From Octopus vulgaris (lineage: Eukaryota), in contig OX597814.1 of NCBI GenBank assembly GCA_951406725.2, positions 211,606,001-211,670,000 of the forward strand: 64,000 nucleotides of DNA, read 5' to 3'. The translations under genes were made by a program, and so were the position numbers. This document shows positions 1 to 64,000 of this stretch, piece after piece (position 1 is the first letter of the stretch; each line of letters starts with the position of its first letter). The notes beneath the pieces are model-generated. The model saw only the letters and a program-made list of their open reading frames with translations. It did no database searches and had not been told where the DNA came from.

Positions 1-2701
1 TAGAATTCGAGAGCAAATACGATGAACGTGTAGATGACGGGGAATTACAAATTAGAACCGACATTATTGAAATTCTCAGTGACAGTTTGATTTAAAGAAT
101 TAAAATAAACTACAACATAATCGTGCTAGAGGCAATGATTACTAATGTTTAGTAATGAATAAACATAAATTCTATCTTTGAAGAAAATTCTGAATAAAAT
201 AAAATATATTTAATTCAACAAAGTTACTACTGAATGCAAAAGAAATATGAAAAATGTATAGATTCGCTATTTGTAATATATATATTTTTGCTTGTGTGCG
301 TGCCTGCGTGTGAAAGACTATGTTGATATATGTGAATATGTGTGTATATGTATGTACGTGTGTGTGTTTATATATGTATATGCAGGTACATACATGTGTG
401 TATATATATATGCGTGTGTATGTGTGTGTATATGTACGTGGGGGTGCGTATGTACCTGGTGTGAAATAATGGACACTGGGAAAGGCTGTAACATCAAGAA
501 AAGAAATCGCATTAACCTCACTTGATTCGAATATTGTTTACTTTACAAGTACCTTTGTGTTCGCGAATACTGAATAAAGAGAATTTTATAAAGCTAGGAA
601 TAATGGAATAAATGCTGTGTCAGCTTAGCAAGAGTTTTATGCTGGAAAGTGTTATGTTGCGCAGGAGAATTTTAGCATGATTCCAAAAACTAGACTTGGA
701 AACATATAGAAGGATTGAGTTAAGTATAATACAAGGAAACAAGAAAAAACGAACGAAAAATGCAGAAAGAGGCAGTAAGTAATACAAAAAGAGAAACTAA
801 TAGGAACGTGATTGTTAGGGTGTGTATATTAATCTTTTCATAAATAAATGGGAAAGGAGACAAAAGAATATATTTATGTAGCAGATAATATTGGAAAATA
901 GTAAGTGTGTAAGAGAAAATAATAAGAGAGCTATTGAGCAAGCATGGGCGTCAATATTAAGAAAACAGAAGACAAGAAGAGTTCATTTCTATGCTTTTAT
1001 AAATACACACACAAACCTTTATTTATTCATATATATATATGTGTGTGTGTCTGTGTGTGTGTGCGTTTTGTGTGTGTGTGTGTGTGTGTGTGGAACTGAA
1101 CACACTGGACATGCATGGGTTTATATGTTTGAGTAAGCATGCATATATATTTTGTATGTATATGTGTGTATGTGTATGCGCATACGTCTGTGTCCCTATA
1201 TTCTTATATTCCCATTTCAACACCTCTTTTTTTTTACTATCATATTTAACATTTTTGGATATAGAGAAAGTCTCTCCACTACGATTTGTTACAAAGAAAC
1301 TGTAGTGTGTAAAATATTCAGACTGTATTTTTTTATGAATTTTCGGTAGATCTGTGTCTGATTATTACTTATACTTACGAAATTTTTTTTTAAATGTAAG
1401 ACGACAATATATTAAATTCAGATGAACGTATGCAGTGCAGCTAAATTATGTGTTAGCAACTCACAATTTATTCAAACAATAAGTTTGATTTACAATATAT
1501 GATTAAGTTTGTTACGCAATACGAAAGATTTTGGTCACAATGCGGAAGCCAGTAAGGAAAGAGTTAGTGAGGTGTTAAGGATTAATGAAAATATAAATAT
1601 CAGAATATATTTGTAGCATTATTTGAATTAGAATCTTAGCAAATATATAGGTCAAATATCAACATGAACTTTGTTGCCTTTATTCTGCGTGCCATTTTTT
1701 CACAAATGCTCACTTTTTCTTTATTCTTTTTTTGGTAAACATACATCCCTATGTAGCCTTGTTTTATTTATAATTTCTATCATAGCAACTGAATGGGATG
1801 CATAATGTTATTTATGCCTATATCGGTGGAATGTACAAAAGGTTGTGTTTCTGTATGTGATAACATGAAGGATATATTGAGACAGTTTCTGTTACTTTAC
1901 ACGAGCTGTTGACCAACACAAAGTAAGACGATTGTCAGTCGTTGGTCATATTGGATATACTAAATAGATCCAGTAAGTGGTAGGTGTTATAGTGTTTGAT
2001 TGATGCAACTATGATTTTCATCTTCAAAGGTTTAATCCCAATATAAATAATTACCCATTTATATAAGTACAGTTTATACTACCATTAACATGTCTGGATG
2101 CTCAACGAATGATAGTTAGTGTTGTATTTAGTTATAGGTTCAGTCTTTGATTGCCGGTAGTTGAATGGGAGTTACGTGCGAAGATCATGCTTTACAAGTA
2201 CATTTTCCTTTATTTTTAACGCGGTAGAACAATGTTGCGGCTTCTATCTCTTAACCATACAAGCATATTAGAGAAACTGTAGAGCATTTATTATAAAGTA
2301 ATGGTGTTTTAGGAGCCACTTATAATGCCCGTGCACTGCACATTATGAAGGAGAAAAGAGATAACAGGTATTAAGAAAAGAACTAACACGACATATATAC
2401 CGTAAACAATTTTTTTCTATGCCATAATACATAGGTAGCATAGGACAGCGACTGGTAAGTAAATAAAATAAAGGGAGTATAGGAAATTGAAAAAACGTCT
2501 GCTAAAATTAAATAGGAGATAAGAAACTTATAGTCATATATAAAGAAATTATGAAAACTACAAAATCAAAAAGACCATGGAATGTTATAAAAAAGAATTA
2601 ACATGAAAATAAAGAGAAGTGATTCGTTTACGAGTCAGGCATTTAGAAGTAATAGAAGCAACGCATAAAGGAAAAAGAGGTAGTGAGGTAGGGGAGGTGA
2701 G

Positions 2702-2733
<32 letters not shown>

Positions 2734-3216
2734 TAAGAGAAAGAGAAAGTGAGAGAAATAGAAGAGTGTTTGTTAGAAAGTTTGATAGGTACAAAGACAT
2801 GATCAATGAAATAGAGTTAAGCGAGTAATTAGAATAGAAATATATGGAAGAGCAACTTGCTGTCAATAAAGAAGGGTGGGGGTGAAATATGGACAAGCCA
2901 TACTGAAATAAGTGAAAGAAGCAAAGGAAATTAAGGATGCATATTATATGCATAGCAGAAGTAATAAAACAGATATAGGTGAAATGTGTATATGTGTGTG
3001 TTTGTATCTGTGCGTGCTTGTATATCTGTGCATGTATAATGTGATAGCCTACATTTTAGATAAACGTTTAATTCGAAATTCTTTTCAATAATATTTTTGT
3101 TAATATATGTCAGATGAAATTACAAGGTTTCAAGTGTGAATTTCTCTAAAATAAAAATTCCTGTTATCTCAACTTCAAACTTGTGAAACAGTTTAATATA
3201 AACCAAGTATCTAGCT

Positions 3217-3609
3217 GGTGGCTGTGTGGTAAGTAGCTTGCTAACCAACCACATGGTTCTGGGTTCAGTCCCACTGCGTGGCATCTTGGGCAAGTGTCTT
3301 CTGCTATAGCCCCGGGCCGACCAATGCCTTGTGAGTGGATTTGGTAGACGGAAACTGAAAGAAGCCTGTCGTATATATGTATATATGTATATATGTATGT
3401 GTGTGTGTTTGTGTGTCTGTGTTTGTTCGCCTAGCATTGCTTGACAACCATTGCTGGTGTGTTTACGTCCCCGTCACCTAGCGGTTCGGCAAAAAGAGAC
3501 CGATAGAATAAGTACTGGGCTTACAAAAAGAATAAGTCCCGGGGTCGAGTTGCTCGACTAAAGGCGGCGCTCCAGCATGGCCGCAGTCAAATGACTGAAA
3601 CAAGTAAAA
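3217..3609 (+). mobile_element. tRNA-derived SINE, family A (internal TA/TG microsatellite)
   Basis: Head TGGCTGTGTGGTAAGTAGC...GGTTCAGTCCC with A/B-box-like motifs, internal microsatellite, tail ...CAGTCAAATGACTGAAACAAGTAAAA; near-identical to copies at 12113 and 31945. Confidence 0.85.
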
Positions 3610-3894
3610 TTTAAAAAATATATATATTAGAATATTTTAAAAACTAGAACTTTAGAAATTTGAACACTAAAACTATACGCATTTCAGAAAAAGTAAGGTA
3701 AATGCTATGTTATTTTGGAAAGAAAAACAAACCCCATATTATGAGAGTAGACTCATAATATTACATACATACGTTTCTATTTATCTATCTATAATTACAT
3801 ACATACGTTTTTATTTATCTATCATTACATACATACGTGTCTATCTATCAAACTATTTATCTATCTATAATGAGAATAATAATATTTTCTACTA

Positions 3895-4050
3895 AAAGCA
3901 CGGCCTGAAATTTTGCAGGGTGTGGGATAGCCGATATCATCGACCCCAGTGTGTAACGGGTACTTATTTCATCTACTCCAAAAGGATGAAAGGTAAAGTC
4001 GATCGCGGAGGAATCTGAAAACTGAACATAATGGAGGACAAAATGCCGCT
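3895..4050 (-). mobile_element. degenerate SINE family B fragment
   Basis: ATCGACCCCAGT...GGATGAAAGGTAAAGTCGA matches the reverse complement of the 4951-5181 copy. Confidence 0.65.
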
Positions 4051-4120
4051 AATGATGATGATGTTGATGATGATAATAATAATAATGATAATAATAATGA
4101 TAATAATAATAATAATGATG

Positions 4121-4194
<74 letters not shown>

Positions 4195-4196
4195 TC

Positions 4197-4932
4197 AAGT
4201 GATTTAAAACCGGAAACGGAAGCTCTAATCTGTGCTGCCCAAGAGCAAGCACTAAGAATAAACTACATAAAATACAGAATAGGCTGCACATCAGAAAGTG
4301 ATAAGTGCAGAATCTGTGGACAAAAAGGTGAAACCGTATCGCAAATTACCTGCCAATGAACGCCAATAGCCCAGAAGGAATATAATAGACGCCCAGAGAA
4401 TATAGCCAGGCTTGTCAATTGGACACTTTGCAAAAAGTATGGACATGACAGAGCAAAGATTTGGTACGACCATAAACCTGAAGCCATTGTGGAAAATAGA
4501 AATGCAAAGATCTTATTGGATTTTATGATTCAGTGCGACCATGACATTGAAAATTGGAAGCTGGTCATAGTCTGAATTGAGAAACAAAACAAACTATGCT
4601 GGATTATAGATATACCATGCCCAGCTGAAAACAAGGTATGCGATAAGGAAGAAAGAATTGTCAAGATATATGACAGGTTAGCTTGGGAAGTTAAGCAGTT
4701 GTGGTCGATGAAAAAGCTGGTATTAGTGCCATTAATTGCCGGAGCCCTGGGAACGGTTAGTAAAAATCTTGAGAAGTACGTGGAACAAATAGGGGCTGCA
4801 ATAAGGATGGAGCACTTGCAGAAAACAGGATTGCTTGGAACCGCTCGAATACTCCGGAAGCAGCTCGAAAATAAGAGGTCTTACCTTAGTTCACTGGTAG
4901 TGAACAGCTGACACTGTAGTACAGCTGTGCAA
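4197..4932 (+). pseudogene. 5'-truncated R4/Dong-like RLE non-LTR retrotransposon, copy 1 (decayed)
   Basis: Translates with stops and frameshifts to ETEALICAAQEQAL, KCRICGQKGETV, ILLDF, WIIDIPCP, VPLIAGALG, LLGTARILRK (CCHC + RLE region); begins right after (TAA)n. Confidence 0.85.
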
Positions 4933-4950
4933 AGGTAATAAATAGTAACA

Positions 4951-5181
4951 GGGGGCGAGCTGGCAGAACCGTTAGCACCCAGGGCGAAATGCGCAGCCGT
5001 ATTTCCTCTGTCGTTACGTTCTGAGTTCAAATTCCGCCGAGGTCGACTTTGCCTTTCATCCTTTCGGGGTCGATAAATTAAAGTACCAGTTACGCACTGG
5101 GGTCGATGAAATCGACTTAATCCGTTTGTCTGTCCTTGTTTGTCTCCTCTGTTTTTAGCCCCTTGTGGGTAGTAAAGAAAT
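4951..5181 (+). mobile_element. tRNA-derived SINE family B, full length, 16-bp TSD
   Basis: Head GGCGAGCTGGCAGAACCGTTAGC...GAGTTCAAATTCCGCC; AGGTAATAAATAGTAA at 4933-4948 and 5182-5197. Confidence 0.9.
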
Positions 5182-5208
5182 AGGTAATAAATAGTAATAA
5201 TAATGATG

Positions 5209-5257
<49 letters not shown>

Positions 5258-5267
5258 CAATAATAAT

Positions 5268-6022
5268 AACAGAGGGATTTTTTAATTGCAGCACAAGACC
5301 AAAGCCTCCCCACCAGAAATTACCAAAAACATATAATGAAAAGAAATATAACAAGTAACTGCAGAATATGTAGAGATGGACAAGAAACAATAAATCATAT
5401 TATCTCTGGTTGCCCAGTCCTGGCTAAGAAGGAATATATTCAGAAACACGACTGAGTTGGGGCCTTCATACACTGGAAGCTATTCCAACATTATGGAATA
5501 ACAACAGAAAAAAGATGGTATAGACACACCCCAGAAAAGGTAACAGAAAACGAGAAAGCAACCATACTCTGGGATATGCCAATACACACAGATAGAGAAA
5601 TTAAGTCCAACAGACCAGATATAGTTGTCATAGATCATGAAGGAAAAAATGCTTTCTAATTGATGTATCAATACCGCCAGATGACAACATGTCTCTAAAA
5701 GAAATGGAGAAACTTTCAAGATACAAAGACCTGGAAAGAGAGGTAACTAGAATGTGGAATCTGAAAACAGAAACAATTCCTATCATAGTAGGTGCATTAG
5801 GCTTGATAAAAAGATATTCAGACAAATACATAACAAAAACACCATGACTTACAAGTACATATAACATACAGAAAATTGCACTACTAGGCACTGCCCACAT
5901 CCTACGCAAAACACTTTCAATACAGTAACCATCAGAGCATGACAACAAAACACAGCACAAACCCAAGGCACACAGAGCTGCGCTCGGTAGTGAACAGAAA
6001 GCACGCTATAAAAATAAAACTA

Positions 6023-6025
<3 letters not shown>
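5268..6025 (+). pseudogene. 5'-truncated R4/Dong-like RLE retrotransposon, copy 2
   Basis: EGFLIAAQDQSL, CRICRDGQETINHIISGCP, KHD, ILWDMPIHTDREIKSNRPDIVV, LIDVSIP, RYKDL, PIIVGALG; stops present; flanked by (TAA)n. Confidence 0.9.
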
Positions 6026-6092
<67 letters not shown>

Positions 6093-6094
<2 letters not shown>

Positions 6095-7232
6095 TGGATG
6101 CTAAAGCTCGTGGAAAATCACGAGAGACGAAAGAAGCTTCATTCTATCATAAAGGAAAGCAAAAAATTTGCTATTGATCTCGTGCAGGTTACCCAAACTG
6201 AACAACCCGAGGGAAGTACGGCAACTATTGTTGCAAAGAAGGTGAAAATGATGGCAATGAAAAAAGCGCACGAGCAATTGGCTGATAGGTGAGAGGAGAA
6301 ACCTCTGCACGGCAAATATGTGACCCGCAGCAAACAAGCTGATGTTGACCAGAAGCAAACCCATCAGTGGCTACGGAGCTCAGGGCTAAAAGCAGAGAGC
6401 GAAGGTTTCATCCTGGCTGCTCAAGATCAAAGCCTATTAACCCGGAACTACCAGGCCAATGTGATGAAAAATGGAGCAGACCCAAAATGCCGATTCTGCA
6501 ACGACATGATTGAAACAGTGGACCACCTAATCTCTGGATGTAAAGTCTTAGCACCAGTGGAGTATAAATTAAGACATGACAGAGTTGGCCAATATCTCCA
6601 CTGGCTAATAAGTCGGCATTACAATATCAAAACTGCCGACAAGTGGTATAATCACCACCCTGAGGCTGTAACTGAAGGAGAAAATGTAACCATTCTGTGG
6701 GACTTTCCAGTACATACAGACCGAACCATCAAGGCCAATAAACCAGATATTGTTGTGAAAGACCAAAACAATAAAGTTTGCTTATTGATCGACATGAGCA
6801 TCCCCTGTGATCATAATATCTCAGCGAAAGAGATTGACAAGCTCAGAAAATATAAAGACCTACTCATTGAAATTGAGAAAATGTGGCATCTCAAGGCGGT
6901 TACAATACCAGTGATCGTAGGAGCACTAGGAATGATCAAGAAGGGAACAGAAAATTATATGAGAATGATCCCTGGCTTACCATCCCTGCAAGAAGTGCAA
7001 AAGATTGTCTTAACTGGTACATCACACGTATTGAGAAGAGCATTGTCGATGTGAGAACTGTTGCTGGTCATGTATTTTAATTTAACTTAAAAAAAATAAA
7101 AATAATAAAAAATGAACGAACTACTTAGTTTGGTTTAATGGCCTACCAATATATACTATGAGTTTCTTTGCCCTAGGAGTCGGGAAGACACTCGGCAAGA
7201 AATGGAAGCAAATTTCAAAGAAGAAAAAAAAA
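6093..7232 (+). mobile_element. 5'-truncated R4/Dong-like RLE retrotransposon, copy 3 (least decayed)
   Basis: Frame open from the TAA array with a single TGA at 6290-6292; about 180-bp 3'UTR ending in an A-run followed by (TAA)n. Confidence 0.9.
6320..7054 (+). CDS. C-terminal RT-thumb/zinc-knuckle/restriction-like endonuclease fragment of an R4/Dong-like LINE (244 aa)
   Basis: CRFC..ETVDHLISGC (CCHC), RHD, KPDIVV..LIDMSIP (PD..D), K..KYKDL, IPVIVGALG. Confidence 0.9.
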   Translation: MTRSKQADVDQKQTHQWLRSSGLKAESEGFILAAQDQSLLTRNYQANVMKNGADPKCRFCNDMIETVDHLISGCKVLAPVEYKLRHDRVGQYLHWLISRHYNIKTADKWYNHHPEAVTEGENVTILWDFPVHTDRTIKANKPDIVVKDQNNKVCLLIDMSIPCDHNISAKEIDKLRKYKDLLIEIEKMWHLKAVTIPVIVGALGMIKKGTENYMRMIPGLPSLQEVQKIVLTGTSHVLRRALSM

Positions 7233-7290
<58 letters not shown>

Positions 7291-7499
7291 TGATGATGAT
7301 GATAACAATAATAATAGTAATAATAACAACAGCATCAATAACTACAACAGTAATCCTTCTTGCTATAGACACAAGGGCTGAATTTTGCGGAGGAGGATAG
7401 AGGATTTCATCGACCTCAGTACACTACTGGTACTTAGGTGATCGCCTCCGAAGAGATAAAAGACCGTATCGACTGTGGCGGGACATAATGAAGGCTGAA

Positions 7500-8280
7500 A
7501 TGTCGTGAAGACTTTTGTCTTGCACAGGATGAAAAACAAACTAAAATTATACTGAAACCCGCCAAAGCGAATGATAAAGCAGAAAACTGGTTATTTGCAA
7601 GACGAGGAAGAAACAACGGCCCAAAATAGCTCGGACTGAGCAGTCTTAATCAACAAATAATGCATCCACATGCATGCCAAGATGTGGAATTACTTACACA
7701 GGACTTTGTTGTTGTTGACCCCCTTCGGTCACGACACTGACCATGGGATTGCACCTAGAAGGTTACCCTCCTAGTCACAAGTCCGGGCAAGGTGGTTTAT
7801 GGAAGACCAGTAGTCGCCCATGCATACCGGCCTCCCCTCTCCATGCCACCAGTGTTATCCAAGGGAAAGACAAAGGTCGATACAGCTTGGCACCTCTGAC
7901 GTCGCAACTCATTTCTACAGCTGAGTGAACTGGAGCAACGTGAAATAAAGTGTATTGCTCAAGAACACAACACGCCGCCCGGTCTGGGATTCGAGCTCAC
8001 AACCTCACGATCGTAAGCTCGACGCTTTAACCATTGAGCCATGCGCCTTCACAGAAATGAAGGCAGAAAGAAACACACAGGACTTTATAATCAGCATTAT
8101 GGAATAATAGCGGAATATAGATGATATAAAGATAAACCAGGAAAAGTGCCCGAGGATGGCAAAGCAGCAGTTTCCTGGGATATGCTAATACATACAAAGA
8201 GGTATATCATGGCATAACAACATAATATCGTTGGTAAGGACCATGTGAATAGAAAAGTCTTTTAATACATATTGGAGTAG
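7500..8280 (+). pseudogene. highly decayed fourth R4/Dong-like fragment interrupted by a SINE
   Basis: Joining across the SINE TSD gives YLHRTL..QHYGI...KPGKVPEDGKAAVSWDMLIHTKR, homologous to copies 2 and 3. Confidence 0.6.
7708..8050 (-). mobile_element. tRNA-derived SINE family C (CORE-like central domain, (CAA)n tail), 12-bp TSD
   Basis: Minus strand GGCGCATGGCTCAATGGTTAAAGCG...GCTCGAATCCC, then GTGTTCTTGAGCAATACACTT; ACACAGGACTTT at 7696-7707 and 8075-8086. Confidence 0.85.
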
Positions 8281-8384
8281 AAGGTAGGAAGGGATGAAGT
8301 AGAATGTAAAAATATTGATAATAATGGTTTTCATATTGATGTAGTTGAAAAAATATTATTTTAGGACTAGTGGAAAACTGTTAC

Positions 8385-8463
<79 letters not shown>

Positions 8464-8472
8464 TATATATAT

Positions 8473-8760
8473 AGGGACAATTCAGAATAATACAAAAGAC
8501 GAAGACAGGTGGTGTAGACAACAAGCAGATATATTAGTTTAATTCTCGGGAAGCGAAAGAGTCTTTAACGTTTCGAGCCTACGCTCCTCCACAGAAATGA
8601 AGGCAGAAAGAAACACAGAAAGGAACAAGGAAGCAAAATAAAGAATGTGTAGTGGCTAGCGATCAATCATGGCGAATGCCGGACAGAGGGGTCACACAGG
8701 TGAGCTAGGAAGAAGGGGAGATAAATAAAGTAGCGGTGATCCCGAAACGAAGGTGCGCGT
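8473..8760 (-). repeat. short interspersed repeat family H1 carrying a hammerhead-like motif (8563-8598)
   Basis: Homologous to 43150-43348 and 58055-58237; adjacent to (TA)n. Confidence 0.7.
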
Positions 8761-8794
8761 GCGTGGTGGTGGTGGTGTCGGTAGTAGCAGCAGC

Positions 8795-8859
<65 letters not shown>

Positions 8860-9102
8860 TAGTAATGGTAGTAGTAGTAGCAGTAGTAATGGTAGTAGGA
8901 GTAGGGGGAGGAGGAGGAGGAGAGGAATTGGTGTAGGAGGAAAAAGAACAAGAGTAGCGTAACGATGATAATTCTTTCTGCCAAAGGAAGAAGGCCTGAA
9001 ATTTTGGGGTAGAACGTACGTAGGCTCGGGGGCGCGAAATACCGCTAAGCATTTCCGCTAAAGTGCAAACGATTCTACCAGCTCACCGCCTTATGTACGG
9101 TA

Positions 9103-9412
<310 letters not shown>

Positions 9413-11190
9413 ATTCTTTCATTTATTGGCCACCAGGGCTGACATATAGGTGATAGACGAGGACATTGGGGATTTTAAACGAAACAACGAGAACGCAATT
9501 AAAACAATAACATTAATATCAAACAAGAACAATATAACAATGAAAGTTCCCCACCTGGAATTGTCTCACGTACCCCATCAGTCCTTCGAAGTCCTCTAGG
9601 AAGGGCAACTCTCTCTCTCTCAAAATCACTACCTACAGGCTCATTATTCGTGCAGGTCCACTCACACGGGCTATTTTCGCTACATTCACCCCCGTTCAAG
9701 CAAATATACTGGGTGACTGCACTTCTCTTCCCACCGTCATTTTCCTTTCCAAGTAAGATTTGAAAAAGTTCATAAGAGATTGGCTGAAGATAAAAGTGTT
9801 TGTCTGCAGTACTTTCAAACTGGTTCACCATCAAACCTCTTTCGCTACTGCTATCAGACAGATGAAAATTGACTGCCCTTCCAGACCAATGGAAGGCGGT
9901 GGATCGATCTTCACTATGGAATCGGCCAATAGCTGGATCCGTCCTACACGTGATAACAGCTGTTCAGCATAACTCCACAAGTAAGTGATGCACGGACATT
10001 GGACGAGTACGTGAAGAACAGTTTCGTCACTCCGCGTGCATCTCAGGCCGATCTGTCTGATAGCATTCCGTGCCTGTAGGGATTATATCGAACAGGCAGC
10101 GCCCATCGGTATCACTGCCAAGTTAGGGACTGCTGGAAGTTGTCCAACATTCCCAGCACGGAAGTCCTCCTGAACAGATTGGTCAGTCCGACTTCATCGA
10201 CGCCTAGCACCCCTCCGAGTGCTTCATCGTTCTTTCTCTCCACTAACCTTCTATAGAACTTCGAGGCTCGATATTCCAACTGATCGCATTCCAGTCACCC
10301 TGCCTCGGTCTCTTCTTCACTCAGGACTGCAGCTCAGGGAAGGAGACGAGCTGGGTAAAAGACAGCCTGACAAACAGCAACCACACTTGTTCACACTGAG
10401 ACAAAATATCTGGAGATGCAGCAGCCTCAGCACATTTCTGCGTATCATTAGGCACGGCATGAACAGCCCTTCGCGTAGAGGGTGTTGGCAGCAGTTGGAC
10501 CACATCCCCAATGGAACCTGTCCCCTTCACAAGAATTTGAAGAGGACGCGCTTCAAAACTCGCAAATGACTAGTTTCTCCACAAACGAAAAAATGCGGTC
10601 TTTTATTGTCAGTCATTATGTGTATCATATTCTGTTCTGGTGACGGATGTGGTCCGGGATATTATTTTTTGGGGGGGCTTGAACTCGATAATTATCTACT
10701 GTTCAACCCCGGAGCAGTCCTCCCTGGCACTTCCTGTCACCTCTATCAGGAAGGTATCCGTCCCTTCCACAATTACGCATCTCAGAAGTCACTACATATC
10801 AAGTCCTGGTGGGATCCTAGGAATGCGGACATGTGCTGTACGTTTCCCCACGTGGAAAGAGTACATAACGAATTTGCTGGTTTTGCAAGGGGTCATTGAA
10901 AGTTTCATAGCGAGGGCTTCCCACCTAAACACAGCACCGAAATGGTGCCATATTATTTGTACGCTGTGTCATCTCTGATGCACCTTAGCGCCGCTTCAAA
11001 ATCTACTTGAGCTAATAAAACCGTTCTTTTTGTCTCTGCTGAGATGCATCTGAAAAGTACCGTTCTTTTCTCCACTGCTTCAATTGCCTCTAAAGGAACA
11101 TTTAAGTTGGCCCAGCCTTCTTTTCTGTCCTGTAAGAATCTTCAAACAATGGTTAAGTATTTCATCCACGAGAGATCAATGCTAGATGCG
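9413..11190 (-). pseudogene. decayed, internally deleted Tx1/L1-clade LINE
   Basis: Minus-strand translation LKRVLFKFL*RG..CCQHPLREGLFMP, LDNFQQSLTW, DETVLHVLVQCP (zf-RVT-like), LIAVAKEV*W; many stops; 3' end abuts (TTA)n; 5' limit uncertain. Confidence 0.75.
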
Positions 11191-11252
11191 TCGAAACAAT
11201 TGTGATTAATAAAGCTTCTCATAACTTGTATATATATATATATATATATGCC

Positions 11253-11349
<97 letters not shown>

Positions 11350-11359
11350 GTATGTATGT

Positions 11360-11575
11360 AAAGTTAATCCAAATAAGAAAGCACAAAAAAACACAGCAAC
11401 GCGAGGACGTGGAACAAATATAGTATTATTGAACGCTCAGGAAAGAAGAAAAGAAGGAGGGTTTAACGTTTCGAGCGGAGCTCTTCGTCGAAAACATAGG
11501 AGAAGGAAAGATCCAGAGAAGAGAAGACAGAGGGAAAAAAATAGCCAACGGTACACACGCGGTCACATTTTGAAT
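11360..11575 (-). repeat. short repeat family H2 with a hammerhead-like motif (11461-11495)
   Basis: Homologous to 57737-57935; bracketed by TA/TG microsatellites. Confidence 0.7.
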
Positions 11576-11587
11576 CATGTATGTATG

Positions 11588-11662
<75 letters not shown>

Positions 11663-12112
11663 ATGTGTGTGTGTGTGTGTAGATAGGTAGATAGATAGGT
11701 AGAGAGATAGATAGATAGATAGATAGATAGATAGGAGAGGAGGACGTGGGAAGGGAATGACAAAGAATATATGATGTATGATGTGTAAGATACAGCCATA
11801 TTCGAAATAGTATATTGTTTCAATTTTGCTTGTATTCTTGCTGATGTAATGATTTTTAAAATGAGAGAGTTTGTATATACAACAAATAACAATGAGAGTA
11901 ATAGAGGCTTAAAAGAGAAAATTGTGTGTCCTATTGTTTATAGATAAACCATAGGAAGAAATGAGGGAGGTAGAGAGAGGAGGTGGAGGATCAGTGAAAA
12001 TCATTCATTCAGGGATATATAAGGAAGATACTTAGCGAGATAGATAGAGAGAGAGGGGGCATGGGAGAATGTGAGATGGACAATTATGGTTTTTATAAAT
12101 TGAATATGAGTA

Positions 12113-12283
12113 GGCGCAGGAGCGGCTGTGTGGTAAGTAGCTTGCTAACCAACCACATGGTTCCGGGTTCAGTCCCACTGCGTGGCATCTTGGGCAAGTG
12201 TCTTCTGCTATAGCCCCGGGCCAACCAATGCCTTGTGAGTGGATTTGGTAGACGGAAACTGAAAGAAGCCTGTCGTATATATG

Positions 12284-12353
<70 letters not shown>

Positions 12354-12555
12354 TTTGTTTGTCCCCCTAGCATTGCCTGACAACCGATGCTGGTGTGTTT
12401 ACGTCCCCGTCACTCAGCGGTTCGGCAAAAGAGACCGATAGAATAAGTACTGGGCTTACAAAAATAAGTCCCGGGGTCGATTTGCTCGACTAAAGGCGGT
12501 GCTCCAGCATGGGCGCAGTCAAATGACTGAAACAAGTAAAAGAGTAAAAGAGTAA
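12113..12555 (+). mobile_element. SINE family A, full length
   Basis: Starts GGCGCAGGAGCGGCTGTGTGGTAAG; (TA)(TG) core; (GAGTAAAA)n tail. Confidence 0.9.
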
Positions 12556-13129
12556 GGAGGAATCAGTATAAGGCAGCATGAAATGGAAGGAAAGATGAGA
12601 GCACTGCGCGTTAGAAAGAATGAGTAGATATAATGAAAGTTTGAATTGTGTCAGAAAACGAAAGTGAAAGTATTAGAAAGCGAGTTACATGTAGAAAGAT
12701 ATAGAGGAAGCAGGGGAAGCATGTTGAGTTATGATAGAATTATGTTAGAAAAAATGAGAATAGTTGGGAGCATGCCTTAGTGAAAAGTGAGTGAGTGAGT
12801 GAGTGAGTTAATGAATGAGTGGGTGAGTAAGTAAGTGAGTGAGTGAGTGAGTGAGTGATAGAGACACATACACACAGAGAAGAGAAAAAGAATTGGAGGA
12901 GAAAATAAAAGATATATGAAATGCAATCAAGGAGAAAAAAAATGAAGAAAGAGTGTAGTGCATGAGAGAGTGCGAAAGATACTGTGCCAGTTAATGAAAT
13001 ATGAGTGAGTGACTGCCTAAGATAAAGAGACTAAACTGGGGAAGTTAAGATCATTTTGAATGATGAAGAATGAGAGATGGAAGAACGATTTATTTTAGGG
13101 AATGAGCAAGTGACGAAACTAAGAGAGCT

Positions 13130-13243
13130 ACAGAGAGAGCCAGACAGAGGGAGAGAGAAAGAGAGGGGGAGAGAAAGAGAAGGAGAAAGAGAGAGAAAGA
13201 CAAACTCGGAGAAAGATAAATAGAGGCAAAGAGTGAGAGAGAA

Positions 13244-13274
<31 letters not shown>

Positions 13275-13550
13275 AAGAGAGGGGGAGAGAAAGAGAGAGG
13301 AAGACAAACTCGGAGAAAGAGAAATAGAGGCAAAGAGTGAGAGAGAAAGAGAGAGAGAGAGAAAGAGAGGGGGAGAGAAAGAGAGAGGAAGACAAACTCG
13401 GAGAAAGAGAAATAGAGTCAAAGAGTGAGAGAGAAAGAGAGAGAGAGAGAGCGAAAGAGAGAGAGAAAGAGAGGGGGAGAGAAAGAGAAGGAGAAAGAGA
13501 GAGAAAGACAAACTGAGAGAAAGAGAAATAGAGGCAAAGAGTGAGAGAGA
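13130..13550. repeat. GA-rich minisatellite built on an (AG)n backbone
   Basis: Four recurrences of GACAAACTCGGAGAAAGAGAAATAGAGGCAAAGAGTGAG-like units. Confidence 0.85.
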
Positions 13551-14621
13551 AGTGTTTGTGAGATAGAATAGAAAGATGAGTGATAAGAGAAGTAGCAGAG
13601 TGTGCTTATAAACATTAAGGAGAAATCGAGTTGGGGAGGGTAAGGAGCGATGTAGAGGAGGCAGTGGATATGGACGTGAGAATATTTATATGTCAGAAAA
13701 AAAAATGAGAGAATGAGAAGAGAATGCGTGAATGAAAGAGGAAAATAGCGAGAGAGAAAGTGAGAGAGATAAAGAGAGAGGAAGCGGAAGAGAATGAGAG
13801 ATAAGAAAGAGTGGAAAAAAGCCGAGGTAGGAATTAGAGCACACTACGTTGAAAATAAGGAGAGAATAGTGAGAGTTGCTCAGCCACTGAATTTCAAAGA
13901 AAGAATCAGTTGGAGACAGAGAGAGTGGTGAAGCAAAACGAGAAGGGATGATTATGAAGGGTAGGAAAAGGAGAGCGTTGGCGTTTGTAAGAATGTATAA
14001 GAATGACAGAGCGAAGAATGGGAGAGAGAAAGAGTGAAGAAGTGAAATATAATGAGTAAGTGACGTGGGTAACGTCCCATCATAATAACTACGATGGGAC
14101 TGAAAATATAATAGTGTTATAGCATAATGAGGAGTAGGCTATGTTTGAAAAGACGAGTGAGCGGATGAGAAGATAACAAAACGATAATGAAAGATGAAGC
14201 ATAAGCTGTGTGTTTGAAAGGAATTTGAAAAAATTGGACGATTAAAGGAACAACGAATGCATTTCGAAACTCTATATTTTTGACAGAAAAAAAAAATGCG
14301 GTTGGTTATAAGATCGGTTGGATCGCCGAAATCACAGCTGTATATTCCGGAGGCATGTTGATACTGAGAGATTGAAGAGAATAAATGAATACATAAAGGA
14401 GCAAATGAATGAATGAATGAATGAATGAATCAGTGAATGAATGAAGTATAGAAGGAAGGTAAGATTAAATGCAGTAGGAAGACTATAGTTAGATGAAAGG
14501 TGAAAGGAACATCTAAAGTGAAAGAAACGATAGCGTTTTAGAAAGGAGAGAGAACAAGCGAGTGGGGTTGGCGAGGGAGACTGAGAAGGGGTGGAGAGAT
14601 AGGGCGGATAGCGGGGAGAGA

Positions 14622-14665
<44 letters not shown>

Positions 14666-15291
14666 GGGAGACAAAAGAGGGAAGAGGTGAAGAGAGAAGG
14701 GTGACATCGGAAGAAAGAGTAGAGGAATACAGAAGACCGGGAAAGAAAGAGAGACAGAGAGAGACAGAGGAGATGGAGAAAGAGGAGATGGAGAAAGAGG
14801 AGATGGAGAGAATGAAAGAAGGAAGAAAGGAAATGAGGGGCGCCCGATGGTAGTGGTGGTGACGATGGTAGCTTACGTGTCAGAGACGAGGTTGAAGATA
14901 TGAATGAAGCGATTATTTGTTTACTAAGATGAAAAATATATATATAATGGGAAGCATAAAACAAAAAAAAAGAATAATATAGGAAATACGGAGATCCGTG
15001 TATTGCGGAATGATGGAAGAAAAAAGGCAACAGGAGAATTAACTGTAATAATTCCGAAGTAATAAGTAGATAGAAGACAGAAGGAAGAAAGAAACCCACG
15101 AAATGTTGGTGAGAAGTAAGGGAAGGTAAACGACTGCAACTCAGCAGTGTGGTGCATTTATAAGGGTGGCAAGGGGTTGAGTGCTATGTAAAGCAAGAAT
15201 GCACCAACAAAATTCACGTACACACACCTAAGAATTTAAATACATATTTGCGTATATGTGCATGGAAGTTCACGTTCGCGTTTGTACTTGT

Positions 15292-15324
<33 letters not shown>

Positions 15325-15331
<7 letters not shown>

Positions 15332-15478
15332 GAAGAAATGAGGCAATCAGAAGATCAGAGGGTTTATATTTACAGAAGTTTATTTATATATTACATTTTT
15401 TTACATATATAAATAAATAAATATCAGTAAATATAAACCATGCTATCTCTTCTGATTACCTCATTTCTTCTAATATAT
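15325..15478. repeat. imperfect palindrome / small MITE-like element
   Basis: TTGGAAGAAATGAGGCAATCAGAAGA...GGTTTATATTTAC versus GTAAATATAAACC...TCTTCTGATTACCTCATTTCTTCTAA. Confidence 0.7.
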
Positions 15479-15504
15479 AATACCTGTACATCATCTCCAG
15501 ACCT

Positions 15505-15556
<52 letters not shown>

Positions 15557-15695
15557 AACTTATATATAAGGCCTAAAGTAAATTATATATAAGTTGTTTA
15601 TAATTTTAACCGTAAAGGTATTTTAATATGCTGCCACAGTTTTTGATGGAATTTTTTTCTGTAAAAAAAAATTGAACCAATATTAGTAGTAGTAG

Positions 15696-15752
<57 letters not shown>

Positions 15753-16057
15753 CGTATATGAAACATACTCGTTTTCATTGTTTATCAAAGTGATTGTATG
15801 TATATTTTCTAGATATATTATTATAATTTTCAAAACCGGTATGGGGTATTTTCATTGCACTTTAAATAACAGTGAACTAAATAATCATATACTTATTTGT
15901 GTAAGTATTCACTGTGTATACAAACTCAAGTTAATGTGTATATCTATGTGTGTATAAGGGTAGAAGTGTGTATTTATTAACATCTACAAGTACACACACA
16001 CATATATGCATATATATGCACATATATGCTTATATATGCATGCATATGCCTATATAC

Positions 16058-16102
<45 letters not shown>

Positions 16103-16123
16103 GTATGTATACATGTATATATT

Positions 16124-16570
16124 CTTTTATTCTTTTTTTTGTTTCAGTCATTTGACTGCGGCCATCCTGAAGCAGCGCCGTTAGTCCAAAAAATTTACCC
16201 TAGGACTTACTCTTTATAAGCATAGTACTTATTGTCGGTCGCTTCCGCCGAACCGCTAGGTACAGCTACAGGTACGTAAACACACAGACGTCGGTCGTCA
16301 AGCGTTGGTATAGAGTACAAACACACACAAATCTCTCTATCTCTCTCTCTCTCTCTCTCCCTTTCTCTCTCTCTCTCTCTCTCTCACTCTCACTCGGTAT
16401 ATATATACACATATACTACGGAATTCGTTCAGTTTCCGTCTAACAAATCTAGTAACAAGGCTTTGGTCGACCCGAGGCTATAGTAGAATACACTTTCCCA
16501 AGGTGCCATGCAGTGGGACTGACCCGGAACCATGTGGCTGGGAAGGAAGCTTCTTAACACACAGCCACTC
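16124..16570 (-). mobile_element. SINE family A, diverged copy
   Basis: Reverse-complement match to head (CAGTGGGACTGA..CCATGTGG) and tail (GTTTCAGTCATTTGACTGCGGCCAT). Confidence 0.8.
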
Positions 16571-16706
16571 TCTCTCTCCCTCTCCCTCTCTCTCTGAGGC
16601 TTTTACATGCCGAAGACTACTTGGTGTAATTGATAATTATTCCAAATTAATTAATTTCACCCTTCATTATTACATATATGTATATATATATGTGTGTACA
16701 CATATA

Positions 16707-17219
16707 TCTATATTTATAAAACTGTAGTTGTGTGAGTGTCTGTCCCCTTCGATTTAGATTCCTAACTACTCCCACATTTTGCGGTGCAGTTTAACCAAAT
16801 TCGGGTATCTTATAGTCGTAATTCATATCGAGCCCGTCTGAGTATTAGCGCGCGTCTACGATGAGTCTACGATTTTAGAAATAATTTAAAATCATTTTTT
16901 ATTCCATTTTAATGCATATTTTTTCGTGTGTCGATGGCGGCGGAGTTGGCGTCCATGGTCACACCTGCACCTGTTTGCTTCTCCCCCTTCTTCCCTCCCT
17001 CGTGAAGCTGTGGGGAAGGGAGTGTAAGGAAATCAACGTCGTAAAGCGTTGTCAAGGAGACCAGCGTTCTTTTAGAACAACAACTTCATGGCTTGAAGAC
17101 ACCAAAACAGAAATGGCAAAGAAAGCCCGAATTGGCATCTATAAGGGAAGTAACTCTCTAAAAATGCTTATATAGTTATTTCCCTTACAAACCCGAGCAA
17201 CGCCGGGCGATACTGCTAG
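16707..17219 (+). mobile_element. non-autonomous Helitron (about 510 bp)
   Basis: A|TC 5' end at 16707, subterminal hairpin CCCGAGCAACGCCGGG at 17192-17207, 3' CTAG|T at 17216-17220, no TSD. Confidence 0.8.
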
Positions 17220-17479
17220 TATATATATATATATATATATATATACGTGTGTGTGTGTGTGTGTGTGTGTGCACATATATATATATATATATACATATAT
17301 GTATATATGCACATATATATAGATACAGAGAGAGAGAAAGAGAGAGAGGGATATATATATATATATATATATACATATGCATATACTTGCATATTTGCAC
17401 GAATATATATGCATGTATCTATGTATGTATATTTACGCGTGTGTGTGTGAGTGTATATATGTGAGAGTGTAGAGTGTAT

Positions 17480-17712
17480 AGTGTTTGTGCATGTGTGTCT
17501 ATGCCCCTACCCCACACAACCATTTGCCAACTGATGTCGGTGTGTTACGTCACCGTAAGTTAACGGTTCGGCGAAAAACATCGATGAATTATGTACCAGC
17601 CTTTACAACTTATAAGCGCTGAGGTGATACATTCGACAAAAAATTCGTCAAGACATGTGCCTCACCATGGTTGCAATCTAATGACTGAAAGGAATAAAGA
17701 CAGCAAAAGAAA
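17480..17712 (+). mobile_element. SINE family A, 3' half, diverged
   Basis: GGTGTGTTACGTCACCG..CGGTTCGGCG..AATGACTGAAA. Confidence 0.65.
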
Positions 17713-17789
17713 TATGTACGTTAATTATTGGGATATTCATACATAAATACATACCTACATATGCACATACATTCATACGTGTATGTATG

Positions 17790-17832
<43 letters not shown>

Positions 17833-17903
17833 GTGTGTCTATTGGCGTGACTAGGCAGAGAGTGAGAGGGAAGAAAAGGGATAGAGAGAATAGTAAGGAA
17901 GTC

Positions 17904-17962
<59 letters not shown>

Positions 17963-17999
17963 TAGTTGCAATCTAATGAAACGCTTGCAAGAAATTGAG

Positions 18000-19020
18000 G
18001 TGAACATTCCAAATTCGTTGTAACATTGGACAGACTGCTTTGCAGAATCGTTGATAGCTAATTGCGTTCCGGGGGAACATAATCCTACGAAACGTATACT
18101 CTAATTTGGAGACACTATGTAATGGCATCATGAACATATATAGGATGTTCAAAAAGTCTCTCCGGAATGAAACGGATATCAGCATAGGAAGCGCTTACAC
18201 GGCAGTAAAAAAGAAATTAAATTTCTTTCCACACAAAGTTCTGGCCATTCAAGAATTGAAGAGTACAGATCATGCTAAATGGCTTCATTATTTTCATTAG
18301 TTCCAAAACTTTGTTGCTGAAAAAGGCATAGAATTGCCGGATGAGTGTTTTTACACCGATGAGGCTTGGTTTCATCTGCCAGGACATAAAAAAAATCGCA
18401 AAACACAAGGTTATGGAGCGCTGAGAATACACACGCGACGGATGAGCAACCTCCGCATCCCGAACAAAATTGGAGTACGGGTAGCAATTTCGAGAAAGCG
18501 TATTTTGGGGGTCGATATTTTTTGAAGACACCATCCACATTGAGAGATATTGCTCCTATATTGCCTATCCATTTGTAGGCCAGCTCACTGAAAGTGAAAT
18601 TAATAATGCATACTTTCAACAAGATAGAGCAACAGCACATACTTCGCACATCGCCATGGCGATAGATACTTCAAGCGTTTTTTGGTGAACGGATTATTTC
18701 GAAGGGACTTTGCCCACCAAGATCACTTGATTTAACACTGTCGGACTTTTTTCCTGGTGAGCAAGTAATGGATCAGTGTACAAGAATCGCCCGAAAATTA
18801 TCAATAAACTAAAAGACAAAATCATAACCTTCACACGGTCCATATCACGTCAGACTCTCCAAGATGTATTTCAAAACATGTGAAGAAGAGTCAACTTATC
18901 TATTGAAAATGAAGGACGACACTTTCAACACCTCTTATAAACCCTAATATATTCTGTTGTAATCAACTTATAAGTATTTATTTTGCATTAACACACTGCG
19001 GAGAGACGTTTTGAGCATAT
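18000..19020 (+). pseudogene. decayed Tc1/mariner-superfamily transposase (rosa/DD41D-like motifs)
   Basis: FYTDEAWFHL, YFQQDRATAHT, PPRSLDLTLSDFF, 3' ENEGRHFQHLL*; frameshifted. Confidence 0.8.
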
Positions 19021-19505
19021 ATATTACGAAATAATTATCAACTTTCGCAGTGCTTTTCTAGCAATAACTTTATGTGAGACCGTTTGTTGAAACTGAAGCA
19101 ATTAGACCACAGAAGAGCTCCTTTATTCCATGCAAAATGGCTACATACAATTTATATTTTTTATGTATTAGCATACATTTCAATGCACAACTGCCACCTG
19201 CCCATTCTCACAGTGCAAACATAAGTTATTCATTTATATGTATTGAAAAAAAAAAAAGAATCTTGCGTAATCACCAGGATAAGTAACGCGCTTTAATGGA
19301 GAAGTTATATGACATCGCTTTTCGAATTATAAATCATGAAACATAGGACTGTATATATGTCTATATAGCATCGGAGAAAATGCATGCTCCAAAACATTCA
19401 ACATCTGAAATTGAATTGGTGTTTTTGAAATGTACAATATATGTTAAATGAGGTTTAATCTTGGTGGATGAATTTGGTCCCAACCTCTGTGCGCGTGTGT
19501 GTGAG

Positions 19506-19561
<56 letters not shown>

Positions 19562-19592
19562 ATACACACACACACACACATACACACACAAA

Positions 19593-19660
<68 letters not shown>

Positions 19661-19709
19661 ACGCATTTTGGTAGAGGCCGTCACAAAACGTAAACAACAT
19701 GAAATACGA

Positions 19710-20035
19710 AGGTAAACGTATTTTTGCGAAGAACGGAATAACTGGAAAACAGGCCAAATAACATGAAAAACGAGCCTTCATCAGTTGTCGGCTGTTTATA
19801 GGCTCCACATTTCGAACAATTCACGACTATATGTGCCTTCGAAAAACAGTTGCTACCGCGAATCCCAAATCTTATTTTGGTTCACGGGAGCAACTGTTTT
19901 CTGAATGTCGCATATTATCGTGAATTGCTCGAAATGCAGGAATAGATAAACAGCCGACTACTGATGAAGGTTCGTTTTCTTATGCTACTTGTCTTCTCTT
20001 CCATTTGTTTCTCTCGTTGTTAGCAACAAACGTTT
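19710..20035. repeat. about 320-bp diverged palindrome
   Basis: CCTTCATCAGTTGTCGGCTGTTTAT vs ATAAACAGCCGACTACTGATGAAGG; AAAACAGTTGCT vs AGCAACTGTTTT; centre near 19872. Confidence 0.85.
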
Positions 20036-20099
20036 GACTTCCGCCGTGATTATCTTTTCTCTTCATCCGTTTCGATTCTTGCAATATGTAGAGGCGTCA

Positions 20100-20310
20100 A
20101 GGCAGGGAGCTGGTAGAATTGTTAGCACGCCGGACAAAAGTCTTTTCGAAATTTCATACGTCTTTACGTTCAGGGTCCACCGAGATCGACATTGCCTTTC
20201 ATCCTTTCGTGGGTGGGGCATAAAAAGTACCAGTTGAGTACTGGTGACGATGTAATCGACTTACCATGCCCTAAAGTTGTTGGCCTTGAGCTAAAATTTG
20301 AAATCAATAT
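20100..20310 (+). mobile_element. SINE family B, diverged
   Basis: GGAGCTGGTAGAATTGTTAGCACGCCGG...GCCTTTCATCCTTTCG. Confidence 0.75.
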
Positions 20311-20438
20311 TTAGAGGCGTTTTGCACATTCCTATTGTACCGTCATAACCACCAATCAAACGGAATAAATATAATTTGTATAATAAAGTAAATACTCCTT
20401 TTTTTTCTTATGTCTATAAATCAACTACCACGTCTTGA

Positions 20439-20682
20439 ATAATAAAATAAATACCCTTTGTTTTTTTATCTAATGTCTTTAAATCAAGTGCCACGTAAAG
20501 AAATATACCTCGCTCTTTCATAATAAAAGAAATACCCTTTGTTTTTTTATCTAATGTCTTTAAATCAAGTGCCACGTAAAGAAATATACCTCGCTCTTTC
20601 ATAATAAAAGAAATACCCTTTGTTTTTTTATCTAATGTCTTTAAATCAAGTGCCACGTAAAGAAATATACCTCGCTCTTTCA
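20439..20682. repeat. 81-bp unit tandem triplication
   Basis: Units start at 20439, 20520 and 20601 and are essentially identical. Confidence 0.95.
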
Positions 20683-21227
20683 TGATTAATGATGTCTGAA
20701 GTCTATTTATTGCATGTCGGCTAATTTTAAAGTATAAATGAATATAACGAATCATGCAATTATTTAAGAATGTGAATGTGCGTGTGCGTAAAGTACACAC
20801 AGATATATACCCACATATAAACACAGAGGTACACGCATGGATAAGTATATGTATAATTACATATGTGTATGCATGTGTGGAGATGTATATATTTTTGTAT
20901 ATGAGACTACATCTTCGAAGTATGGTCTACTTATAATAAACGCAACATCGTGGGGTATTATATTCCCATTAAAAAACGTAGTCGAGAGCAGTGAAATAAT
21001 TAGAGTACGGACACGTCCTAACTATGCGGCTTTCATCATCTTTAGCATTAAATGCATGCATGTTTCGTTTGACATCGTTGTTCCAATATACCCTTTTTAA
21101 AAATATAGCAGACATATTCATGTCTGCACACACACAAATATATATATATATATATTCCGTATATACACATATTTATATATATATGCATACACTCGGACAC
21201 ACACACGCACACACACTCACACATATA

Positions 21228-21605
21228 CACTACCGTCAGAAATTAATTAGCACCCTTGATTTGCTCTTCACTCAAGGTACGTGCTGTCACCTAGTGGCCA
21301 TATCTCGAACTATTGCTTTGTTGCGAGTTCACTGTTGCGCTGGACGATGACGTAACTTTGTTTGCAGAGCAGTTTGAGAGTCTACAGCCTTATGATGTTG
21401 ACATAGCAGTGCAACAACAACTTGGAGTGCGGATGCAGACAAATCTTCCTTTGTTTAATAGATATAGGTAGCGCCTCGCAAGGACCGAAATCACACCATA
21501 CTAAGTTTTCTCATCGCGTAAGACGTTTTGAACAGCTCATAGGTTAATTGATTTAACCTATTTAATGTAGAAATTTGAGAGGTGCTAATTAATTTCTGAC
21601 GCAAG

Positions 21606-21607
<2 letters not shown>
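21228..21607. mobile_element. Tc1/mariner-type MITE (about 380 bp)
   Basis: TIRs CACTACCGTCAGAAATTAATTAGCACC and GGTGCTAATTAATTTCTGACGCAAGTT; TA context; no ORF. Confidence 0.8.
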
Positions 21608-21679
<72 letters not shown>

Positions 21680-22702
21680 TTATATTTACGCGTTTCTGTA
21701 TGCATTTGTTGTGGTGGTCGTTTTTCTCTGAGAGAGTGTATATTTGTGCGTATACTGTTGATTATCTTTTGCGTGTGTATTACTTGTTAAATAGAACACA
21801 ACTACTACCATCCGCACATAGCTCCCAATTAGGAAACTAAAAACAATTTCATAAAGCGAGTTAGAGTTGAAGAATTTACAAAAGGAAGAATGATAATTGT
21901 GGCATTAAATCAGCATTCAAGTGATGCTTGATGCCAATTAGAAAATCACCTCAATAATAAATACATCATTTCTCGAGATTCTGTCAGATGAGACAATGAG
22001 ACACACAATATCTAGAAAACAGTGAAGAATATACAATTAAGAGACTGTAATTTCTACGAAAGTAAATTTAATGGATTATTATGGGCAAACTAAATCTCTC
22101 TGTCGTCCGAAGAAACGAAAACTTAGCACTACGTCAGTGATAACTTTAATATAAACATAACTGAAGTGTGTGTGTGGGTGGGGGATTGTAGACGCTTAGC
22201 TATAAAAATACAATTCCCTTAGAAACTTATATTTATTCATAAATTCGGTCATAAACAAAACATACATGAACACACACTCATACAAACACGTGTATCTGTC
22301 TATCTATCTATTTACATATTCATTTACATATATGCATACATACATATACACACACATATAAATATATACATATATATATATGTATATATATTAATTCATA
22401 ATAGAATATAAGGATAAAAATCACGTTCATGATATTTATCATGTAGTCAGCATGCTATAAAAAATTACAGGCAATTTATGTATTAAATTAATAATATACA
22501 TATGACTATAATTATATTGAGAGTTTAAGGGTGAAAACGACCTAACACCGGCATGATTGAAGTACCGATACCTTTAAAAAACTACCAAATATTCCAGATA
22601 ATAAGTTAATGTTATATATATATACGTAGGGCAAGAAATAATTTTTGTTCCATTTTATGGAAACAAAAGGGTTTATAGAACATTTTCACATTTACATTTA
22701 AG

Positions 22703-22736
<34 letters not shown>

Positions 22737-22868
22737 TCTATATCTATAACTATAAATGTATGCAGGTGTGTCTATGTGTCTGTCTGTGTGTATATACACA
22801 GTTATATAAATGTAAATATGAATATGTATACAATTGCAGGTATGTATATGTGTATGTCTGTATACATT

Positions 22869-22907
<39 letters not shown>

Positions 22908-23915
22908 TTCACTTCGAATGGTATGTGTATCGGTGTATATTGCACAGTAGCATGTATAGAAACCAAACGCGCTTCAATACCCATACATGCAAACGCATTT
23001 TTATAACACACACACAGAGATATAATTTTCATATCGTAGCATACACTTGCGCACAACGCAAATTCACACTTTCAAGAATACATGTATAAGATATCACATA
23101 TGATGCCAACTCTTATATACACGCAAAATCACATCTTGCATGCACACACTCACTCTGACTGTGTGTACATATATCATAAATATCCAAAATACGTGAGCGA
23201 AGTTCTTGAAGAGATGGAGAGATATGACAGCGGACTTTTCGCGCTAATATGACTGGGAACCAGAAAATGGGAAAAAAATTCATTAAAAGACACGAAATAA
23301 AATCAGGTAGGCAAATAAATACACATTAATATAGTAGCAAGATAAATAGTATTACACGTGCATTCATATATGGATTTAAGTAATTATATGCAAGCATCTG
23401 TACAGTATATGCATGTGTACTCACAACGATACACATCTACGCACTAATCTAACATCCAGTATGGTAGTTTGACTCCGGATGTTTACTATCATGTGGGTAT
23501 GGAAGAGATCGAAAAGAATTATGTGAAGAGCGTGATGGAGAGATAGAGAATGAGAGTGGTTATATAGAGAGGTGTCGTGTGAGATACAGAAGGAGAAAAA
23601 ATATAGAGAGATAGTGAGAGTACATTTGCAGTGTGTGAGAGTTGTTCGATAGAACGGGGGAAGAAATCATTGTTGGAGAAGGCGGATAGAAGAGGAAATT
23701 TAGTAAAAGTATTGAAAACATGAATAATAAAGGGAAAGAGACATCGTGTCGAAAGTAGAAGATTTGAGATAAGAAAAGGAAATATGAGTTAAAAGAAAAT
23801 AATGAGATATATAAGCTATGTAGTGGGGATATATGGAAGGTGGGAAAAGATTATATATATGTGTGTGTGGGGGGGTTATAGCTAGATAGATAGATAGATA
23901 GATATATAGATAGAT

Positions 23916-23967
<52 letters not shown>

Positions 23968-25049
23968 CGATCGATCGATAGATAGATATATAGATAGATA
24001 ATTATATATATATATAAATCCTATATATTCAAAATACATTATATATATATATATAACGACAATATACTTTATATATATATATATATATATGAATATATAA
24101 CGACAGAGGGAGGGAGAGAGAGGAAGTGAGCGATACAGATTGATAGATGAATACGTATATTTATATGCACACACACATATATATATATATGCATATATGT
24201 GCGTGTTTGTGTGTGTGCGCGCGTTTGCAACGTGCACATTTACACCATAATATATAAATGCGTTAGTTAAGAGATAATGTATCAGAGATAAATAATGTGT
24301 TTTGGAAAAGGAATGCAGAAATAAGTGCGAGGGGAATATTGATGATTATTAATAGATTACGTTCGAACATGACCATTTATTTATCTATTTATTGTGGTAT
24401 AGGCTATGAAATTTATCCTTTCTTTTGACTACTGCTCAATATTTCGAATGCACATAGATGGATGTGAAGTCAAGATCGTCGTGATTTGAATATAGTACAT
24501 AAAATGAGGTGCTGAAATATGGTGTTGTGTTAAATTTTGAATTCTTGTGATTCACCCATTTAAACTCATAGGGGAATAATGAGACATAGGCACATGCAAT
24601 GGAACATGCTTAGAAACTTAGATACACGCGGTTATTTTCTTAGAAATGAACATTTGGGAAGCAAGTAAGTATATAGAAATAGCGAAAGAACATAAGGAAT
24701 TATAGTTATTGATGAATAGAATGTGTGAGATTTTAAAAAAAATAAGTGAAGTGAATACAGAAGTTTAGATGTAGAGAATATATAGTATCGAAAGCAGATA
24801 TTAGGAATAATATATATAGAACATAAGAAGCGAAACATATATCCCAATTTTGGGACATTTAACATCCATAATTACAGAAAAAATACTACATTGACTGAAG
24901 CTTATATTATTTCACAGCGCCAATGACAGATGAGAAATTGAAACACAGCTATTAGAACTCAAGAAAGGACCAGAGAAATAAGATGATAGATTTAAAAGGT
25001 ATAAAGTGTAAACTGACAAACGAAAGGATATTGTAGAGAAGGTATGATA

Positions 25050-25625
25050 ATGGTTTCAAATTTTAGCACAAAGCCAACAATTCCGAAGTATGTTGTAAGT
25101 CGGTAACAACGACCCCAGTGTTCAACTGGTATTTATTTTATCGTCACTGAAAGGATCTAAGACGTTCCGGACGGCACTTGAATTCGGGACGTAAAGTCGG
25201 AAGAATTACTGCTAATATTTTTTTTCTGAGAGCAGTAACGATTTTTGGTGCTCGCCGCCTTGAGAGAAGAAATATTATCCGTTTCAAACTTTGCTGCTAA
25301 TCAAGTAATTTCGGGAGATGGAGTAAGCGGATTACATAAATTTCGGTCACTAACTGAGACTTATTTTATAGAACCCAAAAGTGTGAATGGCACGAAGTAA
25401 TTGTCAAAGTTTGAACTCTGGACGTAAAGACGGTCGAAATGAAGTTAAGCATTTTGCCCAATGTAAGAGAAATAATACTTGTTTTTACTACAGGCACAAC
25501 TCCCGAAATTATGTGGGAGGGGTCTAGTCGATTAAATCGACCCCAGTAATTCTCTGGTTCATATTTCATGGTACTCGAAAGCGATGAAAGGAAATCACGA
25601 CATGGCTAACGATACTGCCAGGCCA
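25050..25625 (-). mobile_element. cluster of three old SINE family B remnants
   Basis: Repeated CGACCCCAGT..CTGGT..TATTT motifs and a GCTCGCCGCC head remnant. Confidence 0.55.
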
Positions 25626-25780
25626 CCATATTCACAGAAGAAATAGAACCGTGAGAGTTAATAAAAGAGATAATAATAGTTAATAAGAGTTAATAAGAGT
25701 TAATAAGCGTTAACAAAAGCATGAACATAAGTAAGCCAATCAAACAGAGACCGACAGTAGAAACCTGTCCATTATATATA

Positions 25781-26939
25781 CTAAGTCATCCCATAAATAA
25801 TGTGTTTTTATACTTTTATTTTTCAAAATTAATATTAACACAGTTCTTTTTTAGTCTAAAATATAGTCTCCTTCATTTTCTACAATGATTTTCCATTTAT
25901 CTAATAGATTTAAAAGGCCCCTCTTCCAAAATACATTTATCTGTGACAAAAAGACACTCCTCCAGTACTGTTCTGAACTCGTCTACATAATTCAGATTTT
26001 TCCGTCCAAATGATTTTGAAGACTTCAGAATAAATGATAATCAGTCCGGCGATGCCTGGCGATTATAGTTGCATCGTTTCCCATTCAAACTACTCCAGCT
26101 CTTGGACTGTCATCCTCGCTGTATGTGGCCAAGCATTATCCCGATGCAAGAACACTTTTCGTCTTGAAACCAAAGAGAGTCGTTTTTCTTCTTGCGCAAA
26201 CTTGCGCCGCTCAAGCTGCTCACAGTTGATCTCCTCTGTTATCGTTTAGTTTGGGTTTAAAAGTTCAAAGTCGACGATACTTTTCATATCGCACCAAACA
26301 GATAACAACATGTTCGGTTTGTGAAGACCTTCCTTAGAATGAGGTGCCGGTGTTTCTCCTTCCTCTACTCACTGACGTTGGTGCTTGTCACCAGTCACAA
26401 TTCAGTCCAAAAAAGTTACATTCGTGAGAAGAGCAAACATTCACTCTCTACGCGCAATTAAACTCGAAAGTTTATGAGAGACACATTGATTCAATTTGCT
26501 GACTTTCCTGATGGCACGCATGTGTCAATGAATGGTTGAATTACTAAATCCAAGCTTCTTTGCTAGTTTCTCAACATTTCAATGGTATTTTGTTCCACCA
26601 GAGTTTGCAGGACGTTTGCAGGAGTTTCGTCTTCTAGGCTGTAGTTTCCGGCTTTGAATTTCCGGAACCACCGGTGACACTGGCTTACACTTATTGTCCG
26701 ATCTCCATATACTGCATCAATAGTCCTCGCACCTTCCGTTACAACGAGCATGTTCCTTTCTCACTTTCACTATATCTTTGAAAAAGTAACTGTTAACATT
26801 GAATTGCACTCTTTAAAACTTGAACTAAGAATAAGGACAAAGTAAAATTACTACTCGCTTTCATAGGGAGTTATCCCGTTCCTCTCCGACTTTTAGTTCA
26901 TGCAATTGAAAAAACCGCATTTTGAATGGGATGACCCAA
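25781..26939 (-). mobile_element. decayed mariner element with TIRs
   Basis: TIRs (TA)CTAAGTCATCCCATAAATAATGTGTTTTT and AAAAACCGCATTTTGAATGGGATGACCCAA(TA); ORF remnant IDAVYGDRTISVSQCHRWFRKFKAGNYSLEDE (mariner HTH); LHRDNAWPH remnant. Confidence 0.85.
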
Positions 26940-27585
26940 TATATCATTATAGACTGAATGAGAAGCATGAAGAACTTTGTTTCTCCGCTCTTACTATACT
27001 ATATAATAGAATATAAATGAAAATGTACTCATTTACATTTGCGAGATAATTGTCATGATTGCTATTTAAATGGCAATAAGATTCCTGTTAGACTAAGATA
27101 ACAAATTAGTTTCAACGTCTAAATGAGTTCAGTCTATTTTCATTATACGTTGTTTAATGTGATTACACGAACATGTACGGCCTAATATATTTAATTTAAC
27201 TAAAATTACGCAGATATTCTACGAAGACAAAATAACCAAAATGTGCAAGAATATATTTTTTTTTAAATTAAGTGGGAAAATATATATATATATTCATACA
27301 CCTCAAGTGCTGATAAATTCGGTACAAACATCTGATATACTATGAGCTAATGAGATAATTCTTAACGACTAAAAGATTAACGTTGAAGGGGATGAGGATA
27401 TGGAGAGTTACACGTGATTCCTCGAGACCCCAACATAATTTGATTTGTGTTTATGTATGATTCAATGGCACACCCCTCATAATGAAGTAGGGAGTAAAAC
27501 TTATTTTTAGCTGCAATTTTTCCTTTGATTAACTAAACAAAAGTATAAGGAGACAACATTTGGGTAGCAATAAAGTTCGTTGATA

Positions 27586-28353
27586 TCCTTTCTACTATCG
27601 CCACAAGGACTGAAATTTCGGGGAGGTGGAAAGTCGATTAGATCTACCCCAGTACGCAACTGATACTTAACTTATCAATCCCGAAATAATAAAAGGCGAG
27701 GTCAATCTCGGCGGAATTTTAACTCAGAACATAGCGACGGGCTAAATACCGCTAAGCATTTCGACCAGCGTGCTAACGATTCTTTTCTACTCTAGGCACA
27801 CAGCCCAAATTTTTCGAGGAGAGGGCCAGTCGATTAGCTCGACTCCAGTACGCAACTGGTACTTAATTTATCGACCCTAAAAAGATGAAAGGCAAAGTCG
27901 ACCACGGTGGTATTTGAACTCAGAGCATAAAGACAGACGAAATACCCACATGGGGCTAAAAACAAAGAGGACAAACAAGAACAGACAAACGGATTAAGTC
28001 GATTACATCGACCCCAGTGCGTAACTGGTACTTATTTAAGCGACCCCGAAAGGATGAAAGGCAAAGCCGACCCAGGCGGAATTTGAACTCAGTACGTAGC
28101 GGTAGACGAAATACGGCTAAGCATTTCGCCCGGCGTGCTAACGCTTCTTATTTCTTTATTGCCCACAAGGGGCTAAACATAGAGGGGACAAACAAGAACA
28201 GACAAAGGGATTAAGTCGATTGCATCGACCCCAGTGCGTAACTGGTACTTAGTTTATCGACCACGAAAGGATGAAAAAACGAGTCGACCTAGGCGGAATT
28301 TCCTAAGCATTTCGCCCGGCGTGCTAACGCTTCTGCCAGATCGATCGCCGCCT
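27586..28353 (-). mobile_element. nested array of four SINE family B units within one 15-bp TSD
   Basis: TAAAGTTCGTTGATA at 27571-27585 and 28354-28368; four repeats of the CCAGT(A/G)CG(C/T)AACTG body. Confidence 0.88.
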
Positions 28354-29187
28354 TAAAGTTCGTTGATAATATATTTTGGGAAATACAGGAATGGGAAACG
28401 CAAATTTGAAATTGCAGACATTTACATATAAATGGTGATAATATTATCCTTTGGTATACATTATTGCTACGTGCTTCTAACTCTGCTAATCCGTCACAAT
28501 AGATATGCCTGCCGTTGATTGAAACAGAAAAACAGTAAACATGTTTACATTGATAACATAGAAGAAGAAGAAAAAAAGCTACCGAAGTAGACTAAAGAAA
28601 CTATAATTTATCGAGATGAGAGTAATAGTAATAGCATTATTGGTAGATATGGTATATATTGCATCTCTTTACTTTGGTTTTTAAACATAGATAATTTTAC
28701 GTCTTCATTACGTTTTAGAATAACATGGTCCGTTTTTATTTCTGAATTGTGGATACACTGCATTTTCTGCCACATATCTTAGTTCCTAGAATATAATCAC
28801 GCAAGCTTATGAATCATATTAAAATTCGGATCCTATCCAGGTAAAAATATCACAGATTTCTTTCTAATCCTATCTTCAATATGTATCAAAAATACCATTT
28901 TAAATGAGACCGACACACTTGTAAAAGACATTACCCATGAACTCAGCATTCATAACATCAGATATACATTGCTATCATATAAACGTATTTTATGATTAAA
29001 CATCATGATTTTAGTTTAACCTCCTTTCACTAAATACTTTAGAATTTAAAAAAAAAAATACATGACAAGAGATTCTTCCATGTAAAAAATCAAGCAGAAA
29101 TCACGCCTCCCACTTTGAAATATTAAATATTAGTATTACATTATTTCTATGCACAAAGTTCTAGCATTTGTATTTGAATTAGAGTAT

Positions 29188-29938
29188 CTTTTCCCTTTGA
29201 ACGGCATTTAATTAATTTTTTTGTAACTAAACACCTTCAAACTTCGAACTCTGGTAGAATGTGTCATATAAAACCTTTGTCAACAACAACTATCGGTGGT
29301 GTATATTTCGATTGTCACTGTTATTTGTGACATCGTTCGTGCGTTTATACTGGCTTTAGCTTTAAGGTTTTAGGGTTAGGGTTAGGTTTAACGTTTTAAG
29401 GTTAGGATTTTAGGATTTGGGTTTGAGTTAGGGTATTGGGGTTAGGGTCAGGGTTGGTGTTTTAGAGTTAGGATTACAGAAAAAAGTGAAAAATGAAGAA
29501 ATTGGAGGGGGAAAGGTAGTGGGCAGAAAAGTCTTTCCGAAAATAGTAGCTGATAAACAGGAAACGAAACCTAAAAGCAGTAGATATGCAGGAACGATTA
29601 TAGCGGTGTCCTGAAGTAAACATGCTTCAGATACACTCGTTTATTCATACAAACGTAACTGACATGACATATGTCATAAATAACTGTGACAAACGAAATA
29701 TACACCACCGGAAGTTGTTGATCCGAGTAGTAATTTTATTCAGCTGAAAACACGACAATGATTGGTTGAAATTACAGAAATACGACAAATTGAACACGAA
29801 ATGACTTTGAAAATAGAAACTTTTCTCAATAAAAGATGTAAAAGATGTTTAATATGACACATTCTACCAGTATACGAAATTTGAAAGTATTTAGTTGCAA
29901 AAACTTAACTTTTCGATCTGCTTTTCAAAGGGAAAAGG
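29188..29938. mobile_element. TIR element (MITE-like) with an internal degenerate (TTAGGG)n tract
   Basis: Ends CTTTTTCCCTTTGAA and TTCAAAGGGAAAAG; CTGGTAGAATGTGTCATAT vs ATATGACACATTCTACCAG; CGGTGGTGTATATTTCG vs CGAAATATACACCACCG. Confidence 0.8.
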
Positions 29939-30579
29939 TCCGAATTAGACCATCGCTATTTTGAATCTATAATTCTATCCTTTCAGCTCAATTTGTACTA
30001 TGGCAATTAAAATCTTGTATTGAGAACAGAAAGAGAGAAACTATATCAAACACTGGAAAATATATGCAAAAACTCGAAAGCAACGCCAGCGATATTCTCG
30101 GATTGTAATTTTAATATCCAAATCTCAATAAGAAAATCCTTGTTTTCTAGAATATATGTTTTCTTCATTAATAATGAAACTATTCTTAAAGTTGTCAACT
30201 TCGTAGTTATAACAATTTCTATGGACAATTTTTAACAATTACATTAATAACTCTGTAATTGAGATTCATTGTATTTGCAAATTAGACATTAAATGGCGGT
30301 GCCCAAGCATGGCCACAGCTCGTGAGCTGAAACTAGAATCAACCAATCAATCATTGAAAACCACAGCGTCATGAAGGATCTATCTCAATTCTTATTTTTA
30401 GATTATTAATCTCATTGATTATTCTTTTAAAGAAAACAAAAACATGTATTAATGATACATTCCCGTCTTAAAAAGAAATAATCATCAGGAGCAGGTAGGA
30501 TGAAGATTTAGATGATAACAATAGAAAAAACAATAAGACTTTTTAATGGATCGCATATCTTGGTACAATATAGCGTGGG

Positions 30580-30616
<37 letters not shown>

Positions 30617-31944
30617 CATACATAAAGCCACAAATTATCTTGTTTTGTTTAAATGTCATATCAAATATTTCCTCCCAAATTATAAATACGAAAAAGAAAA
30701 CTAAAGACTTAAAACTATTAAACTCCCATTTAAAATTCATTCCCACAACAGTAATGACGTCTCTCATAATTATGTGAAAAGTACTCTCTTCTAACAAAAT
30801 AATTAGTATAATAATTGTATATGCACCATCACTTTACAATCTGAAGAAAACTTTGTGGCTAAAGAATTACTCAGTTACACTACATAAAATTCAGCAACAA
30901 CTTGACCTCAATTACCTTAAGTTTTAGTCATTGATTCATTCATGAAATTTATGGACAATCTCGTTTAGAAACTGGATTAGAAGAAATTGTGCACGGATAT
31001 AAACCCTGATGATGGCAATTAATGTGAAGCAACGTTGATTTTCATGCAAAATGGCAATGATGTTACAGTGAAAACGACCCACGCGTGGACGGAGAACGAG
31101 TACTGAACTCACTTAAACACATGTCAACATGAGCTAAAAAAAAACTTGCACTAACAGATAAAGGCTTGCCCAGTACGCACATTAAGTTTATATGAAATTT
31201 AATTCTCTAGACTGAATAAAATCAAAGCGTGTTTAAAAACGTTAATGCTTATGCATTTATATTTTCACAAGAGCAAGAATTTATTTAAACCTCACATTCC
31301 CTTATTTATATATATTAGTTTATTTGAACTAGGGTTTGATGTTATCATATTATGTTGTTTTCCTCCTGATATAAAACAATTTCACCGTGATATTCCTTGT
31401 AGTTAATATCAAGTTCATGCTTATCTTAACAAGCATTGCTATCATAATCTTTATAGCTTTTCGTAATTTGAAATAACATTTCAAGAATGAAATATATTCT
31501 AGAATTGGATTAGATTTGATTGAATCATTTAATACATTCCTTTCATTCCTTAAACATCTTTTCGAAATTCCAGTTATTATATTTATCTAGATTAAACTAT
31601 CAGTTTATTAGGTTTCTCTAAGTTTAGTATTACGTTATTTAATCTCATCACAACTTGCTGCTTAACCATCTGTATGTCAAACGATTATTTATGTGTACAG
31701 GCCAGAATTGTTCCGAATTTTAGCAAAATTTTATAGAAATGTGTTACTCGTAATTTGTTTCATTCCTTATTTCATACTATGGTATTTGGATCCAATTTAA
31801 AATGTTCTAACAATAATAAATGTTTTCACATTTATCCTAATAAATTCATTTTCACATAGTCTTATAAAGTTTAATGCCATATTATAAATATTTACCGTTT
31901 TCTACACCGTAGCTGCTACAAATTCCGTTGGATATATTCTTATA

Positions 31945-32365
31945 GGCGCAGGAGTGGCTGTGTGGTAAGTAGCTTGCTAACCAACCACATGGTTCCGGGT
32001 TCAGTCCCACTGCGTGGCATCTTGGGCAAGTGTCTTCTGCTATAGCCCCGAGCCGACCAATGCCTTGTGAGTGGATTTGGTAGACGGAAACTGAAAGAAG
32101 CCTGTCGTATATGTATATATATATATGTATGTGTATGTGTGTGTGTGTTTGTGTGTCTGTGTTTGCCCCCCTAGCATTGCTTGACAACCGATGCTGGTGT
32201 GTTTACGTCCCTGTCACTTAGCTGCTCGGCAAAAGAGACCGATAGAATAAGTACTGGGCTTACAAAGAATAAGTTCCGGGGTCGATTTCCTCGACTAAAA
32301 AGGCGGTGCTCCAGCATGGCCGCAGTCAAATGACTGAAACAAGTAAATGAGTAAAAGAGTAAGAG
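31945..32365 (+). mobile_element. SINE family A, full length
   Basis: Near-identical to 12113-12555. Confidence 0.9.
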
Positions 32366-32900
32366 TTATCTAGTTTCCAGTACTGTAAAAATTTTCTATT
32401 TTACAACACTTCTTCATACCTTACACATTATCGGGTACCTTAATTCCGACTTATTTTCACATATTTTAGTTGGTATGTTATACTGATGTAAAACGACTGG
32501 GAATAGTTCGTTAAGTGTAACAATTGCTGAATCAACTCAAAATACATTTAATGCGGACATCACGGAACGCCGAATTAACGGCTAATTGCAACATCAACGA
32601 TTGTTTTGTTTTTAATCACTGTTTCTTCTATACCAGTGACTGCAGATTTTGTTCTAGCATGCGATGATAAGTAGACTCACGGAATCCAAGGAAGCAGATG
32701 TGCGCAATTAGTAAATCCACTACATCTGCTGGAATACCATCTGCTGCAACTGATGTATATGTGTATTTCTAACACTGATGCCTATGAGAGGTATTATCTC
32801 ACAAAGAGTGCTGGGGTTAGCTCTGCTTTCCTTGAAATATCTGAATTATGGAAGGTACACTCTTGTAAACAAATACATCTTCCTTTGCACATAACGGATA

Positions 32901-32944
<44 letters not shown>

Positions 32945-32959
32945 ACGAATTCCCCACTC

Positions 32960-33200
32960 TCTCTTTCCACGCCTGATGGAACGCAGGAGGGCTACATATT
33001 TCGCCTGTTGAGTGGACTTAAGCAGTGTGAGAGGAAGTGTTTCGCTCAAGAACAGGACGGACCGCCTCGTCCAGGAATCAAGTTAGCTTACGATCATGAC
33101 TCTAATACCCTAGCAACTAAGGTGTGCGTCTTGACATATCTAGATATCATCAGTCTTTTACTTTCATCTTTTATTTGTTTCAGTCATTTGACTGCGGCCA
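32960..33200 (-). mobile_element. degenerate SINE family C head plus SINE family A tail fragment
   Basis: GCTCAAGAACA..CCAGGAATC..ACGATCATGA; TGTTTCAGTCATTTGACTGCGGCCAT. Confidence 0.55.
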
Positions 33201-34861
33201 TATGTATGTGTGTATGTGTATGTGTTTGTGTATGAGTGTGTGCGTTACTGCATGGTTTCTATTGATAATGTCTAGACCTATTTGTATGTTTTTGTACTTC
33301 ACGTATAGTTATTATTCGTCCATAAACTTAGTGTTACGCTATATCACTGGAAGAGCCAGGTGAGCAGTACAATGGTATATTTAAACTCTCTGTTCCACGT
33401 GTCTCCCCTTCTTCTGCTTATTTTGTCATTCCGTGATATGTATCTTTATCTGCGCAAGCGCTGATGAAATCTGTGAATTGAAGGAAAATATCTGTAGAAA
33501 TGTCTCGAATTCTTGCGATAAAAGTGCATTGACTAAACGTGTTATCGAATGAAAAGAATTAACGTGATTAATCTCATTAAGAGCGTATTACATTGGGTCA
33601 TTTTATGAACAGTATGGCTGAATAACAGACGTGATAGTCATGGATGGAAATGTATTTTTATTCATTTGTGTGCTCGATCAAAGTTGGCTTGAAATTCTAC
33701 AATAGCAGCAGTATTTACTAGAAAAATAACCACTAAAACGGCAAATCCATTACTATGCTGAATTGAATTTGGAGGAGAGAGACACGGATTTAAAGGTAGA
33801 AATTGAAGATTGACACTTTGGCTTGTATAGTGTCAGGTAGGTTGGCTGGATTTTATAGAATACTGATGTTGCAGAAACCTGTCTCCTCAAAGTTAACTGT
33901 AGCGCATGGTGTTTCAAAATCGATCCCACCATGTATTATCTAATATATCTTTACAAGTCTTAATCTCTTGGCTTCTACAAATTTTATCTTACAGTTTGCT
34001 AAGAAGTTTCATATAGAATGCAACATCAATGTAAAAGATGAAAGAAAATACATCCGACACTTTAGTCTAGCAAAACGAAAAGGAGAAATATTGCGAGCGA
34101 GAAGGAAAGAAGGAGAGACACGAACATAAAATAAAGTATAATTTCAAGAAAGCCTAGCCACAACCATAAGATCTAACATGCAATTTACAAATGCAGTGAA
34201 GTGTAGTATCTGAGAATATATAATACCATAGAATAATGATAGTTTAAGAATGAAGTCAACAGTATGTGTGTTTTATATATCTTCACCGACCGTTCCCATT
34301 AAATACTTTCATACACACGCTCGTGCGCACACACATACATACACTTGCACACACATAAACACATATATACATACAAATACATAACTGAGACTTCAGTTGA
34401 AATCGCCGCATCACGGTCCAGTAGTCAGCTGTTTGACTATTAAACTACCTACAAAGCGGACATTGTATTCTGTTTTCGGTGGCGAAGACTTGTGTAGAAC
34501 CAGACACGCGTTTTGGAAATGTCGATAGCAGGAAGTAGAGAGAAATGGTCGCCACAAACTAAATAAAACAACTGAATCTAGGCTTTTGTATTAGAGATCG
34601 CCATCACCTGGGTTATATTAATTTTCCAAGTCTTACAATAGGACATTTCATCGTCGGCATATAGTGCAAATAGGTCATAGGATTTTTGGAAGTTTATCCG
34701 CAATGGATTGGTCTACTTTCTCTTGCAATACGGCATGGACAAACGCAATCTATTCACGTAGCAGGTCTCTTAATGTTACTGGTATAATTACCTAGTGCCG
34801 AACTGCGCAACTGGTTGTATTTGGTGATACGTTACCAGTAGTACTCAAAGTCGCTCTGCGA

Positions 34862-34896
<35 letters not shown>

Positions 34897-35251
34897 CAGT
34901 AATAATATAGGGTGAAATTAATTAATTTGGAATAATCTTTAATTTCACCAAGTAGATTTCGGTATGTAAAAGCCCCATTCGAGGAAAGTTTAAGTAATAC
35001 TAAGTAATTAAGGGTTTAGCAACGATTTGCCTCACCACACACCGAATTTAGAAATAGCAGGTGACTTAATATTGTATGATCGATTGTCGTCATTTCTTTC
35101 TCTCATGCCTGTCTGTGTTTGCCTTTCAAGTGCTGTGGTTTTACTGAGATCTCCCTTTTAGTAGAAAGAATAGCTATAACTCGTTGACTGCTATTTCTAA
35201 ATTCGGTGTTTGGTGAGGCAAATCGTTGCTAAACCCTTAATTACTTAGTAT

Positions 35252-35255
<4 letters not shown>
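34897..35255. repeat. fold-back repeat, family P, copy 1
   Basis: AGTAATACTAAGTAATTAAGGGTTTAGCAACGATTTGCCTCACCA inverted at about 35190-35255; a fragment of the same family lies at 16598-16672. Confidence 0.85.
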
Positions 35256-35313
<58 letters not shown>

Positions 35314-35316
35314 GTC

Positions 35317-35652
35317 CGTAATAATGAAGGGTGAAATTAATTAATTTGGAATAATTATCAATTACACCAAGTAGTCTTCGGCATGTAAAAGCATCATTCG
35401 AGGAAAATTTAAGTAATACTAAGCAATAAAGGGTTTAGCAACGAATTGCCTTACCACATACCGAATTTAGAAATAGCAGTCAAAGAGTTATAGCTATTTC
35501 TTCTACTAAAAGGGAGATCTCAGTAAAAACAGCAATTGCTGTTTTTACTGAGATCTCCCTTTTTAGTAGAAGAAATAGCTATAACTCTTTGACTGCTATT
35601 TCTAAATTCGGTATGTGGTAAGGCAATTCGTTGCTAAACCCTTTATTGCTTA
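35317..35652. repeat. fold-back repeat, family P, copy 2 with a near-perfect 116-bp-arm palindrome
   Basis: 35420-35535 is the reverse complement of 35536-35652 with one extra T and no spacer. Confidence 0.92.
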
Positions 35653-36683
35653 TATATATATATATATATCAATAATCATTATGTGTGTGTGTATTCTAGC
35701 GTAGACATGCACGTGTGTATATATGTCTGCGTCTATTTATGTGTGAGTGTGTGAGTACGACCAGGACTTTTCTTCTACTAAAATGTACACGAAAATTGAA
35801 TTTTAAATTACTTCTTTTTTTTTTGGTTACATATTTGACAGAATCCTTGTACATCTACCGCTTTCTCAGATTTCGAATGTAAATGGATGTAAACTACTCA
35901 AAATATAACGTCCAGTCAGATTATCAAACCTCGATAGAGGATTTCATATTAGCAATATTGAAATATATCTTTTAGTGTTTAAAGTGTTGCTGACATTTGG
36001 AATATATTTTCAAGTGTTTTTCCCATTAAGTCCAGCATTGGGATAAGATGAGCTGCTCTGCAGAAGTTTGCAGTTCTCATGCTAAAATACTTTAACCCTA
36101 ATAAGTACCAATTGTGGATAAATATGGTTGTGAGGGATGAGTATTCCGCTGGGAACTTGCTTCCATATGTGAAAGAAACCCTTGAATATTGCTAGCATAC
36201 ATGCTCCTACATGCAGCATGTGTTTGTCGCTAAAAAGAACATTTATACTACGCTTTAAATAAAGTCCTGCTCTTGTGGTGTTGCGGTTAGAACGTCTCAT
36301 TTAAATTGTTTTCATATTAGTATCACATTTTGCCACAACTCCAGCAATTTCCGGGGAAGAATAAGTCGACTTTACCCACCCCATTGTCCAAGTGGTATTT
36401 ATTTTATCGTCTTTGAAATGATGAAGTGAAAAGTCAACTGTGGTGTAGTTTGAAGTTAATCCGTAAAAATACACGAAATGCCGCTAAGCATTTTCCCTGT
36501 CTTGCTCACCGACTTAAATTGGTTTCATGTAGATAGTTTCCATACACTCAATATTATATGCAGTGTGTTTGATTCCAATAACATGATAGGAAAACTAGAG
36601 GGAAAGGTAAAAAAGAAATCCCAGGGTGTCTACGTGTACCTCTAATCTTCACATCAATATGCATGTATATAAGATCTGAACAG

Positions 36684-36957
36684 CTCCAACTCTGTCTTTT
36701 ATCCGTGGAGGAGGGATTCAGTGTTGCAAAATGCAGAGGTGCAACGATGTACAGGATTACCCGGGTTGAACGTGTCAGACACGCAGGTATCACAACAACA
36801 TTCGAGCGAAAGTGTGTGGCCATCACGAGAGTCACACAGGCTGGGAGCATACGGAAGCTACGCGACATCATTGGAATTACTTGCACAGGATTGCAAGGTC
36901 TCTGTTTCAATTTCCAACGGTAGGCGAAGAGGACTATCAAGGAAAGAAGGGTCATAA
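36684..36957 (+). CDS. candidate terminal coding exon of an unidentified host gene
   Basis: Non-repetitive and more GC-rich than background; CAG acceptor at 36681-36683; open frame SNSVFYPWRRDSVLQN...GRRRGLSRKEGS*; followed by about 3.8 kb with no recognisable TE (3'UTR-like); no recognisable domain. Confidence 0.35.
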
Positions 36958-39900
36958 TCCAGGCTGGAGTACAGGACCAGGAGGAAGAAAAATAAGGTCA
37001 AGTGAAGGAGATTCCATTGAGCCTGGCTTCAATAGAATCTTCCTAAAATGAAGGTCTTTAACATTTTTTCCTTCAATTGCAGAGGATAAGTATTTATATA
37101 TATGTTACATTAAACGACTTTTATAAAATATTATTATTTTTGATGTGTACGTCCATCTTAGCAAATATTAAATATTCGAAATTAAGAATTAGAAAATGAA
37201 AGTAAAAGCTAAAGCATCTTGTTCTCATATTTTCTTTGTATTTATGAACATGCTCTTTACTACACAGTTCTTAAGTGCTGTAATCGATTCATTAGATTAA
37301 ACAATCTTGAAGGTGGTGACCCTGAAACAAGTCGAACATAACACATAGATGTTGCATGCTTTCTTGGATAAATGAAAGTCTATATAGCCGTGGATATGCC
37401 CATACCTTTTGTATAAATGTGGTTTGAAGGGAAGTGTACCGGTGGATGGATTAAATCGTCACTTCAAATAACAACCTGGCTATATGTTGTGTTTTACTGA
37501 CTGTAAAAGTTACTGTAAGTGGGTTTAACAGTATTCAAACATGTGCATATTCATTTCAGGAGCAGGTGCTTGAGCCGTCTGAAAACTGAATCTCATCATT
37601 GTAATTGAAATAGAGCCATTCGTGCACACTCACACATACACACACGCAGACGCAAATATACACACATATGACTATACGCACCTACACAAATGCTTACATA
37701 AACATAGGTAAATAATGATGGCAGAATTTCGAGAATATAAACATATTGTTAATAAAACATTCGTTAGATGTTTGCTTTCAGTCGCTATTCATGCGTTCTT
37801 TGTTTACTTTTATTAAGCAGAATCATATTTGCCTCATTGAATTGAGAATTGATTGCTTGCGTGGTTTGATTTGTGGGTCATTGCATTATGTTTTTCACTA
37901 TATTCTTTATGTAATTCTGTGCCTCTTTTACCAAGATTTTGATGGTTTCTTCTACAGTTACTCATCATCTGTAAATAATTACACATGTTAATTTTTTTTC
38001 CTTAACGCTTCACGGCATTCGCAGGGGAACCTTGTTTAGAGATGCCAAGCAGTGATGAAATATTGCAACGTAAATACACAAAAAATGTCCATTATTCTGT
38101 AGGAATAACAATAATAATCATGACCGCTCAATTAGATCATGCACAATTTAAAATGCAATGGCATAAATAATTTCTCACATCTACTTATTCGCAAACAGAT
38201 GATCACACACACACACACACACGAACACAGATGCACCGATAATATATATATCAGTTTGAGTCAATGTTTATCGCTAATGACCATGTATGGTTTTCATGGG
38301 AGGAGTAGTAGTTGTGTGTACACAACTTGATGCGTCCTCTGACTGAAATGTCAATTAAGTTGTTTGTAGCATGTTAACTGAGGCAGCTTTACTTTTAATT
38401 TGCTCTAAAGAACATCACAATACAATGTTCTGGTTTCAGTACGGTGAAAAACCGAAATCCATCGTGTGCTTCTCAAATATATATATTGAGCAGTATATGT
38501 ATTTTTTTTTCTACACAACAGACTTTCTATGAATAGATTGTAAAATTCAAAACACCCGCAAAACTTCAAGCATCATCAAGCAGCTCGGACGTTCTGGATG
38601 ACTAGTTTTGTTGATAATATTCAACTTGTCTGGGACACGATTCATGTGTTGAAACATCCTGCAAGAAATGTAGAAAGAGAAAAATATGATCATCCGTCAT
38701 GATTCCTTCTACAAAATTATGGACGACAATTTTTATGACATTTGTTACATGATGTGTCTCATGACAAATAAAAGAGTTGCACGATCAAATTACTTTTGAA
38801 ATTAAACAGTTGCCATTGTTTTGCTTAAATGGAACATAGATACGAGAATAGGAGATGGGTATTAAATACCAATGTGTTGTGCTCAACTATCCACAGACAA
38901 AATTCTTCAGAAGTTCTTTCTTGTGACAGATATAAACCAGAAACAATACAGAACATTATCAGGAGAATTATGCTACAATAAACATTGTTTGTTATAACGA
39001 GTGCTTACGAAACCAGAGAAGAGCTAAAATTAAAAGCAAACGCGGAGGACAGCAGTCGAAATGCGTTATATATTAGCGTGAAAATACATGATAAGTTTCC
39101 GTAGGTCACATTGCTGAATTCTTGCGGAAAAGTAAATTCGATTTATTGAAGCATTTGTCGTAATCCTTACTTTACTCCCTTTTATTATTACATTTTTTGC
39201 AAAAGGAATTAAGAAGTGAAACATAATTTGGTGCAACAGTGGCACACTCAGCCAAAACAATTTGATCTTTCTGAAGGCATGAATAGTTTGTATGAAAATT
39301 CTTTACATTTGCTGAAAAGGTGAGTGAATAAATTGAAAATGGGGAACAGGCATGATCCATAATATTTTTCTTAAGAAATTAGAAACATATCAAAATTAAA
39401 AGAGACAAATTCTGAAAATCTCTAATCTGCTGCTCAAAGTTATCAAAATTACTTATGTAGGCATAAAAAGGAAATATGATAGTGTTTGAATTCTAAGACT
39501 TCCTTTAATATCCAGTGGCTAATCTGAATATCTGCATCTAGAAAATTGCAAAATCGGCCCCAGCAAGAAAACTCCTAAGAGCACAATAGTTACATAAACA
39601 TTTTTGTATAAATGTATAAATGGATGCACAAAATTTTTGACACATTTAAGGTGTCATGATAGTAAAGCTATAACTATCTTATGCATACTGCGAAATTGTG
39701 TTTAACCACATGTGTGTAGAATACGATAGACACTATTCTTATGCATGGTCTAAACATTCCCAAGAAAGCAGAAATATTGATGTCATCCGTCTATGTGATT
39801 TTTAATTGTAAACTGACTCAGGAGAGGCATTCCTTTTTACCGGGATTCTCATTATAGAAGACTGTGTAGTTAGGTAGACCCGGATATGTTTCAAATATTG

Positions 39901-42775
39901 CATTAATTTCATCACACAAAGATGTGAGAATGAGTATATCAAAGACATCTCTAGTTCGAAAGGCACAGACGTAGTAATAGTTGAGAACTCAGTGATCCAC
40001 CGCGTACGTATTTGAAATGTATAGCAGGACCACCCTACAAATATCATGTGTAGACCTAGATTCGGTTGGTCAGTTTGTAATTGTCTAGAGGGCAAATGCT
40101 TTTCTTGACACCTACATGTGAAAATCGCTGAAATATATTGGACATCTTGTATGGAATTTCGGCAGATGTGGACAATGCAAAACTCGCTCGTCATCAGTAA
40201 AAATCCCCAAATCTCAAAATCATGAATTCAGTGACGAAAGTGAATGAACTATTTGAACACGGAAACCACTCGTATTTAGCACAGAATATAATTATCGAGG
40301 CAGCTGATCAAATCCAGTTAGGTCTCTGCAAGTAAATGTAATGATTAGTTACGAGATATAATCGTATACTTCATGTTACTTTTGTAGAAGACGACCAGTA
40401 ACGTTCCAAGACCTTACAACGACCTCACACTCACTGAAAAGAGGTTCTTTTAATAAAGTGTTATGACAGGTATGAAATAATTTTCTGTGCAATTCCTGTG
40501 TGTGCATCTTCATTCAAAAACTCTACTCTCATTGTACTATAGATGATTATGAGCATTTGCAATAGAAGTTCCAATATCTCATAGCACCTCGTTGTATAAA
40601 GTTCCTTTTCTGGTTCTCTTATTTGTTGAGATCAATTTATTACTAAATTCAATATATCAACGCTTTTGTACCGAACGCAAGTAAATATTAAAGGTTGTCA
40701 TTCGAAAGGAACTTTTTCTGCTTTGATTTAAGTGAATTTCATCTTCCACTATAATATTTGTTTATTGAGCTTCAACGCCAGTTACGAGCTATAATAAGAA
40801 AAAATATATTTACATACATATATACACACATGCTAACATACATACATACATACATACATACATACATACATACTGACATACATACATACATACATACATA
40901 CATACATACATACATACATACATGCATACATACATACATATATACAAACAATTATGCTTAGTCTCCTCGATTGCTTGCTTCTTCGTACAAAGAATTTGAT
41001 GTATAGAGAGTTACATTAATCACATGACAATTACATTTCAATAAAGAGAAGTATGAATCTCGGATCTGGTTCCAGAAAGAAAGGATATTATACTTCGGCT
41101 AATACAATTTTCTTTGATGAACTACTGTAATTTCTTTTGCCACTTCCTGCTCAAGTCGTTTTTAAATAATCCAATCACTGCTTCATGTGTATTACATTCA
41201 GTGTTTATCGTACTTGCCTCCCCAGCACACATTTAATGTGTTGCTGCAAGTTCCCTACTGACTTCTTTCCTGCTGCGGATGTTGCTATAGTTTGCTTTTG
41301 TATGAGTCTGTGGCTGCAGTCGCTAAGATATTGCGGTTCTATTATTGCCTCTGCTGTGCTAGATGCTGCTCCTTCAGAAACAGCTAATGCAGCTACTCTA
41401 CCTGAAAGCATCAATACAATATGTCGTTAGACTTGTGGCTTTTCTCATGAGAAGTGGCATAAGTACTTTTACTCATATTGCTATTGACGTTGTTGTTATT
41501 GAAATATTTGTCGCGTTTATCATTACAGTTGTTAATATTTTTGCAATCTTTGCAACAGATGTAGCTGCGGTTCCAGTCAAACAGCATATGAGGTCATTTG
41601 TTATCGTTGTTTAACACTCACTCAGACCTGAATGAGAATAAATAATATCAAAGGCCATCCAATATTCACTAATCTAGTTGCTTCGTTTTGCAAACTACAT
41701 AACTCAATGTACACTTTAATTTAAATGACAGAACAGCAATGTGATTTGAAGGATATATAAATGTTATTTTAGCATGTGAAACCAGCACTAGATAGCTCCA
41801 GCGTTGACACGTCGGCCATCTTCGGCTGCGAAATCAGAGGATATGTCTAGTTCCTCAGGTACAGAGAAAGGCCGAATAGTGTTTATACAAGATATATCGA
41901 CAGAAAAATGGGTAATATTTATTATTTACGCCGTAATATATTTTGGTGAATATGTACTATTTTTAGAGTGGTAGTGGTTTTCACGATGCGGAACGGATGT
42001 GAACTTAAAATGCAATACGACATCGTTAAATGCCGGAAGGAAGATTCACCGGGTCCTGCAATTCATTTATCAACGCGAAATTAAATGATTCACATCTATT
42101 TAACATGGATTCTTACTCAGTCATGGAATTATTTATTGCAACCATATTGATTCCTGCAAATTATGCTGAGCTGTTTAGAATATATCTGAAATATCACCAT
42201 GTTTTATATAAAGAATTCTATACGACTATGAAATATAAATTGTATAAATATCGAAGAGGGTAGCACAGATTTAGCACAACATATTAAATAATTGATCCAA
42301 TGTGTTTGGTGGGAAGACATTTAATGATTAAATAGGACTATTTACCTAAGTGTGAATATAAAGGAAATAAAGCGAAGACTTTTAACAACAGCGAACATAG
42401 ATTTAAGAGCAATGATGACATAACTAGCAGTGTTTAGAATTACAAGTTTTCACCAAGATTTAAGTTAGATGAAGATGGTGTTTAATAAGATAACCTCTGT
42501 TGCATGGAGTAAATGGAAATGTTGTGAAATCTTAGAAACACAAGCCACAATCATACTAATGATTCATTAAAATATAAGAGCTGGGATGGAAACAGAGACA
42601 AAGTGATACGTAACAAACCTAGTAATAGTATTAACGAATATAATGAGCTTTATATTACTGCATTCACTTAAGCTCGCTTCCAGTCAAATGAGTAGACGAA
42701 TAATCCAACCTCTAAACAATTACATATATAACAATATAACTATACAAAGCAATATATATATATATATATATATAT

Positions 42776-43143
42776 GCTGGAGTACCGCCTCTAGTCGAAC
42801 AAATCGACCCCAGGATTTATTCATTGCAAGTTTAGTATTTATTTTATCGGTCTCTTTTGCCTAACCACTCGGTCAGAGGCACGTAAGCACACCACCATCG
42901 GTTCTGAAGCGATGTTGGGGGGGGGGGGAGGGAGACAAACATAGACACACAAACACAACACCCCCACACATGCATATATACGACGTGCTTCTTCCAGTTT
43001 CCGTCTACCAAATGCAACCACAAGATTTTGGTTGGCCCCAGGCTATAGTAGAAAACACTTGGCCAAAGTGCCACGCAGTGGGACTGGACCTGAAAAAAAG
43101 GGGTTGAGAAGGACGCTACTTACCACACAGCCACGCCTGCGCC
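42776..43143 (-). mobile_element. SINE family A, diverged, 3'-truncated
   Basis: CCACACAGCCACGCCTGCGCC head; CAGTTTCCGTCTACCAAAT body. Confidence 0.8.
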
Positions 43144-43149
43144 TATATG

Positions 43150-43344
43150 TTGCCATGATAGATCGTTAGCCACTAAACACATTTTTTCTCTCCTTGTTTC
43201 TCTCCCTCTTTTTTCTGTGTCCCTTTCTGTAGAGGAGCGTAGGCTCGAAACGTAAAAGACTTGTTTCTATTCCTGAGCGTTATATTAATACATGTGTTTG
43301 TTTTGTACACCACCTGTCTTCGTCTTTTTTTTTTCGTAAACTCT

Positions 43345-43348
<4 letters not shown>
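43150..43348 (+). repeat. repeat family H1 with a hammerhead-like motif (43223-43258)
   Basis: Reverse complement of 8473-8672; abuts (TA)n. Confidence 0.7.
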
Positions 43349-43397
<49 letters not shown>

Positions 43398-43479
43398 TAC
43401 ATACATACATACATACATACGTACATGCATACATATATACATATACATGCATTGTTACATATACGTCTACATATATATG

Positions 43480-46400
43480 AGCGTGTGTGAATATAGCTTC
43501 GTGATTTTTCACGACCTCTTGACACCAAGTATTAGGGGAACCGTTTTAGTCGGCGATGGAATAAGCACGAATTAAAAAAAAAATTTTCGGCTATTAACTT
43601 GGAAGTAGTGCGCCATGAAATATGAAGTCCAATCCAATATATTTGGATTAACTGTTGAACTGGACGGACGTCTATTTGTTTCTCTCCCGAGTCAGTAGCA
43701 AGCTACACAGCTTCAAAACTAACTGACCTTAAATATATATATATTTGTAACCACGTGTTTGCCTACAAACCCGTAAGTACGTTTTCATTTAACTACAAAT
43801 TGTTATATACACCTGTTTTTCTTTTAATATCCTCAAACAACCAAATAATCAAAAACTCACACCCTTAAGAGAGAACATTTATATATATATACACTTCTTT
43901 AACTCCCAAGAAAGAATATATATATTTTCAAAAATCAAAAGGAAAACAAACAAAAGAAAAACAAACATGACTAACTTGCAGGCCTGCAACAGACGAAATT
44001 GGTCTGATAACGAAATTGATGTTTTAATAAACACATGGCTCTCTCTTTCCCAAACAGAAAATCTAAATGTCTTGTGTTTGAATGAGATTGCCGAAAAAAC
44101 ATCACAAGTGGTCAACACACGATCCGTCAAACAGATTCGTAGCAAGTTGAAACATATCGAAGTATCTTTCAAACTGATAAGAGGCCATTATGAAAAGCTT
44201 CTACATATTTTCACAGTTCAAGAACAACAACAGCTAGAAAATCAGCAGCCACAACAACAACAACAACAGAATGAGCCACTCCTGGTTCCCAACACAATGG
44301 CTGACCCTGACATCGGTCAGGCACAACAACAACAACAACAGCCACAGCAACAAGAACAACAACAGCCACTCCTCAACTCTAGCTTACTAGACGATTCACT
44401 AAATGCCAGTATCTTTTCACCGCTCTCACAGCAACCACCACAATTATCATCCTCATCATCACCACCGCTGCCACCATCGTCTTCTATCACCAAAAATACC
44501 AACAGAAAACCAAATAAGAAACCACTGCCCTCTTCCCCCACATCACCACCTCAATACTACTGCAGTAACAAAAACTTAAAGAAACATAGGAAGCAGAATG
44601 CGCCCCCCACGGCACAAACAAGAAATCCCCAAATATGCCGCTATTCACTGCGCCAGAGACTCTGCACAAATAGTGACTGCATCTTCACGCATCTACCCGG
44701 CACTAGACGCACTACTGGCCAAGGCCAAAGCACGCATCCCACAATAACATCAACACCACCAAATAGTAAATCGAAATTCAAAACACACACAACTCGGAGT
44801 CCCAAAATCTGCCGGTATTCCCAACGTGAGAGAACATGTCTACTGAGTGACTGTCCCTTCACTCATCTTCCAGGGACCCGACGCACAAACAGAAACGGGG
44901 CCTCAAGCCAACACACAAACCTGAATAACAATAAAAATAGAAACACACCATGCTGCAGTAATGCTGGTCCAGTCTTTTCAGGAAGACACAAAAACAACAA
45001 CAACAAAAGTGGAAACTACAACCCTATCCAACAGTGCAACCACACCTCCAGCCAAAAACTGCTCCCTAAGCAGGAAAATTCTTTTAGCCATGTTGAACAT
45101 GGCAAAAGAGATACACAAAAACATTCTAGCCATCACTCAACACCATCCTATGCTATTACCCCAGTGCACCAATTCCCCACATTGCTGCCACTAACACACA
45201 CAAAAAATCCAAGCCCCCTGCAACAGTCAAAACCAGCCACTACACTAACCTCCACATTCCTACTCAATGCACAAGGTGTCAGCCCTTCCATCAATGCACA
45301 AAAATGGAAGGTCCAATTCATTGAAGACTGGGTTGGTAACCATTCACACCACATCCCTTTCTTCATTCTCACTGAGACCCACCTTGACAACTCCCACTTG
45401 GAAGCCGAAGTGAGAGTGAAGAATTTCACAACCATCCGCGCGGATCGTATCGGCAGGAGGAAGGGTGGAACTGCCATTTTCCTGCATGATTCATTTACGG
45501 CAGATGGAAATAGTATATTCTCCAACGGCTACTGTGAATCAGTCACCGTGCACAACAAAGCCAATGATCTGACAGTAATTGGGCTCTATAGGCCGCCCCA
45601 AACACCCATACTGTGCTTTAAAGAATGCCTCAACAGCATTAAGTGCTTTATTCAACAGTGCCATTCTAGCAACATACTCATGATGGGAGACTTCAATCTA
45701 CCCTGTGTTGACTGGACTACAAACTGTTTGAAACCAAGCACTCCCGCCTCAACCGCTGACAAAGAAGCAGCAGAGTCACTTTTCGACTTTACGAATGAGT
45801 TTTTCTTGTCCCAACTTGTCCTTGCACCAACAAGACATCAGAACATTTTGGACCTAGTGTTTAGTAACCACACTAACACTATACATAACGTTACAGTGGA
45901 AAAAACCCTTCTTTCAGACCATGACATGGTTCTCTGTAACATGAAATTCCACCAGCCGAAAGCTAATCCTAGTGACCTTCCTCCAGCCCACCCATTTGAC
46001 AACATGGATCTCCATAAAGCCAACTGGGATGCAATCAGGAACGAGCTATCAAATGTTGACTGGTCCTTTACACATACACACATCTCCACCAACCATAAAA
46101 CATCTTGGCAGATCTTTGTAGACACCGTCACAGACATATGTGCAAAACACTCCCCACCAAGACCTGTGAACAAAAAGTGCAGAATCCCCCAAAACAGAAA
46201 AACCATTATCAGAAAAATAAAAAGAACAAACAAAAAAATTAACAAACTAAAGTACTGCCAACAGCAACACACACATTCGACGGCTATCGCACTGCTTGAA
46301 TCCAAAAAATATAACCTCCAACAATGCATGAAGTCCCTCATCAATAACCAAAGATCAGCTGAGGAGAAGTGGGCCATTGAAAAAATCAAACTCAACCCCA

Positions 46401-48284
46401 AAGTGTTCTTTTCATTTGCGAGGAAACGCAGGGTCACTGTCTCCACTGTAGGCCCTCTAATTGACGAAACTGGCACTCTCCAAGATAATGCCAAATCCAT
46501 GGCCGAGATACTGCAGAAACAATACTGCTCTGTTTTCAGCAATCCTGATATGGCCGATCTGGGCTGTATCAGTGATGTCAACCCCCAACACACTATATCG
46601 GACATAACGTTTAGTGCCCCTGATGTCTTAGCGGCGATAAACGAAATAAAACACAATTCAGCAGTAGGCCCCGATAGGTTCCCTGCTTGTGTCCTGAAGG
46701 TGTGTCGACACCAACTTGCATCTCCCCTTGCTAATCTGTGGAGAAACTCACTGGATGCTGGCTATATTCCAAAAAACCTTCTGTCCCAGTCTGTTGTCCC
46801 AGTTTTCAAAAAGGGAAACAAGTCCCTTGCAGTGAATTACCGTCCGATCTCACTCACCTCTCATATCATCAAGGTATTTGAGAGGGTGGTGAGATCTCAA
46901 ATAACCCAATTTCTGGAAAGCAACAGACGGCTGATCTCCAACCAACATGGGTTCCGTAATGGAAGGGACTGCCTAACGCAGCTCCTGCATCACTTTGAGG
47001 ACATTTTGAGAGCTTTGGGAGAGGGCTCCAACACCGATGTCATCTACCTTGATTTCAGTAAGGCCTTCGACAGGGTCGATCACAAGATCCTATTGAAAAA
47101 ACTATCCAACATTGGTGTCTCTGGAAAGTTACTGAAATGGATTAAGTGTTTCCTGACAGACAGATCTCAACATGTTGTAGTTGAAGGGGTAAAATCAAGC
47201 CCAGCCAAAGTCAGTAGTGGCGTTCCGCAAGGCACTGTGCTGGGCCCACTTCTTTTCATCATTTACATTAATGACATTAATGACATCATCAAGCACAGCA
47301 ACATAAAAATCTTTGCAGATGACTCCAAGCTACAGAAGGTCATAAATGAGGCGAGTGACCGGACATGCCTTCAGTCAGATCTACTGGCTGTTATCCAATG
47401 GGCAGAAAAAAACAATATGCTGCTGAACGAGGATAAATTTGAGCTAATCCACTTTGGAAAAGAGGATGCCCTGAAACTCCCATACTCCCTTCCTTCAGGT
47501 GAAACTCTCGCGGCGTCCAACAACATCAGAGACTTGGGAGTAATTGTGGACAACAACGTAAGCTGGGCCACTCATATAAACACCAAAGTTGACATGGCCC
47601 GCAGAATGTGTTCCTGGATTCTCAGAACTTTCCAGTCGAGAGATATCCACACCATTATCCTTCTCTTCTCCACTTTTGCCCGACCCCACCTTGAATACTG
47701 TTGTCCACTGTGGTCTCCCCACACAATACAAGGTATCAAAAAAGTCGAAGCACCTCAAAGGGCAATCACAAAAAAGATAGATGGCATGACAGGCCTCGAC
47801 TATTGGGGTCGACTAGAAAAGCTAAAACTCTATTCTCTCCAACGTCGTCGTGAGCGCTACATCATCTGCATGATGTGGAAAATATTCCATCAGCATTGCC
47901 CAAATGATGTTGGCATCACCTTTAAGGTACATCCAAGGCTTGGGCCCCGTGCCATCCGCCCAAAACAAAAATCGCACTCTCATCTCATAACAACAATACG
48001 GCACAATTATTTCACCTCAATTGGCCCCGCTCTCTTTAACATCACACCAAAACACATTAAAACAGAAACTGACCCTATAGGGTTCAAGAAGTCTTTGGAC
48101 AGATTCCTTCAAGAAATCCCGGATAAACCCCCTACACCCGGATATGTCTCTGTAAACAATAACTCTCTACTTGAGTGGGCCATAGTGCCCAAATTCTGAC
48201 TTGAAAGACTTCACCAGGTGGTGCTATTAAGTTAGACATGGCCTGGGCCAATAATGGCCGAAACCTATCAAAGTATCAAAGTAT

Positions 48285-48285
<1 letters not shown>
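43480..48285 (+). mobile_element. apparently full-length APE-type non-LTR retrotransposon (clade tentative, Proto2-like)
   Basis: About 490-bp 5'UTR, one 4.2-kb ORF, short 3'UTR with a GGCC-AATAAT-GGCC stem-loop and (AAAGTATC)n tail running into (TA)n; 5' boundary approximate, no TSD found. Confidence 0.9.
43967..48199 (+). CDS. 1410-aa polyprotein: Myb/SANT-like N-terminus, polyQ/Pro-Ser linker, two CCCH zinc fingers, APE endonuclease, reverse transcriptase
   Basis: WSDNEIDVLINTW...RSVKQIRSKLK; two C-x8-C-x4-C-x3-H; APE motifs LTETHL, YRPP, MGDFN, LDLVF, SDHD; RT motifs YRPISLTS, DFSKAFD, GVPQGTVLGP, FADD; no stops. Confidence 0.95.
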   Translation: MTNLQACNRRNWSDNEIDVLINTWLSLSQTENLNVLCLNEIAEKTSQVVNTRSVKQIRSKLKHIEVSFKLIRGHYEKLLHIFTVQEQQQLENQQPQQQQQQNEPLLVPNTMADPDIGQAQQQQQQPQQQEQQQPLLNSSLLDDSLNASIFSPLSQQPPQLSSSSSPPLPPSSSITKNTNRKPNKKPLPSSPTSPPQYYCSNKNLKKHRKQNAPPTAQTRNPQICRYSLRQRLCTNSDCIFTHLPGTRRTTGQGQSTHPTITSTPPNSKSKFKTHTTRSPKICRYSQRERTCLLSDCPFTHLPGTRRTNRNGASSQHTNLNNNKNRNTPCCSNAGPVFSGRHKNNNNKSGNYNPIQQCNHTSSQKLLPKQENSFSHVEHGKRDTQKHSSHHSTPSYAITPVHQFPTLLPLTHTKNPSPLQQSKPATTLTSTFLLNAQGVSPSINAQKWKVQFIEDWVGNHSHHIPFFILTETHLDNSHLEAEVRVKNFTTIRADRIGRRKGGTAIFLHDSFTADGNSIFSNGYCESVTVHNKANDLTVIGLYRPPQTPILCFKECLNSIKCFIQQCHSSNILMMGDFNLPCVDWTTNCLKPSTPASTADKEAAESLFDFTNEFFLSQLVLAPTRHQNILDLVFSNHTNTIHNVTVEKTLLSDHDMVLCNMKFHQPKANPSDLPPAHPFDNMDLHKANWDAIRNELSNVDWSFTHTHISTNHKTSWQIFVDTVTDICAKHSPPRPVNKKCRIPQNRKTIIRKIKRTNKKINKLKYCQQQHTHSTAIALLESKKYNLQQCMKSLINNQRSAEEKWAIEKIKLNPKVFFSFARKRRVTVSTVGPLIDETGTLQDNAKSMAEILQKQYCSVFSNPDMADLGCISDVNPQHTISDITFSAPDVLAAINEIKHNSAVGPDRFPACVLKVCRHQLASPLANLWRNSLDAGYIPKNLLSQSVVPVFKKGNKSLAVNYRPISLTSHIIKVFERVVRSQITQFLESNRRLISNQHGFRNGRDCLTQLLHHFEDILRALGEGSNTDVIYLDFSKAFDRVDHKILLKKLSNIGVSGKLLKWIKCFLTDRSQHVVVEGVKSSPAKVSSGVPQGTVLGPLLFIIYINDINDIIKHSNIKIFADDSKLQKVINEASDRTCLQSDLLAVIQWAEKNNMLLNEDKFELIHFGKEDALKLPYSLPSGETLAASNNIRDLGVIVDNNVSWATHINTKVDMARRMCSWILRTFQSRDIHTIILLFSTFARPHLEYCCPLWSPHTIQGIKKVEAPQRAITKKIDGMTGLDYWGRLEKLKLYSLQRRRERYIICMMWKIFHQHCPNDVGITFKVHPRLGPRAIRPKQKSHSHLITTIRHNYFTSIGPALFNITPKHIKTETDPIGFKKSLDRFLQEIPDKPPTPGYVSVNNNSLLEWAIVPKF

Positions 48286-48321
<36 letters not shown>

Positions 48322-48331
48322 CATACATACA

Positions 48332-50870
48332 CTAGCAGAAATACCCAGCATTTCCCCGGCTGAATAAAATATTGAAATTCAAAAGTGTCTTTTAGATCTC
48401 TAACATGAAACATAGTCAACGCAGGTCTTTCGCCCTAATAGCAGAGATACCAACTTTATACGTTAATAACCCGGCATTTCCGACTTTATTGAATATGATA
48501 AAATTTAAGTATGCCTTTTAAATCTCTAAGTAGAATGAAACATAAATTATGCTGTCCTCAACATTTATTAGCTGAGGTCAATAGCATATTTTCTCCAATG
48601 TACTCACTGTTAAAATTGTTTAAAACATGAGGTAGTTCTTTGTCTTTGCAATCATCTTCAATTGTCAGTACTTATTTGAAACACGTTGAACCTGAAAATG
48701 CATAAATTTGAGAAGGACCAGCCTGTGGGTGCTCCTCTGCTGTTAATAAGTACAGTTAACAAAAATTCTATCAGATGACGTCAGTATAAACAAATGTTTT
48801 GAAGCAAATCCAGAAATCAATTTCAGTTTAATTTTCTAGAGCTTCTAAATATATGATGTTTTGAGTGCATCCATTAATTGTTGTATAAATGAAAAAAATT
48901 TAAGGAGTTACAACTCGCCAAAATCCTACATGCAATTGTCCATGAGAGAAGCAAGGTGAAGCAAGGTGAAGCCCAACAACCTTGAGAGACTGTCCTTGAG
49001 ATATGTGCATTGACATAACGAAAGTACACATTCACCTGGGGCAAATATTTTCACCAAACAATGTATGTTATGTATATGAAACAGATTTATTCACAATTCA
49101 TCAATTAAATGAAATCTCCGTGTGAATTTTTTTTTTATCACACACTCACTCACATCTTATGCAAATAGAACGCCGGAGAAGGCATAACTACAGACTTCTG
49201 TCCACCGAATTTAGATGATTATAACTTACAGAAAAATTGGATATTTTTTCATTAAATTTTCTATGAATATATATTATATCATATATAATCCGAATATACA
49301 AAATTTTGGGGGAAAGGGAAGAGTTTTAGAGGAGGTCGGGAGAGTTTTCGGAAATTTCATCGGAATCCAATTCAATTCATCTTTTGTAATTAAATTGTCT
49401 ACATATATACCTCGAACTATGTACATTCCGAGCATATAGGGTGTTTGGGAAAAACAATTGGGTGTTATTTTTGAAAACTTTATCCCAATCGGGAGTGTTT
49501 CGGGACACGTCGTCCATATTTGCTTCATTTTATCTGTTTTGTGCGTTTGTGCATCCGTATATAACCCTCAACCCTAGCTTTAAAATTTCGGGAAAAAAAT
49601 GGAAAAGGGGAGGAGTGGAGAAATATTCGTAGATAATTCAATTAAAAAATATCCATTGAAAGTCGGTGGAGGTGGAGCGAGGGAGAAATCTATAGTTTTA
49701 GCGCCGGAGAACAATATATCAAAATGAAAGTACTTTTAGAAATTTTTTTTTATTTATCTGAAATCGTCACAACTGAATATCAAGTGTTAATAAGATGACT
49801 TGTTCCAAAAATGTCCGAAATATGTATTGAAAAATCAAGAAAAAGGAGTCTATGTCCTTAGGAATTTTTCTCACCTTTTGAAATTCAATACACATACACA
49901 CACACACACAATTCATTTGCCTTCATTGCCTGTTGCTTCGGTAGATATCTACGGATGCAGAAACGCACAAAACTGAGAAAAAGAAACAAATATGGAGGAC
50001 TTGTTCCGAAATACCCCCTAATGGGAAACAGTTCTCTAAAATAACACCCAATTATTTTCTCTAAAAATTCCTACATGCTCGGAATGTACATAGTTGGAGG
50101 TGTATTTATAGACAATTTCATTAAACGATATCCATTTTCCAGAAATTTAAGACGAGTTGAAATGGACTCCAGTGAATTTTCCGAAAATCCTCTACCACCT
50201 CCGCCTGAAACAATTTTTCATCAAAATATTAAATATTCAGAATATATATGATATAACACATATTCGTTGAAAATTTCATTAAAAATATCCATTTTTCTGA
50301 ATGTGATGATCATCCAAATCTGTGGTGGGGGTTGCAGAAATCTGTAGTTATGCCGCCGGCGAAGAATATAAGCAATGAAAGTACCTTTAGAAATTCTTTT
50401 TTTATCTGAAATCGTCACATCTGAATATCAAGTGTTAATAAGTTGACTTGTTCCAAAAATGTCCGAAATATGCATTGGAAAATCAAGAAAAAGGAGTCTA
50501 TCTCCGCATAGCATTTCTTTTCTCCCATGTAAGTACCTTTTGAAATACTTTATCAGAAATGGTCACAATTGTGATGCGGTGTACATAAATGTATGGGCAA
50601 ATAGCTGGTTAGGACGTCAAATGCAGGACATTGAAACTTATTTACTTCGTCAAGACGCCAAAGACAGGAAGTTCAGAAAACGATTTGAAGAAGTGAATCC
50701 TTATATATGGAGCAATATTATTTATCTTCACTAAAAAGAAAATCAAAATCAAGACCGTATAATTCTTTCAAAGGTCAAATTATTCATGTACATCAAGTAT
50801 GGTACAGATTGATCCAGAGGTTCGTGTATGCATTGAGGACACAGACATACAGACAGAGTATTATATATAT
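48332..50870 (-). mobile_element. non-autonomous Helitron-like element (about 2.5 kb)
   Basis: Minus-strand 3' end CCGGGGAAATGCTGGG hairpin then TTTCTGCTAG|T; 5' region (TA)n-TACTCTGTCTGTATGTCTGTG resembles the 16707 element; internal repeats. Confidence 0.7.
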
Positions 50871-51178
50871 ATATACCAGAGTGAGCACATAAATGCGAAT
50901 CAATGTGGAAAAAATCGTACTCGAATACCAGAAGTAGAGTCACACGCTTTATAAAAAAAAAACAGCAACAATATCACAGAAGCTGTTACTCAGAGTTTCA
51001 CGTTCTCGTTCGTTGGACAGTTTTGTTTAGAAAGGAACAAAAATAAGGTTGTAAGCAAGAATATACAATTAGTTCAGTCACACATTTGAAAATGGTTTTG
51101 TTTCCTTGGTCCTTTCAACTAACGGTCTTTTCGATAACCTGTTGCATGCAATAACAAACTGCGATATAAAATCATATA

Positions 51179-51411
51179 AGGCGGTGAGCTGGCAGAAATG
51201 TTAGCACGCCGGTCGAAATGCTTAGCGGTATTTCGTCTGCGTTATGTTGTGAGTTCAAATTCCACAGAGGTCGACTCTGCCTTTCATCCTTTCGGGGTCG
51301 ATAAATTAAGTACCAGTTACGCACTGGGGTCGATGTAATCGACTTAATACCTATGTCTGTCCTTGTTTTTACCCTCTGTGTTTAGCCCCTTGTTGGTAAT
51401 AAATAAATAGG
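51179..51411 (+). mobile_element. SINE family B inserted in the left arm of the fold-back, 11-bp TSD
   Basis: TATAAAATCAT at 51165-51175 and 51412-51422. Confidence 0.9.
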
Positions 51412-51927
51412 TATAAAATCATCTTATAAAAATCAAAGAAAATCTTAATCAAAAATAGCTGATAAAGAACCTGAATACCTAGGGTAAGTAATTAGCTGTA
51501 AAACATTAATCAATTCATACATTGAAAGTTATATCCGTTTTAAAAAAAGCAATTTTAAACTTAAGCTTAAGCTTAAAACGGTAAAACAGTTGAAGGGTTT
51601 CTTAAAAGTAATGTCGAAATATTCATTAGCACAGCAATGCAAAATAATTATAACGTATAAAGTCAAATTTGAACTGATATAAGTTTTAACGTATAAATTG
51701 ATTAATATTTTACAGCTAATTATTTACCCTGAGTATACAAGTTCTTTATAAGGTATTTGTGATTTAAGCTTTTCTTCGATATTTATAAGATGATTTCATA
51801 CCGCAATTTGTTATTGCATAGAACCGGTCATTGAAAAGACCATTAGTTGAAAGGGCGAATAAAACAAAACCATTTTCAAATGTGTCTCTATTGAACTAAT
51901 TGCGTATTATTGCTCCATTCGAAATAC

Positions 51928-51969
51928 AACTGTCCGACGAACGGGAACGTGAAACTCTGAGTAACAGTT
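51928..51969 (+). ncRNA. putative minimal type I hammerhead ribozyme (U4C core)
   Basis: AACTGT-CCGACGA-ACG GGAA CGT-GAAA-CTC T GAG-TA-ACAGTT; stems I, II and III all pair; activity untested. Confidence 0.6.
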
Positions 51970-52073
51970 TTTGTGATATTTTTGCTGCATTTAATTACAC
52001 ACTCACGCACACACATATATACAGACAGATAGGCACACACACACACACGCACACACACACACGCACACACACG

Positions 52074-52112
<39 letters not shown>

Positions 52113-52129
52113 ACATATATATATATATA

Positions 52130-53399
52130 CAGGGTGGGGAAGCAAAATTTACAATGAACGTTAAGTTGTCTTTTCTCAGAAGGCACTAAGTCAATTGTTT
52201 TGAAATCTAGCAGATATTGATCTCATAATCATACCTAACACTATTATCCTTATCTTTTCAGAAACTTTTGCCCATATGAGTAATCAGGAAAGCAAACGCC
52301 AAAGAGTGTGTGATTTTCTGAATGCACTCGTCACACCAAAGGAGATTTGAAGAATAGTTGGAGTGTCCATAAAGACTGTTTATAACGTAAAGAATAGAAT
52401 GACTATGAGCAAAACTATTACGAGGAAGTATGGAAGAGGAGGAATCAACAAAATACATATCAAAGCTTTTATTAAAGCTCTCAAATCTAAAATCCTAAAG
52501 GATCCAACCAAATCCATGAGAAAAATGGCAATTGAACTTGAGGTAGAAAACAAGACTATTAGAAATGCAGTAAAATATGATTTGAGGTTAAACTCTGACA
52601 CAAGAACACCAAAACACTTGTTGACAACAGCTATGAAGGAAAAGAGACTGGAAAGGTGCAAGAAAATTATTACGTGGTTCAAGAAAAAGTCCTCCACTGT
52701 AACGAACTTTTCATATGAAAAGATCTTCACTGTCGATGCTGTTCTGAACCGCAGAAATGACAGATTTATCGCAAGATCGACAGATGAGGTTAAGGGGACA
52801 TTCAAAACAAAAAAATCCTGTTCAGATTATGGCTTTTGGTATTAAGGCTTCCGATGAAAAGAAAATGCCTATACAATTCTACAAATCTGATGAAAAGATC
52901 AATGTTGATGCTTACTGCAAGACTCTGAGATACGATGTATTGCCATGGCTTAAAGCAAACTACCCAGATGGTAATTATTTATGGACACAGGATGGTGCTC
53001 CAACCAACACAGCTAGAAAAATACAAGATTTCTGCAAATCCAACTTGGGCAATTTTTGGGAATCATGTTTATGGCCGCCTTCTAGCCCAGATCTAAACCC
53101 TCTGGATTATGCTACTTGGGGTATTTTACAACATGCTACCAATACAACGTCACACAGCAATATCTTAAAGATACTATTAAAGAAGAATGGGAAAAGTTGT
53201 CTCCCGAATATTTGAGGAACACTTGTGCAAGTTTCAGGAAGAATGTGATGGCAATTACTGAGAAAGAAGAAGGACAGAATAAAAACATTTTCTATTACGT
53301 AAATTTTCTTGTGGCAAATGAATTCTCATGACTTTCAATAAACTAATTGGTCTTTCAAACCCTGCCTCAAAACATTGTAAATTTTGCTTCCCCACCCTG
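52130..53399 (+). mobile_element. full-length maT/DD37D Tc1/mariner transposon, inactivated
   Basis: Perfect 27-bp TIRs CAGGGTGGGGAAGCAAAATTTACAATG; QDGAP-to-NPLD spacing is 37 aa; first catalytic D appears as Y (FSYEK); frameshift near 52810 splits ORFs 52363-52845 and 52757-53215. Confidence 0.93.
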
Positions 53400-53467
53400 C
53401 ATATATATATATATATAATCAAAAAGGTAATAACATAGATTATTATTACCAGTGGCCTAGTAATAAT

Positions 53468-53508
<41 letters not shown>

Positions 53509-56212
53509 AGTGGCCTGGTAATAATATATATATATATATATATATACACGCATATAATATATATTTACGAATACACATACTCATTCTCTATTCCCATCAT
53601 CACAATTATATTTTACTCTCTATCTTTCTCTCTGTATCTTGGATTTCTTTTGTATAACTATTTATCAATCGGTCTTTAATTCCTGACCAGAACAATTAGG
53701 ATATATGTGCGTATTGTTGATGGAAATTGGAAAAAATGTTCGGTTGAACATAAATATACACATATATGAGTGTGTTCATAAGTGTGCAGCTTGTGTGTTA
53801 TTGTGCGGTTATGCGTGCCCGTGTGCCCGTGCGTATGTGTGTGTGTGTGTGTGTGTGTGTGCATACCATAAAAGCATATTTCATACCAGAATTCTGTTTC
53901 CTCTTGAATTTCCTTTTTTTCATGTTGCCGCACGTCTTCACAATTTACCTTATTTCTTGTCTTATTCTAATCATTATCTTCGTCTACACTCTCAGGTAAA
54001 ACGTTGGGCCAATTTTCTTTAATGGGAATTAGCTCGTTTTATCGATTTCTAATCACCCGATGTAGAGTGCAAAAGACCTATTTTCGTGTTGCTGTATTTT
54101 CAAGAATTACCTTTGTAGATTTTTTCTCAGCTCGTCTTGTTTTCCTTATCCTTGTTCACTCACTGCTTGAATCTACTTTATTAACTTCACATATTCACTA
54201 TATGCTCTATTATTTATCCTTCTAGTACCTTTCTTAATCATTATTTCTGTATACAATCCCCACTGTTTTTTCTATCTAAATTAAAATGTACCTTCAGCTC
54301 ATTGTTTTTTAATGACTTCGTATACCCTCGATGCCATACAAGAATTAATGCCTCTGACATTTTCCGCATTTCTCTTTCTTAATTACCCCTCCATTATTCA
54401 TTGATGTTTCTTTTGCTATTTTATCAGGTTTCACATCTAATACCGTCTTTATTGTCGAGTTCCATCTTTCCTCTTTCCATATCTTATAATTTATTAACCA
54501 TCTGCTAGCTTGTTTCCAGCCCGGTTACCCTATTTTTGGCTAACTACTGACTCATCTCAATTTGTAAGATTAAAAAAAACCCATTTATTTAATGCATCTT
54601 ACCCACTGTAATTTTCCCTTCTCTCCCAGACCTCTCTCGATATAACTACAAGACTTTGATCATTCAAAGGAACGCAATTTTTCTGTAAATTTATTACCCA
54701 CATCATTGCATAATTTCCTGTATATATAACCTTTATAACTCGCACATTTGCCTAAATAATACTCTGGAATATTGTTTTCATAAATATAGTTTGCAGAGTG
54801 ACTTACGGTCGCTTTTTAAAATTTAGCTACAATATCATTTCATTGAATTAATTCCAATCATACAAAATCAATCCAGCAAATACCGCGGCCGCATAGTTTT
54901 CTGATGAATGTGTCGGTATGATATTAATCCGGAACACTCAAATTAATTTGTTCATTTAACTCGTAACTTCTGGCAGACTGACGTTATACAGACATCAGGA
55001 CAATATCCGATGAAGATATGTGCATGTGATTTTTGCACACATGGAATGCGTGCGTATATTAATTCGTGGTAGAGTGTGACTTCACAAGCCAATGCAATCA
55101 TTTTATCAATGCCACAGCAGTATAATGTTGCATACATGCTCGATAACCATATAGACTGAGAAGAAATATACAGTTATATGCTTACGTGTATAAGTACACA
55201 CGCAAGTGTGTGTGCGCGCGCATGCATAAATACTTTCTATTAAATCCCTGGCCAGTGAAGGATTCGGTAGTTAGTCGTATGTGTATAGTCACACTGTTTT
55301 CGGTAACAAATAAAATCTGTTACTTATTGCCACTATATACGAGATGTGAAAGGTCTTTTCTATATGTCGTTTTCTCTCCCTCTCTCTTTCCCTGTTTCTC
55401 TTTCTTTCTTAATCTATCTCTCTCTCACGCAAGTTCTCTCTCCCTCTCTCTCGTGCTCACAATGTCACTCATTCTCTCTCTCAAACACTCTCTTTTTATA
55501 CGTGTATTTTTGTATGCTGAGTAGTGTTTAGCTGGACCAGACAATTTCTGGTCGCCTTCTTCGATTATTATACGTACATGCATGCAGGCATTTATATGTG
55601 TGTGTGTGTGTGTGTGTGTGTTTGTATTTTTATCTGGTTTGCCAGATTCTCTATTTGAAATCGTGTTTTGAAACACTTTGTTGTGACTGGTGAGAGTCAT
55701 GCACGTGTGTATTAATAAATAGACTGATAAACATATATATATTTTTTTTTAGTTTATATAAACACATTGACATACGCATTTTCTAGTGTATATATATGTA
55801 TGTGTGGGTGTGTGTTTGTGCGTCTGTGTCTATTTGTGTGTGTGCGTGTGTATGTGTACAGGAACTTGCATAGTACAAGTGAACTCAAGACTATGAGATC
55901 TGCCTAAATTGCATTGATTTTTTACAGGTGACATAGCCGAAAAGAGCTGGATTATTAATATAAGTCGTTTTATGTACACGTTGCAGTGCTGTCTTATATG
56001 TTAAATATTGTAAGATCTCGCGTAACCACCAGTATTATAAAATATTCAAGAGAATCAAGCCTTACACATCAACGCGTTTGCGATAGATATATGTTCATAT
56101 ATAAGAGCAGAGAAAAAAGGGAAATCAGTGTAGAAATATAATGTCAATAAAGAAATAGTTTTTTTGTGTTTGTTTTTAATATAATAAAAGAAAACTCAAA
56201 CGTGAAGCTTAC

Positions 56213-56608
56213 ACATTGCTCTGCTGTCTCTTCTGTGATATATGGAATTGGTGCTAGTCTCCAAATTCTGCCAACTCGTTAATGTTCGTCGACTTTTTGG
56301 TGGTCGCTCGGAAACTTTGTAATACAATTGTCATTGGCTTAGTAAAAAGCTGACCTTTTGGATCGCATACAGGATGTTTAGTCGAGGGGCGCTGTTTTTA
56401 ACTGAAGTTCAGGCGATGTCTGTAGAGAATACGCAAGACAAGTGTTGTGTGTCTATGCAGATAAACACCATATTTGAATCGTGTGTCCAGATAATGGGCC
56501 CTTTCAAAGACTTGCAATCTTCGGTCAGCCTTCATGATGTTGCAATTGGCGTTATGAGTAACATGTTGACGTACGTCCATGTTGTTATGGTTAAGATGGG
56601 GGTCACCA
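56213..56608 (-). other. candidate spliced, probably non-coding exon
   Basis: Pyrimidine-rich acceptor ATTCTCTGTTGTATAG and donor GTAAGC; complex sequence; stops in all three frames. Confidence 0.3.
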
Positions 56609-56951
56609 CTATACAACAGAGAATATGACAGCAAATATAATGATGCATAGTTTATTTTGTATAGTATTGTAACACGTGTGTTCACCAGCGTAACAATACA
56701 TTATTTACTTGTTGGCTGCTATACAGACAAAAAAAAACAAAACCGGGTGAAATCCAAATACAAAGATATTTATAGGAAGTCCGTGTGTCTATGATAGAGG
56801 TGTGCCTCAGCTAATGTAGCGGATTGCTGAAATCGTCAAAGTTCGTAGCGGGGTTTTATCTCATATGTGCATGTAACAAGTTGGCTGCAGCTGTGTTACG
56901 AAAACTAGTCAGCTGCCAGACGGAGTAATTACATTATCTATATAATATATC

Positions 56952-57255
56952 GTGGAGGCGCAATGGCCTAGTGGTTAGGGCAGCGGACTCGCGGTCGTAG
57001 GATCGCGGTTTCGATTCCCAGACCGGGCGTTGTGAGTGTTTATTGAGCGAAAACACCTAAAAGCTCCACGATGCTCCGGCAGGGGATGGTGGTGATCCCT
57101 GCTGTATTCTTTCACCACTCTTTCTCTCACTCTTCTGTTGGCCTGTTCGCTTAGCCAGCGGGGTGGCGTCATTCTAAGGTTAAAACAATGCGAACGCATT
57201 GTAACCAGCGATGTGTAAAACATCTGATGGTCTGGTCGGTCACGGTGATCACGTG
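56952..57255 (+). mobile_element. tRNA-derived SINE family D, 12-bp TSD
   Basis: TGGCCTAGTGG A box, GGTTTCGATTCC B box; ATATAATATATC at 56940-56951 and 57256-57267. Confidence 0.88.
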
Positions 57256-57695
57256 ATATAATATATCTATGTCTAATTATCTCTAAATTTGTACCAATGA
57301 AAGGGTGCCAAATACAAAGCCATTAATGACCGTTGAAATATGTTATCTACAACTGTGATTCTAACAAGTAAAGCAAATGTTAAGGTAAGCGCAAATAGGT
57401 TGGTTGGTTCTCGCCGTATGAACATACTTGTATCGTTTCAATTCCCAAGCGGTAGGTTGATGTGTTTGATTCGCTTCTTATATTCGTCATACATACATAT
57501 GTCTGCTTGTATACACCATAACAGCATGTATATATATACACAACTATACACACTGCATGGACCACGTCCTCGCATTGTTGCTTTTCTTGTTTTTGTTCAT
57601 TGTATTTGGGGAATTTACTACATATATATATATATATATACATATATATACATATATATATTCATATATATACATATGCACATACACACACAAAC

Positions 57696-57736
<41 letters not shown>

Positions 57737-57740
<4 letters not shown>

Positions 57741-57935
57741 TAATCCAAACATGAAAACACAAAGAGAAAACACTACAACATGATAACGTGGAACGAATAT
57801 AGTATTATTGGACGCTCAGGAAGGAAGGGAAGAAGGAGAGTTTTACGTTTCGAGCGGAGCTCTTCGTCAGGAACATAGAAAAGGGAAAGATACAGAGAAG
57901 GGAAGACGGAGGAAACAAAATCGCCACCGGTACAC
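57737..57935 (-). repeat. repeat family H2 with a canonical-core hammerhead-like motif (57840-57874)
   Basis: Minus strand GTTC-CTGACGA-A-GAGC TCC GCTC-GAAA-C-GTA-AAAC; homologous to 11360-11575. Confidence 0.7.
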
Positions 57936-57941
57936 ACACAT

Positions 57942-58012
<71 letters not shown>

Positions 58013-58013
58013 T

Positions 58014-58054
<41 letters not shown>

Positions 58055-58055
<1 letters not shown>

Positions 58056-58237
58056 GGAGAGAATTCACGGGAAAAACAAAAGACAAAGACAGGTGGTGTA
58101 GACAACAAACAACTACATTAATTTAACGCTCGGGAAGTGAAAAAGTCTTTAACGTTTCGAGCTATGCTCTTCCACAGAAGGGAAAACAGAAAGAAACAAT
58201 GAGAGAAAATAAAGAATGTGTAATGGCTAGACGCTCA
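58055..58237 (-). repeat. repeat family H1 with a hammerhead-like motif (58147-58181)
   Basis: Minus strand CCTT-CTGTGGA-A-GAGC ATA GCTC-GAAA-C-GTT-AAAG. Confidence 0.7.
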
Positions 58238-58261
58238 TAAACACACACACACAAACACACA

Positions 58262-58348
<87 letters not shown>

Positions 58349-59073
58349 ATATAAAGATAGAGAGATAGATATATAGATAGATATGTAGATAGATATAAAT
58401 CATAAATATGCGTTCGCGTGTTTGTGAATAGGTGTACGTATTTTTATGTGTGTTTGCAAGTGTGTGATTTTTTTTGCATGATAGACTATTACATTGTTAT
58501 AAACGAAATTACAAGAAAATGATAAAAAGAAGTCCAATTATGAAATGCGAGATGGAACTGTGAGAACAAAAATGAGAGACGATAGAAAAATATATATTGA
58601 AAAAGATTGTTGTTGATGAAATTATCACGTTGAACAGCAAGAAGATACGGAATGACTAAAGAACTTCCAATGGAAATACGAAGAAATAAAAACAGGAACA
58701 GCAGCAAATTCATAACAATAAAAATATAAAATAATAGATTAGCAAAAAACAGAAACTGAAGTAAATAAATATGGGAAATTATCAAAGCAAAATTAGTTGT
58801 GAAAAAGGGAAAAAAGTAATAAATCTTCATCCAGGCAAAAATTGTAAATAAACAAAATTAAAAACAACGAAATAAAAAGCAATATGCATTATATTTTCTC
58901 CTCGGAACAAAAAAGCGGTGTTTACATACACACCGGCTCGCGCACGAGAATGAGGTGTATGTGTATATTTAAATTATATAAATACATACACACATACATA
59001 TATAAACACATGCATACACGCACACGTATATACATACTTATATATGTACATGTATATTTGCATATATACATGA

Positions 59074-59127
<54 letters not shown>

Positions 59128-59670
59128 GTATGTATATATATGTATATATATGTATGCGCATATACATATATGTAAATATATATATATATAGGTGTGTGTG
59201 TGTGTACGTGTGTTTTTGTTTCGGTTTGTGCATACATATATACATCAAGGAAAGGAATGTAGCTATCAAAGTATGTAATAATGAATCAGTTCCCGCAACT
59301 GTAAGTATAATAGCAGCAACACCAGGGAGATAAAAGGCAGGTTATAGTATTAGCAAAGAAATAAATAGATACATAAATAAACAAGCAAAGTAATATGAAA
59401 AAATTATACTAAAATATAAAGTAAAGAAATGCGCTCGCAAAATTAGAGACAAGCGTATTAAAGAATACGGACAGAAGCAACAAACATTGGCATAGAGTAA
59501 AAATAATGCATCATTAGTGCAAGAAAATAGACAGATATGCGGAGTTGCACAGGAAACGGAATGATGATACATACACGCATATATGTATACGTGTATGTAT
59601 GTATATATGTATATATATATATATATAGCATAGCCACAGCTCGTGAGCGGAAACTAGATAAAATAAAATA

Positions 59671-59706
<36 letters not shown>

Positions 59707-59708
59707 AA

Positions 59709-59776
<68 letters not shown>

Positions 59777-62493
59777 TATATACATGTACTGTGTCGTAGA
59801 AATAGATTCTCATAAATTTCAGCTGCAAACGATGCCAGCATGCTGACAGATCTGTTGTTCTGGCTGATTTTCTCCTCCTGAGTAGTAGATAAATCGGACT
59901 GGCAGCAACGTGACGACTTTTGAATCTTATTGCTTCTTCACACACAAAAAGTAGAACATATTTCTCCAAGATAGCATCGAATGTTACGTCCATACCATAC
60001 ATATATAAACACACGCACACATGAATACATACATAATACATACACACATACACATATGTTTTTGTACGGGTGAACTCTTTGGCAACGAAGTAGTACATCT
60101 TTAAACATTTGAAACAATGTAATTGAATATGAAGTAGTAGTTGTGATTTGGCGTCTTTTCGCTACTTTTAACTTGTTATTCTGCACAAATGTAACTTTCA
60201 TTTATCTCTAAAATAATCGTTTCTTATGTTTCAAATAATCCTTGATTGCTAAAGCAAGAGAAACGATTACCTTAAATACATAGTACAAATATTCTTAATT
60301 GGATCAACATAGATATTAAGTAGATAATTTTGAAATATAATAATACGAAATTAAATCAAATTAAACATTACTGGTGACAATTGTGGTGAGATTTAATATG
60401 ATAGTGTGTGTGAAACCATTCAAATTAATATGCGCATATAATGTAATACATAATGTGATACATAACTGCTGAACAAAATATATACAAGTGTTATTATAGT
60501 AATGTTTATATATGTATTCACGCTCATATTTGCATCGACAAACTTGCAATGTGAAACATTTACATTCATCCATACGTATGTATACGTATAACTATTTATA
60601 CAGAAACATTTGTGTATGTATGTGTATATGTGTGTCTGTTTTGCGTTTTCGTATCTCCATCACTGATTGACTCATGCGCACTTACCACAATATTTCATCC
60701 TGGAATAAATCTGATAAGGTGGACATTTGAAATTTTCAAGATGGTCATAACGATTGAAGAGGATTGGTGATTCCTTGCATAACGAAATGATTTCTAAGAC
60801 TCAAATGTTTTAAGATACAATTACTATGAATTATTTTGTACCCCACCATGTAGCTTCCTCCAGAAATCCACATCTGTATCCTGACTGTGTAATGTTATAA
60901 TAGATTCCATTACGAATATTCAAAACTCTTCTCATGAAATCTTGAAATGAAGTCGCAACTTAAAGAGAATTTGCAGACTGGAGCGTTCAGGTCAACTGAT
61001 GCTCACACTTTATGATCTTCCAGTGAATCGGTTGCAAAATTTATCAGTTTAACCTTCCACAAGCGCATCTTGTTTTTATTCCTTTTATTGTCATGTTGGT
61101 AAAGAAAATAAAAAAAAATATGTGATTTAATTTCTGCTACTGACGCGTGTGCTAATTTAGTAAGAATACAAACTTACATTTCACGTTTTTCTTGTTTTTT
61201 TTCTGGTTTTTTTTTTTGTCCTCGGCTGTTATTTTCACAGAGAGAAAAGGAAACAAACAGAAGCAGACATGAAAAACAGAAGTTTAACGCAAGAAAGAAA
61301 CGCAGGCTCTTAGCGATATTGCAGGAGATTTCCCGCCTTAAGAGAAAGGCGGTAAATGGCAACACAGTCAATAAGAATAAAGGAGTGAAATAGTAAAACA
61401 GTTTATTTAAAACTGTGGGACAGCGACTAAAGAGAGATAGCTACAAAAAAATATAATAATGAAAGATGTAGAAGAGAAGATACGCGTAACAAGTACAAAC
61501 TTTAATAGATATATATGTTTGAGGTGTGTAGCTCCAATGAACTATCTACTTTGGTATGTGAGAATAATTAGATATTATTGGAGGATATATATTTTTATCT
61601 ATAGATTTTTAATAACTTAAATACAAGTGCTCAACAGTAATAATATGTAAAGCGGTTGTCTAATGAATTTAGGTAGAGCTGCAGTAAACAAATACACACA
61701 CACACACTTGCCCGCGCACACAAAGAAACGTTTATGTCGCTTTGTGACAGCTGACTTAGTCGAGGTATGTGACATGTATTCTGTCGCACATCATACAACC
61801 CATGTCAAGTTATCAGCAGTATTTCTTTCGGAACTCAGGATCCCATGTAATATTGTATTTACTTTGAATGTTAACAACATTACACATTTTGGTGCATGTG
61901 AAAATATTCACTTATTTTATGTCGGAATACATATTACCGGAATTTTAGACACAGAGCTTATGCGTTAAGCATAAACGAACTGTTGTTTACGTACAAGGAC
62001 AAAACTGCGCATCCTTCCTAATATACATATCCTTTTCCCAAAATAAATCTGGGTCATTCGTAGTATATTCACTATGAAACACTGAAAAACCTGTGAAAAG
62101 AAAGAAAGACATACAAAAATAATTTTATACTTTAAGCAGCCTTATTAAATATAGCTACGATGTGTGAACATGATCGTCAATAATCATAAAGGATTTTCTC
62201 TAAAAATTAGTCAGTAATGAAATCACATACACTTACGTAAATACATGCGTGCGTGTGTGAGTATGTGTGTGAGTGTATGTATGTATGTGTGTGTGTGTGT
62301 CTGTGTGTCTGGGTGAGTATTCATGCATACGTATGTTTGTGTGGTTATGAGCGTAAGCTTAAGTGACACAGACCATATGTAGGAATAAGTGAAATGTAAT
62401 ACAAGTTGTCTATGTTTCAAAGAAACGCGCACACACACACATTTTCACACCTGTGTGTATGTGTTTGTGTGTGTGTGTGTGTACGCGCGCGCA

Positions 62494-62658
62494 GGCGTGG
62501 CTGCATGGCGAGAAGCTTCCTTCCAAACCACACTGTTCCGGTTTCAGTCCCACTGCGTGGCATCTTGTGCAAGTGCCTTCTCCTATTGCCGCAGGGTGAC
62601 CAAAGCTTTCCCAATGGATTTGGCAGACGGAAACTGAGAGAAGCGTGTCGTATATATA

Positions 62659-62720
<62 letters not shown>

Positions 62721-62875
62721 TGTGTGTGTGTCTTTTTATGTGTTTTGCCCCCAACACCTTTGCTTGGCACCCGGTGATGGTGTGTTTACATTCACGAAAC
62801 AGAAGTTCGGCAAAAAACAATGATACAGTAAGTACCAAGCTTTAAAATAGTAAGCTCTGGTGGCGATACATTCGA
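62494..62875 (+). mobile_element. SINE family A, diverged
   Basis: CAGTCCCACTGCGTGGCATCTTG..GACGGAAACTGA, internal (TA)n. Confidence 0.8.
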
Positions 62876-64000
62876 GCAGCGTATGTTCTCTAATATTTTT
62901 AACGTGTTTTTTTATATTGCTTTAATTTTATTTTGGGTTACCTTTATACTTGTTTTATAATATTTATTATCGTTACAGTATTATGATTTTCTGTGTTACG
63001 TGATGTTACTTCATTTTCAGAAATCAGTTTACAAATTCCTTATTAGGATCACGCTACATCTTTCATCATTAAAAGCACTGCTTTCTCTAAAATTTTCACC
63101 CGTCCAAATTACTTTTTTTATACCGTCATACATTCGTAAGAAACTGCTCTAGTGAATTGACATTTGTCCATCAATTTTTACTTAGTTATGCTTAATTCAG
63201 CTATTTCAGAACATGCCCCTCGAGTATTCCGAAGTATATCATTGGCTGTATATTTAATAAAATGTATTTCTGAATAGCTCAAGAGCGGAGTATATACTCA
63301 TTTAAGTCCAATTAACTACAAATATTACCCGAATATCATTCTGCTATTACTTCTGTACAATTTTGGTCTTCATCTATAATTGTGTGTGCATTTTATTCCG
63401 ACCTAACTAGGTGCCTAACCTTTAAGTATCTTGTTCAATTGAATCTTTCTATATTATATACACACACACACACATTTATATACATACATACAATAAGATT
63501 TTATAATAACATATTAACACATTAAGTTATACTAAATATATTATAGTACAGGTAGCCATAGCAATTAAAATAACAAATGCAAAATTAATAAACAAGGATG
63601 CAATATAGCACATAGAAATTGCTAGAAACGAGAACCCAAATTTAACTCATATAACCACCGAAAAGCACTAATCGCATGAAATATTTGGGATCGCGAGTAG
63701 CAAGTCACAGCACCTTTCTTTTGCGAGATACATTCCCAGAATGAAGTAGTGTGGTAAAACATTCTTACGTGATTTCGAAATTTGATTCACAAGATATTGT
63801 TTCTTGTCAGAGGTTTCCACAATTACTCTGGGTTAAGAGATATTCAAAACGGTTAAAATGTATAGTAACATAAACAAGATATTGTAATAATATGTTAATA
63901 TATATTAAACACATTATAATATAGGTGACCATAACAATTAAAACAAAAAATGTAAGATTAATAAATGAGGCTCCAAAATAGCACCTACAATTTCTAGAAA

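Follow-up and report, generated by a model that had tools for sequence, protein, structure and literature searches.

What kind of retrotransposon carries a Myb-type domain and CCCH zinc fingers in front of an endonuclease and a reverse transcriptase, and how is its enzyme made? This question is raised by the window, the 64,000-nucleotide stretch of Octopus vulgaris DNA analysed here, in which a single unbroken ORF of 1,410 codons runs from an ATG at 43967 to 48199, with no stop between the ORF1 region and the part coding for the AP endonuclease and reverse transcriptase (APE-RT). The original prediction had placed a LINE ORF1-like region at 43967-44890, with a Myb/SANT-like domain, polyQ and tandem CCCH fingers, and had considered it an unusual module that might guide insertion into (TA)n. 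The features of the element are given below; the family form is the arrangement recovered from sequencing runs.

43644 to 43966, plus strand: 5' UTR of the LINE, its true 5' end being uncertain and possibly as far upstream as about 43479
43967 to 45194, plus strand: ORF1 in its family form, 409 aa, with the TAA stop at 45192-45194
43991 to 44185, plus strand: predicted Myb/SANT-like (Myb_DNA-bind_4) three-helix domain, aa 9-73, the third helix running to about aa 92
44219 to 44600, plus strand: Q-rich and P/S-rich low-complexity linker, from sequence
44636 to 44692, plus strand: CCCH finger 1, C-x8-C-x4-C-x3-H, aa 224-242, homologous to the third ORF1 finger of the relatives
44810 to 44866, plus strand: CCCH finger 2, aa 282-300, a tandem duplicate of finger 1
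45067 to 45069, plus strand: TAA closing the family-form ORF2 (-1) frame, four codons 5' of the slippery site
45082 to 45086, plus strand: candidate -1 slippery site, a T run of four in the window and six in the family form
45086 to 48199, plus strand: ORF2, comprising a linker, AP endonuclease, reverse transcriptase and C-terminal region
48200 to 48287, plus strand: 3' UTR and 8-nt tandem tail, unit TATCAAAG, about 2.75 copies
48288 to 48317, no strand: (TA)15 array, the 3' flank of the insertion, directly behind the tail

The start of the 5' UTR is based on run contigs beginning at 43644, 43659, 43669, 43743 and 43813, and a TA/TACA microsatellite at 43348-43478 adjoins its possible outer limit. 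In ORF2, Pfam recognises PF14529, PF03372 and PF00078 and gives no match to an RNase H family; within P0001, the AP endonuclease spans aa 451-655 and the reverse transcriptase aa 950-1192. The first in-frame ATG of ORF2, at 45680, lies already within the endonuclease. In a by-eye comparison with the supplementary alignment of PMC10294476, the reverse transcriptase shares 97 of the 98 residues visible with O.sinensis_46 and _59_LINE, and that study classes these two clusters, of 52 and 37 members, as Jockey/CR1. We infer that the element belongs to an octopus family of CR1-clade LINEs, a placement that leans on the published tree of the same study and on the by-eye residue match to its clusters. 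The original prediction had left the clade to the reverse transcriptase, which points to CR1 through the match to published clusters, and to no R2- or R1-type lineage. The Proto2 clade was considered and rejected, the RT motifs of Proto2-3_SK being different in the published alignment (PMC10294476). The Octopus sinensis CR1 LINEs of clusters 46 and 59 are like the present element in their RT, their APE-RT ORF2 and a short tandem 3' tail; they are described as RT clusters only, the term ORF1 occurring once in the main text of PMC10294476, within a reference, and a motif search of its supplementary files 1-12 gave no match. Octopus RTE and Dong LINEs are reported in PMC9115989, in whose available text the word Myb does not occur. 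Searches of viral contigs gave neither a relative nor a match to the tail, and Rfam gave only sub-threshold, microsatellite-driven matches on the element.

The pattern W-S-x-x-E..L..W..IA..RS-x-x-QIRSKLK, from which a Myb/SANT-like domain in a LINE ORF1 had been proposed, is present in the translation from the ATG at 43967 as W12-S-D-N-E, W24 and RS-V-K-QIRSKLK, and profile comparison bears the proposal out. Residues 1-83 score 28.9 bits (E 1.5e-6) against PF13837, Myb_DNA-bind_4, and the isolated domain (aa 9-73) 29.4 bits (E 1.1e-6), both above the Pfam cut-off of 27, while the full-length protein, with 21.6 bits, is under it. Three homologues of the domain, not placed in LINEs, were found (P0126, P0127 and P0129), and the first of them scores 31.7 bits on PF13837 independently. 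Among the atlas neighbours of the domain, Myb/SANT clusters predominate, though at values of just 0.82-0.87. A model built from a four-row alignment has helices at residues 14-27, 35-48, 54-73 and 75-92 (mean pLDDT 73), whereas a single-sequence model fused helices 1 and 2. On the former, VIA gave a best Z of 5.7 (rmsd 2.0 over 55) for a homeodomain, a generic match, and a Z of 4.8 (rmsd 5.9 over 75) for the trihelix protein GT-1; Foldseek returned nothing significant (best E 3.3; the SANT domain of DNAJC2 at E 6.2), and neither did a PDB sequence search with the region. Because these structural matches are generic, the Myb label stands on the profiles. Searches limited to proteins of 775-2,468 aa and 169-539 aa gave no homologues of the N-terminal region, a negative result that holds for those length classes and is no sign of general absence.

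It is quite unlikely that the N-terminal helices are just a generic or decaying bundle that scores by chance and contains no working Myb domain. The PF13837 score that barely passes the cut-off for the domain and fails it for the full protein, and the absence of a significant fold or PDB sequence match, would fit such a bundle, as would leucine at two of the three positions that form the aromatic core in the pattern of the family. Against it, P0126 clears the cut-off on its own, the ten best named atlas matches belong to the same family or clan as the domain, and six residues of the third helix (R52, Q56, I57, K60, K62 and I64) are invariant in four of four sequences that are 29-36% alike. We regard the Myb-like domain as a predicted DNA-binding domain. 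An origin of Myb-SANT/MADF domains in PIF DNA transposons has been reported (PMC10027918), which makes these transposons a possible donor.

The second part of the predicted module, ICRYSxRxRxC-x4-C-xFTHLPGTRR, was rightly seen to occur twice, and its spacing fits the CCCH zinc-finger pattern C-x7/8-C-x4/5-C-x3-H in both copies, which are alike at 63 of 93 nt. In Pfam the finger resembles the Nab2-type CCCH below the cut-off (PF14608, E 4e-4, 21.1 versus 25.8 bits), and all 10 relatives in the alignment keep its C/H ligands unchanged. It corresponds to the third finger of the relatives (50-61% over 28 aa with P0128 and P0132), and since one relative, P0124, has a single copy, the duplication appears to be later than the split from P0124. 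Both linkers are also present, Q-rich (aa 85-133) and P/S-rich; the polyQ is a low-complexity linker, without sign of a role. The end of the ORF1-like region at 44890 was wrong: a conserved C-terminus follows at 45081-45194 in the +1 frame, where it matches P0124 (51% over 37 aa, E 5e-8), and the last 36 ORF1 codons of the window copy sit in that frame. The original prediction also passed over the unbroken frame into APE-RT, and the main result, at the junction of the two frames, falls beyond the coordinates that it gave.

In all four sequencing runs, which come from four studies under three organism codes, TT is inserted behind 45081, and the depth with TT equals the total depth in each of them. 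The run search listed no RNA dataset with the element, a blank that carries no information about its expression. Because all four runs add these two T, the family form consists of two frames, a 409-aa ORF1 and, overlapping it in the -1 frame, an AUG-less ORF2 that has no ATG upstream of the endonuclease. The single open frame of the window comes from an assembly error in the homopolymer or from a mutation particular to this copy and does not reflect the design of the family; the practical lesson is that the window's "single ORF" differs from the family form. That the family is truly single-ORF, with Myb, CCCH and APE-RT in one R2-like polypeptide as the window reads, is very improbable. The unbroken frame itself suggests it, single-ORF PHD-APE-RT elements are found among CR1s (PMC4120745), and, because contigs leave out rare variants, further four-T copies may exist. 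Yet the six T stand at full depth in four of four runs, the C-terminal motif of ORF1 is intact in the other frame, and two overlapping frames are found in 19 of 19 relatives.

These relatives come from a pattern scan of metagenomes that returned 74 loci, of which 20 proved to be true LINE relatives and the other 54 were left out; one of the 20, L042, was excluded for too little upstream DNA, leaving 19 assessable. Among database proteins, the closest relatives of the APE-RT are 41-48% identical, and the two that are labelled belong to comb jellies: P0033 (Pleurobrachia bachei) and the P0004 cluster, which has a member from Bolinopsis microptera. We do not propose a horizontal transfer out of comb jellies, the identity being 47-48% and the branch long and without a resolved position.

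The ORF1 of the relatives combines a helical domain with a PHD-type finger and three CCCH fingers; an F-L/D-F motif with a helix and a Q/P-rich tail complete it. Across all 10 rows of the alignment (eight loci with all or part of the N-terminus and two partial ones), the ligands of the PHD-type and CCCH fingers never vary, and Pfam detects PHD in six of nine scanned locus ORF1s, at E values up to 0.1. The same scan found Myb in none of the nine, and a profile-profile comparison of the Myb alignment with the relatives' ORF1 gave a probability of 0.1%. These PHD plus three-CCCH relatives (P0033, the P0004 cluster and loci L002-L070) share with the octopus LINE the last CCCH finger, the F-L/D-F motif, helix and Q/P-rich tail, and the -1 overlap with its slippery site. 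They differ in having the helical domain and no Myb, whereas the octopus element has Myb, no PHD, and the third finger alone, in duplicate. Because the relatives carry PHD and three CCCH fingers, the CCCH part is the norm of the lineage and the exchange of PHD for Myb a peculiarity of this branch. The claim of an unusual module therefore survives for Myb, absent from the nine scanned relatives and from the Jockey-superfamily catalogue, and falls for CCCH, where the fingers are already standard in the lineage. From these comparisons, Myb stands where relatives have PHD, and only this swap appears unusual. The ORF1 types I-V of the Jockey superfamily are likewise modular and swap domains, PHD being common in CR1 (PMC4120745). 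The catalogue lists RRM, CCHC, PHD, Tnp22, esterase and zf/lz, and the terms CCCH, Myb and SANT do not occur in its available text (PMC4120745). No Myb or CCCH in a LINE ORF1 was found in the open-access literature, Repbase Reports and subscription journals being outside this scope.

At the junction between the two frames, the slippery site of the family form reads U_UUU_UUA in the ORF1 frame, on the codons Ser-Phe-Leu. All 19 relatives have a slippery heptamer at the aligned site, U_UUU_UUA in seven, G_UUU_UUA in two and G_GAU_UUU in ten, the three types having been defined after the data were seen. The heptamers occupy the same column of the ORF1 alignment, in the ORF1 frame, and lie 0-16 codons past the last ORF2-frame stop in 18 of the 19. 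Elsewhere in 11 representatives, such heptamers occur at 0 of 4,317 other ORF1 and 2 of 5,220 ORF2 codon positions (2/9,537). Before the slippery heptamer, stops occupy 314 of 3,501 codons of the -1 frame, and after it none of the 860 in the overlap, a count that is partly so by construction, because whichever such heptamer came first behind the last stop was taken as the site; the stop-free -1 overlap extends over 199-322 nt upstream of the ORF1 stop at 19 of 19 loci. The 19 loci are not independent because they represent only about 11 lineages, among which the heptamer type probably switched once; the endonucleases of these lineages are 34-70% alike. U_UUU_UUA (HIV), G_GAU_UUU (pea enation mosaic virus) and A_AAA_AAC are described as shift sites, and G_UU is tolerated as a first triplet (PMC5009743).

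Codon choice at the site follows the heptamer. All 19 relatives encode its Phe as TTT (ORF1 usage 36/109), and the next codon is TTA at all nine loci whose heptamer needs it (Leu usage 34/332). At the ten G_GAU_UUU loci, where that codon is outside the heptamer, it varies between CTG, CTC, CTA and CGG. These ten loci group in one starred clade, which suggests that the slippery site shifted by one codon while staying slippery. An in-frame ATG before the first strand of the endonuclease is lacking in 16 of the 19 relatives and present in three.

Of 29 further contig loci, nine were examined upstream: four were PHD types with 2A-like motifs, four were broken or truncated, and one, L075, had the CCCH layout. 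L075, a distant relative (35% identical), was found with another query; besides CCCH fingers, it shows a -1 overlap of 214 nt, with A_AAA_AAC seven codons past the stop, and an upstream in-frame ATG. A heptamer of the form X_XXY_YYZ with a downstream ORF in the -1 frame is thus present in the family form, in all 19 relatives and in L075. Long N-terminal extensions were called in 13 of 95 assignable ORF2 homologues.

Folding of 15 sequences revealed no 3' stimulator conserved among them (mean z -0.05), and a simple pseudoknot scan found no consistent pseudoknot after the slip site. In the window alone, a weak stem-loop lies behind the site (z -2.7). Pairing between the slip region and the 3' end was found in none of six relatives, no relative being high on both controls. 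For the window element, such pairing was the best of 49 windows and was set aside, as 9 of 117 other segments equalled it. Polymerase slippage was also set aside, since 10 of the 19 sites have a T run of only four.

The element is probably a young two-ORF CR1 LINE with a predicted Myb domain in place of PHD, whose AUG-less ORF2 would be made by -1 frameshifting at the conserved heptamer. Most ribosomes would stop at the TAA at 45192 and yield the 409-aa ORF1p, which may bind the element RNA through its CCCH fingers and oligomerise via the helix behind the F-L motif. A minority would slip at U_UUU_UUA into the APE-RT and produce, in smaller amounts, an ORF1-ORF2 fusion some 1,411 aa long, so that the Myb domain (and the CCCH fingers) would be carried on the enzyme itself. 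The slip rate would then fix the ratio of ORF1p to enzyme, as in Gag/Gag-Pol, and the Myb domain, replacing the chromatin-reading PHD of the relatives, could tether the enzyme to DNA with a sequence preference that is most likely loose rather than strict.

Termination-reinitiation is thought to make ORF2 of mammalian L1. A separate ORF2, for which ribosomes would here stop at the end of ORF1 and start again at a non-AUG codon, with the F-L/D-F motif kept for protein reasons and Myb confined to ORF1p, is unlikely. The distances would suit it, the ORF1 stop being some 23-77 nt before the endonuclease in relatives and about 66 nt in the octopus LINE, with an in-frame CTG at 45218 between the two; no stimulator structure was found at the slip site, and AUG-independent initiation is favoured for mammalian LINE ORF2 (PMC5009743). 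But reinitiation leaves unexplained why the -1 frame is free of stops over 199-322 nt of overlap at every one of the 19 loci, why synonymous codons are fixed and then relaxed once the heptamer moves by one codon, and why L075 has a third heptamer type.

The -1 frameshifting proposed for the octopus element has its nearest parallel in retroviral Gag/Gag-Pol and in plant viruses, where the same heptamers join structural and enzyme frames in a -1 overlap; the octopus element differs in being a non-LTR element and in showing no detected conserved stem-loop, pseudoknot or long-range stimulator. Among LINEs, ORF2 of Dictyostelium TRE5-A has been proposed to need a frameshift. A +1 frameshift or reinitiation has been proposed for ORF2 of Paramecium LINE groups 1-2 (PMC5405496). 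Unlike these, the octopus case would involve a -1 shift, and several kinds of canonical heptamer are kept for it across a deep lineage. R2 has an N-terminal Myb domain and an RLE nuclease, and Myb domains have been proposed to direct R2 and TRAS to their target sites. In these elements a Myb-type domain likewise lies on the polypeptide that nicks and reverse-transcribes, in the octopus LINE through the predicted fusion; in contrast, the octopus element is of the CR1 clade, its Myb is at the start of ORF1 and of the Myb_DNA-bind_4 type, and site specificity is a candidate property.

Searches of open-access literature found no report of slippery-site -1 frameshifting in LINEs. With the searches confined to that literature, the novelty is provisional: a CR1 LINE in which Myb has been exchanged for PHD and for which a predicted -1 frameshift is strongly indicated. 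Translation of LINE ORF2 is still treated as unexplained AUG-independent initiation (PMC5009743), and the present lineage offers a short, natural and multiply varied cassette, with four heptamer types at one site. If the frameshift is true, ORF1 domains (PHD or Myb, CCCH) belong to the integrating enzyme and ORF1 domain swaps read differently, and annotation of ORF2 from an internal Met, as in 48 of 95 assignable homologues, would be wrong. Furthermore, the exchange of PHD for Myb, in a genome rich in repeats, is a clean experiment of nature on how targets are chosen.

On target choice, a strong form of the idea in the original prediction would have Myb as a sequence-specific reader that steers the element into (TA)n microsatellites, alongside the frameshift or apart from it. 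This is conceivable, though we hold it doubtful. The copy ends directly in (TA)15, with the TA/TACA array near its 5' end, and (TA)8+ arrays make up only 2.1% of the window; none of six PHD-type relatives ends in TA, which fits and is no test. The frameshift would put Myb onto the endonuclease, and TRAS has Myb in Pol with a proposed targeting role (PMC5537684). However, this is a single insertion noticed after the fact, 40 (TA)8+ arrays lie within the 64 kb, and the endonuclease or tail-target pairing alone can give an AT-rich preference. The boldest combination, a deep CR1 lineage from comb jellies to octopuses with a Gag-Pol-style -1 frameshift, in which an octopus Myb capture steers integration into TA microsatellites and recoding re-invents the R2 layout in an APE-type LINE, is one that we would not expect to hold.

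At the 3' end, the 8-nt tandem tail spans 48266-48287, and short tandem tails of a similar kind are found in all six relatives with a complete 3' end. Moreover, more diverged contigs and a higher summed depth toward the 3' end, in three of the four runs, point to 5'-truncated copies of the family.

The bases directly 3' of the candidate slip site of the CR1-clade LINE (window 45087-45103) form a 7-bp hairpin, and are also able to pair with positions 48220-48243 of the 3' UTR at -19.7 kcal/mol, the top score among 49 windows. The 3' UTR pairing of this element was not found in the six relatives checked. The ORF1s of one sub-branch of the relatives (L002, L059 and L066) are very long, at more than 900 aa; they contain an acidic tract at the N-terminus as well as two PHD units, and they too end at U_UUU_UUA, the family form of the heptamer.

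At the 5' ends of three other relatives (L015, L045 and L024), a near-identical 5' UTR start is common to two families whose endonucleases are only 59% alike, which suggests either promoter exchange or strong constraint. As for the 5' end of the window element, one contig from sequencing run X15 begins at 43813 and carries a 23-nt loose end, which we take to be a template-switch adapter, and cover drops off close to an A-rich stretch at about 46234. The contigs give a faint hint of a sense cDNA whose 5' end lies 154 nt upstream of the element's ATG.

2A-like motifs are already known in LINEs. Farther CR1-like elements, at four loci (L078, L080, L082 and L084), carry such a motif (D-x-E-x-NPGP) upstream of their PHD fingers, which would be a recoding device of another kind in neighbouring lineages. 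These loci are located in bacterial genome bins, likely as host contamination.

Other repeated sequences in the window are as follows:

6293-7054, + strand: 5'-truncated LINE end, with a zf-RVT match and a restriction-like nuclease motif
20439-20683: 81-nt unit in three nearly perfect tandem copies
43209-43327: very high-copy short repeat, a SINE-like end, just 5' of the microsatellite that precedes the CR1-clade LINE
52351-53215, + strand: frameshifted remnant of a Tc1/mariner-type transposase, with weak HTH_Tnp_Tc3_2 and DDE_3 matches

The truncated LINE end, whose flanks are 6026-6093 and 7234-7326, has (AAT)n arrays on one side and (TAA)n arrays on the other, and by its appearance is presumably a Dong/R4 element within its TAA target. 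The summed contig depth of the short repeat reaches thousands, in all four runs.

Follow-up and report, generated by a model that had tools for sequence, protein, structure and literature searches.

An inverted, 5′-truncated copy with a tail on one side is typical of Penelope-like elements, with published tails of 30 to 40 nt, and as a layout it is already known and ordinary for this group. The described systems closest to the locus reported here are elements of the Hydra clade, which carry a type I hammerhead near their 3′ end with a palindromic stem III closed by a 1-nt loop, insert at (TA)n targets, and encode proteins marked by RWK, DKT, and CxCX5C (PMC8557442). The same source describes Penelope-13_HM, in which a truncated copy lies in inverted orientation and both strands bear a motif. 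In Schistosoma mansoni, dual hammerheads on opposite strands lie ~100 to 700 bp apart, and the core variant reported for minimal Penelope hammerheads is U3-A8 (PMC4209133). The protein of PAc (Poseidon) cuts and extends both strands at AT-rich targets, with two start sites delimiting a tail; its ribozyme needs the protein, and insertion in vitro proceeds without ribozyme cleavage (PMC11167929). Non-LTR retrozymes are non-coding carriers of a type I hammerhead, presumed to depend on Penelope elements and organized as short head-to-tail tandem repeats (PMC7229834; bioRxiv 2026.07.22.740005). For Octopus vulgaris, a repeat survey puts Penelope-like elements at 6.83%, in 190 families, and the part of it available to us mentions no hammerhead.

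The 64-kb stretch of O. vulgaris DNA analyzed here (the window) contains two inverted copies placed back to back between microsatellites, each with a hammerhead-ribozyme-like motif toward its end. We read this locus, with a probability of about 75%, as a single old and decayed insertion made by a Hydra-type Penelope-like protein, in which two 5′-truncated cDNAs were joined back to back. It comprises the following features:

50862–50875, no strand: left target microsatellite, (TA)7 sequence
50876–50946, minus strand: 71-nt tail, present on the left copy only, its far end placed by the (TA)n border
50917–50940, minus strand: predicted tail hairpin, starting 46 nt past the left cut site
50947–51175, minus strand: left copy, outer (3′) part
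50981–51022, minus strand: decayed hammerhead-like motif with core CCAACGA (U4C and G5A) and loop AGAA, predicted inactive
51176–51411, plus strand: SINE, a later insertion, with an 11-bp duplication at 51165–51175 and 51412–51422
51423–51565, minus strand: left copy, inner (5′) part, without the counterpart of ~51579–51667 of the right copy
51553–51578, no strand: loop-free 26-bp palindrome at the fold-back axis, with overlapping AAGCTT and CTTAAG sites
51566–51996, plus strand: right copy, likely 5′-truncated, with a short 3′ end 33 nt past the cut site
51928–51969, plus strand: minimal hammerhead-like motif of type I, its core bearing U4C, with A-U at 10.1-11.1, loop II GGAA, and a palindromic stem III, in agreement with the family majority
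51997–52130, no strand: right target microsatellite, mixed (CA)n/(TA)n

The first-pass annotation had proposed a kilobase fold-back at 50950–51997. The fold-back itself is real, with three pairs of arm segments (50958–51045/51905–51992, 51080–51175/51790–51885, and 51447–51539/51672–51764) matching at 85 to 86% identity, but its left boundary was placed too far inward, as the element reaches left to ~50876. Across the whole arm alignment there are 52 mismatches in 328 columns (K2P 0.18), making the arms ~84% complementary, and ~90 bp of the right arm (51579–51667) are missing from the left. The axis lies at 51565/51566, where the 13-nt halves of the palindrome differ at one pair (92% by blastn). 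The distance from the cut site to the end of the element is 33 nt on the right and 111 nt on the left. No target duplication was found around the fold-back; the flanks differ, the inverted repeat does not extend to both ends, and blastn found no direct repeat of the arm (pseudo-LTR or tandem) within the 64-kb window.

Four of 24 listed public runs (X1, X4, X6, and X8, with four organism labels) were aligned to 51421–52020, giving 2,339, 4,781, 3,584, and 2,065 contigs, respectively. Over 305 nt across the axis, contigs of the locus itself show no difference in X1, 4 in X4, and 2 in X6, and because these contigs bridge it, the axis is not an assembly artifact and is common to three organism labels. 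The initial suggestion of a later SINE hit is borne out as well, since the SINE splits the left arm and is bracketed by its target duplication. It has 13 further blastn matches in the window; we take it to be of the tRNA-derived type, and ARAGORN found no tRNA within it.

Several other repeats lie in the window. An adjacent fold-back at 49173–50360 (~82% over 394 columns) is of unrelated sequence and has no hammerhead motif, and one of its arm ends is also repeated directly (49684–49857 and 50336–50505). A fold-back of ~750 bp at 29188–29937, likewise without a hammerhead motif, encloses degenerate TTAGGG-like repeats at ~29365–29470, and 34862–35669 consists of tandem 400-bp units, each with an internal palindrome (34993–35060 against 35188–35255, 98.5%), and a related piece lies at 16595–16718. 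Kinship of the three other fold-backs with the hammerhead fold-back was rejected, their scores of 37 to 51 falling within the range of shuffles (up to 65). On the plus strand, 43793–48199 holds an open LINE ORF of 1,468 aa with Myb/SANT-like, endonuclease, and RT domains, probably a young copy. At 52115–53414, a broken DDE transposase (52351–53215) is enclosed by 42-bp inverted repeats in (TA)n, an element that we assume to be a likely Tc1/mariner. The stretches 3997–4911 and 6293–7054 are 3′ remnants of non-LTR elements with a weak zf-RVT match, presumably of the restriction-like endonuclease type.

Both hammerhead-like motifs are as first described, the right with core CCGACGA and the left with core CCAACGA and its AGAA loop. 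The right motif has a 6-bp stem I, its core at 51934–51940, stem II ACG-GGAA-CGT, the GAAA element, stem III ACTC-T-GAGT, and a GUA site, with the cut predicted after 51963. GAAA, a UH site, and three helices with a palindromic stem III are thus all present; the core departs from CUGANGA at position 4, and the G10.1-C11.1 pair of the type I minimal hammerhead is replaced by A-U. The left motif is the mirror of the right one and not independent evidence, and a mismatch in its stem I leaves only 4 unbroken pairs. Under a descriptor drawn up after the motif was seen (one core mismatch, stem I of at least 6 bp), the right motif is the only match in the window, with 1 match across 821 block-shuffled windows; looser versions gave 6 in 821 (stem I of at least 4 bp) and 49 in 821 (two mismatches). 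Rfam returned no match at the gathering score and no hammerhead among 20 weak matches.

The first-pass annotation had further read the motif as a minimal dimer-type hammerhead, and the predicted pairing agrees with this layout. The stem III 9-mer self-pairs between two copies at −7.9 kcal/mol and forms no hairpin at all, and the fold of the monomer motif is no more stable than that of shuffled sequences (z +1.2 to +2.0). If RNA read through both arms, 42 of 42 bases of the plus-strand motif and 39 of 42 of the minus-strand motif would, by prediction, be paired with the opposite arm. Because the two motifs lie on opposite strands and are buried in this predicted arm duplex, the fold-back cannot provide the dimer partner.

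Compared with published motifs, the right motif resembles those of the Hydra clade in being a 3′-proximal type I hammerhead whose palindromic stem III has a 1-nt loop, at a (TA)n-type target, and its stem I (ctgt/acag) and its stem III (actc-n-gagt-a) are near-identical to those of Hydra-2_Amil (PMC8557442). U at 11.1 is also found in many Hydra motifs. It differs in its CCGA core, where 26 of 26 rows of File S2 of that paper have ctga and the descriptor used there requires it, in its 3-bp stem II, and in having no ORF within 362 nt upstream; it differs likewise from the hammerhead of Hydra-1_Obim, the published octopus element. With the minimal Penelope hammerheads (PMC4209133), it shares the dimer-type stem III, whereas it lacks an extra base between 9 and 10.1, has A-U for G-C at 10.1-11.1, and carries the U4C core. 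The inverted 5′-truncated arrangement with a motif on each strand is that of Penelope-13_HM, and the 71-nt tail is longer than the published ones. Like non-LTR retrozymes, the locus is non-coding and presumably Penelope-dependent, but it is an inverted pair without a tandem unit.

Whether the family core is CUGA or CCGA is answered by the aligned contigs in favor of CCGA, and the right motif agrees with the family majority sequence. Among 40 of 77 variant rows listed, none falls in 51926–51988, the weakest listed variant having a share of ~40%; most aligned contigs must accordingly have C at position 4, with room for a U minority of up to ~40%, and unlike subfamilies would escape the alignment. 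C4 is also present in both arms. Because CCGA is the majority core in family contigs, we read U4C as a family trait and not as decay.

The family is deeply represented. Summed contig depth at 51941–51960 is 124,762, 1,329,351, 238,654, and 90,872 in X1, X4, X6, and X8, against 3,706, 41,132, 5,833, and 3,068 for the best arm bin and ~10.6, 45.8, and 11 for own-locus contigs in X1, X4, and X6. Motif depth is thus ~30 times that of the best arm bin and ~10,000 times that of the locus, although contig depth does not give the number of copies and may be raised as much as ~30-fold by overlap between unitigs; as a rough reading, the family numbers hundreds to thousands of copies. Loose contig ends before 51926 and 51928 agree at only 0.46 to 0.50, and therefore differing upstream sequences share the motif. 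On the downstream side, loose ends behind 51985 pass through AATAATAAAG into TATATA, ~38 nt past the cut site, and others continue into a stretch matching the window's left extension; in each of the four runs, the consensus of the loose ends behind 51992 matches the first ~20 nt of the left tail. These two continuations imply that 3′ ends in the family come in a short and a long form, one of each being present at this locus. One contig each in X4 and X8 carries an opposite-strand joint at 51836–51962, perhaps another short inverted copy. Four of the five listed opposite-strand joints were set aside as evidence, both of their inner arms lying within the aligned stretch.

Cleavage by the variant motif is predicted to be weak and to require two copies, and we give the family motif roughly an even chance of being active. 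Cleavage at this locus is unlikely: in read-through RNA the motif would lie hidden in the long arm duplex, and the left copy has lost G5. An alternative that concerns function only, and is compatible with a Penelope insertion, is that the U4C motif does not cut and is kept as a protein-binding signal. U4C considerably lowers hammerhead activity in vitro, PAc transposes in vitro without cleavage, and the monomer fold is weak. Against this, the majority sequence retains all other core bases, the GUA site, and all three helices, and a natural viroid U4C variant is active enough in vivo to support infectivity. We consider a binding role a serious possibility, at somewhat less than even chances.

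To place the motif among relatives, metagenomes and prokaryote genomes were searched with a pattern of core, GAAA, and stem III allowing C or U at position 4, which matched 77 loci, 58 in metagenomes (where a common stem III follows from the search pattern itself) and 19 in genomes. Stem I reaches at least 5 bp in 13 of the 77, all of them CUGA. The 19 prokaryote-genome matches, with stem I of at most 4 bp, look like chance. The exact window motif is absent from the viral and metagenome contigs. In a set of 16 motifs (14 loci chosen by eye plus the two arms), all six stem I pairs have changed on both sides, and stem I covariation is 0.64, compared with 0.27 in shuffled and at most 0.22 in slid controls; the rows are related, and the value is not a probability. 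The CUGA motifs of six loci (L008, L017, L020, L044, L046, and L054) form a family in which stem II is mostly preceded by a U-U mismatch at 10.1-11.1; several of these loci have no nearby ORF, and non-coding carriers may hence be common.

A Penelope ORF lies just upstream of the motif in 9 of the 77 loci (L035 and L036 being one contig). L036 (1–4943) is an intact tandem Hydra-type Penelope element with 2.4-kb units that are 99.6% identical to each other and a hammerhead with a 14-bp stem I; its protein, for which 952 relatives were found, carries RWR, DKT, and CxCx5C, close to the marks of the Hydra clade (PMC8557442). Because Pfam names no family for L036, L045, both L055 pieces, P0003, or P0015, the label of Hydra-type protein rests on these motifs and the published description.

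The spacing of the 3′ end can be followed across these loci. In L055 and L045, (TA)n starts 34 and 37 nt past the cut site. A counterpart of the predicted tail hairpin occurs at an offset of 44 to 51 nt in L035, L036, L040, L052, L053, and L054, with compensatory changes, and by eye ~43 nt past the cut site in Hydra-2_Amil. As a pattern drawn up after inspection, the hairpin is found in 9 of 82 motif matches, with a background of 0.001 per 120 nt. Alignment of the whole tail to relatives is weak (best p 0.01 to 0.025, uncorrected, in 4 of 20 rows), and of the tail we rely on the hairpin alone. The motif, the end spacing, and the tail hairpin match Hydra-type Penelope loci, in line with the Penelope link drawn at the outset.

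The arms, as first proposed, are non-coding. A frameshift-aware search for a Penelope protein remnant scored 13.3 in the arms (p 0.44), while control loci scored 84 to 134 in three of six cases and 13 to 21 in the other three. A candidate coding remnant near 51527–51671 was discarded (best profile match E 2.2, failed shuffle test), as was a resemblance between 51662–51675 and the sequence that follows the stop codon of L036, put down to chance. In L036, L045, L054, and L055 the core lies 87 to 107 nt past the stop codon (stem III at ~90 to 110 nt), and the 362 nt of right copy upstream of the window motif far exceed these 3′ UTRs (3 to 4 times). No partner element, tandem copy, or transcript came to light, the hammerhead of Hydra-1_Obim being a different one. 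The window copy thus lacks the Hydra-clade ORF, with RT and C-terminal GIY-YIG, and shows a hammerhead near the 3′ end, with a variant core, and insertion into (TA)n, seen in the left flank and in the family loose ends, the right flank being mixed CA/TA; it also shows an inverted copy with a tail at one end, a mark of Penelope-like elements in general. As to 5′ truncation of copies, depth declines from the 3′ end inward, and two paralogous contigs extend upstream of the axis. In its workings the locus likely resembles a Hydra-type 3′ end, and we do not claim membership of the clade.

A single Penelope-type insertion could account for this arrangement as follows. Both target strands would have been primed inside the (TA)/(CA) microsatellite, with the short end, ~35 nt beyond the ribozyme site, as the start of one cDNA and the end of the tail as the start of the other. 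The two start sites of PAc fit one tailed and one short end, although PAc belongs to a different clade and its ribozyme overlaps the ORF start (PMC11167929). As the free ends of the two cDNAs were identical in sequence, their annealing would have required a palindrome, and this would explain an axis on AAGCTT/CTTAAG. Each arm would then have decayed by ~8 to 9%, the left arm losing ~90 bp and receiving the SINE. The source element was likely tandem, such that two motifs could pair via stem III and slowly trim the RNA, perhaps with help from a protein; we lean very slightly toward a non-autonomous source over an autonomous one with a long 3′ UTR. The more far-reaching proposal, that an abundant and still-cutting U4C hammerhead resides on non-coding Penelope-dependent elements, that the tail hairpin is the start signal of the Hydra RT, and that inverted insertions arise via palindrome-annealed cDNAs, we regard as doubtful in its entirety.

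The first-pass annotation had instead taken the fold-back for a palindromic, non-coding, ribozyme-tipped element moving as one fixed unit. The loop-free axis, the lack of a coding remnant, and the repeated arm interior would suit such an element, but the ends are unequal, the tail being one-sided. Depth at 51541–51560 is 11 to 218, below the next bin in all four runs. Two informative paralogous contigs, among 32 pieces listed (13,267 more), match from 51563 and then diverge (12 and 52 unmatched letters) where mirroring would be expected, a weak indication that the fold-back is particular to this locus. A full transcript would, moreover, bury the motif. We therefore regard a fixed palindromic unit as improbable.

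Host snap-back repair at the AAGCTT palindrome, by which a single Penelope-like copy would later have been duplicated in inverted orientation, has a similarly low probability. It would explain the loop-free axis on a palindrome and a letter at 51893 that both arms share and that is absent from ~99% of family depth. This letter, together with the family letters of the left arm (16 of 17 listed arm-difference sites), suggests one template followed by independent decay. A host duplication would, however, copy flank or stop at random, whereas each outer end coincides with a 3′ end of the family at a microsatellite, one being the long form and the other the short. That the terminal repeats of a DNA MITE or foldback transposon hold a chance or captured hammerhead-like stretch is very improbable: despite long, AT-rich, non-coding inverted arms and three other fold-backs without the motif in the window, the inverted repeat does not extend to both ends and has no target duplication, the motif, end spacing, and hairpin match Penelope loci, and loose ends suggest 5′-truncated single-armed copies ending in (TA)n.

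On the reading of a Penelope-type insertion, three features are possibly new: the U4C core at high copy, the hairpin in the tail, and the joining of the two copies at a short palindrome. In the Penelope and hammerhead literature examined, we found no description of a U4C majority core, of the hairpin, or of a palindromic junction; work by Lunse et al. on variant Penelope hammerheads may already cover U4C.

U4C has been thought harmful, and here it is the majority in a high-depth repeat of four organism labels. Hammerhead counts based on strict descriptors may thus miss whole families, as searches for CUGANGA miss U4C; if the family motif still cuts, a very abundant U4C population would be invisible to every such screen. 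The family further offers a test of whether Penelope-like elements need cleavage at all. The intact element L036 would be well suited as material for assays. The hairpin, held at a fixed distance with compensatory changes in Hydra-type tails, may serve to signal the second start site, and the palindromic axis predicts a mode of joining that inverted Penelope insertions would follow genome-wide.
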